This document shows, piece after piece, positions 1-64,000 of a DNA stretch of 64,000 bases. Location of the stretch: NCBI RefSeq assembly GCF_004010195.1, contig NC_057718.1, positions 2,831,493-2,895,492 on the forward strand, written 5' to 3'. How positions within the stretch are numbered: position 1 is the stretch's first letter; each line of letters opens with the position of its first letter. This DNA comes from Chiloscyllium plagiosum (Eukaryota). A program made the position numbers and the translations under genes. The notes under the pieces were generated by a model, which had not been told where the DNA came from, did no database searches, and was given only the letters and a program-made list of their open reading frames with translations.

Positions 1-590
1 GTGCAGAGGATGGAATAGATGATGTGTGTGGAGGTGCAGGTGAATCTGTGGCGGATATGGAAGTGTGCTTTGGGGCCTTGGAGGGAGGTGAGGGGGGAGG
101 GGTGGGCGCGAGTCTTGCACCTCCTGCGGTTGCAGGGGAGGGTGCCGGGAGTGGAGGTTGGGTTGGTGGGGGGTGTGGGTCTGACGAGGGAGTCACGGAG
201 GGAGTGGTCTTTACGGGGTGCTGGTAGGGGAGGGGAGGGAAATATATCCTTGGTGGTGGGGTCCGTTTGGAGGTGGCGGAAATGGAGGCGGATGATGCGC
301 TGTACATGGAGGTTAGTTCCTTGGTGGTGGGTCCATTTCCTAACCTGCAATCTTCATCCCGACCTCTCCGCCCCCGCCCCCGCCTGTCCTATCACCCTCA
401 CCTTGACCTCTTTCCACCTATCACATTTCCGACGCCCCTCCCCCAAGTCCCTCCTCCCTATCTTTTATCTTAGCCTGCTGGACCAACTTTCCTCATTCCT
501 GAAGAAGGGCTAATGCCCGAAACGTCGATTCTCCTGTTCCCTAGATGCTGCCTGACCTGCTGCGCTTTTCCAGCAACACATTTCCATCTC
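1..590. mobile_element. Penelope-like element fragment (inverted body plus 3' terminal repeat with hammerhead core)
   Basis: 1-317 is the reverse complement of the element body seen at about 16690-17000. The 3' part carries CTGAAGA-A-GGGC-TAAT-GCCC-GAAAC at 499-523. Confidence 0.75.
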
Positions 591-739
591 TGGATTTTCT
601 CATAATCCAGTGAGTGTTTTTCAGCAGCGGTGCTAATTATTTATTCAGTGCAAGTTTCTCACACTCATTCATTTGAACATTGAGAATTTACACATTTGCT
701 GTAAATTGTGACTGGACAAAACCTTTATGGAAATACACT

Positions 740-1695
740 GGTTCGGTCTTTACAGTGCAAGATACTTTGAACATTCCAATAAAAATAAAGGATATTGGGC
801 AAGGAGTAAGTCCCATCATTGTCACTGAAGCTGTCATGTCAGACAAACAAATCAAGATAAAGTCAGATCAGTCCCCTGGCCCTGATGACTTGCATCCTCG
901 GATTCTGAAAGAGGGAGATACAGAGATGTGTTAGTTGTAATTTTCCAAAAATCCTTGGATTCTGGAGAAGTAACAAAGGATTAAAAAGCTGCTAATGTGA
1001 CATCCATATTCAGAAGGGAGGGAGGAAAAAGCAGATATCTAAAGTACATTTATTGTTGGAAAATAGTTGGAATTTGTAATGGAGGAAGTAACAGCGCAAC
1101 ATTTTAAAAACAAGCAGACTCAACATGGCTTCATGAAAGGGAAATCATGTCTAGCTAATTTATTAGAAGCTTTTTAAGGATATCTTTTCAAAGTGTGCAG
1201 AGGAGAATTGTATTGATAAATTTGGAAATGTTTGCAAACTGCGTGAAAATCTTTGGAGTTGCCTGGATTGGAGATAATTAGCCTATTAGGAGAGGCTGGA
1301 CAAACTTAGATTGTTTCCATTGAAGTGTCACAGGCTGATAGATGACCTGATAGATGTTTATAAATTATGGGAGGCAGGGACAGAGTGGATTGTTGAAATC
1401 TTGTTCCTAGGTTAGAAATGTGAAATCTGAGGGTCATAGTTTAAAAGTGAGAGGGGGTGTGAAGAGGGATATTTTTTACACAGAGGGTGGTGGATGCCTG
1501 GAACAAGCTGCGAGGGAAGATGGTTGATCAGATGCACTAACAACATTTAAAAGGCATTTAGACAGACATATGCACTGGCAGGGAATAGAGGGATACAGAG
1601 CATGTGCAGGCAGATGAGAATGGTTTACAATGGCATCATGGTCAGCACAGACACGGTGGGCCGAAGGCCCTGTTCCTGTGTTGTACTGTTCTTAA
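740..1695 (+). mobile_element. Decayed CR1-type LINE fragments
   Basis: SPGPDDLHPRILKE motif; typical 3' UTR ending gggccgaaggccctgttcctgtg. Confidence 0.7.
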
Positions 1696-2076
1696 TGTTC
1701 ACATGAAATTATTCCTCAGCAACCTGTGGGATTTGATCCCTGACCTTAAAGTCTACAGTTCGGGACACTGCCAGTGTGCCACAGCCCCCTGTTCCTGACA
1801 TTGGTTACACATCTCAAGGGCAGCAACTTCTCTCAAACAAATGGCTCAAACCATTTGTCATTTCCGTTGCTGTTCATTCCAACATTCGTTCTGAACACAT
1901 GAATACACAGTGGGTTAGGGTGATTTGGGGGAGGTGAAAACTTTGTCACAAATCCATTTGGGAATTTTGAAAAAAACTCTTTCCCAAGAGAGACTGTGAA
2001 AAAGTGGGACTCACTATCCCAGGGAATGATTGAAGTGAATAGCACAGGTTAACTTCAGGGAAAATTGGGAAAGTAA

Positions 2077-4660
2077 ATAGAACATAGAACATAGAACAGT
2101 ACAGCACAGAACAGACCCTTCAGCCCACGATGTTGTGCCGACCACTGATCCTCATGTATGCACCCTCAAATTTCTGTGACCATATGCATGTCCAGTAGTC
2201 TCTTAAATGTCTCCAATGACCTTGCTTCCACAGCTGCTGCTGGCAATGCATTCCATGCTCTCACAACTCTCTGTGTAAAGAACCCTCTATACTTTCCTCC
2301 AACCAGCTTAAAACTGACTCCGCGTGTTAGTCATTTCTGCCCTGGGAAATAGTCTCTGGCAATCGACTCTATCTATGACCCTCATTATCTTGTATACCTC
2401 AATTAGATCCCCTCTCCTCCTCCTTTTCTCCAATGAAAAAGGTCCGAGCTCAGTCAACCTCTCTTCATAAGATAAGCCCTCCAGTCCAGACAGCATCCTG
2501 ATAAACCTCCTCTGAACCCTCTCCAAAGAATCCACATCTTTCCTATAATAGGGCGACCAGAACTGGACGCAGTATTCCAAGTGCGGTCTAACCAAAGTTT
2601 TATAGAGCTGCAACAAGATCTCACGACTCTTAAATTCAATCCCCCTGTTAATGAAAGCCATTACCTGCACACCAAGATCCCTCTGATCCTCCACACTGCC
2701 AAGAATCCCATCCTTAATCCTGTCACCTCGCATTTATCCAGGTTGAACTCCATCTGCCACCTCTCAGCCCATCTCTGCATCCTGTCAATGTCCTGCTGCA
2801 GCCTACAACAGCCCTCTATACTGTCAACGACACCTCCAACCTTTGTGTCATCTGCAAACTTGCTGACCCATCCTTCAATCCCCTCATCCAAGTCATTAAT
2901 AAAAATTACAAACAGTAGAGGCCCAAGAATAGAGCCCTGTGGAACAACACTCACCACAGACTTCCAGGCAGAATATTTTCCTTCTATTACCACTCGCTGT
3001 CTTCTGTTGGCCAGCCAATTCTGTATCCAGACAGCTAAGTTCCCCTGTATCCCATTCCTCCTGACCTTCTGAATGAGCCTACCATGGGGAACCTTATCAA
3101 ATGCCTTGCTGAAGTCCATAGACACCACATCCACAGCTCAACCCGCATCAACTTTTCTAGTCACATCCTCAAAGAACATGATAAGGTTTGTGAGGCATGA
3201 GCTGCCTCTCTCAAAGCCGTGTTGACTGCATTTAATCAAGCCATACTCTTCCAGATGGTCATAAATCCTATCCCTCAGAATCCTTTCTAACACCTTGCAG
3301 ACGAAGACGTGAGACTGACTGGTCTGTAATTGCCGGGGATTTCCCTATTTCCCTATTTCCAGTCCTCAGATACGACTCCAGTGGAGAGNNNNNNNNNNNN
3401 NNNNNNNNNNNNNNNNNNNNNNNNNNNNNNNNNNNNNNNNNNNNNNNNNNNNNNNNNNNNNNNNNNNNNNNNNNNNNNAAGTGTAAAATGCCTTTGTGTT
3501 CTCCCTAATCCGTTCTGCCAAGCCTTTCTTGTGCCCCCTCCTGGCTCTCCTCAGATCATTTTTGAGCTCCTTCCTCGCCTGTCATATTTATTCATCACTT
3601 GCAACAACTGTTCCTTAAACAGTCTCCACATGTCTATAGTGCCTTTACCATGGAACAATTGCTCCCAATCCATGCTTCCTAACTCATGTCTAATTGCATC
3701 ATAGTTTCCTCTTCCCCAATTAAATATCCTCCCATTTTGCCTAATCCTCTCCTTCTCTATAGCTATGTAGAATGTGAGGCAGTTGTGGTCACTATCACCA
3801 AAATGCTCTCCCACCACAAGATCTGATACCTGCCCTGGCTCATTTCCGAGCATCAAGTCTAGAATGGCCTCTCCCCTCGTCGGCCTGTCAACGTACTGAG
3901 TTAGGAAACCCTCCTGAACTCACCTTACAAAAACAGCTCCATTCAAGTCTTCTGCTAGAAGGAGGTTCAATCAATATTGGGAAAGTGAAAGTCACCCATT
4001 ACAACAACCCTACTATGTCCACACTTTTCCAAAATCTGCCGACCTCTGCTTTCTTCCATCCCCCTGCTGCTATTGAGGGTCCTGTAGTAAACCCCTAACG
4101 AGGTGACTGCTCCCTTGCTGTTCCTAATTTCCACCCATACTGACTCGGTAGGCAGACCCTCCTCGACAATGGAAGCTTCTGTAGCTGTGATACTCTCTCT
4201 GATTAGTAGTGCTACACCCCCTCCTCTTTTTCCCCCTCTTTATTCTTTTTAAATGCTCTAAACCCTGGAACATCCAGCAGCCATTCCTGCCCCTGAGAAA
4301 CCCATGTCTCTGTTATGGCCACAACATCATAGCACCAGGTACTGATCCATGTTCCAAGTTAATCACTTTTATTTCTGATACTCCTTGCGTTAAAGCAAAC
4401 GCACTTTAACTGATCCCTTGGTTCCTTCCCGGGAAAGTCCTTCCCACTAGCTGGTCTACCTCTTGCTATTGCCTCATCTGCATCAACTCTCACATCTGGT
4501 ATACAGCTCAGGTTCCCACCCCCCCTGCCATACTAGTTTAAACCCTCTCAAACTACTCAAGCAAACCTTCCACCCAGGACATTGGTCCCCTTCCAGTTCA
4601 GCTGCAACCCATCCTTCTTGTACAGGTCCCACCTTCCCCAGAAGGTATCCCAATTATCCC
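2077..4660 (-). mobile_element. CR1-type (HER1-like) LINE, decayed, with endonuclease and RT regions
   Basis: [36 protein letters not shown] and GDSDH motifs; (ATAGAAC)n tail at 2077-2098; gap 3389-3478. Confidence 0.9.
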
Positions 4661-5044
4661 CAATAAATGAAGGGGAAGAGTGAATAGTTATGCTGCTGAT
4701 AGTTATATTGCAGAAGGATGTCACATCGTCACGTCAGCATTGACTGATTGGGCTGAATGGCCTGTGGCTTGGCCTCACCATTGCTATCATTTAATGAGCT
4801 CATGCACACATAGTGCTCACTTGGAAAGAGCTTCTTTATTGTTATATTCCAAGCCCCCTTGTAATGAAAACCTCTCTCAGAAGGACATCATTGCAGCTGA
4901 TAACCTTCTGTTGTATGGTTCAGCAGGCCAGGGCAGGGCAGAGGACATGGGTTTATTCATTGCATCAGAAATACTTGCGTCTGAGAAGACAATCTTTTGA
5001 TCAGTCTGTTTACACTGTGGAACAGTTTGGTAGAATCATTGATG

Positions 5045-5920
5045 GGACAGTCTGCACCTGAACCAGAATGGGACCAACACCCCTGTGTGGGTGGGTTTGC
5101 TTGTGCTTTTGGGAGGAATTTAAGGTAGTTCTCCAGAGGGAGGGGAAATAGTGTGTTAGTATGTAGGGACACAGCCTACTTTAGTGAAGGAACCAAGGCA
5201 GATCAAGTTCAGCCATGTTGACTTTCAAGGGAGGAAGGCAGGCTGGGTGGCCTGTACATTTATACTCAGAATAAAATGGGTCAGAGAGATTGGTTAAGGG
5301 CATGGATTGACACCTGGAATTGAATGTTGTTGCAATCACAGGGACATGTTTGAAAGAAGGACAGGACTGGCAACGCAACATTCTGGGGCATAGGATCTTT
5401 AGACAGGAAAGTGGAAGGTGCCGAAGAAAAGGTGGTATTGTGTTATTTATGAAAGGAATTTGGTACTGCAGGAAGGAAGGACAATATCTCAGAAGGGTTT
5501 TCAAATGAGGCTTTGTGGGTAGAGATTAGGAGTCACACACTGGGAGTGTATTGTCAATTCACAATAGTCAGCGGGCAATAGAAGAGCTGATATGTACACA
5601 ATTCACTGAGGTGTTTAACAAATGGATAATTATATCGGGGAATTTCAACTTCTTCAGCATTCATTAGAATAACAATAGTATAAAAGTTTTAGAGGAGCAG
5701 ATTCCTTTAAATGCATACAGGAAAGTTTTTTGCATTGATGTTTAGTTTGTCCAACGTGGGAAAGTGCAGTGCTGGACCTAAGTTGGTGGATCAAAGCTGG
5801 ACAGATGCTTGAGGTGACAGTGGGGGAGCATTTTCATGACAGGAACCACAGCACCAAATGGTTTCAGTTTGTTCTGGGAAAGGAAGAAGATGGTCTACAA
5901 AAACAGGTTCTGGATTGAGA
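5045..5920 (+). mobile_element. CR1-type LINE fragment: end of ORF1 esterase and start of endonuclease
   Basis: DSLHLNQNGT (esterase-like) and VVAITGTCL...RRKGGIVLF (APE endonuclease-like). Confidence 0.6.
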
Positions 5921-7164
5921 TGTTACCCGTGTTTTGACCCACTCCTGTTTAAAAACATTTTACCCAAATGGTCTTGCTGGTGCGGTGGACAAGGGCGGTG
6001 GGGGCAGAAATCAGTTTGTGGTTCAACTCAATTTCATTCACAAAATACTCCTTATTAAAAACACCATGTGACCGTTTCCAAATATTTGTTTAACTCTATC
6101 CATCTGAGAAATGATATTACACACAATGGTCCTTGTGTTTGATCTTGGCCGTTGGAATCTCCTTTCTCTCTGATGCATTGCTGGCTCTCTTCCACAAAGC
6201 TGGTCTCACAGGTCAGGGCAGATCTTCTCCTGGGTCTTCTTGGGTTGCCTCACCATCTTCTGTCATGAGTCTTGCTGTGTGTCTTCCCTGCAAGCCTTCA
6301 CTGAGTCTTCACTGAATCATCACTGAGGTTTCTCTGTGTCCTCATGAGATGGTTGGGTCATGGTGTGTATTTTGATCCCCCTTTTGCCCCGGACCTGCCA
6401 AACTTTTCAGTGGCCTTTCACCATTGCGATCATAAACTGGGTTTAAGTCATCCAATGGAGTTGTGTCAACACCCTTCACTGTTACCGTGCTGGGAGGTGT
6501 AATGTGCACACAGTCAAGCAGTCCACACTTTCTCCACACACTCAGGCAGTCAAGTTGCCAGAGAGTATGATCGATGCTTCTTCAATACACAGCTCTTGAT
6601 CTGGTTATAACTGGTTCCTCTTGTGACTGGCTGACCTTGGCTTCTGCGATTTTCTGAAGCCGACACTATTGGCTGCTCTGTAATTTAGTTGGCCACTTTT
6701 CTGTCAGGACTGATTTCTCCAACTGTGAGTCAATTCAGAATATCCAATTTTGGGATCATGGTTGCTTGACCACAGGGTTATGCCAGATTTTTTTGAAAAA
6801 GAAAATAGAGCAGAATCTGGCCAAAGTAAACTGGGAACAGCTGCTGAGGGTGAGTCTGCAGCAGAACTGTTGGAACTGTTCAAAATAAGATAAAGGTGTG
6901 AGTCAAGGTCCAACATCAGCTGGGATCAGAACAATCAACAGGAGCTGAAATTAAAATGATGGCAAACTGAACCACGGCTGATCTTAAAGTATCTTAAAGT
7001 CATTAAAATAAAAGTTTAAATTGTGCTCTCGCATAACTCATTAAGATGCGATCAAATATCCGGGAAATTTCAAACTCTCAGCTCTCGAGTCTTCAGTAAT
7101 CATTTCCCACAATGTTCTGCAGATCCTGTTCTGCTCAATGACACTCCCATCTCTACCTTGAATA

Positions 7165-9880
7165 GAGCATAGAACAATACAGCACAGTATAGGCTCTTTC
7201 ACCCTCAATGTTGCACCAACCTGAGAAACTCATCAAAAGCCCATCTTTTAGATTTTTTAAGCTTCCTTACAGCGTGGAAACAGGCCCTTTGGCCCAACTA
7301 GTCCACACCGATCTTCCGAAGAGTAATCCATCCAGACCCATTTCTCTCTGACTAATGCACCTAACAATGTGGGCAATTTAGAATGGCCAATTCACCCGAA
7401 CTGTACATGTTTGGACTGTGGGAGGAAACCCATGCAGACACAGGGAGAATATGCAAACTCCATACAGACAGTCGCCCAAGGCTGGAATCGAACCTCGGTC
7501 CCTGCCGCAGTGAGCCAGCAGTGCTAAACATTGAGCCGCCATGCCGCCCCTAACCTACACTATTCCATTATCATCCATATATTTAACCACTGACCATTTA
7601 ATTGCCCTTACAGTTGACGAGTCTCCTACTATTGAAGCAGGTCATTCTACACCCTTACTACTCTCTGAGTGAAAAAAAAACCTCTGACATCTGTCCAATA
7701 TATAACACCTCTCAGTTTGAAGCTATTCCTCATGTTCTAGTTGTCATAATCTGAGGTAAAAGGCTCTCTCTGTCTGCTCTATTTCATCCTCTGATCATCA
7801 TATACGCCTCTGTCAAGTCATCTCTGAACTTACTTCTCTCGAACGAGAACATCTTCAAGTGCCTCAACCTTTCCTCATATGACCTACTCTCCCTACCAGG
7901 CAACATCCTGATAAATCTCCTCTGAACTCTTTCCAACGCTTCCACATCTTTCCTAAAATGCTGTGGCCAGACCTACACGGAATACTCCAAGTGAGGCCGC
8001 ACCAGAGTTTTGTGCAGCAGCAACATGACCTAATGGCTCTGAAACACATTGCCTCTTCAAATAAAACTAACACACTGTACACCTTCTTAACAACCCTATC
8101 AACCTGGTTGGCAACTTTCAGGGACCTATGCAGATGGACACTGACATCTTTCTGGGTAAAAACAAGGACGGCAGATGCTGGAAACCAGAGTCTAGATTAG
8201 AATGGCACTGGAAAAGCAAAAATGATGAAGGGCTTTTGCCTGAAACGTCGATTTTCCTGCTCCTTGGATGCTGCCTGACCTGCTGCGCTTTTTCAGCACT
8301 ACTCTAATCTCGAGACTGAGAGCTTTCTGCTCATCAACACTGTCAAGAATCTTACCATTATCCCAGTACTCTGTATTCCTGTTACTGCTTCCAAAGTGAA
8401 TCACCTCACACTTGTCCACATTAAACTCCATTTACCATCTCTCATACCAGCTCTGAAGCTTATCTATATCCCTCTGTAACCTACAACATCCTTCCGCACT
8501 GTCCACAACTCCACCGACTTTCATGTCATTTGCAAAGTTACTCCTTTCTTTCTATGCCCTCGTCCAGGTGATTTATAAAAATGGCAACCTGCAGTGGCCC
8601 CAAAACAGATCCTTGCAGTACTCCACTAGTACCTGAACTCCAGGATGAACATTTCCCATCAATGACTACCCTCTTTCTTTTCTCAGAACGCCATTTTCTG
8701 ATCCAAACCACAAAATCATCCTTAATCGCTCCCTTTCTTGAACAAGAGGACAACATTTGCTATCCTCCAGTCTTCTGACACTATTCCTATCAACAATGAT
8801 GACATAAATGCATAGATCCCTGAAAGTTGCCAAGCAGGTTGATAGGGTTGTTAAGAAGGTTACGGTGCGTTACTTTTATTTGAAGAGGCAATGAGTTTTG
8901 GAGCCATTAGGTCTCTTTACGCAGAGAGTGGTAAGGGCGTGGAATGCCCTACCTGCTAAGGTAGTCAACTCAGCCACATTAGGGAGATTTAAACAATCCT
9001 TAGATAAGCACATGGATGATTTTGGGATAGTGTAGGGGGACGAGCTGAGAATAGTTCACAGGTCAGCGCAACATCGAGGGCTGAAGGGCCTGTTCTGCGC
9101 TGTATTGTTCTATGTTCTATGTTCTAAACATCACTGCCAAAGGCTCTGCAATCTCCTCCCTGGCTCCCTGGAGAATCCTAAGGTAAATCACATCTAGCCC
9201 AGGGGCCTTATCTATTCTCACACTTTCTAGAATTGCTAACACCTCCTCCTTGTGAACCTCAATCCCATCTAGTCTAGTAGCCTGTATCTCAGTATTCTCC
9301 TTGACAGCATTGTTTTTTTCCTATGTGATTACTGATGAAAAATATTCATTCAGAACCTTTCCTATCTCTTCAGACTCCCTGCAGAACTTCCCACTACTCT
9401 CCTTGACAGGGTCCAAATCTTACTCTAGTCATTCGTTTATTCCTGACATAGCTATATAAAGCTTTAGTGTTTTCCTTGATGCAACCTGCCAAAGCCTTCT
9501 CATGTCCTCTCGTGGCTCTTCTTAGCTCTCTGTTTCAGTCCTTCCTGGCTAACTTGTAACACTCAAGTGCCCTAACTGAGCCTTCATCTCTCATCTTTAC
9601 ATAAGTCTCTTTCTTTCTCTTGATAAGAGATTCAACTTCTTTATTAAACCACAGTTACCTTGCTCGACCACTTCCTCCCTGCCTGACAGGTACATACTTA
9701 TCAAGGACACACAGTAGCTGTTCCTTGAACAAGCTCCACATTTCAATGCTACCCATTCCCTGCAGTTTCCTTTCCCATCCTATGCAACCAAAATCTGCCT
9801 TATCACATCATATTTGCCATTCCCCCAGCTTTAACTCTATAACTTTTGCACTGCGATATGTACCTGTGGTCACTATCACC
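7165..9880 (-). mobile_element. Nested CR1-type LINE fragments, mostly minus strand, with a plus-strand 3' end at about 8810-9126
   Basis: EFNVDKCEVIHFG and GVLQGSVLGP motifs; (TGTTCTA)n tail near 9106-9126. Confidence 0.8.
7248..7550 (-). mobile_element. HE1-type tRNA-derived SINE
   Basis: Reverse complement shows A box GGCTCAATGT, B box GGTTCGATTCC, a V-SINE-like core and the LINE-derived tail. Confidence 0.8.
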
Positions 9881-10919
9881 AAAGAGACAAAGACAAAGGA
9901 GCATAAGAATAGGAGTAGACCAGTAAGCCCAATAATTCAATCATGATTGCTCATTTTCCTCAATGCCACTTTCCTTTATTATCTCCCATCTACCCTGATT
10001 CATTGGTCTCCAGAAATCTCTCAGCTCCTCTCTTGAACATACTCAATGATTGAGGTCCTCTATCCCTCTGGAGTAGGAAATTCTACAGATTCCCCACCTT
10101 CTGGGTGGAAAAGTTCCTCCTCATCCCAGTTTCCATTGTAAGACTCCTTTTCCTGTGATAATGCCCCATGATCTTGACTCACCAGCCAAAGGAAACATTG
10201 CTACCAACATCCACAGTCGTGCCCCTCGAAACGTATTGAAAGTTTCAATTCAATCACTTCTGATTTTTCAAACAGAGATCATACAGGCCAGTTTCTTCAG
10301 TCTCTCCCATCCATCAAATCCACTATCCCAGGGATTAGTCTGCTGACTCTCCATATAACTCCCTCGATGATAAGTCTGTGCTTCCTTACATTTGGGGACA
10401 AAGTGTCCATAATCCAGGTGTGCTCTCCCCATTACTTTGTCCAACTGCAGCAAGACATCGTCACTCCTGGACTTAGCCCTTTGGTAATGAAGACCAGCAT
10501 TTGCCTTCCTTATTGACTGGTGCAGCCTCATGCTGACTTTTAATGAGTCCCTTTGGACACCAACAATTCCTAAACTCTCACTATTTAAATATATTCTGCC
10601 TTCTTGTTTCCTTAGGTAAAGTAACTATTTTCACAATTATTCACATTACATTTCATCTGCCTTGTCCTTTCCCATTCACTGAGCCTGGCTACTTGATGCC
10701 TCCTTGCATATTCCTCACATCTTCCAATCTTACCTACTTTTTATACCATCAGAAAGTTTGGAACCATTTCAATTGGGCCCCACTTCCAAACCATTTCTCC
10801 AGCTGTTGAACACTGTGGACCTTGCACTGAGCCATGCAGTACATCACATAGAAGAGTCTGTCTTCATGTGAGACACTCTTTTACTCCTACTGTTTGTTTT
10901 CATTCACCTTTCTTAATTT

Positions 10920-11580
10920 TTAAAATTCTTTTGTGGGGTTTGGGCATTGCTGACTGGGCCAGCATTGATAGCCCATTCCTAGTTGCCCCTTAAGAAGATG
11001 GTGGTGAGCTGCCTTCTTAAATTGCTGCAGCCCACTTGCTGTGGATTGACCCACAATGCCAGTAGGGAAGGAATTCCAGGATTTTGACCCAACGACTGTG
11101 AAGGAATGGCAATATATTTCCACATCAGGGTGGTGAGTGGCTTGGAGGGGAACTTGCAGGTGGTGGTGTTCCCAAGTACCTGCTGCCCTTGTCCTTCTGG
11201 GTGGAAGTAGTTGCGGGTTTGGAAGATGCTGTTTAAGGATCTTTGGTGAATTTCTGCTGTGCATCTTGTAGATATTACACATTGCTGCTACTGAGTGGTG
11301 GTGGTGGAGGGATTGAATATTTGTAGATATGGTGCCAATCAAGCTGGTTGCTTTGTCCTGGATGGTGCGAAGCTTCTTGAGTATTGTTGGAGCTGCATCC
11401 ATCCAGGCAAGTGGGGAGTGTTCCATCACACTCCTGACTTGTGCCTTGTAGATGGTGAACAGGCTTTCGGCTCTCAGGAGGTGAGTTATTCACTGTGGTA
11501 TCCACAGTCTGTGACCTGCTTTTTATTCATTGTGTTTATGGAGTGAGTCTAGTTGAGTTTCTGGTCAATGATAATGCAAA
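10920..11580 (-). mobile_element. 3' end of a second LINE family (Jockey/CR1 group)
   Basis: MEHSPLAWMDAAPT...IQDKA...SLHH peptide; related copies at about 38540-38990, 50920-51160 and 61380-62350. Confidence 0.7.
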
Positions 11581-12955
11581 GGATGTTCCCATTAAACTTT
11601 ATCTGTCATGCATTTGCCTACTCACTCAGACTGTCCAAATCACACTGCAGCGTCTATATGTTTTCCTCACAGCTCGCCCTCCCATCAGCTTTCTGTCACC
11701 TGCAAACTTAGAGATTTTAAATTCAGTTCACTTTTCTAAATCATAAATTGATATTGTGAATAGAACAACATCCAGAACAAAGCAACCTGCTTGATTGGCA
11801 TTATATCTACAAATATTCAATCCCTCCACCACCACCACTCAGCAGCAGCAGCAATATGTACTATCTAAAAGATGCATTGCAGAAATTCACCAAAGATCCC
11901 TGTGGCACCCCACTAATCACTGTCTGTCCCTGAGAAAATGACCCATTTATCATGAATGTTTGCTCCTTGTTTGCCAATCAGTTCTCAATCCATTTCATTG
12001 CACTATTCCAATCTCAATTGGCTTTAATTTTTCATGTTAATCACTTCTGTGATTCCTTATCAAAAGTCTTCTCAATGTAACTTAGTGTTCACAGCAAAAA
12101 AACAAATGTGAATTGAAGTGATGAGAAGGCAAGCAATTCATTGAAGTCCTGGTCTACATTGATGCGACTGAACTGTGTTTCCTGATTTTTTCAAATCTTT
12201 TTCTTCCCTTAACAGCCATGTCTGGTCTGTCTTGTGTGATTGCCTTCATGTGGGAGAGCAGAAATTCAGAAATGGTAAAACTAGTTATAAATTGTTTCCA
12301 TTTTGCATTGATGAAAACAAACAGTTTGCAATCAGTTTATGTTTATCTTGCTCAGTTCAGTAACCTGGTTTGTGTTTACACTTACCCTGAGTTTCATGGT
12401 CAGGCTAATTGGGGACTTTGGAATGTTTGACTAAATCTTTCCCCATTGCAACAATTCGTGGAATAGCGGACTTGATTTCCCGAGAGTCATGACAATGTGG
12501 AATTTTAAATTACGCATGTTGTCATTACACCTTTCATGTGTTTGGAATAATCTGGGGTGAGGATCCATTGTCATGATAATTGTTGCAGAGATTGTAACCA
12601 CCACTGTATAATTCTCAGGGCAGATTCACTGACAACAAATCATAAACAACAAATATTATCAGATTCACTTCATGGAAACCTATTCAGTAATGTCTGTTCA
12701 CCAAAGGGTTAAGAGAAAATTAGAAAAAAAGCATTGAAAGCCAAGAAATGGAATAAGGAATGTGTTCAAACTGCTGTCCCCCATCTCATGCTAGAGAACC
12801 ATGTTGAACTTTCTTTTTACTGGCAGCTTAATTTCTTTAACTTCTGAGAATGAATGATTAAAAAAGCTGCAATTGGCTCAGACACTTTGAGTTTTGAATT
12901 ATTAACTGGACATACAATAAATTGTGTGGAGAAACAGGGTTGCCAGTCTGTTGAG

Positions 12956-13007
12956 ATGATCAGTGGAACTCTACTTGCTGTGATCCTGTCCCTCTGTGTT
13001 ACTTTTG
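12956..13007 (+). CDS. Leader (signal peptide) exon L1 of a germline-joined V-domain IgSF gene: MISGTLLAVILSLCVTF(G)
   Basis: ATG at 12956, 17 mostly hydrophobic codons plus 1 nt, then a consensus donor G|GTAAGT (phase 1). The phase matches the downstream V exons, and a paralogue lies at 43144. Confidence 0.88.
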
Positions 13008-14324
13008 GTAAGTGTTTGCTTTGGAGAAATTTAACTTGCTATAAAAGACCTCTCTATGGTTTCTGCTGCTGTGGAATTTGTGTGAATTCTTTAAGTTTGA
13101 ACGTTGAGAACTGGAAGGGAGAGTCACAAGGAAAATTTGTCACTGTCTGGGGATTGTTCGGTGCAGCTGACACAGAGCTTTCCACAGGCTGGGAACACAG
13201 ACCAGAAAATGGAGCGTTCCTTCCATCTTTTTCTGTTATTTATTTACTGGGAGAATGGGATTGAGGGACAGGCTGCTCCATTAAGGTGTGGAATTGGAGT
13301 GGATTAGATTAGTTTGTATGTTCACTGGGTCTCGTTAGGGTGGATTGAAAGACAACCTCCTGTTTTATAAAGTTGGTGAATTTACAGCTTTGTGATTCAG
13401 AATGAATTTCACCAATGGACCGATGCTGACACTCACATTAATTCTCTATTCTCAAGCTGCACCCTCACACTCACTGAGAGTTTAGACTCCCCCTGTGCTT
13501 CCACCATTTCCCAGCTGTTAAATGGACTGTGGAACAAATTGGGGATTTCATCATCTACAGAACGAAGAGAGGGAAACTGCAGGAAATGTGATTAATAAAT
13601 TTGGCTGAGATATGGTTGCCTTTTTTGAACAACAGCTGCAAACTGAGCCCAGTAAATGGAAAAAAAGAAGCAACATTTGCTGCACAGAGTGGAATCTCAC
13701 TGTTCCCAAAATCACAGGAATGTTCTGACGAAGGAGGAAGCCATTGGGCCCATTGTATCTGCACCAGCTCTCTGACCACTTTAACTTAGTGCCAATGCTT
13801 GCCTTTTCCCCACCATCCTGCACATTGTTTATATTTAATCAAACATCCATTAGCCTGTTAAATGCCAAAACTGGACCTTAAGGCCAGAGGATATAAGAGC
13901 ACAATTAGGCCATTCAGCTCATTGTGTTGTTTCTGCCATTCAGTGAGATCGTGGCTGCCCTGATAGTCCCCATCTCTACTTTCCTGCCTTTTCCCCATAA
14001 CCCTGGATTCCATTTCTGATTAAAAATCTGTTGCTACCCGACTCTAAGTTACTTCAGGACTCAGTCTCAACAGCCCTCTGTGGTAAAGAATTCCTCAGAT
14101 TCACTTCCTCTGAGAGATGGAATGCCTCCTCATCTCCATCTTAAATTGCAGACCCATTCCTATGAGCTTTAGCCCTCTGACCCCAGACACCCCCACAAAG
14201 GGAAACAATCTCCTTTCCATATTCACCCTGTCAAGGTCCAAAGAAACTGAGATGTTTCAAAAATTCTTTTCATTCCAAACTCCAATCAGGGCAAGCCCCT
14301 CCCCTGGGATGGAGAAAAGGATTC

Positions 14325-16171
14325 ATGTCAATATATTCAGGAAGTAATAGCCGAACATTTGGAAAATCATAATCTAATCAAGCAGAGTCAGTGTGGATTC
14401 ATGAAAAGGAAATCATGTTTGACTAATTTATTTGAGTTTTTCAAGAAAGTCTCATCTGGATTGGAGAGAGTGGAACCAGTAAATGTTTTGTGTTTGGACT
14501 TCCAGGAGGGATTTGGTCAGGAGGCTCACAAAAGGCAAATTCATTTGATAAGAATCCACAATATTGGAGAGAGCATACTAGTGTGGCCAGAGAAATGGTT
14601 CATGGGGAGGAAACAGTGAAAAGGGATAAGGGGTTCATTTTCAGGTTGTGAACGGTGACCAGCGGGGTTCCACAGGGATTAGTGCTGGGACCACATCTGT
14701 TTACAATTTATATTAATGTAGGAATATTTGCAGATAACACAAAAATAAATTAAAAGGCAGTTTGTGAGAGAGACACAAACAGTTTACAGAGATATCGATC
14801 ATTTTACGAAAGTGTGCAAAAAGCTGGCAAATGGAGTATAACGTGTGAAAATGTGAAGTTGTTCATTTTAGAAGGGAGAAAAAAAAAACAATATTATTTA
14901 AATGGAGAGAAATTGCAGAAAACTGCAACACAAAGGGATTTGGGTAAACTTGTGCACAAAACTCAGAAAGCTAGCACACAGGGTTAACAGGTAATCAGGA
15001 AGGCTAATGGAATGTTGGCCCTTCTTTCTAGGGGGTTGAAGTATAAGAGTCAGGAAGTTTTACTGCAACTGGACAAGGTGCTGGTGGGCCCACGTCAGGT
15101 GTACTCTCAGCAGTTTTGGTTCACCTTATTTAAAGAAAGATTTACTTCATTGGAGGCAGTTCAGAAAAGGTTCACGAGGATGATCCCTGGTATGGAGGGA
15201 TTGTCTTATGAGCAAAGGCTGAACAGGTTGGGACTCTACTCACCTGAGTTTAGCAGAATGAGAAGTAATCTCTCTGAAGGATACTTAAGGAGCTTGTCAG
15301 GATTAATGCTGAGAGGATGTTTCCCCTCATGGGAGAGTTTCGGACCAGACGCCACAGTCTCAGAATTAAGGGGCACCAGTTTAAGACTGAGATGAGGAAG
15401 AATGTCTTCTCTGACAGGATTGTGAGCCTTTGGGTTCCTTGCTCCAGAGAGCTGTGGGAGCAGAGTTTGTGTATGTTTAAGACTGAGATTGATAACTTCA
15501 TGATCAGTTTCCAGGAATGTGTAGGAAAGTGGATGTGAGGAATGTTTTATTCAGCTGAGGACATTAGGATGCTGGTACATAATTCTTTGAAGTTTGCATT
15601 GCGTGTAAACAGGGTGGTTTAAAAAAAATCATACTTGCCTTCATTGTTTCGTCCTTTGATTACAGGAGTTGGGACAGCAGTGATATTGAGATTGTGCAGG
15701 ATATTGGTGAGGCCTCTTCTAGAATACTGTGTCCAATTATGGTCATTCAGTTATAGTAAGTATATTGCTAAACTGGAGATGGGTCTGAAGTGATTTACCA
15801 GAATGCTGTTGGCTATGGAAAGGTTATGTTACAAAGAAAATCTGAATTAGTTGCAACTTTTCTCACTGGAGCATAAGAGGTTGGGAGGCCACCTGATAGA
15901 AAGTTATAAATTAAAGAGAGATATTGAAAGGGTTAATGGAAGGTGTCTTTTCCTGAGGATGAGGGATCTCTAGACTAGGGATCCCATTTTTAAGGTAAAA
16001 GTAGAGAGATTTTAAAAAGATATGATGGGCAAATCTTTTACACAGAGGGAATTTCGAGGGTGAAATGAATGACCTGAGGAAGAGTTGGATGTGGGTACAA
16101 TTGCAATGTTTAAAAAAACATTTGGATAAGTATATGAAAAGGAAAGGTTTGGAGGGATATTGGCACTAGTT
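14325..16171 (+). mobile_element. Decayed CR1-type LINE fragments in the L1-V1 intron
   Basis: QCGFMKRKSCLTNL and LEAVQKRFTRMIPG motifs. Confidence 0.8.
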
Positions 16172-16185
16172 TTGTTTGGGATTAT

Positions 16186-17624
16186 TGATGACTGCATTGG
16201 CGCCACCTCATGCTCCCGCGAGGAGGTTGAGCAATTCATCAACTTCACCAACACATTCCACTCTGACCTTAAATTTACCTGGACCATCTCTGACACCTCC
16301 CTCCCCTTCCTGGATCTCTCCATCTCCATTAATGATGACCAACTTGACACCGACATCTTTTACAAACCCAAACTTCCACAGCTACCTGGATTACATCGCT
16401 TCCCACCCTACCTCCTGCAAAAATGCCATCCTGTATTCCCAATTCCTCCACCGCCACCGGATCTGCTCCCAGGATGACGAATTCCACCACAGAACACACC
16501 AGATGGCCTCCTTCTTTAGAGACTGCAATTTCCCTTCCCACGTGGTTAAAGATGCCCTCCAACGCATCTCGTCCACATCTCACACCTCCGCCCTCAGACC
16601 CCACTCCTCCAACCGTAACAAGGACAGAACCCCCCTGGTGCTCACATTCCACCGTACCAACCTTCGCATAAACCACATCATCTGCCGACATTTCTGCCAG
16701 CTCCAAATGGACCCCATCACCAGGCATATTTTTCCCTCCCCACCCCTTTCCACCTTCGGCAAAGACCATTCCCTCTATGACTACCTGGTCAAGTCCACGC
16801 CCCCAACAACTTACCCTCCCATCCTGGCACCTTCCCCTGCCACCGCAGGAATTGCAAAACCTGCGCCCACACTTCCTCCCTCACCTCCATCCAAGGCCCC
16901 AAAGGAGCCTTCCACATCCATCAGAGTTTTACCTGCACATCCACCAATATAATTTATTGTAACCGTTGCTCCCGATGCGGTCTCCCCTACATTGGGGAGA
17001 CTGGACGCCTCCTAGCAGAGCGCTTTAGGGAACATCTCTGGGACACCCACACCAATCAACCACACCGCCTGTGGTCCAACATTTAAACTCCCCCTCCCAC
17101 TCACCGTCGACCCCTCACCACCCGATGCGTGGAGGAAGAATGCCTCATCTTCCGCCTCGGAACACTTCAACCCCAGGGCATCAATATGGACTTCATCAGT
17201 TTCCTCATTTCCCCTTCCCCCACCTCATCCCAGTTCCAAACTTCCAGCTCAGCACTGTCCCCATGACTTGTCCTACCTGCCTATCTTCCTTTCCACCTAT
17301 CCACTCCACCCTGCTCTCTGACCTATCACCTTTATCCGACCCCCATTCACTTATTGTACTCTTTGCTACCTTTCCCCACCCTCCTCCCTGACCTATCACC
17401 TTCATCCCCACTCAACTATTGTACTCTATGCTACTTTCTCTCCACCCCACCCTCCTCTCATTTATCTCTCCACCCTTCAGGCACTCAGCCTCTTTCCTGA
17501 TGAAGGGCTTTTGCCTGAAATGTCGATTTCCCTGCTCCTTGGATGCTGCCTGAACTGCTGTGCTTTTCCAGCACCACTCTAATCCAGAATCTGGTTTCCA
17601 GCATCTGCAGTCATTGTTCTTGCC
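16186..17624 (+). mobile_element. Penelope-like retroelement (RT C-terminus, GIY-YIG nuclease, terminal repeat), 5'-truncated and nested in a CR1 3' end
   Basis: RT motifs DDCIG...KFTWTISDTSLPFLDL; GIY-YIG-like CSRCGLPYIGETGRLLAERFREH at about 16966-17035; flanked by TTGTTTGGGATTAT at 16172-16185 and 17625-17638. Confidence 0.85.
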
Positions 17625-18297
17625 TTGTTTGGGATTATGTTCACCATGGACTGTTTGGACCTAAGGGTCTGATTCTGTGCTGTATGACACTGTGACTCAA
17701 TGACTCCATTGAATGGTGGACAGCCTCATAGGGCTGAATGGCCTACTCCTGTTCTAATTCCTCTGATCAACTTACTCGATAAATTCTACACTACCCCCCA
17801 AAAAATTGCATATTACAATATTATATTCCATTTGCCACATTTTGTCACTCACTTCACGTGTGACTCTCTCTTTGCAGGTTCTTCATCTCCTCTTGACACC
17901 TCACTTTTCTCCTTATCTTGGTGTCATCACCAAATTGATCCCCCATCCAGAATCAGAGATTGCTGTGCTGGAGTCTCTCATTCTTCACCCTTCATATCCG
18001 TGCTGCATCTCCTCCTCCATCTCCCCTGAAGTGGGATGGAATATTGCTGGACAAGGGACACAACATTCCAGTGGGACCCACCCTGACTCACTAACTGAGC
18101 TGTAGGTACCTTAGACTGACCCTGGGACCATCACTGACTCCATGTTATCTACCCGGAGCTGGAGGGGCACACCTCGTGACCCTCACATTTGTCTTCATTC
18201 TGCCCAGCTTATCCAATTTCCCTCAGCCATGCCGTAGGTGTAGAAAAGACCAAACAATCAGACTGTTGTTTATTTATTGGTATTTTTTATTTTGAAG

Positions 18298-18642
18298 GTG
18301 CAAATGTGTCAGTCCTTCTCCAGTCTCCCAGCCTGGAACGGGTCACCAAAGGTCACACTGCCCGTTTACGGTGCACCATGAAGAATGCTGCAGTGACACA
18401 CATCGATGTACACTGGTATCGGTTGGAAAGACGGATTAAGGTGGTCTGGATTTTAACATATGATGTGAGGAACATCACACAACGGTACCCAGGATTCACT
18501 GAGCGTTTCCAGCCTTCCAGAGACCCCTCCAGTAACAGCTTCATTCTGACCATCTCAAACGTGAGGCCCAGAGATACTGGGGTCTATTATTGTATGGTTT
18601 CGGGTAATGTCCCCGGTAGAGGAAGCCAGCTCATTGTAGATA
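18298..18642 (+). CDS. V1: germline-joined VJ-type Ig V-set exon
   Basis: Acceptor tttgaag|GT and donor A|GTAAGT; 345 nt, phase 1-1, open. Contains LLQSP, B-strand Cys (ARLRC), C-strand Trp (VHWY), FILTIS, DTGVYYC and a G-strand GRGSQLIV. Confidence 0.93.
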
Positions 18643-20299
18643 GTAAGTAGAGTTTACCTGACAATCAACACCAGCAAGAACCTTTTGCCCAATGAAAGAA
18701 TTGAAGATCAGTTTGTTTTCAAGAAGTTTGAGGAGATGATGGAGAGTGACCTCAGGGATGGATTCATTGTAGGGAGGAAGCTGAGCTCAGGTTCAATGTT
18801 GGTGAATGGTGGGAGATAAGAGATATTTTTGCGGCAATGGGAGGAGAATCTTGTGGGAAATGTGGAGCTTTCTCCTGAAGAATGAGTGACATTAATTCCA
18901 TTCAACTCACAAGGGTGTCAGTGCCATTGGGCTGGATGTGCAGAGTCAGGGAGATTGCTCTGTGAAATGCCACATCTGCAAGAGAATCTCCCAGGGATTG
19001 GGAATAAACCATAGAGCACAAAGGGGCACGCACATCCAGGTTAAAGGGAACCACTCCACATCACATATGGGGCAAGGGAAGGAACCCAACCTCCGTGAGC
19101 TCCCACAGCTGAGACTAGGTTTGAAGCTGAGACAGAGCCGTCGATTGATGGAGCAGAGAAGAGGCCCTTCGGCCCATTTAATGTTTTCCCAAATCCCCTC
19201 AAAACCTCCTGATTTTCACTTTAAAACTGTACATCTCATTATTGATTTTTGAATTAAATGAAAACATGCGCTTTCGATCCACAGTGTCCATATCACTCAT
19301 CACATTATACTCCTCAATCAGGTCATCCCTCAATCTTTTCACTCCAGAGAAAACACTGCAAGTGTATCCAGCCTCTCCTCATGGCTGAAGTGCTCCATCC
19401 CAGGCAGTATCCTCTCCTTCCAGTGCAATCACATCACAGGGAGAAGGAACCGCGAGGAGCGAGGAGCTTCTGGTGGGAACAAGGAATGGGGATGGTCTGA
19501 GGCTGGCAGCTGAATTCAGGAGCTGCCCTTTATTAAAGCACTGTCACTGTAAATTCAGCCCCTGCTGTGCCTTCTGGCCCTTATTTAAAGGAGGTTAGCC
19601 AATCAGAGTTAGGAAGTCTTACTGCAGTGCTACAAGGCTCTGGTGAGACCACATCTAGAGCACAGTGAGCTGTTTTGTTCCTCTTTTTAAGGAAATAAAT
19701 CATTTCACTAGTGGAGATCAGAGAAGGCTCACTGGGATGATCCTGGCACCAAGAAATTGTCCTACAAGCAATGGCTGAACAGGTTTAGCACCATTTGCAG
19801 TTTCTCAGATACTGAAACAGTTCATGTTCAGAATAGACAAGATTGAGAAAATATCTAGGCTTGCGCTGACAAGGGGAAAGCAACATTCATGTCAAACAAT
19901 GCCAGGCTCCAATAATACAAAATTTAACTACCACCCCCTGCCATTCAAATAGGATTGCTATCACTGAATTCACCACTATCATTATCCTTGAGGTTACCAT
20001 TGACCAGAAACTGTGGGGGTTTGCACATTCTCCCTGTGTCTGCATGGGTTTCCTCCTACAGTCCAAAGATGTGCATGTCAGATGAATTGGCTGTGCTAAT
20101 TTGCCCATATGCTAGGTGCATTAGTCAGAGGGAAATGGGTCTGGGTGGGTTACTCTTCAGAGGTTCGGTATGGACTGGTTAGGCACTGCAGGGAATCTAA
20201 TCTAATCTAATATAAGCACATTGGCTAGAATGCAACTCAAAGTAGTCTTGATGTTGGGTGTAAGTTGAATAAGGAGTTGAAATTCTCCTGTTGCAAAGA

Positions 20300-22785
20300 T
20301 ATTACTGCAGTTGTTATGGGGGATTTCAAAATGCAGCTAGATTGGGAGAATCAGACAGTACTGGATCCCAAAAAGGGAGTTTGTAGAGTGCTTCTGAGAT
20401 GGATTCTTAGAACAGCTTGAACTGGAGCTTTGCAGAGTGAAGGAAATTCGGGATCTGGTGTTGTGCAATGAACTGGATTCAATCAGGGACCTTGAAGTAA
20501 GGGAGCCATTAGGAGGTAGTGACCATAACATGATAAGCTTTAATTTGCAAAGGGATACAGAGAAGGGAGAATCGGGAGTGTCAGTATTGCAGTTGAACAA
20601 AGGGAACTATGGAGCTATGAGGGAAAAGCTGGCCAAAGTTCAATGGTTAAATACCCTACCAGGTGTCACTGGAGCAAGAATGGCAGGTATTTCTGGATAT
20701 AAAGCAGAAGATGCAGGATCAGTTCATTCCAAAGAGGAAGAAAGATCCCAAGGGGAGACAGGGGCGGCCATGGCTGATTAGGGAAGATAAGGACTGTATA
20801 AAGATAAAAGAGAAGAAGTACCACGTAGCAAAGATGAGCGGGAAGCCAGAGGGCTGGGAAACTTTTAAAGAGTAACAAAGGTTAACTAAACAGGCAATAC
20901 CCAGAGAAAAAATGACGTACGAAAGTAAACTGGCCAAAAGGTGGGGAGTAAAAGCTTTTTTGGGTATGTGAAAAAAAAAGGTTAAGACTAAAATGGGGCC
21001 TTGAAGACAGAAATAGATGAATTTATTACGGGGAACACGGAAATGGCAAAAGAGTTGAATAGGTGTTTTGGATCTGCCTTCACTGGGGAAGACAAAAGCA
21101 ATCTCCCAAATGTAACAGTGGCTGAAGGATCTAGGTAATGGATTAACTGAAGGGGAAGGAAATGGTGTTGGATAGACTGTTAGGTCTGAAGGCTGATAAG
21201 TCTCTGAGACCTGATGGTCTGCATCCCAGGGTACTTAAGGAGGTGGCTCTGGAAATCATGCATGCATTGGTAATCATTTTCCAATGTTCTATTGATTCAG
21301 GATCAGTTCCTATGGATTGGAGGGTGGCTTATGTTGTCCTACTTTTCAAGAAGAGAGGGAGAAAGAAAACAGAGAATTATAGACCGGTTAGCCTGACGTT
21401 AGTGGTGGGAAAGATGCTGGAGTCAATTATAAAAGATGAAATTACGGCTCATTTGGATAGCTGTAAGAGGATAGGTCAGAATCAGTAAGGAGTTCTGAAG
21501 GAGAAATTGTGCTTGACTAATCGTCTGGAATTTTTTGAGGATGTATCTATGAAGATGGACAAGGGAGAGCCAGTGGATGTAGTGTACCTGGATGTTAAGA
21601 AAGCCTTTGATAAGGTCCCACATAGGAAATTAGTAAGCAAAATTAGGGCACATGGCATTGGGGGCAAGGTACTGACTTGGATTGAAAATTGGCTGACTGA
21701 CAGGAAGCAAAGACTAGTGATAAACGGGTCCCTTTCAGAATGGCAGGCGGTGACCAGTGGGGTACCACAAGGTTCGGTGCTGGGACCACAGCTGTTTACA
21801 ATATACATCAACAGTATAGATGAAGACATTAAAAGTAATATTAGCAAATTTGCTGATGACACAAAGCTGGGTGGCAGGGTGAAATGTGAGCAGGATGTTA
21901 TGAGAATACAGGGTGACTTCGACAGGCTAGGTGAGTGGATGGGTGCAAGACAGATGCAGTTTAATGTGGATAAATGTGTGGTTATGCACTTTGGTGGCAA
22001 GAACAGGAAGGCAGATTACTATCTAAATGGAGTCAAGTTAGGTAAAGGGGAAGTACAATGAGATCTAGATGTTCTTGTACATCAGTTAATGAAAGCAAGC
22101 ATGCAGGTACAGTAGGCAGTGAAGAAAGCTAATGGCATGCTGGTCTTCATAACAAGAGGGATTGAGTATAGGAGCAAAGAGGTTCTTCTGAAGTTGTACA
22201 GGATCCTGGTGAGACCGCACCTGGAATATTGTGTACAGTTTTGGTCTCCAAGTTTGAGGGACATTCTGGCTATTGAGGGAGTGCAGTGTAGGTTCACAAG
22301 GTCAATTCCTGGAATGGCGGCACTATCAAATGTTGAAAGATTGGAGCAACTGGGCTTGTATACGCTTGGGTTTAGAAGGATTAGAGGGGGTCTGATTGAG
22401 ACTTATAAAATTATTAATGGATTGGACACTTTGGAGGCAGGAAGCATGTTTCCACTGATGGGTGAGTCCAGAGCCAGAGGACACAGTTTAAAAATAAGGG
22501 GTAGGCCATTTAGAACAGAGTTGAGGAGAAACGTCTTCACCCAGAGAGTGGTGGGTGTATGGAATGCTCTGCCACAGAAGGCAGTGGAGGCCAAGTCTCT
22601 GGATACTTTCAAGTAAGAGATGGCTAAAGCTCTGAGAGATAGTGGAATCAAGGGTTATGGGGATAAGGCAGGAACAGGATACTAATTGAGGATGACCAGC
22701 CATGATCATAATGAATGATGGTGCTAGCTCGATGGGCTGTATGGCCTACTACTGCACCTATTGCCTATTGCATATTGTCTATTGT
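20300..22785 (+). mobile_element. CR1-type LINE ORF2; best-preserved copy but interrupted by stops and frameshifts
   Basis: [38 protein letters not shown] and RPHLEYCVQFWSP motifs. Confidence 0.92.
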
Positions 22786-23708
22786 CAAAGGCAAGGAATA
22801 CTCTGGTAAGTAACTAACCTCCTGACTGCTTAAATCTGTCCACCATCTTCAAGGTACAGGCTAGGCATGTGATGGAATGCTCCCCACTTGCCCAGATGGG
22901 TACAAATTCCTGGGATTTCATTCCTAAGGGACTTATGGGTTTACCTACAGCACATGAACTACAATGGTTCAAGGTAACACCTCACCACTACCTTCTAAAA
23001 GACAACTCATGACGGACAATAAATGCCCTTCCAGTGACACCCATGTTCCACAATGAATAAAAATGTAAATTGGGAATCTCCTCACTGGGGTTTAGAAGAA
23101 TGAGAGGTGATCTCTTTCAAAGATGTCAGATTCCTAAAGGGTTTGACAGGGTCAATGCTGAGAGGATGGTTCCCTTCATGGGAGAGTCTAAGTCCAGAGG
23201 ACACAGTATCAGAATTATGAAGCATCAATTTAAAACTGAGGTGATGAGGAATTTCTTCTGTCAGTGCATTGTGAATCTTTAGAACTCCTTGGTACAGAGA
23301 GCTGTGGGCGGGCTGAATTCTTGTGTATATCGAAGTCTGAGACAGCGAGATTCTTGGTTAGTCGTGGAATCAAGGATTACAGGGAAATCACAGGGAAGTG
23401 GTCGTGAGGAATGTCGATCTGTCAGGATCCTATTAGATGGCATAGCAGGCTTGTGGGGCTGAGTGGCCTCCTCCTGTTCCTATTTCTTATGGTCTCAGGG
23501 TCTTTAATTGTTTACACGAATAGTTATTACAGTTATTTCATGAATTAAAGATCTTTTGTTTTCTCTGTTTCAATTCTACTGGTTCAATCTTAAAGAAGTT
23601 CCCTTTTTAATACAGAATGTGTTCCACCTGAATTGTCCCTTTGAACAACTGGCAGCAAATTGTAACTCAGAGAATTGATTCTTAAATCCTTGATCTTTTC
23701 CCCTCAAG

Positions 23709-24053
23709 TTGCAAATCCTGTCGTCCTTCTCCAGTCTCCGAGTCTCGAACATGTCACCAGGGGTCACACTGCCCGGTTACAGTGCACCATGAGGAATGCC
23801 GCAGTGAAACACACCACTGTTAAATGGGACAAACAAAAACCAGGGAGTCACTATGTGCGAATTTTAACACATGGTAAAGATGGCTCCACACAATGGAGCC
23901 CAGGATTCACTGAGCGATTCCAGCCTTCGAGAGACTCCTCCAGTAACAGCTTCATTCTGACCATCACAAACGTTCAACCCAATGACACTGCCGTGTATTA
24001 CTGCTCAGTGCGGGGTAGTATCTATGGGAGAGGAAGCCGAATCATTGTAAACC
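23709..24053 (+). CDS. V2: germline-joined VJ-type Ig V-set exon
   Basis: Acceptor ttttcccctcaag| and donor C|GTGAGT; 345 nt, open. ARLQC...VKWDKQKPG...DTAVYYCSVRGSIYGRGSRIIV. Confidence 0.92.
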
Positions 24054-24289
24054 GTGAGTAGCATTTACATGACAATCTCCTCCTGTAATAACCTCGTGCC
24101 CAATGAATGAATTGGAGATTAGTTTGTGATCAAGAAGATTGAGGAGATGATGGAGAGTGATCTTGGGGATGGATTCACTGTGGGGAGGAAGCCAAGTTAA
24201 GGTTCTGAAATGTATTCAATTCTTTTATGAGATGTGGGTGTCATGGCTGTGCCAGCATTTATTGCTCACCCTTAATAGTTTCGTTCAGA

Positions 24290-25320
24290 AATTGCCTCGC
24301 TGACAGAAGATAAAGGATGGTGGTTGATGGGAAAGGTTCATCCTTGAATAGGGGTGTACCATAAGGACCTGCTTTGGGGGCACTGCTGTTTGTCATTTTT
24401 GTAAATAACCTGGATGATGCATAGAAGGATGGATTAATAAATTTGTGGATGACACTAAGGTTGGTGGAGTTGTGGATAGTGCCGAAGGATGTTGCAGGTT
24501 ACAGAGGGACATAGATAAGCTGCAGAGCTGTGCTGAGAGGTGGCAAATGGAGAAGTGTGTGAGATGATTCACTTTGGAAGGAGCAGCAGGAATAAAGATT
24601 ACTGGGCTAATGGTAAGATATTTGGTAGTGTAGATGAGCAGAGAGATCTCGGTGTTCATGTACGTTCATGTCCCTGAATGTTGCCACCCAGGTTGATAGG
24701 GTTGTTAAGAATGCATATGGTGTGTCAGCTTTTATTGATAGAGGGATTGAGTTTCAGAGCCATGAGGCCATGTTGCAGTTGTACAAAACTCTAGTTGGCC
24801 GCACTTTGAGTATTGCATCCATTTCTGGTCACAACATCGTAAGGAAGAATGTGGAAGCTTTGGAAAGTGTATAAAGGAGATTTATGGGGGGAAGGTCTTA
24901 AGAGGAAAGGCTGAGGGCCTTGAGGATGTTTTTGTTAGAGAGAAGAAGGTTGAGAGGTGACTTAGTAGCGACATACAAGATAATCAGAGGGTTAAATAGG
25001 GTGGACAGTGAGAGCCTTTTTCTTTGGATGGTGAAGGCTAGCATGAGGGGACATAGCTTGAAATTGAGGGGTGATAGACATAAGACAGATATCAGAGGTA
25101 GTTTCTTTACTCAGAAACTAGTAGGGGCCGTGGGAACACACTGCCTGCAACAGTAGTAGACTCACCAACTTTAAGGGCACTTAAATTGTCATTGGATAAA
25201 CATATGGATGAAAATGGAACAGTGTAGATTAGATGAACTTCACATTGGTTCCACAAGTCGGCACAACATCGAGGGCTGAAAGGCCTGTACTGTACTGAAC
25301 TGTACTGCGCAGTTCTATGT
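24290..25320 (+). mobile_element. CR1-type LINE 3' portion
   Basis: FVDDTKVGG and RRLRGDL motifs plus the 3' tail. Confidence 0.85.
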
Positions 25321-25439
25321 TTGAACTGCCCTTGAGAAGGTGGCGCTGAGCTGCCTACTTGAACCACTGCATTGACCCATTGGCTGACATTCCTGGGTTA
25401 AGGTCAGGCTCTATTAAGATTCTGCAAAACAGTTCTTCA

Positions 25440-26810
25440 AAAGCTGTGATTGGAATTAAAGGTGAAGCTTTAATTGAGGGTTGGGGAATCCCCAAATCCT
25501 GACATCTATCAGCTTGTCTGTTAAAATTTAACATGTTTATATAATCCTGACCAAAACAAATATTTTAATAAATTAGACCGTGTGTTCCTCATCCATTAAT
25601 GACCTGCCATTGGAATTTCATGAGCCAATGTACGAAATTTCATTCTGGTTTCTCAGATGGAGTGACTACCTGATGCACCATGGTCCATTCCATTTGGGGC
25701 TGCAATTGTATCAATTTCTCAAAGGTAAATGAAAAACGATTGCAGTTGTAGGAATATCGAAGATATCTTCAGAGAAGGAAGCATTGCAAAATTAATCACT
25801 GTCGTGATAGGGTAGGACAGAGAGAACATGATCCTCTGAAAGTAAAAATGAGGGAGAGGGAGCTCAAGAATTTGTCTTTGGATATTAAAAAGAGAGTGAA
25901 ACCACGGAGGGACTGCATATTGCATCTATTTCCTCATTTGTACTTTGTCTTTCAAGCAAGAACACTCAAGGATTGTTTCTGATTCCATTTCTGATGAGGC
26001 ATTTGGATAAAACTCTTTCAGTTCAGATCCAATTGATGTATCAATGCCAAAGCATATTTTCTGAATCTGGTCAGCTGAATTCTCTTTAACTTCATTCTTT
26101 AAATTACAGTTTTGAAAATAAAATCTGATAACTGAAATTCCAAATCAACTCTTTGTTTTATAGGATGCTTTCTCCATTGGTCTAACTCTGTAAACCTGAG
26201 ATATAATCACAACACAGGTTGCTCTTCTTGTATTTCATCTTTACTGATATTTTTCCAGTACCCTTAGTAAGGTTAATATTCTATAACCTGCCTGATCATT
26301 TTACAAAGTGTTATCAGTTCTCCCAATGGAAATGTATTACACTCCTCCCACTACAACATCTACATTGACTAAGTCACTTGATCATCCACTTCTATGTGAC
26401 TGGAACTGGTTTGTAATCCCTATGAATGCCTCCAATTACAATTTTATCTTTCATGAACGTCTCTGGATGACAACAGGACCATCAGGCAGCACCAGTGACA
26501 GACATAACCAAACACTTTTCAAGATATTTGTTTGTTTAACTCCTTGCTTTGAAGCAAAAATACTCCCTTTTGAGATACAATACTCAGACCCTCCAGTGCT
26601 TTCACGCTCCTTGTTAATATCCAAAGACAAATTCTCAGGAATGTCCTGAGCTCCCTCTCCCTCATTTGTATTTTCAGAAGATCATGTACTCTCTGTCCTA
26701 CCCTATCATAACAGTGATTAATTTTGCAATTTTCCCTTTTCTGAAGATACCTTCGATATTCCTATGGCTGCAATCAGTTTCCTGTTTACTTTCTGGAAAT
26801 TGACACAATA
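25440..26810 (-). mobile_element. Gypsy-like LTR retrotransposon remnant following V2
   Basis: Homologous to 29405-30460; degenerate pol region between protease and integrase. Confidence 0.55.
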
Positions 26811-28977
26811 GCAGCATTCATGAAGCATCTGGATGAATACACGAATAGGAAGAGAATAGAGGGATATGGATCCTGAAAGTGAAGACAGTTTTAGTACAGA
26901 GGGGTGAATGTGTTGGTGCAGGTTGGAGGGCCAAAGGGCCTGTTCCTGTGCTGTATTGTTCTCTATTCTTTGGTATGTCTCATATCATTACAGTGGAAAC
27001 ATGGTCCTTTCTGTAGTTGCAGCTGTTTCCGTTATAGTGATAACATATTTTTATGGCTGTTCTTCACTTCTTATTGCTCTATCAGCAAGACGTTTTATTC
27101 CTGCAGTTTCTTTGAGGATTTCCAGCTAACTATTTCCCCACCCTAATTTTCTGTATGAGATATGTTAAGGCTATCTGCTTTGCTCGTCCCGAATGCTTCA
27201 TCATCATCATAACAAGCCTTTCAGTTCTCTGAATGCTCCCATGATTCCATTCTCATTAATTTCACTGTCACAGCATTATCTGAATCCCTGACCCTACCAC
27301 CTTGCATTTTCCTACACCAATACCCAGGTCAGTTTCTTCCTTGTAGTTTCAATTTTCAATTGTTCGATCCGACTTGGTGTTTCTAATTATCATTACTTTT
27401 ATTGAATGAGGTGGTCTTTCACTGTAGCAAATATATAAGGTTGCAGATTTTGTATTCACAATGAAACAGAAGTTTATTACATATAAGAGATTAAGATAAA
27501 ATAGAATGAACCAAACTAATTGCATATAAACTAATTCAATGAAATTTGAAAGCACATGGAAACAATAAAATCACATTTATTCTAATACCATCAATTTTCG
27601 ATATTCATCTCCCAGGAAATATCCTTTCCATCACATTGATAAGTTTGACTTAACTCTTTCTGTCTTCAGAGATTTGAGCCTCTTTGAGGGTATCCCTTGA
27701 TTATTCACATAAATGAGCTGAAACTTACTTAGTTTTAAGTAATCCCTTTGATCATCAACTTTAATTTAGACATTGTGACATTACTATGAAAACACCCAAT
27801 AGCTTATGAATTTGTACTTTCAAGCTGGCTGTGTCTGACATTTCCTTCTGGTTCCCAGACTCCTGCCAAGTTAATTTATCCCCAGCTCCCACTAATAGCA
27901 CTCAGGAATCTGCTCACAAAGACTGCCTCTAGTTAGCTGCAATCTTTCTGTGCTCTCCAGGTGTCACCTTCTCATCAATTCCACAGGATCACTGTTGTAG
28001 GAATTTCACATCCTTCTCCCTCCTGCACCATTTGTCCAGCTATCCATCCATCTGCTTGATCCTTCTACTGATCTACTCACTTATCCGTGGTACTGGGAGG
28101 AAATGCTGATTCCTTTCCTAGCTTCCTAAACTCTGACTGCTTGAGCACAGTTCTCCTTCTGCTTCTGTAATTTGGGATATATGTGGAGTGGAACTATTGA
28201 CTGTTCAACCTCACCCTTTTCAGAGAGTTCTCCAGTCACTCGATAATTTCACTGACAGTGGGACAAGACAGGTAGTACCATAAATGGGTTCCTTCCTGTG
28301 GGTGCAGCAACACGTATCTATTCCTCTGAACATTCAATCCATTGTCATACAGTAAATTCAATTCAATTCAATTCAATTTTTCAATGAACATCATGAGCCC
28401 CTGATATAGCTGGGGTTCCCATGGTAATATTGACTCGTCTCCCCAAGTGATCATCATTCACATCAGTCCCCAGACCAGAATACTTGCTGGAGAGTGAGTT
28501 ACACAGGGAGGATTGTGAAGAGTCTGGTTCAGGGAAAGGTGATCATTCTGAGGAAAACAGTGAGCAGAATGGGGTGAATGAGGGAGCTTCCCAGAAGAGG
28601 CTGCAGAACCTGAGCGATGGGTGGGTCAGGGAGAAGGGAACAGCATACATGAGAAGTTTGGAGAATCTGATGGAGACAGGTAATGGGGAGAGTCTGAGGC
28701 TGGAAGCTGTAATCATGGACCTTCCATAATTCAGGCAATGTCACTCTACACTTTGATCCAGATATTCGTCTTTTAATATTTACATTAATAGTTATTAAAG
28801 ATATTTAATTACTCAAACATGGTTCGTTGATCTGCTTCAACTCCACTGGTTCAATCTTAAACCAGTTCCCTATTTAATTCAGAATGTGTTCCACCTGATC
28901 TATCTCTTTGAACAACTGGCAGCACATTGTAACCAGGAGAACTGATTCTGAAATTCTCAATATTTTCTTCCCTAAAG

Positions 28978-29322
28978 GTGCAAATCCTCCAGTTCTTCTC
29001 CAGTCTCCGAGCCTGGAATGGGTTACCGAGGGTCAAACTGCCCATTTACAATGCATCATGAGAAATGCTGCAGTGACAGGCACCACTGTTAAATGGTACC
29101 ATCAAAAAACAGGTTGCTGTAAAGTGCAAATTTTAACACATAGTAAATATGGCTCCACACAATGGAGCCCAGGATTCTCTGAGCGAATCCAGTCTTCCAG
29201 AGACCCCTCCAATAACAGCTTTATTTTGACCATTACCAATGTGCAGCCCACTGACGCTGGGGTTTATTACTGCTCAGTGTGGAGAAAGATCTATGGGAGA
29301 GGAAGTCAGCTCAATATTATCA
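28978..29322 (+). CDS. V3: germline-joined VJ-type Ig V-set exon
   Basis: Acceptor ttttcttccctaaag| and donor A|GTAAGT; 345 nt, open. AHLQC...VKWYHQKTGCC...DAGVYYCSVWRKIYGRGSQLNI. Confidence 0.92.
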
Positions 29323-29404
29323 GTAAGTACAGTTTTCATAACAATCTCTTCCAACTAAAACCTCTTGCTCAATGAATGAATTGGAGATCAGTTTGTGATT
29401 GATT

Positions 29405-30460
29405 TGAATTCCCTACATTTTTGTATCCCTAAAAGTCCTGTCATTGGAATTTCATGAACCAATTCGTGAAATTTCATTCTGGACCTCAGATGGAGTGACC
29501 ACCTGACGGACCTCTGTCCATTCCCCATCATCTGGTACTTGAGCTGAACACTATTTCCTCAATAATACTTTGTCATTCAAGTAATAACACTCAATGATTG
29601 TTTCTGCTTCCATTTCTGAGGAGGCTGTTTGATGAAACCTTCTCAATTCAGGATCAATTTGTTGCATTTCTGCTAAAGAAGATATTCTGAACCTACGGCA
29701 CTCATTCTGTTCATCATGTTCAATTATGTTCAATTAAACTTTTGAAAATTAATTTTGTGAACTGAAATTCCAAATCAACATGATCATGCACTATTATTGC
29801 ATGGTTCTAAATCTATGAACCTGAGATCTAGTCACAACACAATGAGGATAAAATCCAGGATGTTCCTCATGTCACATTTCAGGTTATTTCATCTCCAAGA
29901 TTTGTTCCACAACCCATGGTGAGGCTGATATTCTTGAACCTGTGAGGTCATTCACCAAAACAGAATAAAATCCTTCTGTCAGAACATGTTTTACTCCTAT
30001 CACTGCGACCTCTCTACTGCATTAAACAAGTCACTTTTCAATCCAACTCTGCATAAGCTACCTGAATGTCTCCAATTAATATTTACTCTTTCAATAATTA
30101 CTCTAGAAGTCAAAGAGAATCATTATGCAGCATCAGGGATTGATTTGCTCCAGTGTCTCTTAAGAGCTTTCTTGGTTTACCTCCTTGCTTTAAAGCTGAA
30201 GGAAATACTCCCTCAAAACTCAGACCCTCCTGTCGCCTCACTCTCTTTGTTCATATTTAAAGACAAATTTTCTAGACTGTCCTGATTTCCCTCTCCATCA
30301 TTAGTGCATTCAAAGCATTCATGTTTTCTCTGTCCTACATTATGGTTAGAATAGTTATTTACTTTTGTGACATATCCTTTTCTGAAAGTTCTTTTAATAT
30401 TCCTCTGATTCTAATCTGTTTCCCATTGAACTTCCAGCAATTGTCTTTGGCATGTCCTGT
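29405..30460 (-). mobile_element. Gypsy-like LTR retrotransposon remnant following V3
   Basis: LAEMQQIDPEL...ECYYLNDKVLLRK, typical of the segment preceding a Gypsy integrase zinc finger. Confidence 0.6.
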
Positions 30461-31498
30461 CTTACGAAGGTTGGAGAATGTTAATTACTATCAATCACTT
30501 TTTGGTTCCAGTCTTTCTCCTTTAGTACTTTAACATCCTTCTGTTTGTTCTAGAATATAAGGCTGTAAGACAATATGAAATAGGAACAGGGATAGGCCAT
30601 TCTGCCCCTCGAGCCTTCTCCACCATTCAATGAGGTTATGGCTGCTCCGATATTTCCACACCCCCTTTCCTGCATTTTCCACATAACTCTTGAAGCCTTG
30701 ACTGATCAAAAACCTATCTACCTGCATTTTTGCCCTTTCCTGGTAACTCTATCGATCCCAGCCTTAAATATACACAAGGATACTGCCCCATAGATCTTTG
30801 TAGTAAGGAGTTCCAAAGACTCACAACCCTCTGAGAGAAGGATTTCTTCCTCATCTCAATCTTAAACTGGTGCTGCTTTATTCTGAGACTAAGCCCTCTG
30901 ACACAAGACTGTCCATGAGGGGAAACAACCTCTCAGCATTCACCTGTCAAGCCCTTTAATAATCTGATAGGGTTCAATGAGATCACCTCTCATTCTTCCA
31001 GTCCCCAGTGAGTAGAGTCCCAATCTGTTTAGCCTTTGTTCAAAAGACAATCCTTCCTTTCCCAAGGATTATCCCAGTGACCCTTCTCTGAATGGCCTGC
31101 AATTAAATGATAACTTTATTTTAAAAAGTGATCTCCCCAGCCCTTTCTACAGTTGCAGTAAAAGTTCCCTACTCTTACACTCCAATCCCCTTTGTAATAA
31201 GGGCCAACATTCCTTCCATTTTCCTGATTACCTACTGCCCTTGTTTGCTAGCTTTCGGAGTTTCATGGACAGCTAACCCCAAGCCCCGTTGTGTTGCAGC
31301 TTTCTGCAGATTTTCTGTATGAAAATAATTCCCTATTCCATGGTTCTCCCTTCAAAAATGGACAGTTGCAGATTTTCTCTACGTTATACTCCCAATGCAA
31401 TGCCCACTCTCTTAATTTATCGATATTTCTTTATCTCTGTCACCCGCTCTTTTAGGATCCAAACTCTCAGAACCATGGGAAGTATCTGCCTTTTACCC

Positions 31499-31775
31499 AG
31501 ATTACTTACACTGTGGAAACAGACCCTTCGGCCCAACAAGTCCACACCGACCCACCAAAGCGCAACCCACCCAGACCCATTACCCTACACCTAACAGCAC
31601 GGTGTAATTTAGCATAGCCAATTCACCTAACCTGCACACTTTTGGACTGTGGGAGGAAACCGGAGCACACCCACGCAGACAACGTATAAACTCCACACAG
31701 TCAGTCGCCTAAGACGGGAATTGAACCCGGGTTTCTGGCGCTGTTAGACAGCAGTGCTAACCACTGTGCCACCGT
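31499..31775 (-). mobile_element. HE1-type SINE
   Basis: Reverse complement starts CGGTGGCACAGTGGTTAGCACTGCTG, with B box GGTTCAATTCC. Confidence 0.85.
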
Positions 31776-33675
31776 TTCATCAACTACTGCCCCTCTATTA
31801 ATGATGATGGTATTTAATTGCTCCCCCGATATTCTTTTGTATTAACGGGACATTTGACACATCTTCCACAGTAAAGACTGATTCAAAGTATCTATTTAAC
31901 TCCTCAGCCGTTCCCCTTTTTACACAGATCCATCTCTATAGTTTCATTTTCTTAGTGGCCTGTGTACAATTTGACTGGTTTCAGCTTTTTTATAAATTTA
32001 ATGAAGATCCTAATGTCAGTTTTTTGTGCTAATCACTGGTTTTCCCTCAGTTCATTTTGTTTTATTTTCTCTGTCTTTATTGTCTTTTACGTTGTCAAAA
32101 ACACAGAGCACGAGACTCCTCTTTGATATCTCTTCCCATCAAGCGCCTTCCCCGTTCCTTACCCCAGCCCTCACACACTGGGCCTTGTCATCACATGGGC
32201 TGCTACCGCACACAACCCATTATACCCACTAACTGTCCCAATTAGCAATGATTCATTCTCCCAGGCTGCCCTCCCTGTATCATGGTGGTGAGGTCAGTTT
32301 GCTCATCCTCCCGAGAGCCCCCAGTCTCATCTACACAGGGACCAAGAATCGCAAAGCTGTTAGTCAGCTCAAGGACCAAGGCTTCTTCAGCATGACTTCC
32401 TAGATCTCTCTACTTCCTTCACTCAGAATCACACCATCCTGTACTGGAGATATGACGGCTTCCTGAAACAGTATCCAAGTAATTTGCGCCCCCTCCCTGA
32501 TGAGTCAGTGTTTGAAGCTCTGACTCCAGCTCAGCAACCCTGACTCAGAGTTCATCAAAGAACCCACACTTGCTACAGATGAGCTACACTATGAACCACA
32601 ATGGCGTCCACCAGCTTCCACATCATGTAATAAAAGCACATCACCTGGTCCCTCATCTGTATATTATTCGTTTAGTGCTTAGTTTTTATTAAATTTTTGA
32701 CTCGTCTTTTAATTTGTAATCTGTCAAGTATTTCTCATATTGATCTTTAATCTAAAATTAACTTCTAAGAGACTGACAAATGAGCAGATATTACCAACCC
32801 ATGACCTTCAGGTTTTCCTGTGACATCACTCTTTGTTTTGTGTTGGGTCCCTGATCCTGAGCTTCAATTTATCCTGTTAAACAAAAGTGAAAGCACTTCT
32901 TCCCCTTGGCACTGAATTCTCAAACGGCTCCAAATTCCCAGAGATGTGCATTCAAACGAGCTGTGCCTCACTTCGGATGTGATCTCTCCATCACAATCAT
33001 GTGAAGCACATTGATGTTCCATGATGATGATTTCCCTTACATTCACATTTATTTTGTGTAGCTGCATGATTAAAATCCACGATCCCTGCTTTTCTCCCTT
33101 GCTAACTCTACAATTGTCCCATTTGATTTCTTTCTTGTCATGGTATTTTTCAATCGATAGATCCAGCTTGATGAATCCAAGTGTCATTATTTTATTTAAT
33201 GAAGTGGTTTTTCACTGCAGCATAAGCACACAAGGTTGCAGTTTTGCTTTTAACAAGAAACAGAAATTTATTACATGACAGATATTATGATAAAATAGAA
33301 TAAAGTAAGTTATTTATGATTCATACAATTCAATAAAAGTTCAAAGCACATGGAAACATTAAAAATAACAGAACCATCCCTTCACAGTGTTCATCTGGAA
33401 CTCAATGTATTGGTCACACTGAAGTTTCAACTTCAGATGGACAAGGGGAGTCAGAACAGTTTGCACCAATTCCAATTTTCACTGGTTTTACTTATGAATT
33501 CATGTTGAAACATTTATTAATAATTCATGCTTTATTTTTGTGAACTCACTTTAAAATGGTTTGTTGCATTGAAATAATTAACCAGACTGTTACACTCTTA
33601 CAATGTCCTTTCTACTTGAATTTGAATCAGAAATTTCAAACAAATTTTAATTTATTCAGACCTTTCCTTCCAAAG

Positions 33676-34020
33676 GTGTTAATCCCCCAGTCCTTCTCCA
33701 GTCTCCAAGCCTGGAATGTGTCACTGAGGGTCACTCTGCCCAGTTACAGTGCACCATGAGGAATGCTTCAGTGACACACACCAATGTTCACTGGGACCGG
33801 GAACAATCAGGGAATAACACGGAGTGGGTTTTAACACATGACGTGAGGAACATCACACAATGGAGCCCAGGATTAACTGAGCGATTCCAATCTACCAGAG
33901 ATCCCTCCAGTAACAGCTTCATTTTGACTATCACAAATGTGCAGCCCAATGACGCTGGGGTCTATTACTGTAAAGTGTGGGAGGATATCAGTGGGAATGG
34001 AACTCGGCTGACTGTAATGG
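33676..34020 (+). CDS. V4: germline-joined VJ-type Ig V-set exon
   Basis: Acceptor ctttccttccaaag| and donor G|GTAAGT; 345 nt. Read by hand the frame is open from GVNPPVLLQSPSLECVTEGHSAQLQC through DAGVYYCKVWEDISGNGTRLTV; the ORF track shows only the part from the internal Met at 33756. Confidence 0.92.
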
Positions 34021-34809
34021 GTAAGTCCTGATTATCTTACAATATCTTACAGCAAACAGTTCCTCATGGATTTATTGGAGAGGAGAATGTGTTACATTCC
34101 TCTGATAGAGAGAGAAAGCAGAGAATTCAATATGAAAATAGAACAGTTACATTGTCTTGTTTTAATCATAGATAGAATGAACTGTTTCACCTCTTGGACC
34201 AATTCCTCAATCGCAACATCTTTACCTTTTTTCTGTTTTTCTACTCCTCCATCTCGTTTGTTCTCAGTGTTGTATTTAACATTGTCCTATCTCTGTCTGG
34301 TTTTGTTTCATTCATTCTTGGAATGTGTCTATCACTGGCTGGGCCAGCTCTTGTTGTTCATCCTGAATGGCCCTTGAGAAGAAATGTCTTCACCCAGAGA
34401 GCGGTGACAATGAAGACTGTGACAATAAAGCTAATGCAATTCAATACTGGCTCCTTATGCACCACTGCTGTCCACTTCCCTTTATCCTCACTGCCACCTC
34501 AATCATGCAAAGATAACCGTGTAAGTTATTAGCCACCTTTCCTGCGTGATGTCACTGGAGTACATTAATTTCTATCGATCACATTTGTGACATTAATCTT
34601 TGTGAAGCATCACACTTACTGGGTTCCTTCATTAGCTTTGGGCTTTATTGTCTATGTACCTCACAGTCTACACAGACTAACAAACCCCCAGGGCAGGTGA
34701 ATATGTCGAGCAAATAGACAGTCTGTGGTTAATAGTGAATTTCTATTTGGCTTCACAGTCACATTCATTCCTTTTCTATATAGAAGCCTGTAGCTGCTCT
34801 CAGTATTCA

Positions 34810-34841
34810 CACAGTGCTTAGTGAATCCTTCAGCAAAAACC
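34810..34841 (+). other. RSS-like motif: CACAGTG, 16-nt spacer, GCAAAAACC
   Basis: Perfect heptamer and 8/9 nonamer, but the spacer is 16 nt rather than 12 or 23. A paralogous copy lies at 57143-57174. Confidence 0.3.
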
Positions 34842-35009
34842 TCTGAAAGAGCAAATTCAGTATAATTCTCTGCTGATCTGCAATTTAATTTGACTCATTG
34901 TACCTCCCGTGATGATTGTAAAGCTATCTTTATCACATAGCTCAAATAATCAGTAAAATGTTTTTTTTTATTGTGGCCTGTTAAAGTGCTGTACAGCTGC
35001 AACATAACC

Positions 35010-35282
35010 AACCTGGCCCTTCAGCCTAACAAGTCCACATCAACCCTCATTCCCCATTACTCTTCATTTACCCCAATTAATGCACATAACTTACACATCC
35101 CTGAACACGATGGGAAATTTAGCATGGCCAATCTTTGATTTGCAGGCGGAAACTAGAGCATCTGGGGAAACCCACAAAGACAAGGGGAGAATGTGCAAAC
35201 TCCACACAGACTATGGTCCAAGGCTGGAATTGGACCGGGTCCCTGATGCAACAGTACTAACCATTGAGCCACTGTGCTGCCT
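35010..35282 (-). mobile_element. HE1-type SINE, diverged
   Basis: Similar to the other SINE copies. Confidence 0.7.
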
Positions 35283-36389
35283 GATGCAGCTTATATACTG
35301 TGCCACAACCGAAAATTGCAAGCACCCAAATGCCTTCTTTGCTACCCTATTATCTGCCCAGCCACCTTTCGGGATCTGCACATCGAGATCACTCTATTCA
35401 TCTCAATTTCCTAATATCCTCCGATTCGTTAATACTCCCTTGTCTTGTTATTTCTTTCAAAGTGCATCATCTCACATTTTTCAGGATTAAATTATATCTA
35501 ATACTGATCTCTCCTCCTTTCATTCGCCCTGCCTTGCATCTGACACATTTTTCTCTCATTCTCTCATTTTCCCTGCCTCCCTTCCTCTATTTTATCTCTG
35601 GTTTACACGGTCCCTGCTTGTCTTTTCTTGCTCTTTACTCTGTCACTTGCTTGTTTTCTTTCTATCTCTCAGTCTATCTTGCTTTTATTTCTCTGCCTGT
35701 GGTCCTCTCTCTGTCTCCCGCTATTTCTGAATAGTTTTCAAATTCTCTCTTTTTGTAAAATATCACACCACTTCTAATTTCTATATCCCTCTGTCCCACT
35801 TGCCCCTTCTTTGTCTATTTCTCTGGCCTCCTCATTCTCTCCCCTTCTCTCAGTATCCCTCGCTCTATTCTTTTCCCTTGAGAAATGCAGCGAGCAGTTC
35901 CTGTTCAAACAAATGTTTTTCCACATGATTGCCAATTCTATTCCAAATAGTTGTTTCACTGGTAATCACTGACTGGTCTATAATAACTGTGCTTAATTTT
36001 ATAACCTTTTGTCAAAAGGGGCAGAGTGTTTGCAAGTTTCCATTCTTTTGGTTCCTCTCCTGAGTTAAGGGAGGACTGAGCGATTAAGAACAATGTCTCT
36101 ACAGTCTCCCCTTCCCTTTCATTGAGTATGACTGGATATATTACATCCGGTCCTGGCATATTGTCAACATGAAGAAACAATAGTTTATCCAATAACTTCT
36201 CTTCATCACTCCTTAACCCTTTATCATTTGCTTTGTCACCATGTGTTGTGACAATGCTGTAAGACATCACCTGAAGGAAGCTGTATGCTGAATAAGCACA
36301 TCAGTTTGAGATGGGCGAAACGAGAAGTGAATACAAATATATATAACCAGACAGCTCCTTTCCAGGAAAGCAATTACAATCAGATTATA

Positions 36390-36630
36390 CGTCTCTCAAT
36401 GGCGATTACTGTACCCAGCAGGCCCCGGGGTTAAGGTAATTCCCAGTTCGTCAGCCAGAACGGTGCAATGCGCAGGCGCACAGTCGAAGACCGAGCCATG
36501 AAGGGTGGAGCATATGTGTAATGCGTTGCCGGTGACAGAGATTTGTTTCCAGTCTCTGGGTCTTTTCGAATGAAGCGGCAAGAAAGGCCCGAGGGGGCGG
36601 TGCAGCTCAAGGCGAGGAGAGGCTTCCTTA
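36390..36630. promoter_or_regulatory. CpG-enriched promoter-like patch with an NRF1-type site and a GC box
   Basis: Local CpG excess in otherwise CpG-poor DNA; TGCGCAGGCGCA at 36469-36480; GGGGCGG at 36594-36600. Confidence 0.5.
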
Positions 36631-39600
36631 ACATGTTATGTCTTCTGCAGAGCTTTACAGGGCCGATGTCTGCAACAGAAAATAGGAGGTGGAGGTGTCA
36701 TCTTGTTTTTTGGAGTCGAAAGCTGCATTGTTGTATTCATTCACAAGGTCAGAAGTCACACAACATCAGATTATAGTGCAACAGCTTTATTTGAAATTAC
36801 AAGCTTTTGGAGTGTAGTCCCTTCTTCTGGTGAAGTGCCCCTCATGTCTTTCTGAAATCTTTCTCCTTTCACCTTAAAAATGTGCCCCCGAGTTTTGAAC
36901 ACCTCCTCCCATCCCCACTCCAGGGACAACACCCAGGCTTTTCATCTGGCCTTCACCCCTCATGATATAATAAACATCTGTAAGGTCACTCTTAACCACC
37001 AATGCTCCAAGCTATTTTTTTCATAACTCAAACCCTTCATTCCTGGCAACATGCTGGAAATCTTTTCTCAACCTTCTCCAATTTAACAATTTTCTTCCAA
37101 TAGCAGGGTGACCAGAATTGCACACAGTACTCCAGAAGAGGCCCAGTTTGAGGGTCGGTGGGGGTGGTAGTATTTATTGCAGATAAAGTGGCAGCATGGG
37201 GATGAAGGAGATGCAACAAGTAACTGACTGATCTGAAGTTGGGACCAGTTTTCTGTGACAAGGCTGTGTGCTGAAGCTCCTCGATGCTGCCTGAATTGCT
37301 GTGCTCTTCCAGCACCATTGATCCAGAGCCTGTCAATGACTATTTGATTGCTGGCACTTCACCTGATGTAGGAGCAGCACTCTGAAAACTTGTGATTTCA
37401 AATAAACCTTGTTGGACTATAGTCTGATGTTGGACTATAGTCTGATGTTGTGTGACTTCTGACTATGCCCACCCCAGTCTGACACTGGCAGCTCCATGTC
37501 ATTGCTGGCTGAACAGCTTGTGAATGTGAATGGCTATAGCCAGAAGTCATCGGATCTCTGGAAATTAAGGTGGAGGCATTTTTGCTGCAATATAGGCTAT
37601 CTAAATCCAAAGAAAGCCAGTTTATTTTCTCTTAGCAGCTGCTGCAAGCTATTGCTTTTAATCAGAATTTGTAAATCAGTCATTCTTTGCTTCCTCCAAA
37701 GAAGTTGAAAACACCCAAAAACAGAGAGAAAGGTATTAACAAACAACAAATCCTGATGAACAAAATACCATCTCAGTGAATCCTCTGGACATGGACCATT
37801 AAACAGATTTGCACAAATTTCTGAATTGTTAAGTTATGGTAAAGAAAGCAGCAGATCATATTAAGTTTCATTTATTTGTCAAATGTGAAGATGCCATTTT
37901 GAAACTACTGTTGCATCCTTGACTCCATTATATCAATTCCGCACTGTGGCACTCCCAGTCTCTTCTCTCCTTTAAGTCTTCTGTTTTCTCTCAAATATTA
38001 CTGTTTTCTCAAAAACAATAATCTCCAGCATCATAGCTTACATGTAGAATAATGTAACATTCACACAGGCTGAGACCATTCAGTTCATCAAGCTTGCACT
38101 GTTGCACAATAATTATCTTAGCATAAAATCTCTCAAGGAGTTTTAGAAGGTCCACTTGAGTAACAGATATATTCTGCCAGTTACCTAAAATTGTAATGGT
38201 CTGGGAAACCATTATCAATGAGAGGAAATCATTCTGGACCAGCATATCATGAAATGAAGCTCACAGGTAAAGGAAACATTTTGCTTTCATTATAACACAT
38301 TGCTTCTTCATAATCCATCCCAGAAATCCTCAGCTACAGGAAGCAGTTGAGGCCAAAACATTGAATGCTTTCAACGAGGAGTTAGACATAGTTCTGTGAG
38401 CTAAAGGGATCAAAGCGTATGGAAAGAAAGAAGGAACAGGGGACTGTGTTGGATGATCCATCATGTTTATGTTGATGGTGGTGCAGGCACAATGGGCTGA
38501 ATGGCCTACTCCAGTTCCTGTTTTCTATGTATTGAGAAAGTGATGATGAGCTGCCTTCCTGAACTGCTGTCATCCAGTTGGTGTTGGGACATTTGATCCA
38601 ATGACATTGAAGGAATAAGGATGATATATTTCCAATTCTGGATGGTGTGTGCGCCTTGGAGAGCAACCTGAAGGAGGTGGTGTCCTTGTCCTTTCAGATG
38701 GGAGAGGCTGTGGGTTCAGAAGCTCTTGCTGGAGGAGCCTTGTGAGTTACTGAAGGGCATCATGTAGATGGTACAGACTGTCCATCATTTTTGAAAGTGT
38801 TAGCTGTGGTGTCAATCAAGTGGGCTGCTTTGTCCTGGATGGTGTGAATCTTCTTGAATGTTGTTGGAGCTACACTCATCCAGGCAATTGAGAAGAATTC
38901 CATCATATTCCTGCCTTCTGCTTTGTAGAAACATGGTGGACAGGCTGTGGGAGTCAGCGTGCAGATTCCACCTGCTCTTGGAGCCACAATATTTATTAAA
39001 CTGCTCCGTGTAATGGACAGGTTATTATGGAGTCCCAAAGAACTCATTTACTTCATTTTCTGATGGGATTGTTGGGCCGAAGGGCCTGTTTCCACACTGT
39101 AATGTAATCTAATCTAATCTAAACTGCTCCGTGTAATGGACAGGTTATTATGGAGTCCCAAAGAACTCATTTACTTCATTTTCTGATGGGATGTAGGCAT
39201 TGCTGGCAAAGACTACATTTGTTCCTCATCCCCAATTTCCCTCAAACTGAGTCACCTTGCTGTTTATTTTAGAGGGCAATAAGAGCAATCTACATCTCTG
39301 TGGGTCTCGAGTCACATGTAGGTCAGACCAGGTAAGGATAGTAGATTTCCTTCCCTGAAGGACATTAGTGAACCAGATGGATTTTTACAACAATTGATGG
39401 GAACATTGGATTAATGTGGAATTTTCTGAATATAACTCCATCAACCTGTATTTATTTTGAATAATAGCGATTTGAAAGTTTGAGAGAACACCAAAGAATT
39501 TGTTTTCTGGAAATGTATTGTATTCCAATGACATTCACTTTCATGAGCCAACTTCACATTCAACTGGACCATGGCTGATCTGTACCTCAGTGTCATTTAA

Positions 39601-41045
39601 ACTAAAGGTTAAATTGGTTTCTGTTGTAACCCATTAAGATGGGACAAATTGAGGACTCTGGGTCTGCACTCAATGGAGTTTAGAAGAAGTGGGGTGGGAT
39701 CTGACTGAAACATCCAGAAAACTGAGGGGCCTGGATAAAGTGGATGTAGAGAAGAGGTTTCCCCTAGTATGAGAGACTAGGACCCAAGGACACAGCCTCA
39801 GAGTGAAGGGATGTTCTTTTAGAATCCAGATGAGGAGGAATCTCTTCACCCAGGGGGTGGTGAACCTGTGGAACCCATCACCACAGAAGACTGTGGAGGC
39901 CACGTCACTGAGTGTATTTAAGACAGAGATAGATAGGTGCTGTATTGTAAGGACATTAAATGTTCCAGGGAGAGGGAAGGAGAATGAGGCTGAAAAAAGT
40001 CATTTGTGATCAAATTCTGCAACAGACTCAATAGCCTGAATGGTCCAATTTTGTTCCCATATCCTGCAAACTCATGGTCTTGGGGTTTTAAATGGGAAAT
40101 TTCAAACTCTCAGCTCTCAAATCTTTGGGCCATCATTTCCCAGAACCTTCTGCAGCTCCTGTTCTGCTCAATGACACTCCCACCTCCACCTCTGATGCAC
40201 TTGGCCCTTCCACACACCAGCCCTGATTACTCCCCTTCTTATGATCCTCATTCATTCCCTTAGTCTAAGTGATACAGGCAGAGGGACACAGGAACAGGAG
40301 TAGGCCATTAAGCCCACCAAGTCTGGTCCACCACTCAATTAAATGATGGATGATCAATGACCTCAATGGCACTTGAATACACTTTTTCCAAATACCCTAA
40401 TGTAAATCATCTCTGGAAAACTTTAATTTCAGTCTTGAATGTTCCCAGTGACTGAGTCTCCACAGTTCTCTGGGGAATGTATGCTATTGGGATTTCAACC
40501 AAGCCTTTGACAAGGCCCACTGTGGGATACTGATAGTGAAAGTAAAAGCTGATGGGATCCAGGGTCATTGGCAAGTTGGATCCAAAACGGGTTCTCACTC
40601 AGCAACAGTGGGTGGTGATAGAGGCTGTTTGTGTGACTGGAGGCCACTGTCCAGTGGTGTACCACAGGGATCAGTGCTGGGTCCCTTATTATTCATGCTA
40701 GATATAAACGATACAGCTCTGAGTGTGGAGGGTGGTAAGTAAGTTTGCAGATGACAGAAACATTGATCAAGTGCTTGAAAGTGAGGAGGATGGTCTTAGA
40801 TTGCAGGAGGATAAAAATGGATTGGTCAGATGGGCAGATCAGTGGCAGCTTGAATTAAACCCTGATATCTGTGAGGGGATGAACTTTGAAGAAGTAACAA
40901 GACAAACAGGTACTCACAAGTGGGAAGAAATTAAGAAGCCGAGGAACAGAGAGATGGAGTGATTGAAAATGGAGGTTTTGTTGTCAGATGCAGATTACTG
41001 ACTGACCTCAGTGTTTTTAAAGTGATCTTTATTTTCCATTTCTAG

Positions 41046-41385
41046 GTACTGTGTTGAATCCAGCGGTAGTACAGTTTCCAACAGTTCAGAGTGTCAGAGA
41101 GGGTCAGACAGTGAGAATGACAGTGCACGATCAAGAACAGCAAACTGCACGAAGTGATCAGTCATTGGTAACAACAGTGCCCCAGGAAAAGAAAGGACAA
41201 GATGATGACTCATTCTAGAAATAATTCACCAGGAAACTCCTCCAGCTTTCCTGCTTTATTTCAACATTCCAGAGAGCCCTCCTAGAACAGTTTCATTCTG
41301 ACCATTACAAGCGTACAGCCCAGTGACACTGCTGTCTCTACTTGCAATGTGTGGGGCTATACCCATTCAATTACTGTCCCTCAAT
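41046..41385 (+). pseudogene. V5: divergent, disrupted V-domain exon of the same family
   Basis: Acceptor ttttccatttctag|GT. Reads TVLNPAVVQFPTVQSVREGQTVRM, then a +1 frameshift, then QCTIKN...SHW*QQ...SREPS*NSFILTITSVQPSDTAVSTCNVWG. Two stop codons; the GxG strand and splice donor are not recognisable. 3' end approximate. Confidence 0.8.
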
Positions 41386-43143
41386 GTAATATATCAGTCC
41401 ATAAGATATAAGGGGCAGAGTTAGGCCATTTGGCCTATCGAGCTTGCTCTGTAATTCAATCATTGCAGATATGTTTTTGAAACTCATTCTCCTGGTCACT
41501 CCAAACAACCTTTGCCCCCCTTACTGATCCAGAACCTATTTAAGACCTCTTGGTCTTAAATACATTCAATGACTTGGCCACTGCAGCCCTCTGCGTATTG
41601 AGTTCCACAGATTCATCGTCCTCTGGCTGATGAAATTCCTCCTCATCTCAGCTGCCGTTGTGGAATAGCACCCAGACTAATATCTCCCCATGTGACTCTA
41701 TGTGAGAAAGCCTGGAAAGTTTTCCTATGTTAAAGGCACTATAAAACTGCAAATTGTTGCTATTTAATCAGGTTTGAGCCAATCCACACATCAGCTTTTA
41801 CATTTTGACCTAATATAGCTTTCAGATGTTGCAGTCAGAGACTGACAAATGACATCATGAACAACAGTTGCTGCCTGTGGTTTGGGTATGTTCTTGTTTA
41901 TATCTTTGTTAATCATCACTGACAGAGTGAGTTCAGCAGATATTTTAAATTGTACTTGATTTCACTGATATAACCAGTTTCTGAATAAAAATCTAATTAT
42001 CTGACCATTAAACTGTGTGTCTGTGTTCTTCAGCTAATTAATTTAAAAAGTCTTAGCAGGAGCTGCTGGCAGCTTGTGCACATTTGAGGTGACAAAGTTT
42101 TCCCCTCCCACATCACCCTAACCAACTGTGTATTCATGTGTTATCAACAACTGCCTTGGAATGAACAGCAACAGAAATGACATGGTTAGAGCCATTTGTT
42201 TGAGAGAAGCTGCTGCCCTTGAGAAGTGTAACCAATGTCAGTGTCGGGGCTGTGGCACGCTGGCAGTAGACCTCAAGGTCAGGTACCACCCTGTGGTACA
42301 GCACACCCCCACAGGTTGCTGAGAAATAATTTCAACAGTACCTGTCTAAGAGTTGGCTCCATATTTAACTCATGCTGTGTTCTGCTTGGTGATCTCTGGC
42401 TAAGGCCACAATGATTGGCCGTGGGTTAATCACACATTGTTATCCCTGAATCTATTTTCGGGGATTGTCTAGATTAACACATCCCATTTGTCCAACATCC
42501 CCTCCCCCTTTCAGACTCTGCTTCAGACCAAACCATTTGATTGAGTTTCTGAAACAGAGTCACACTGGACTGGAAATAGTAACTCTGTTTCTCTCCCCAC
42601 AGATACTGCCAGACCTTCTGAGTTTCTCCAGCAATTTCAGTTTTTTTTTGCTTTATTGTCTTGAGGTTGCATTTCTTGATTGGTGACAAAATTTGTCCAC
42701 TTTCCCAATTTTGAAAAGTTTTGCCATCATTTTACTGAGTACACACTGCTACATAAATGGCAAGTTACAAAGAAGAGGAGTTTGGGCCCATTGTTTTTTT
42801 TAATAAGTGTTTTTACCATTCACAGGGTTGTAGCAAATGTGTGAATTCTCAAATTTAGGTGACTTGATTGTGAGGAACTTGTATTGAATAAGAAATTAAC
42901 ATCACTCCTGAAATAAATTTCATGAAAGCACATTTAGAAATCCAGCCAGCAATATCCTTCCTCAGAAGAGAGCAGCCATTGGTTTATTGTCCATGCCTCT
43001 CCTTTCCTGACACTTTAACTTCTTTACCTCCTGAGAAACAAGACATTACAGAAGATGCGGTTGGCTGGGACACTTTGTGTTTTGATGTATTAGCTGGACG
43101 TACAATAAACTGTGTGGAGAAACAGGGTTGTCACTCTGTTGAG

Positions 43144-43195
43144 ATGATCAGTGGAACTGTATTTGCTATGACCCTGTCCCTTTGTGTTACATTGG
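43144..43195 (+). CDS. Leader exon L2 (paralogue of L1): MISGTVFAMTLSLCVTL(G)
   Basis: Same 52-nt length and G|GTAAGT donor as L1; flanks about 43010-43240 are homologous to about 12820-13050. Confidence 0.82.
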
Positions 43196-46013
43196 GTAAG
43201 TGTTTGCTTTAGAGAACTTTAACCTGTTATAAAAGACATTTCCATTTACTATAAAAATTTTTTTCTATGATCCTGCACCACTAAGTGATGAAGGAGCAGC
43301 GCTCCAGAAACTTGTACTTCCAAATAAACCTGTTGGACTATAACCTGGTGTTGTGTGATTTTTAACTTCCATTAGTTATCCAATGCTTTATCCATGCAGA
43401 TACAGTACCTTCATCACCATAGGTTCTTACTAAGTAGCCTAATGTGTGGGACTGAACAAATGCTGGATTAAAATCTTTAGATATTACATCCACTGCTTCC
43501 TCCTTTCCTAAAGGCAAAATACTGCAGATGATGGAAACCTGAAGCAAACACAGAGAATGCTGGAAAAGCTCAGTAAGTCTGGCAGTATCTGTCGAGAGAG
43601 AAACATAGTGAACATTTAATGTTTGATCTGACTCTTCTTCACAACTATATGCCTGAAATTGGGCCGTTATTTCAGTCATTTTGTTCTGAATGCTATGTGC
43701 AGAAAAGTAAATAGTCATTAGCTTTGCCTTTTTAACATTATTTCACTTGGTGACCCTATTCACTGCTGTTTTTCTGTGTTTGTATCCTCTGTCTGTTCCT
43801 GTCCCACACTGGGTAATGTAGCTGCTGTCTCCTCTTGCTTTGTCAGTCCCCAGCCCCTTTCTCCTGAACCCTGCCCCTTCTAACTAGTTGATAACCCACT
43901 CTACAGCCCTAGTTATTCAATTCACCAGGACACTCATCCCAGCAAGGTGAAGTGAAGCCTGCCACAGAAGAACAGCTCCCTTTTACCCCAGTACCCCAAT
44001 AACCTCTCATTTATCCACATTATCCTGTCTCTGCCATACATATGCCCACTCACTCAACCGCTCCAACTCACACTGCAGCTTGTGTGCATCCTCCTAACTA
44101 GCTCACCCTCCCACCCAGCATTGTGTCATTTGAAAATCTGGAGTTAATATGTTTAGTTCCCTCATCAAAATCATTAATTTTTATTGTGAATAGCTGGGGT
44201 GTGGGCATTGATCCCTGCAGTATCCCACAGGCTGCCATTCAGAAAAAAAACACTCAATTACTCCTACTCTTTTATTTCCTGTCTGTTAATCAGTTCTTTT
44301 ATTCAGATCACTAAACTAACTCAAAAATTTATGTGCTCTAATTTTACATTAATCTCTTTTGTGGGACTTTCTCAAAAACTTTCTGAAGTTCAAATAAACA
44401 ACATTGCCATCATCAACGCTGTGAGTCACATCAACAAAGAATTCCAGTGGACTTGTCAAGATCGATTTTCCTGTCACAATAGACAGAAGTGGGTAGTACA
44501 AATGCTGGAGAATAGTGTCAAGATTAGAGTGGTGCTGGAAGATTAGAATAGTCCGAGGTTGCTGCCTGATCTGCTGTGCTTTTCTAACACCACTCTAATC
44601 TTCTCTGTCACAATGCCCTGCTGACTCAATTTTCCAAATGCTCAATGAATCTTTTTACAATAGATTCAAGCATTTTCTCCATGATCAATGTCAGACTGAC
44701 TGCTCGATAATACTTTCTTTTCTCTCTGCCTCCCTTTATTACACAGTGGGGTTACATTAGCTAGCCTCTTATCTCTAGGGACTGTTTTGGAGTTTGTATT
44801 ACCTTGGAAGGTGACCAAGGATATGGGACAGGTGCAGGAAATTGGGATTACAGTGCCTTTATTGGTAGTTATTGTCAGTGCAGCATCAACAGCATGAAGG
44901 GCCTTTTCTGCAATGTATGACTCTACGACTTGATCACCAATGAATCCACTGTTATCACAGAAACTTCATTAAGTGCGCTGTAATTGCCAGCCTGCAATCC
45001 CAGAAATTTCCCCAACATCATTTCTCTATCATCCTGATCTCCTTCAGTTTCTTCCTCTCACTAAACCCTGAGTTTCTGAATATTTCTGATATTTTGCTTG
45101 TGTCCTTTGTGAACACAGAATCAAAGTTTGTATTTTGTTGGTCAGCCACTTTTTGTTCCCCATTATAAATTCCTTCATAGAGGTCCCAGACAGTCTTCAA
45201 CAATCTTTTTCCTTTCCTTTCCTTCAGAAACCTTTACGGTCAGTTTGTACATTTCCCTCAAGCTTACTCTCGTGCATCATTTCCTCTTCTTTAATCAATC
45301 ATTAATCAATCACTTGTCAGGGCTGTTGTTTCCCAGACTAATTTGCTTTCACTCTTCCTTGGATCACATATTATCTCTAATTTCCCGTGTAAGCCATGGT
45401 TCAGCCCTTTTCCTGTTTTCCTTTTGTGTCAGGCAGCAGGAGCTGTGTGTGTAGGTTTCTGATTTTCAGTCAGGAATTTTCTGGTTTTTAAGTGGTTCAA
45501 ACCCCCTCCAGATCCCTGGTTGCAGACACTGGATTTATTGAGGAAATCTGAAATGAAGAAGGCAGCAGACAGGTGTTTCAGGGAAAACCAATCTCTGTGC
45601 TTATTTACAATACAAAAAGTAAGTCTAATATAAGAAATGCAGGTTAATGCAATGAACAGGAAAATTGACACAATCAATTCTACAGACAGAAATAATGCTG
45701 TTAATTACACAATTAGCTAGATTAAACATTATTAGAATTTAAAATCAACAGTATTAATCATACAAACTTTAATCAAAGTTAAAAATCACACAACACCACA
45801 TTATGGTCCAAAGTTTAATTGAAAGCACTAACTTTCAGAGTGCTGCTCCTTCATCAGGTCATTGTGGAGTATGAAGGAGCAGAGCTCTGAAAGCTAGTGC
45901 TTCCAATTAAACCTGTTGGACTATAATCTGGTGTTTTGTGATTTTTAATTTTGTACACCCCAGTCCAACACTGGCATCTCCAAATCAAAACTTTTATCAG
46001 ACTTCCTACAACT

Positions 46014-46322
46014 GGGGCGGCATGGTGGCTCAGTGGTTAGCACTGTTGCCTCACAACACCAGGGCCCCAGGTTTGATTCCAGCCTCAGGTGACAGTCTGT
46101 GGAGTTTGTACATTCTCTCTGTATCTGCATGGGTTTCCTCTGGGTGCTCTGGTTTCCTCCCACAGTCCAACGATGTGCAGGTCAGGTGAATTGGTCATAC
46201 TAAATTGCCCATAGTGTTAGGTGCATTAGTCAGAGGGTCTGGGTGGATTACCCTTCGGAGGGTCGTACTGGTTGGGCCAAAGGGTCTGTTTCCACACTGT
46301 AGGGAATCTAACCTAATCTAAT
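46014..46322 (+). mobile_element. HE1-type SINE, full length
   Basis: A box GGTGGCTCAGTGG, B box GGTTTGATTCC, (CTAAT)n tail. Confidence 0.88.
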
Positions 46323-47629
46323 ACACTGACATCTCCCAGCTTCCCCTCCCTGCTGGCTTGGTCATAAACCTGAGGGTCTTGGGAGTTTCAGCTCACCGCT
46401 GAGGAAAATGCTGTTTTGAAGTACAGCTGGCTGTTCCTGCTTGCCGTGCCTGGAGCCTGGGTGAAGACTGTAGACTGCAAAGGCCTCTCAGTTTGAGTTG
46501 AATCTGCTGATGCGGACGGTGGTTAGTGGATCTTTCGGGGCTTGATTTTCTTTCCTTTCTGCTGGTTTTCTGGGCCTGGGTGTCACCTCAGAATGTATCT
46601 GAGGCCTTGTGGTGTCAGTTGGTTCTGTGGTTTTTGGGTTTGCTAGTCGTTGTTGGTCACTGTTGGTTCCCCTGGTTCGGAACAGGCCTGTGTCAGTGGC
46701 TCTTGAAATGAGCTGTTGGAATTCTTCTTCTGGAGATAGCACTTTGGAACATTTCCGGGGGTAGCTTCTGGGATCTGTCCTGGGGATCGCTCTCAGGGAT
46801 GGCTGTATTAGGTGAGGTCTGGACTTGCAATTATACGAATTGTGAGCCCTTTACCTTCACACCAAATCTGTGCTTTCTGGTGTTTCGTTTGAAATCAGTT
46901 GTTTTCTCAATTCTTCAGAGTGTGTGTGAATGGATTTTGATTGGAGGAGAATGTCTGGTATCTCTGTAGACCCCATGCTGTCTGTTCTGGGGAGCCTGAG
47001 GTATAAAGGCAGCCTCAGGCCAGAGTCTGTTTTAGTTGATTGTTATTTCAGAGATGATGTGTAAATTGGAAATCCAGACTGAGCAAAGGTTCCAGACAGC
47101 CAGCTCAGATCTGTAGGTTGGGTTTGTGTATTCTCCACAGGGCTCATTCCAGCTTCCATTTATTTGTTAAAAGTTTTGAAAAGCTCAGAGTTTTGTCCAG
47201 TACCAGAGATGATGGGGACTTTTGCTCGATCCTGCATGGGAAGGCTCATGTATCCTGGGAATGGAGGCAAAGACTCCCCATTTTCCCCAGTCTGACCTCC
47301 AGGACCCTTTCCTGTGGAAAAGCCTCAATTTACTGAGGCTGGAGAGGCTGTATCTCCGTTGATCTTTGGGGAAGTCCTGCCCCTTTAAATTCTGCCTGGC
47401 TGCCTTTTCTAATGCAGCAGACCCATCGCAGTTCCAATCCTCACATCTGCTGTGGATTGTCAGGAAGCCTCTCCAAAGATGTGCAGGTCAAGTGGATTGG
47501 CCATGCTAAATTGCCCATAGTGTTAGGTGCATTAGTCAGAGGGACTGGATAGGTTACTGTTTGGAGGGTCGATGTGGACTTGTTGGGCCAAAGGGCCTGT
47601 TTCCACTGTAGAGATTCTAATCTAATCAG

Positions 47630-50152
47630 GGGTTGGGAGGTCATGTTGCAGTTGTACAGGACATTGGTTAGGCCACTGTTGGTATATTATTCATAACATC
47701 CTACCAGAAGGATGTTATGAAACTTGAAAGGGTTCAGAAAAGATTTACAAGGATGTAGCCAGGGTTGGAGGATTTGAGCTACAGGGAGAGGCTGAATAGG
47801 CTGGGGCTGTTTTCCCTGGAGCATTGGAGGCTGAGAGGTGACGTTTATAGCGTTTATAAAATCATGAGGGGCATGGATAGGGTAAATAGTCAAAGTATTT
47901 TCCCAGGGGTGGGGGAGTCCAGAACTGGAAGGTATAGGTTTAGGGTGAGAAGAGAAAGATATAAAAGAGACCTAAGAGGCAACTTTTTCATGCAGACAGT
48001 GGTGCGTGTGTGGAATGGGCTGCCAAGAAAGTGGTGGAGGCTGGTACATTTCCAACATTTGAAAGGCATCTGGATGGGTATATGAATAGGAAGGGTTTGG
48101 AGGGATATAGGCTGGGTGCTGGCAGGTAGGACTAAATTGGCTAGGGATATCTGGTCGGCATGGACAAGTTGGACTGAAGGGTCTGTGTCCGTGCTATACA
48201 TCACTATGACTCTATGACCCTAAAACATGAATTTCTCTTGGGAAATATGACAGGACAAGTGACGGATGTGCTAGTGGGAGAACGTTTTGGGACCAGTGAT
48301 CATAACTCTATTACTTTAAGAATGGTTAGGGAAAAGGCTAGGCCTTGTCTAAAAGTTAATTTCCTAAATTGGAGTATGATCAATTATGACAGTCTGAGAA
48401 AGGAACTTTCAAAGGGTTAGTGGGGTAGATTGTTTGCAGGCAAAGTGATGGCTGGCAAGAGGGAAGCTGTCAAAAATATGATAATGAGAGTTCAGAGACA
48501 ATACATTCCTGTTAGAATGAAGGGTAAGACTGGTAGGTGTAGGGAACATTGGATGACTTGAGATGTTTCGGCTATGGTCAAGAGAACGAAGGAGGCAAAT
48601 GTCAGGGAGAGATAACTGGCGCCATGTGAGTCTCTTGAAGAGTATAAGGGGAGTAGGGACATTCTTAAGAGGGAAATCAGGAAAGTAACAATGGGATATG
48701 AAATAGCTTTCGGAAATGAGGTTCAGGATAATCCAAAGAGATTCTACAAGTGCATTAAGAGCAAAAGGACAATGAGAAAGAGAATAGGGCCTGTTAAAGA
48801 TCAACAGGGTTTGTCTACATTACTGATGGTTGTGGGTAAAGTGTTCAAAAAGGTTACAAAGGATAGGATTTATGATAATCTAGAGGGGAATAAATTGATT
48901 AGGGATAGTCAACACGGTTTTATGAAGGGTAGGTCATGCCTCACAAACCTTATTGAGTTTTTTGAGATGATGACCAAACACGTGGATGAGGGTAAAGCGG
49001 TTGATGTGATGTATATGGATTTCAGTAAGGCATTTGATAAGGTTTCCCACAGTAGGCTATTGCACAAAATATGGAGGCATGGGATTGAGGGTGATTTCAC
49101 AGTTTGGATTGGAAATTGGCTAGCTGAAATAAGATAGAGGGTGGTGGTTGATGGAGTTCAGTGACAAGTGGTGAACCGCAACGATCTGTTTTGGGGTCAC
49201 TGCTGTTTGTCAGTTTTATGAATGACCTGGATGAGGGCTTTGAAGGATGGGTTAGTAAATTTGCAGGTGACACTAAGGTCAGTAGAGTTGTCTATAGTAC
49301 CGAAGGATGTTGTAGGTTACAGGGGGACATAGATAAGCTGCAGAGCTGGACTGAGAGGTGGCAAATGGAGTTTAATGCAGAAAAGTGAGAGGTGATTCAC
49401 TTTGGAAGGAGCAGCAGGAATAAAGAGTACTGGGCTAATGGTAAGATTCTTGGTAGTATTGATGAACAGAGAGATCTCGGTGTCCATGTGAATAGATCCC
49501 TGAAAGTTGCCACCCAGGTTGATAGCATTGGTAAGAAAGCACATGGTATGTTAGCTTTTATTAGTACTGGGACTGAGTTTTGCAACCACGAGGTCATGAT
49601 GCAGCTGTAAAAAACTCTGGTGCAGCCACACTTGGAGTATCGCATATAATTCTGGTCACCGCATTATAGGAAGAATGTGGAAGCTTTGGATAGGGTTCAT
49701 AGGAGATTTACTGGGATGTTGTCCAGTATGGGGGGGAAGGTCTTATGAGGAAAGGCTGAGAGACTTGTGGCTGTTTTCATTCGAGAGAAGAAGGTTGAGA
49801 GTTAACTTAATTGAGACATATAAGATAATCAGAGGGTTAGATAGTGTGGACAGTGAGAGCTTTGTTCCTTGGATGGTGATGGCTAGCATGAGGGGACATA
49901 GCTTTAAATTGAGGGGTGATCGATATAGGACAGATATCAGAGGTATTTCTTCATTCAGAGTGTAGCAGGAGCATGGAACACCCTTCCTGCAACAGTCATG
50001 GACTCACCAACTTTAAGGGCATTTAAATGGTCATTGGAAAACATATGGATGAAAATGGAATACTATAGGTTAGATGGGCTTCAGATTGGTTTCACAGGTC
50101 AGCACAATGTCAAGGGCCAAAGGCCTGTACTGCGCTGTAATGTTCTATGTTC
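47630..50152 (+). mobile_element. Cluster of CR1-type LINE fragments
   Basis: [25 protein letters not shown] and RRRLR motifs; TGTTCTA tail. Confidence 0.88.
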
Positions 50153-52633
50153 TAATGAGTGAAAATTTTTTGAAGTGTGGTCACTCTCATCAGAAAGAGA
50201 GGAACTGATTTAAACACATCAAGGTCACTGGGAGAACAATGCTGCTTTAGAATATAGGAACACAAGAAACAGGAGCAAGTGTAAAGCCGACAGCTTCTCA
50301 AAGCTGCTCCACCATTCAATACAATCCTGGTGGTTAATCCACTTGCCCACCTGCTCCTCATATTCCATAAATTCTTAGAGAGACCAGAGGTCTGTCCATT
50401 CCAACCTGAAATTCTCTCAATGATGGAACATTGTCAATTCTTTTGCAGGGAAAATTCCAAAGATTAACACCCCTTTGAGGAAAGAAATTTCTTCCAAAAA
50501 CATCATCTGTTCACCTGCTTGAGAAGACAGGGTTGCAGTTTGTCATCTCATTGACAGTGACATCTCACTGTACTGCACTGACAGAGCAGCCTGGCTGGTA
50601 TGATCAAATCTGAGGACTTGGCTTTCGATACAAAATCTCCAGTCTCAAAAACAAATGTACTTCCACTGAGCTGACTCTAATGAATGAAGGAGGCTGCTAA
50701 CATGGATCTGGTTCCAGGGAGAAAAATTCCTTTTGCACATTAGCAATAAATATTGTTAGAATGTAAAATAATTCTAAATAAGCCATCATTGTGTCCACAT
50801 TATAGGTCACAGTTTTTAAACATTTTTCTTTTTCCTGTTAGACATTTCAGCATTACAGTTAGCTTAAAGGTATGTTTTCTCTCTGACAAACTCAGGCTAA
50901 CTTTTTAAATTGTTTTTTAATGGCTTGGAGAGGAACTTGCAGATGATGGTGTTCCCACGTGCCTGCTGCCCTTGTCTTTCTTGTCAGAAAATTCATCGGA
51001 TTGTAGGTGCTGTCTGAGGACCTTTGGTGAATTTCTGCAGTGCATCTTATGGAAGGTACATCCTGCTGTTACTGAGGGTTAGTGGTGGAGGGAGTGAATG
51101 TGGTGCCAATCAAGCAACTGCTTTGTCCTGGATAGTGTGAACCTTCTTGAATGTTGTTGGGATGTTTAAGGAACTGTTGTGTTGAAGATCACATGGTCCA
51201 CACTGCAATGGGTGACAGTTCCTCACAATCTCTGCAAATGGACAGTGTTATCGTCTCTGTGCCTGTAACTGTATAACACCCAGCCCCTTGTCTATATTTT
51301 TCATTGAAAATAACATTTTTTTAATTATCAATGTTCAAATGGGATATGAATCTCTCTCTTTTTCACATTAAAAATATTTTGGATTGCCTTTATTTTAAAC
51401 TGTCTCCAAATGCTGTGTGTAATTTATTAAGTTGCAATGAGGCAGGTTTGATCAGACCAACATTAACACTCTCAAGGACAGCTTGAAAAACCCAGGTCAA
51501 AGGGAAGGTCACTCAGTGACCCTGAACAAGCCCCTCATCCAACTGAACGCAGAGCTAAAGGTGTTCTTGGTCCGGCTTTGGGGGGACAATGTCAGTGACT
51601 CCTCAAATTAGCATCTTCACCACTTTTTATCTGAGTGCATCTGGAACGTACTGTGCACATATTAACTGTTTAGAACATCCAACTATTTCAAATGTGCCTC
51701 TTTTACAACACCCTGCCACTGCATTGTATTTGAAGTTCGGTGGGACACAATAAATAAGGTGGACGGGTTCTGCCTATTTCTCCTAGCCCCTAATGGAGGA
51801 TGAGTTGTGAAGTACTTGCTTTGGGAGTTCCCTGTGTCCATTGTCACATGTCCCCTGATGATCCTTTCCCTCTTGTCCCTCTTCCCCAGTCCTGCCCACC
51901 AGCTGGGGCTCCAATCCCAGTTTAACTAAAATGCTTGGGTTCAGGATCAAGCCCGTACCCCATGGTCTCCCTCCCTGGGGCTGAGAAGTCAAATGGTAAA
52001 ATAAAATGAGAATGAGGCAGGAATCTGTCTCAGATGGAAAGAGCATATTTACCCAACAATCAATCCAGAACAGAAGGAGGCCCTTTGGCCCATTGCGATA
52101 ATGCTAGTTCCTCGATCGAGACGTCCAATAAGACCCACTGGTCAATTTCAGAAATCTCCCCTGTTTGTGAAACAGGAAACTGTAGTGAAACTCTACTCAG
52201 TTTTACATTTATTTACAGAGTGAGACAATAAAAGCACCGACCTCTGAACCCAATCCAATCAGTTTCAATACTCACTGTGTTTATGAACCTGTAATCGAGG
52301 CCCTACAAACCCTCACACCCTTTTGGTAGTGTGGTGTCATCCACATCCTTCTGATGGTATATTGACCAGAACTGTACACCATATTCCAAATGTGATCCAA
52401 CCAAAATCCAATCCAGCTGCAACATGAGCTGCAGCTCCATCCAACAGGCAGCTCTCCCCCATTCCCATCTCCCTTCATCCTGGTCAAGGATAAGGAATGG
52501 AAAGACCAAAGATGGTACAGCAGGTATAACAGGGTGGGAGGAAGGAATGGTGACTGACTACCTCCTTCCCCCATCACCCGTCAAAACACTGGAAATAAAG
52601 GAAGGGAAACAGATCTCCCGAATCCAGCAGAAC

Positions 52634-52709
52634 CTGTCTGAGAGGAAGCCGGGATTCTGTCAGTGATATGAAGCAACAGGCCCAGGCTGATCCAGGACAG
52701 AGCCAGCAT
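52634..52709 (-). CDS. Candidate signal-peptide exon MLALSWISLGLLLHITDRIPASSQT(G)
   Basis: ATG, hydrophobic core and phase-1 donor AG|GTTCTG (weak); ETS-type CAGGAAGTG about 140 bp upstream (52847-52855). No downstream exon found. Confidence 0.4.
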
Positions 52710-53474
52710 TTCCTCAAGGACATCTGGAGAGAGATTCCAGTCAGATGGTTGTCTAACTCCCGTATCCTGCTGACACATTGATACTCGCCGTCACACTCAG
52801 CTGTCTTATTACACGACCCCACCTGTCCATTAGCTGCTGGAGGTTTCAGGAAGTGAGTGAGTCAAGAGGTCAAGGGTCAGACAGGAAAATGAAGGGAGAG
52901 CACAATCCTATCAGCTGCATGGGATAGCAGGCTAGATGGGGCTGAATGATCCACTCCTCCTCTGATATTCCTGTGTTTGAAAAATGAGGCTAACAATTCG
53001 GAAAAAAACTGGCAAACTGCACGAACTGGCAAGATTAAAATATCAATCACACTGAGGGCCAAGCAATGTCTAAGTGGAATTATCACGAGACGATTAAACC
53101 AGAGATCCAGGCAACATTCTGGGGATGTTCCAAATTTAATGATCAAACTGTCAATCATTCTTTTTCCCAACAATGTGACAAATGTCTCCAATTTAAGGCA
53201 TGACTTGCCTCATCCTGGTCAAGCTCAGCTCTGCCTGGGGCTGTCCATTGACCCATTGCTGGCTGCTAACTGGGGAATCCCAATAACCAGAGCCAGTGCT
53301 GAGGAAGAAAGACTGAGATACCAAATCAGGATGGACTGGGACTTGGAGGGAACTCACAATTCAAGCTGTTCCCACAATGTCCCTGCTGTTGTTCTGCACA
53401 ATGTTAGAGGGAGCAGCAGAGGGCAATGTGCTCCAAATAATCTCAGTGAGAGTGTGCACTGCCTCCTGAACCTT

Positions 53475-53790
53475 TAGATTACTTTAGATTACTTACAGTG
53501 TGGAAACAGGCCCTTCGGCCCAACAAGTCCACACCGACCCTCTGAAGAGCAACCCACCCAGACCCATTCTCCTACATTTACCCCTTCACCTGACACTATG
53601 GGCAATTTAGCATGGACAATTCACCTAACCTGCACATCTTCGGACTGTGGCAGGAAACCGGCAGAGCACCCGGAAGAAACCCACACAGACACGGGGAGAT
53701 TGTGCAAACTCCACAGACAGTTGCCCGAGTCAGGAATTGAACCCAGATCTCTGGCGCTGTGAGGCAGCAGAGCTAACCACTGTGCCACCT
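53475..53790 (-). mobile_element. HE1-type SINE
   Basis: tRNA-like head (A and B boxes) at about 53730-53790 on the minus strand; LINE-derived tail at 53475. Confidence 0.85.
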
Positions 53791-53817
53791 TCCACCCCCA
53801 TGCTGAGCTGCTGCACT

Positions 53818-54256
53818 GTCTGAGTGCCCAGTAATCTCAGGGTCTGTGAGTGTCTAGCTGCCCAGTAATCTCAGGGTCTGGGAGAGTCTGAGAGTCCAGT
53901 AATCTTAGGGTCTGGGAGGGCGTGTGTACCCAGTAATCTCAGGGTCTGGAAGGGTCCGAGTGCCCAGTAATCTCAGGGTCTGGTAGGGTCTGAGTGCCCA
54001 GTAATTGCAGGGTCTGGGAGTGTCAGAGCATGCAGTAGTCTCAGGATCTGGCAGAGTCTTACTGTCCAGTAAACTCAGGGTCTGGGAGGGTGAGTGCCCA
54101 GTAATCTCAGGGTCTGGGAGGGTCTGAGTGCCCAGTAAACTCAGGGTCTGGGAGGGTCTGAGTGCCCAGTAATCTCAGGGTCTGGTAGGGTCTGAGTGTC
54201 CAATAATCTTAGGGTCTGGTAGGGTCTGAGTGCCCAGTAATCGCAGGGACTGGGAA
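53818..54256. repeat. Minisatellite, ~34-bp unit GAGTGCCCAGTAATCTCAGGGTCTGGGAGGGTCT, about 13 copies
   Basis: Directly visible tandem array. Confidence 0.92.
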
Positions 54257-54391
54257 TATATAGACATGAGACATTTGTTAGTGAGGAAACCTGAATCTGG
54301 GTGAATGTGAAGTTGAAGCTGAGATGAGTCTGTTCGATTGAGCTGTTTTTTGACAGCTCCTTGCTGCAGAGTGAAAGGGTCTTGTTGAACT

Positions 54392-54514
54392 TCAGTTTCT
54401 TGCCCATTTTATAACTGCGTACTCCGAGATCCTTTCAGCAGCTGTCACTGTCGGCTGGCTGCATTCTTGTCGGTGAGAGTGAACCTCAGCATAATGACAT
54501 TCCCCTTCAGCCAG
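54392..54514 (-). CDS. Terminal cytoplasmic exon of a putative inhibitory immune receptor with ITIM/ITSM-like motifs: LAEGECHYAEVHSHRQECSQPTVTAAERISEYAVIKWARN*
   Basis: Minus-strand acceptor ttgtatttgattccag|CTG, phase 0, 40 codons then TGA. Motifs CHYAEV and SEYAVI, with tyrosines 24 residues apart. Upstream exons not identified. Confidence 0.62.
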   Translation of the reverse strand: MAEGECHYAEVHSHRQECSQPTVTAAERISEYAVIKWARN

Positions 54515-54853
54515 CTGGAATCAAATACAAACATCACTCAGTATTTTTCTCACAGACACCAGGAGGTGCTCATTTGTACACAGCAAGATCACAGCAGCAG
54601 CAGTGCTGAGCAGATGGTCTGCTTTGGTGAATGTTGGGGAATGGACACACATCACCCAGGGAGTTCAGCAGAATATCTCTGCTCTCTGCCAAAGTAATGT
54701 CCGGGAATGTATTACATCCATCCAAGGCAGCAGAGAGGATCCAGATTTCACTCCTCGCCCAAAAAAGGGGCAGCTTTTACAGAGCAGTACTTCCTCAGTA
54801 CTGCCCTGAAGGGTCAGCCCAAATTCTGTGCCCAAATCTGTGCACTGAGTCTT

Positions 54854-55860
54854 GAACATAGAACATAGAACATTACAGCGCAGTACAGGCCCTTCGGCCC
54901 TCGATGTTGTGCTGACCTGTCATACCAATGTGAAGCCCATCTAACCTACACTATTCCATGTACGTCCATATGCTTGTCCAATGACGATTTAAATGTACTT
55001 AAAGTTGGCGAATCTGCTACCATTGCAGGCAAAGCATTCCATACCCTTACTACTCTCTGAGTAAAGAAACTACCTCTGACATCTGTCCTATATCTATCAC
55101 CCTTAAATTTAAAGCTATGCCCCCTCATGCTTGGCGTCACCATTCTTGGAAAAAAGCTCTCCTTGTCCACCCTATCTAACCCTCTGATTATCTTATATGT
55201 CTCTATTAAGTCACCTCTCAACCTTCTTCTCTCTAACGAAAACAGCCTCAAGTCCCTCAGCCTTTCCTCGTAAGACCTTCCCTCCATACCAGGCAACATC
55301 CNNNNNNNNNNNNNNNNNNNNNNNNNNNNNNNNNNNNNNNNNNNNNNNNNNNNNNNNNNNNNNNNNNNNNNNNNNNNNNNNNNNNNNNNNNNNNNNNNNN
55401 NNNNNNNNNNNNNNNNTAACCCACCCTTCTACGCCCTCATCCAGGTTGTTTATAAAAATGATGAACAGCAGTGGACCCAACACCGACCCTTGCGGTACAC
55501 CACTAGTAACTGGACTCCAGGATGAACATTTCCCATCAACCACCACCCTCTGTCTTCTTTCAGCAAGCCAATTACTGATCCAAACTGCTATATCTCCCAC
55601 AATCCCATTCCTCCGCATTTTGTACAAAAGCCTTCTGTGGGGAACCTTATCGAACGCCTTGCTGAAATTTATACACCACATTAACTGGTTTACTCTCATC
55701 TACCTGTTTGGTTACCTTCTCAAAGAACTCAATAATTTTGTGATGCACGACCTTCCCTTCACAAAACCGTGCTGACTATCCCTAATCAAATTATTATTTT
55801 CTAGATGATTATAGATCCTATCTCTTATACCCTTTTCCAACACTTTACCAACAACTGAAG
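54854..55860 (-). mobile_element. CR1-type LINE 3' portion with assembly gap 55302-55416
   Basis: [10 protein letters not shown] and PQGSVLGP motifs; GAACATA tail. Confidence 0.88.
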
Positions 55861-56071
55861 TGAATCAACATTTATCTGACCTTAGGTTCTGAGCAAGGTC
55901 ACCGGACCCGAAACTTTAACTCTGATTTCTCTTCACAGATGCTGCCAGACCTGCTGAGCTTTTCCAGCAACTTCTGTTTTTGTTTCGCTTTGAAAAATCT
56001 TGTTTTCTTGAAATAATTAATGACACTGATTTACTCTTACAATTTGTCCTTTCTTTATAACTCTAATCCTA

Positions 56072-56369
56072 GAGGGTCACATTGCCCAATTATGAGGAAC
56101 ACACTATGAGGAACGTTGCAGTGACACACACTGATGTTCACTGGTACTGGGAGCAACCAGGGAATAACACGGAGTGGTTTTTAGCACAAGGTGAGAAAAC
56201 ATCACACAATGGAGCCCAGGATTCACTGAGCGATGTCAGTCTTCCAGAGACTACTCCAATAACAGCTTCATTCTGACCATCACTAACATGCAGCCCAGTG
56301 ACACTGGGGTCTATTACTGTAAAGTGTGGGGAAATATCAGTGGGGATGGAACCCAGCTGACTGTAACAG
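56072..56369 (+). pseudogene. V6: pseudo-exon paralogous to V4
   Basis: Compared with V4, the splice acceptor and first ~17 codons are missing. The B-strand Cys region is replaced by a TATGAGGAAC duplication containing TGA, and there is a frameshift after WFLAQ. The 3' half is intact (DTGVYYCKVWGNISGDGTQLTVT, G|GTAAGT). Confidence 0.85.
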
Positions 56370-57142
56370 GTAAGTCTTTTTTACCTTAGAATAATCTGAT
56401 ACAGTAACCATTTCCACATGGATTTATTGGAGAGGAGAATGTGTTAAATTCCTCTGGTAAAGAGAAAGCAGAGAGCTCGATATAAACATAGAACAGTTAC
56501 CTTCTCTTCTTTTACTCAGAGATAGAATAAATGGTTTCCCCTCTGGAACCATTTCCTCATTCTCAAACTCTCTCACTTCTCTCTGTCTTTCCGTGTCTCC
56601 ACCCAGTTGTTCTCAGTATTTAACACTGTTTAACACAGTATTTAACATTCTCCTGTATGTGTCTGGTTTTGTTTAATTCATTCTTGGGACGTGGCTATCA
56701 CTGGCTGGGCTGGTACTTGTTGTCCATCTTGAATGGCCCTTGAGAAGAAATGTCTTCACCCAGAGAGTGGTGATAATAAATCTAATTCAATTCAATACAA
56801 CTCCCCATGCACCACTGTTATCACCTCTCCATTTATCCTCACTGTCTTTTCAATCAGGCAAAAATAAACAAGTAATTTGTTTAATTACTTTAATTTCTAT
56901 TGATCAGGTTTGTGACATTAATCATTGTCAAGTATCAGTTACTGATTTCCACCAGGAGCGTTATGCCACTCCTAAAGTAAAGCTTGTTGTCCATGTTCTG
57001 CACACAGACTAATAAAGCCCCCAGGACAGGTGAACATATATAGTAAATATACAGTCTGCGGTTAATCATGAACACCTATTTGGCTGCACAGTTACCTTTG
57101 TCCCTCTTCCAGATATAAGCCTGTAGCTGCTTCCAGTCTTCA

Positions 57143-57174
57143 CACAGTGCTGAATGAACCCTTCAGCAAAACTC
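57143..57174 (+). other. RSS-like motif, second copy: CACAGTG, 16-nt spacer, GCAAAACTC
   Basis: Same position relative to V6 as the first copy is to V4; the nonamer is more degenerate. Confidence 0.25.
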
Positions 57175-57278
57175 CAAATAAGCAGCTCCAGCATAATTCT
57201 GCATTGACCTGCATTAGATTTACCTGCATTGTAGTTCCCATGTCAATTGTAAACTATCTTTAGAACATTGCTTACATT

Positions 57279-58320
57279 GCTGTGGTTCTGTTCACCGAGC
57301 TGGAAGTTTTTGTTGCAAACGTTTCATCCCCTGGCTAGGCGACATCATCAGTGCTTGGGAGCCTCCTGCAAAGCGCTTCTTTGATGTTTCCTCCGGTGTT
57401 TATAGTGGTCTGTCCCTGCCGCTTCCGGTTGAAGACAGGAAGGCAGCTAACAATCCGCATACATGAACATCAACTAGCCACGAAACAACATGACCAGCTA
57501 TCCTTANNNNNNNNNNNNNNNNNNNNNNNNNNNNNNNNNNNNNNNNNNNNNNNNNNNNNNNNNNNNNNNNNNNNNNNNNNNNNNNNNNNNNNNNNNNNNN
57601 NNNNNNNNNNNNNNNNNNNNNNNNNNNNNNNNNNNNNNNNNNNNNNNNNNNNNNNNNNNNNNNNNNNNNNNNNNNNNNNNNNNNNNNNNNNNNNNNNNNN
57701 NNNNNNNNNNNNNNNNNNNNNNNNNNNNNNNNNNNNNNNNNNNNNNNNNNNNNNNNNNNNNNNNNNNNNNNNNNNNNNNNNNNNNNNNNNNNNCTCTAGG
57801 AGTTCCCTGGCTGTTCTCTGTCTGGCTTGCCCTATGTTAGTAGTGTTGTCCCAGTCGAATTCATGTTGCTTGTTGTCTGCGTGTGTGGCTACTGAGGATA
57901 GCTGGTCGTGTCGTTTCGTGGCTATCGAAACGACACGACCAGCTATCCTTGGTAGCCACACATGCAGACAACAAGCAACATGAATTCGACTGGGACAACA
58001 CTACTATCATAGGGCAAGCCAGACAGAGAACAGCCAGGGAATTCCTAGAGGCATGGCATTCATCCACAAACTCCATCAACAAACACATCGACCTGGACCC
58101 AATATACCAACCACTACAGCGGACTGACAACCGGAAGCGGCAGGGACAGACCACTATAAACACTGGAGGAAACATCAAAGAAGCGCTTCGCAGGAGGCTC
58201 CCAAGCACTGATGATGTCGCCTAGCCAGGGGACGAAACGTTTGCAACAAAAACTTCCAGCTCGACGAGCAGAACCACAGCAACGAGCACCCGAGCTACAA
58301 ATCTTCGCATAAACTTTGAA
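57279..58320. mobile_element. Penelope-like element of a second family with inverted termini; contains an assembly gap
   Basis: GIY-YIG C-terminal peptide KTGRQLTIRIHEH...HEFDWDNTTIIGQARQRTAREFLEAWHS. About 57279-57430 is the reverse complement of about 58130-58283. Hammerhead core at 58208-58238. Confidence 0.85.
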
Positions 58321-58867
58321 TAGCTTACATTATCAGAGAAGCGTTTTTGATAATTTTTTTTATTGTAGCCTGTTTATAACATGAGACTAATTGAAAACAA
58401 AATGCTGAAAGATGAAAGTTTCCATACAATTTCATCAGGACTCTCAGAAGGTTTTCCCAGGATCTTTCAGTGTTACAGTATCTCAGACCCTCCTGGATTC
58501 TGCTCTGAGATTTATGTATTTGGCTTAGTGACTACAGAATTTATCAATCTGAGCTGTTCAGCAAGGGGGAGACCAAACATGATTCTTCACTCAGTTCCTG
58601 TTCCTTAATGAGAGGTCTTTTTTTTTCTATTCAAACTCTGTCTGTGTCTGTTTTACTTTCCCATAAATAACCCCAGTCACTACTGGATTTATCATGGATT
58701 TCTACACTGATAGAATTATAGAGTCATAGAGTTATACAGCACAGAAACAGACCCTTTGGTTCAACTTATGTATACCACCCAGATCTTCTAGCCTAATCTA
58801 GTTCCATTTGCCAGCACTTGGCCTATATCCCTCTAAACCCGTCCTATTCATATATCCATCCAGATGC

Positions 58868-59158
58868 TTTTTAAATGCTGTAACTATATCAGGCTCCAAC
58901 AATTCCTCTGGCAGCTCATTCCATACATGCACCACCCTCTGCATGAAAATGTTGCCCGTTAGATCCCTTTTATATCTTTCCCCTCTCATTCTAAACCTAT
59001 ACCCTCTAGCTGTTTTTTAAATGCTGTAACTATATCAGGCTCCAACAATTCCTCTGGCAGCTCATTCCAGCTCATGCACCACCCTCTGCATGAAAATGTT
59101 GCCCGTTAGATCCCTTTTATATCTTTCCCCTCTCATTCTAAACCTATACCCTCTAGCT
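58868..59158. repeat. Near-perfect ~146-bp tandem duplication inside a CR1 3' fragment
   Basis: tttttaaatgctgtaactatatcagg...ccctctagct occurs twice in a row. Confidence 0.85.
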
Positions 59159-59611
59159 CTGGACTCGCCTAGCCCAGGTAAAAGCCTTGTCTATTTACCC
59201 TATCCATGCCCCTCATGATTTTATGAACCTATATATGGTCACCCGTCAGCCTCCGACGCTCAAGGGAAAACAGCCCCAGCCTATTCGACCTCTAGCTAAA
59301 ATCCTCCAAACCTGGCAACATTTTTATAAATCTTTTCCGAACCCTTTCAAGTTTCATAACATCCTTATCATTGAGATTAATATGATTTCGATTGAGCCCT
59401 AGATAACAGTGAGAATTTTTGTAAAAGAATGTGCTTCTGCTCTGTTATGATCACAATTGATTTTGATGTGCATGTTGGTCTTTAAATGATTTCATACATC
59501 ATCAAACCAAATTGTAAAGAGGTGAATGTTGAACACATTCTCTCTGACTAAAGGATTTAAAGTTGAAACCTTTGGGTTTTTGATTGGCCACTGAACATTG
59601 CATATTACTTG

Positions 59612-60640
59612 AATAATATTGGAGGGCATTGTCCATCTCCTCCATTTCCTGCACCTCTGCCCTTAAACCCCGCCCCTCCAAAAGCAACAGGGATAGAATC
59701 CACCTGGTCCTCACTTTCCACCCTACTAATCTCCAGATACCATGGATTATCCTCCACCATTTCCCCACTTGTAGTCAGACCCCACCACCAAGGATATATT
59801 TCCCTCCCCACCCTTATCTAGGTTCCACAGAGACCATTCCCTGCATGACTCCCTTGTTAGGACCAGGTACCCCCTCCAACCCACTCTCTACTGTGGCACC
59901 CTCCCCTGCTGCAGCAGGAGGTGTAAAATCTGCAGCCACACTTCACCCCCCCAACCCCCTCACCTTCATCCAAGGTCCCAAAGAATCCTTCCACATCTGG
60001 CAGACATTTTCCTGTGCATCCACCCACCTCATCCATTGTGTCTGTTGCTTTCGATGTTGTCTCCTCTATATTGGAGAAACAGGATGCCAATTCGCAGAGT
60101 GCTTCAGAGGACATCTCTGGGACACATACACCTAACAACCCATTGCCCTGTGGCCAACCACTTCAACTCCCCTTCCAGCTGCCCAAAGGACATGCTAGTC
60201 CTGGACCTTTTCCACTGTCAAATCAAAGCCACCTGCCAATGGAAGGAAGAACGCCTCATCTTGAAGCTTTGGGACCCTTCAACCACACGGCATCAATATC
60301 GATATCACCAGTTTCCAAATCTCTCCCTTCCTCCCTCCACCTCATTCCAGATTCAAACCTCAAATTTGGCACTGCCCTCAACCTTTCCCGCATGTCCATT
60401 TTCCCTCCCACCTGTCTGCTCCACCCTCCCCACTGACCTATCACAAGTATCCCCCACCTGTGCCCACCGATCACTTTTCCACCTATCTTCCCCCTAACCC
60501 CACTCCCACCCTGCTATTTATCTCTCAACCCCCCTCCCCCTCCATGCTCCTGATGAAGGGTTAATGCCTGAAACGTCAACTCCCCTGTACCTTCTGCCTG
60601 ACCTGCTGTACTTTTCTAGTGCCATTCTTTTTGACTCTAC
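59612..60640 (+). mobile_element. Penelope-like element fragment (same family as 16186-17624)
   Basis: Peptides NRDRIHLVLTFHPTNL and CFRCCLLYIGETG...FRGH; terminal repeat with CTGATGA...GAAAC at 60550-60574. Confidence 0.8.
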
Positions 60641-60819
60641 ATCCAGGCTAATTGTAACAGTCTCAAGGTGTTTACTTTTTTTAACAAAATTGTGAATCTT
60701 ACCTGCTCCTCATTAGTCATAAATTTATACAGTGGGGAAATGGATCCTTACGTCTAACTCATACATGCTGACCAGATATCCTTCACAGGTCAAGTCTTAT
60801 AGGGTGGACAATGGCTCAG

Positions 60820-61120
60820 TGGTTAGCACTGCTGCCTCATGGCGCCAGGGACCCAGGTTCAATTCCAGCCTCAGGTGACTGTCTGTGAGGAGTTTGCACA
60901 TTCTCCGTGTTTGCATGGGTTTCCTCTAGGTGCTCTGGTTTCCTCCCACAATCCAAAGATGTACAGGTCAGGTGAATTGGCCATGCTAAATTGCCCATAG
61001 TGTTTGTCAGGGGTTAACTTAGGGTAGCAAAATGGATCCGAATGGGTTAGTCTTCAGAGGGTTGGTGTGGACCTGTTGGGCTGAAGGGCCTGTTTACATA
61101 TTGTGTGGAATCTAATCTAT
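60820..61120 (+). mobile_element. HE1-type SINE
   Basis: TGGCTCAGTGGTTAGCACTGCTGCCTC...GGTTCAATTCC head and LINE-derived tail. Confidence 0.85.
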
Positions 61121-62374
61121 TTGGCAGAATTTAGCCAACATCCCCTTATATACCCCCTATTCATACACCCTTTCTGGCTTCTCATTCCATACATACATCA
61201 CACTTTATATGAAAATGTTGCCCCTTAAGTCCCTTTTGAAACTTTCCCCTCTTACTTTAAACCAATTTTTGGACTCATGTACCCTGAGAAAAAAGACCTT
61301 GTCTATTCACTCTATCCATGCCCTCGTGATTTTATAAACTTCAGTAAGTTCAGCTCTCAGCCTCTGATGATGAACATGATGCAATCATCAGTCAACACCC
61401 ATTTCTGACCTTATTATGGAGGAAGGTAATTGATGAAGCAGCTGAAGATGGTTGGGCCAAGGATACTAACCTGAGGATCTCCTGCAGAGATGTCCTGTTG
61501 CTGAAATGACAGACCTCAAACAACCACAACCATTTTCCTATGTGCCAGGTAGGACTCCAACCAGTGGAGAATTTGCACCCTGATACCAATTAATTGTAGT
61601 TTTGCTAGGGATCCTTGATGCCACATTCAGTCAAATGCAGCCTTGATATCAAGGACTGTCACCTCTGGAATTCAGCTCTTTTCTCCGTGTTTGAACCCAG
61701 GCTGTGATGAGGTCAGGAGCTGAGTGGCCTTGATGGAACCCAAACTGTGCACCACTGAGCAGGTTATTGTTGAGCTATTGAGGTCACCTGTCATCATTAT
61801 ATACTGATAATCAAGAGTGGATATATGGGGCAGCATTAGCTGTGTTGTGTTTGCCCTTTTTATGCACATACCTGGTCAATTTTTCACATTGTCAGATCGA
61901 TGCCAGTATTGTGACTGCATTGGAAGAGCTTGGCAAGGGGAGCGGGCAAGTTCTGGAACACAAGTCTGAAGCAGTATTGCTGGAATGTTGTCAGGGCCCA
62001 GCCTTTGAAGTATCCGGTGCCTCCAACCAATTTTTGATGTCATGTGAAGTGAATTGAATTAGCTAAAGACTATATCTGTAATGCTGGGGACCACTGGAGA
62101 AGGCTGAAATGGATCATTCACTTGGCATGTCTGGTTGAAGGTTGCTACGAATTCTTCAGCCTTATCTTTTGCACTGGTGTACTGGGCTTTTCTATCATTG
62201 AGGATGGCGGTAATTGTGGAGCCTCATTCTCCAGACAGTTGTTTAATTGTTCATCATTATTCAGAACCACACGAGGAAGGACTACAGAGGTTTAATCTGA
62301 TCCACTGTTTGTAGGCTTCCTAAACGCTGTCTATCATTTTCTGCTTATGCTGTTTGTAGCAACATCAGATTGAT

Positions 62375-63750
62375 AGAACATTGAACATAGAACAAAAAAC
62401 ATAGAACAATATAGTGCAGTATAGGCCTTTGATGTTGTGCCAACCCAGGAACCGATCTGAAGCCCATCTAACCTACACTATTCCATTATTATCTATATGT
62501 TTATCCAAAGACCACTTAAATGCCCTTAACATTGGTGAATCTACCACTGTTGCAGGTAGGCCATTCCATGCCCCTATTAGTCTCTGAGTAAAGAAACTAC
62601 CTCTGACATCTGTCCTATATCTATCACCCCTCAATTTAAAGTTATATCCCCTCATGCTAGCCATCACTATCCGAGGAAAGAGGCTCTCACTGTCTACCCT
62701 ATCTAATCCTCTGATCATCTTGTATGTCTCCATTAAGTCAGCTCTTAACCTTCTTCAATCTAACAAAAAATGCCTCATTTCCCTCAGCTTTTCCTCATAA
62801 GACTTCCCTCCATACCAGGCAACATCCCTGGGAAAACTCCTCAGCACCCTTTCCAATGCTTCTTCGTCATTTCTATAATACGATGACAAGAACTGTATGT
62901 AATACTCCATATGCAGCTGCACCATGACTTCATCTTACCATTAGTCCAGTACTCAGTATTCCTGTTACTCCTTCCAGAGTGAATCACCTCATACTTTTCC
63001 ACATTAAACTTCATTTGCCACCTCTCAGCCCAGCTCAGCAGCTTATCTATGTCCCTCTGTAACCCACAACATCCTTTGGCACTGTCCACAACTCCACTGA
63101 CTTTGGTATCATCCACAAATTTGCTAACCCATCCTTCTACACTCTCATCTAGTTCATTTATAAAAATGACCAACAGCAGTGGCCCCAAAACAGATTCTTG
63201 CGGTACACCACTCGTATCTGAATTCCAGGATGAATATTTCCCATCAACCCACCACCTTCTGTCTTCTTTCAGCTAGCCAATTTATGATCCCATGCCTCTG
63301 TATTTTCGACAATAGTCTACCACAGGAGACCATATCAAACACTTCACTCAAATCCATATGCTCAACATCAACTGCTTTACTCTCATCCATTTGTTTGGTA
63401 ACCATCTCAAAGAACTCAATAAGGTTTGTGAGGCACAACTTACACTTCACATAACTATGTTGACTATCCCTAATCAAATTATTCATTTATAAATGATTAT
63501 AAATCCTATCTCTTATAATCCTTTCCACTTTAACCACAAATTAAGTAAAGCTCATTTGTCTCTAATTACCAGGGTTGTCTTTATTTCCCTTCTTGAACAA
63601 GGGGACAACAGTTTCTATCCTCCAGTCTTGTGGCACTATTCCTTTAGACAATGATGACATAAAGATCAATGCCAAAAGATCTGCAATCTCCTGCCTAGCT
63701 TCCCAGAGAATCTTAAGATAAATCCCATCTGGCCCGGGGACTTATCATTT
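62375..63750 (-). mobile_element. CR1-type LINE 3' portion
   Basis: FVDDTKV and LIRDSQH...CLTNL motifs; GAACATA tail. Confidence 0.88.
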
Positions 63751-64000
63751 TCAGTGATGCCAGATGCTGCTCCCAGCATGTCTTCCTGCACTTGCTATTG
63801 AATCAGGAATGATTCCCTGGTTTGGTGATAATGGCTGTGTGAGGTTTCTCTTTATTTATTGATGGGATGAGGTCTTCACTGGCATGGCCAGTATTTATTG
63901 CCCATCCAGAATTGCCTAGAGAGCAGTTAAGAGCAGATCTGGAATCAGATGTAGGGCAGATCATGTAAAAGATGACAGTTTATAGCCTTAAAGAACATTA

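Follow-up and report, generated by a model that had tools for sequence, protein, structure and literature searches.

An ITIM-bearing terminal exon antisense to a V-gene cluster of Chiloscyllium plagiosum: probable end of an elasmobranch tandem-V receptor gene

Introduction

A 40-codon exon on the minus strand of a V-gene cluster in the shark Chiloscyllium plagiosum is probably the transcribed 3′ end of a convergent gene of an elasmobranch tandem-V receptor family, whose other exons likely lie beyond base 64000 of the window (the whole stretch of 64,000 nucleotides that was analysed) and whose product would damp immune-cell signalling. On our best reading, this minus-strand gene is in no protein record searched and has an unusual tail, and it would itself encode V domains and a transmembrane helix. 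The first-pass annotation had offered two alternatives, the end of an inhibitory receptor gene on the opposite strand or an inverted or displaced tail of the V-gene family itself. These are not exclusive: the tail is the family's own and an opposite-strand gene end is its most likely setting, and only the inversion is not supported. Coordinates are collected in Table 1.

Table 1. Features in and around the tail exon (positions within the window)
Feature	Position	Strand	Basis or remark
Terminal coding exon, 40 codons + TGA, phase 0	54514-54392	-	Sequence, homology and a zero-difference X6 contig
Splice acceptor, AG at 54516-54515, with T-rich tract	54515-54532	-	Sequence; X6 and X10 depth falls to 0 here, shared loose end at 54516
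CHYAEV, proximal Tyr motif, residues 6-11, non-canonical Cys at -2	54482-54499	-	Tyr invariant in relatives
SEYAVI, distal Tyr motif, residues 30-35, canonical ITIM	54410-54427	-	Consensus of PMC11460946 (in part)
Start of putative 3′ UTR	54256-54391	-	Same X6 contig as the exon; first AATAAA downstream at 52213 (candidate)
34-bp tandem array, 12.9 copies, 137 bases after the stop codon	53818-54255	.	
LINE fragment in the putative last intron, spanning the N gap 55302-55416	54855-55855	-	Both halves in the same orientation and order
LOC122552551 (XP_043551182.1): leader, four intact joined-VJ exons (18297, 23708, 28980, 33678), frameshifted fifth V at 41046	12854-41215	+	
Second family leader exon	43144-43195	+	The broken V at 56 kb is the first V after it on this strand
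5′-truncated, frameshifted family V exon	56066-56377	+	Within the putative last intron of the minus-strand gene

Sequence of the tail exon

On the minus strand, the exon is read as a T-rich tract, ...ttccag, 40 sense codons and TGA (54514-54392), with 24 residues from Tyr8 to Tyr32, and the sequence thus agrees with the acceptor, phase-0 40-aa frame and tyrosine spacing first described for it. Phase 0 is supported by two isoforms of one Stegostoma gene (P0021 and P0076), which part exactly at the first Leu of the exon. The ITIM consensus is given as (V/L/I/S)xYxx(I/L/V), along with the role of the motif (PMC11460946, in part), and SEYAVI, already recognized as S-x-Y-x-x-I in the first-pass annotation, matches it, whereas CHYAEV does not. 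The early label 'ITIM/ITSM-like' therefore stands as ITIM for SEYAVI and is dropped as ITSM, since the latter form is T-led.

The motifs were also set against a chance expectation by means of a filter that called for an acceptor with an open phase-0 frame, two YxxL/I/V motifs 15–35 residues apart and one ITIM-type match. This filter found one match in the window, compared with a mean of 2.4 per window in 40 Markov-shuffled windows, 35 of which held at least one. The bare motif pattern does not exceed chance expectation, and because it can arise by chance, the reality of the tail exon rests on homology.

Homology and the receptor family

A search of 5.8 billion proteins with the 40-aa peptide returned five matches among six candidates, at 83–88% identity and with a best E of 2.8e-13, and all five are V-set proteins of Chiloscyllium or Hemiscyllium (bamboo and epaulette sharks): XP_043551196.1, XP_043551185.1 and XP_043552677.1 from C. 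plagiosum, XP_072436318.1 from C. punctatum and XP_060686740.1 from Hemiscyllium. The last exons of these RefSeq models share phase and tyrosine spacing with the window tail; the window copy differs in three private residues and in being joined to an upstream sequence with a YxN motif instead of the usual ...PPVV exon. None of the records in the protein databases searched is identical to the window tail (best 88%). Several C. plagiosum models of the family lie with the window's plus-strand gene on one 105.9-Mb contig. The names under which RefSeq lists the family (pIgR-like, IGSF2/3-like, perlecan-like, SIRP-like or uncharacterized) are misleading. The V exon at 33678, when searched likewise, gave 67 matches among 117 candidates; every match with a named species is from a shark, and a precomputed C1 accession is present in two of the 67. 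Because all five tail matches are among these 67 proteins, the tail and the V exons of the window are of one family.

A profile built from 15 tails extended this picture to more distant relatives. Among 8000 candidates scored, it matched 34 proteins, all of which carry V-set domains, which bears out the earlier suggestion that the tail belongs to the V-gene family itself, and all of which are elasmobranch (sharks or a sawfish), from Chiloscyllium, Hemiscyllium, Stegostoma, Rhincodon, Cetorhinus, Carcharodon, Scyliorhinus, Heterodontus, Heptranchias, Pristiophorus and the sawfish Pristis. Against 1.84 billion representatives, the profile gave 11 matches, six of them family members, including one from the electric ray Narcine and none from bony vertebrates. 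The other five were multi-stretch matches and were dropped; the two that were inspected proved to be repeat proteins without relation to the family. In the 15-row tail alignment, in which identity falls to 34%, neither tyrosine varies, and the spacing of the two is 24 in 37 of 37 relatives, a conservation that is partly circular because the relatives were picked by the tail profile. The residue at position -2 of the proximal motif, whose non-canonical nature in CHYAEV had been pointed out early, is Cys in 15 of the 37 relatives and is hence a subfamily trait (Leu in 16, Met in five and Ile in one); at the same position of the distal motif, Thr (the ITSM type) is found in 22, Ser in 11 and Ala in four.

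The family plan consists of a leader, one to seven joined-VJ domains, an uncharged transmembrane helix and a tyrosine tail, the cytoplasmic position of which is seen in the relatives. A charged residue occurs in only one of 53 distinct transmembrane rows, and a helix is missing from 21 models. Among the family proteins P0002-P0099 no clear adaptor-coupled activating partner was seen, unlike in typical paired-receptor families. Pfam assigned a V-set to seven and a C1-set to none of the seven family proteins scanned, and the number of cysteines per parsed V domain is two in 203 of 245 and four in 15 (isoforms counted separately). Alternative last exons occur in other members, YxN motifs are common in those tail types, and three proteins (P0008, P0022 and P0060) combine the middle exon of one tail type with the last exon of another. 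The AlphaFold model of P0002, which has a mean pLDDT of 49.6 overall and about 70 in the V domain, was used for the V fold only; its 50 best listed fold matches are all antibody, nanobody or TCR V-domain entries (best Z 15.2, rmsd 1.5, 101 aligned), and sequence and fold searches of the PDB gave antibody/TCR-type V domains only, among the matches listed, so that they are neutral towards SIRP, NITR, CD8 and NKp30. The tail profile had a single PDB match, at E 0.6, which was rejected.

Pfam gave nothing for the tail peptide of the window at E 0.1, and one irrelevant match in another scan of the tail. DUF4578 (PF15147), which we take to be the family with human C11orf52, was matched below cut-off by six of the 15 tails (best E 0.0014, and about 7e-4 in full proteins), e.g. 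in P0092 at residues 535-589 and in P0077 at residues 561-609, and the likeness may reflect shared ancestry or convergence of a two-Tyr motif. In the literature searched, most subscription journals and supplements being outside it, no description of a poly-VJ tyrosine-tail family was found, and the family, present in RefSeq under wrong names, is apparently unstudied.

Evidence for transcription and splicing

Contigs from three sequencing runs, X1 (2.7 Gb of contigs), X6 (102 Mb) and X10 (85 Mb), were mapped to 54256-54850. X6 and X10 are two samples of one study, are labelled 'DNA?' without a library record, and come as contigs that give neither strand nor expression level; among the 24 listed runs containing the stretch, none is registered as RNA. 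X1 has depth in 30 of 30 bins of the mapped region, as genomic DNA would. X6 and X10 cover the exon and UTR and have zero depth at the acceptor and across 54536-54775, and this coverage makes it likely that both are RNA. The match of X6 (record 13) comprises 261 letters (54256-54516) with 0 differences and 0 gaps. The loose ends of X6 and X10 share their first 28 letters, counted from the 54516 acceptor, and each of the two contigs has its first letter exactly 30 positions upstream of the exon. Such a start points to a branch at the exon boundary in a 31-mer graph, where an upstream side of 30 letters is one below the 31-letter bar for bridging. We conclude that the tail exon is probably spliced: the reads joining at 54514 that the first-pass annotation proposed to look for have a counterpart in the two runs that show a join exactly at the acceptor, albeit in strandless contigs of probable RNA. 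Downstream of the stop codon, the 34-bp tandem array probably lies inside the 3′ UTR. Taken together, homologues, both of their tyrosines and a spliced-looking join are in line with the original proposal that the exon is the tail of an inhibitory-type receptor.

The 28 loose letters, together with two ambiguous ones, yield by hand translation ten stop-free codons in the frame of the exon, with a Y-N-N-I motif and a final GAG, a typical exon end. These 30 letters would end a coding exon unlike the usual preceding exon of the family. The loose letters have no match in the window at up to three mismatches, and their motif is in none of the family proteins compared. The transmembrane and middle cytoplasmic exons of the family are likewise absent from the window, according to a permissive tblastn with 57 post-V regions and an HMM of 29, which returned just the tail, the V exons and weak leader cross-matches. 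Since the loose letters are absent from the window, the upstream exon should be located past base 64000, 9.5 kb or more from the tail exon, or else within an N gap; the two N gaps nearby are embedded in mobile-element sequence. After its transmembrane helix, the Heterodontus protein P0043 carries a further tail subtype, with a YxN motif and a Glu six residues past the Tyr, which is the spacing of the joined letters (a motif-level lead only, and the closest such parallel).

Two sequence forms of the tail

Three residues of the window tail, Ser13, Glu17 and Cys18, are found in 0 of 42 relatives. X6 carries all three. At exactly these sites, nucleotides 54477, 54465 and 54463, X10 and X1 agree with the family, and the two have in common a one-base deletion in the UTR at 54346. 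The X10 form is joined to the same upstream letters as the X6 form, and the window copy differs from it by three non-synonymous and no synonymous changes. We read the two forms as allelic at one gene, although they may instead come from very close paralogues. At residue 13, the pY+5 position of the first motif, all 42 relatives have Phe or Leu and the window copy has Ser. When the PD-1 ITSM is bound to SHP2, its +1 to +5 residues lie against a hydrophobic patch of the SH2 domains (PMC6994217, in part), and by analogy the window form may bind more weakly. The three private changes could mark a weakened allele or relaxed selection, and three are too few to test this.

Genomic setting and competing explanations

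The window holds six V exons and two leaders of the family, so that the tail exon sits inside a family cluster. The V exons have YYC on the F strand, each carries its J-like GxG end in the same exon, and a search for RSS found two loose RSS-like matches, neither of them at a V boundary, and no canonical RSS beside an exon. The V exons are therefore domains of non-rearranging receptors and not antibody segments, and a rearranging V cluster is rejected. The exons of the plus-strand gene LOC122552551 are 98–100% identical, exon by exon, to P0071 (XP_043551182.1), and no transmembrane exon was found for it. The same frameshifted V closes the C. punctatum models P0010 and P0070, which makes the truncation common to two species; the truncated form is possibly a secreted four-V decoy. 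Further along, the second leader and the broken V exon suggest a decayed plus-strand gene that straddles the tail exon, and 33726-34942 and 56072-57272 match at 75.5%.

The position of the tail exon, flanked on the plus strand by a leader and a broken V exon, with no V, transmembrane or upstream exon of a minus-strand gene seen in the window, weighs against a receptor gene and also fits a rearranged relic. The exon would then be a duplicated or inverted tail, cut from its gene and spliced into a non-coding or pseudogene transcript, with no receptor made. Besides the absence of the usual transmembrane and middle exons from the window, such a displaced relic would account for the flanks (on one side a leader without an intact V after it, on the other a frameshifted V), for three private non-synonymous and zero synonymous changes against the X10 form, and for a joined exon that differs from the usual one. 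However, frame, acceptor, both tyrosines and stop position are all intact, and the same join is used by two sequence forms. The upstream letters, moreover, carry a YxN(I) motif as in other family tails and are stop-free in frame, which calculation predicts for about 60% of random stretches of 10 codons. On balance, we regard a relic as unlikely, although it keeps a real share of the probability.

The unusual join could also mean that an unrelated minus-strand receptor or adaptor gene recruited the inhibitory last exon and so gained a chimeric signalling tail, given that the upstream letters match no family protein compared and nothing in the window. We consider such a capture distinctly improbable, because 34 of 34 proteins with this tail carry the family's V domains and because YxN motifs are common in its other tail types.

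The orientation of the exon had been marked for verification across the N gap at 55302-55416, and the tail of a plus-strand V gene might have been flipped in assembly: N gaps are nearby, and both plus-strand units lack a tail within the window. A flip is not supported. The tail exon and plus-strand V exons are in one gap-free contig (3479-55301), so that the opposite strand of the tail cannot be put down to the gap at 55302, and on either side of that gap the LINE halves have the same strand and the expected order. Even after a flip, the window would be without a transmembrane or middle exon, and P0010 and P0070 of C. punctatum end in the same frameshifted V as the plus-strand gene. An inversion artefact is unlikely, and a flipped plus-strand tail in particular has very little to commend it. 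With two other LINE copies of the window as rulers, about 450 bp would be expected between the halves, compared with 116–129 in the assembly; the halves are possibly a join of two different LINE copies. A third N gap is flanked by 96% inverted repeats at 57277-58282 that resemble a Penelope-type element. Finally, a chance open frame with incidental tyrosine motifs, although motif-only matches average 2.4 per shuffled window, is refuted by homology at E 2.8e-13, with the join exactly at the acceptor also against it, and retains practically no probability.

Predicted mechanism

For the preferred reading, a gene end of the tandem-V family, a mechanism can be outlined. The product would most likely be a type I receptor, with extracellular V domains, an uncharged helix and the tyrosine tail inside. 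If established ITIM biology carries over to the shark, ligand binding would cluster the receptor, a Src-family kinase would phosphorylate the two tail tyrosines, and the phosphorylated pair would engage the tandem SH2 domains of SHP-1 or SHP-2, by which activating phosphates would be removed. The YxN site might add binding of a Grb2/GADS-type adaptor, an assignment of the motif that follows PMC11599192 (in part). As ligand, a self-marker such as an MHC or B7-type IgSF protein would be likeliest, by analogy only.

A wider reading is more tentative, and we would call it possible rather than probable. The family may form an undescribed, megabase-scale shark and ray complex of V-only tandem joined-VJ inhibitory receptors that swaps cytoplasmic exons, and maybe an NK or myeloid 'missing-self' system of its own. 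The tail exon would then end an unannotated, polymorphic member with a Grb2-type YxN and an ITIM pair, whose alleles differ at the pY+5 SH2-contact position.

Significance

Few inhibitory or NK-type receptors are given for cartilaginous fish in the literature consulted, and relatives of the gene that was split by the RAG transposon are being looked for among single-exon VJ genes (PMC12227049, in part). A shark- and ray-wide cluster of V-only joined-VJ, ITIM-tailed receptors would, if true, be a testable candidate for both questions. Taken by itself, the tail exon adds modestly to this, probably as a single further gene of a family that RefSeq already lists; its own value is in hinting at another tail type and at sequence variation in an inhibitory motif.

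Comparison with known receptor systems

By its domain structure, judged on neighbours and relatives, the gene of the tail exon is not a Siglec, SIRP, NITR or LILR, although the inhibitory working of the predicted receptor would resemble that of NITR, SIRP-alpha and Siglec receptors. NITRs have a V domain, or a V and a membrane-proximal cysteine-rich I domain, whereas the shark family has one to seven repeated V domains and no I domain, all its Ig domains parsing as V-set and 203 of 245 having two cysteines. Joined-VJ IgSF genes include CD79, NITR, SIRP, CD8, NKp30 and PRARP (PMC11599192, in part), and NITRs are multigene with KIR-like signalling (PMC3031540, in part). Teleost NITRs and the shark family are thus both multigene joined-VJ IgSF receptors, a likeness of features. 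A lead in the same direction comes from feature matching of a window V domain: once clusters containing C1 are set aside, it scores best (0.93) against one automatically named 'putative immune-type receptor 7'.

With SIRP-alpha, the family shares a joined-VJ domain (PMC11599192, in part) and paired tyrosine motifs. It differs from SIRP in that none of seven relatives has a C1-set. The SIRP ectodomain is V-C1-C1, with the joined-VJ domain of SIRP-alpha at the N terminus, and SIRP-alpha has paired ITIMs for SHP-1/2. CD33-related Siglecs resemble the tail exon in having a two-tyrosine last exon with similar spacing, and their ectodomain combines a sialic-acid-binding V domain that has an F-strand Arg with C2 domains; the shark family instead has a YYC F strand and a J-like GxG, with neither C2 domains nor an F-strand Arg. 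LILR and KIR ectodomains consist of C2-type Ig domains, compared with single-exon joined-VJ domains of V-set only in the shark family. The initial description of the locus as leukocyte-receptor-complex-like accordingly survives as a functional analogy and fails for the architecture, in which joined-VJ V domains stand against the C2 type of LILR and KIR.

Closer to sharks, skate MDIRs are multigene, modular V-type receptors of cartilaginous fish with activating and inhibitory members (PMC3031540, in part), and the shark family is likewise a cartilaginous-fish, multigene, modular V-type system. MDIRs are CD300/TREM/pIgR-like, whereas the domains of the shark family are antigen-receptor-like (50 of the 50 best listed structure matches). 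The V domains of MDIR, CD300 and pIgR have a second disulfide, and the extra Cys pair is mostly missing from the shark family, with four cysteines in 15 of 245 domains. NKp30 is a single-V activating receptor. UrIg and UrIg2, which are single-exon VJ genes in elasmobranchs and carry C1 domains, share with NKp30 and the shark family the possession of non-rearranging single-exon VJ domains in elasmobranchs (PMC12227049 and PMC10751288, both in part). In comparison with these three, the shark family is V-only, multi-gene and tyrosine-tailed.
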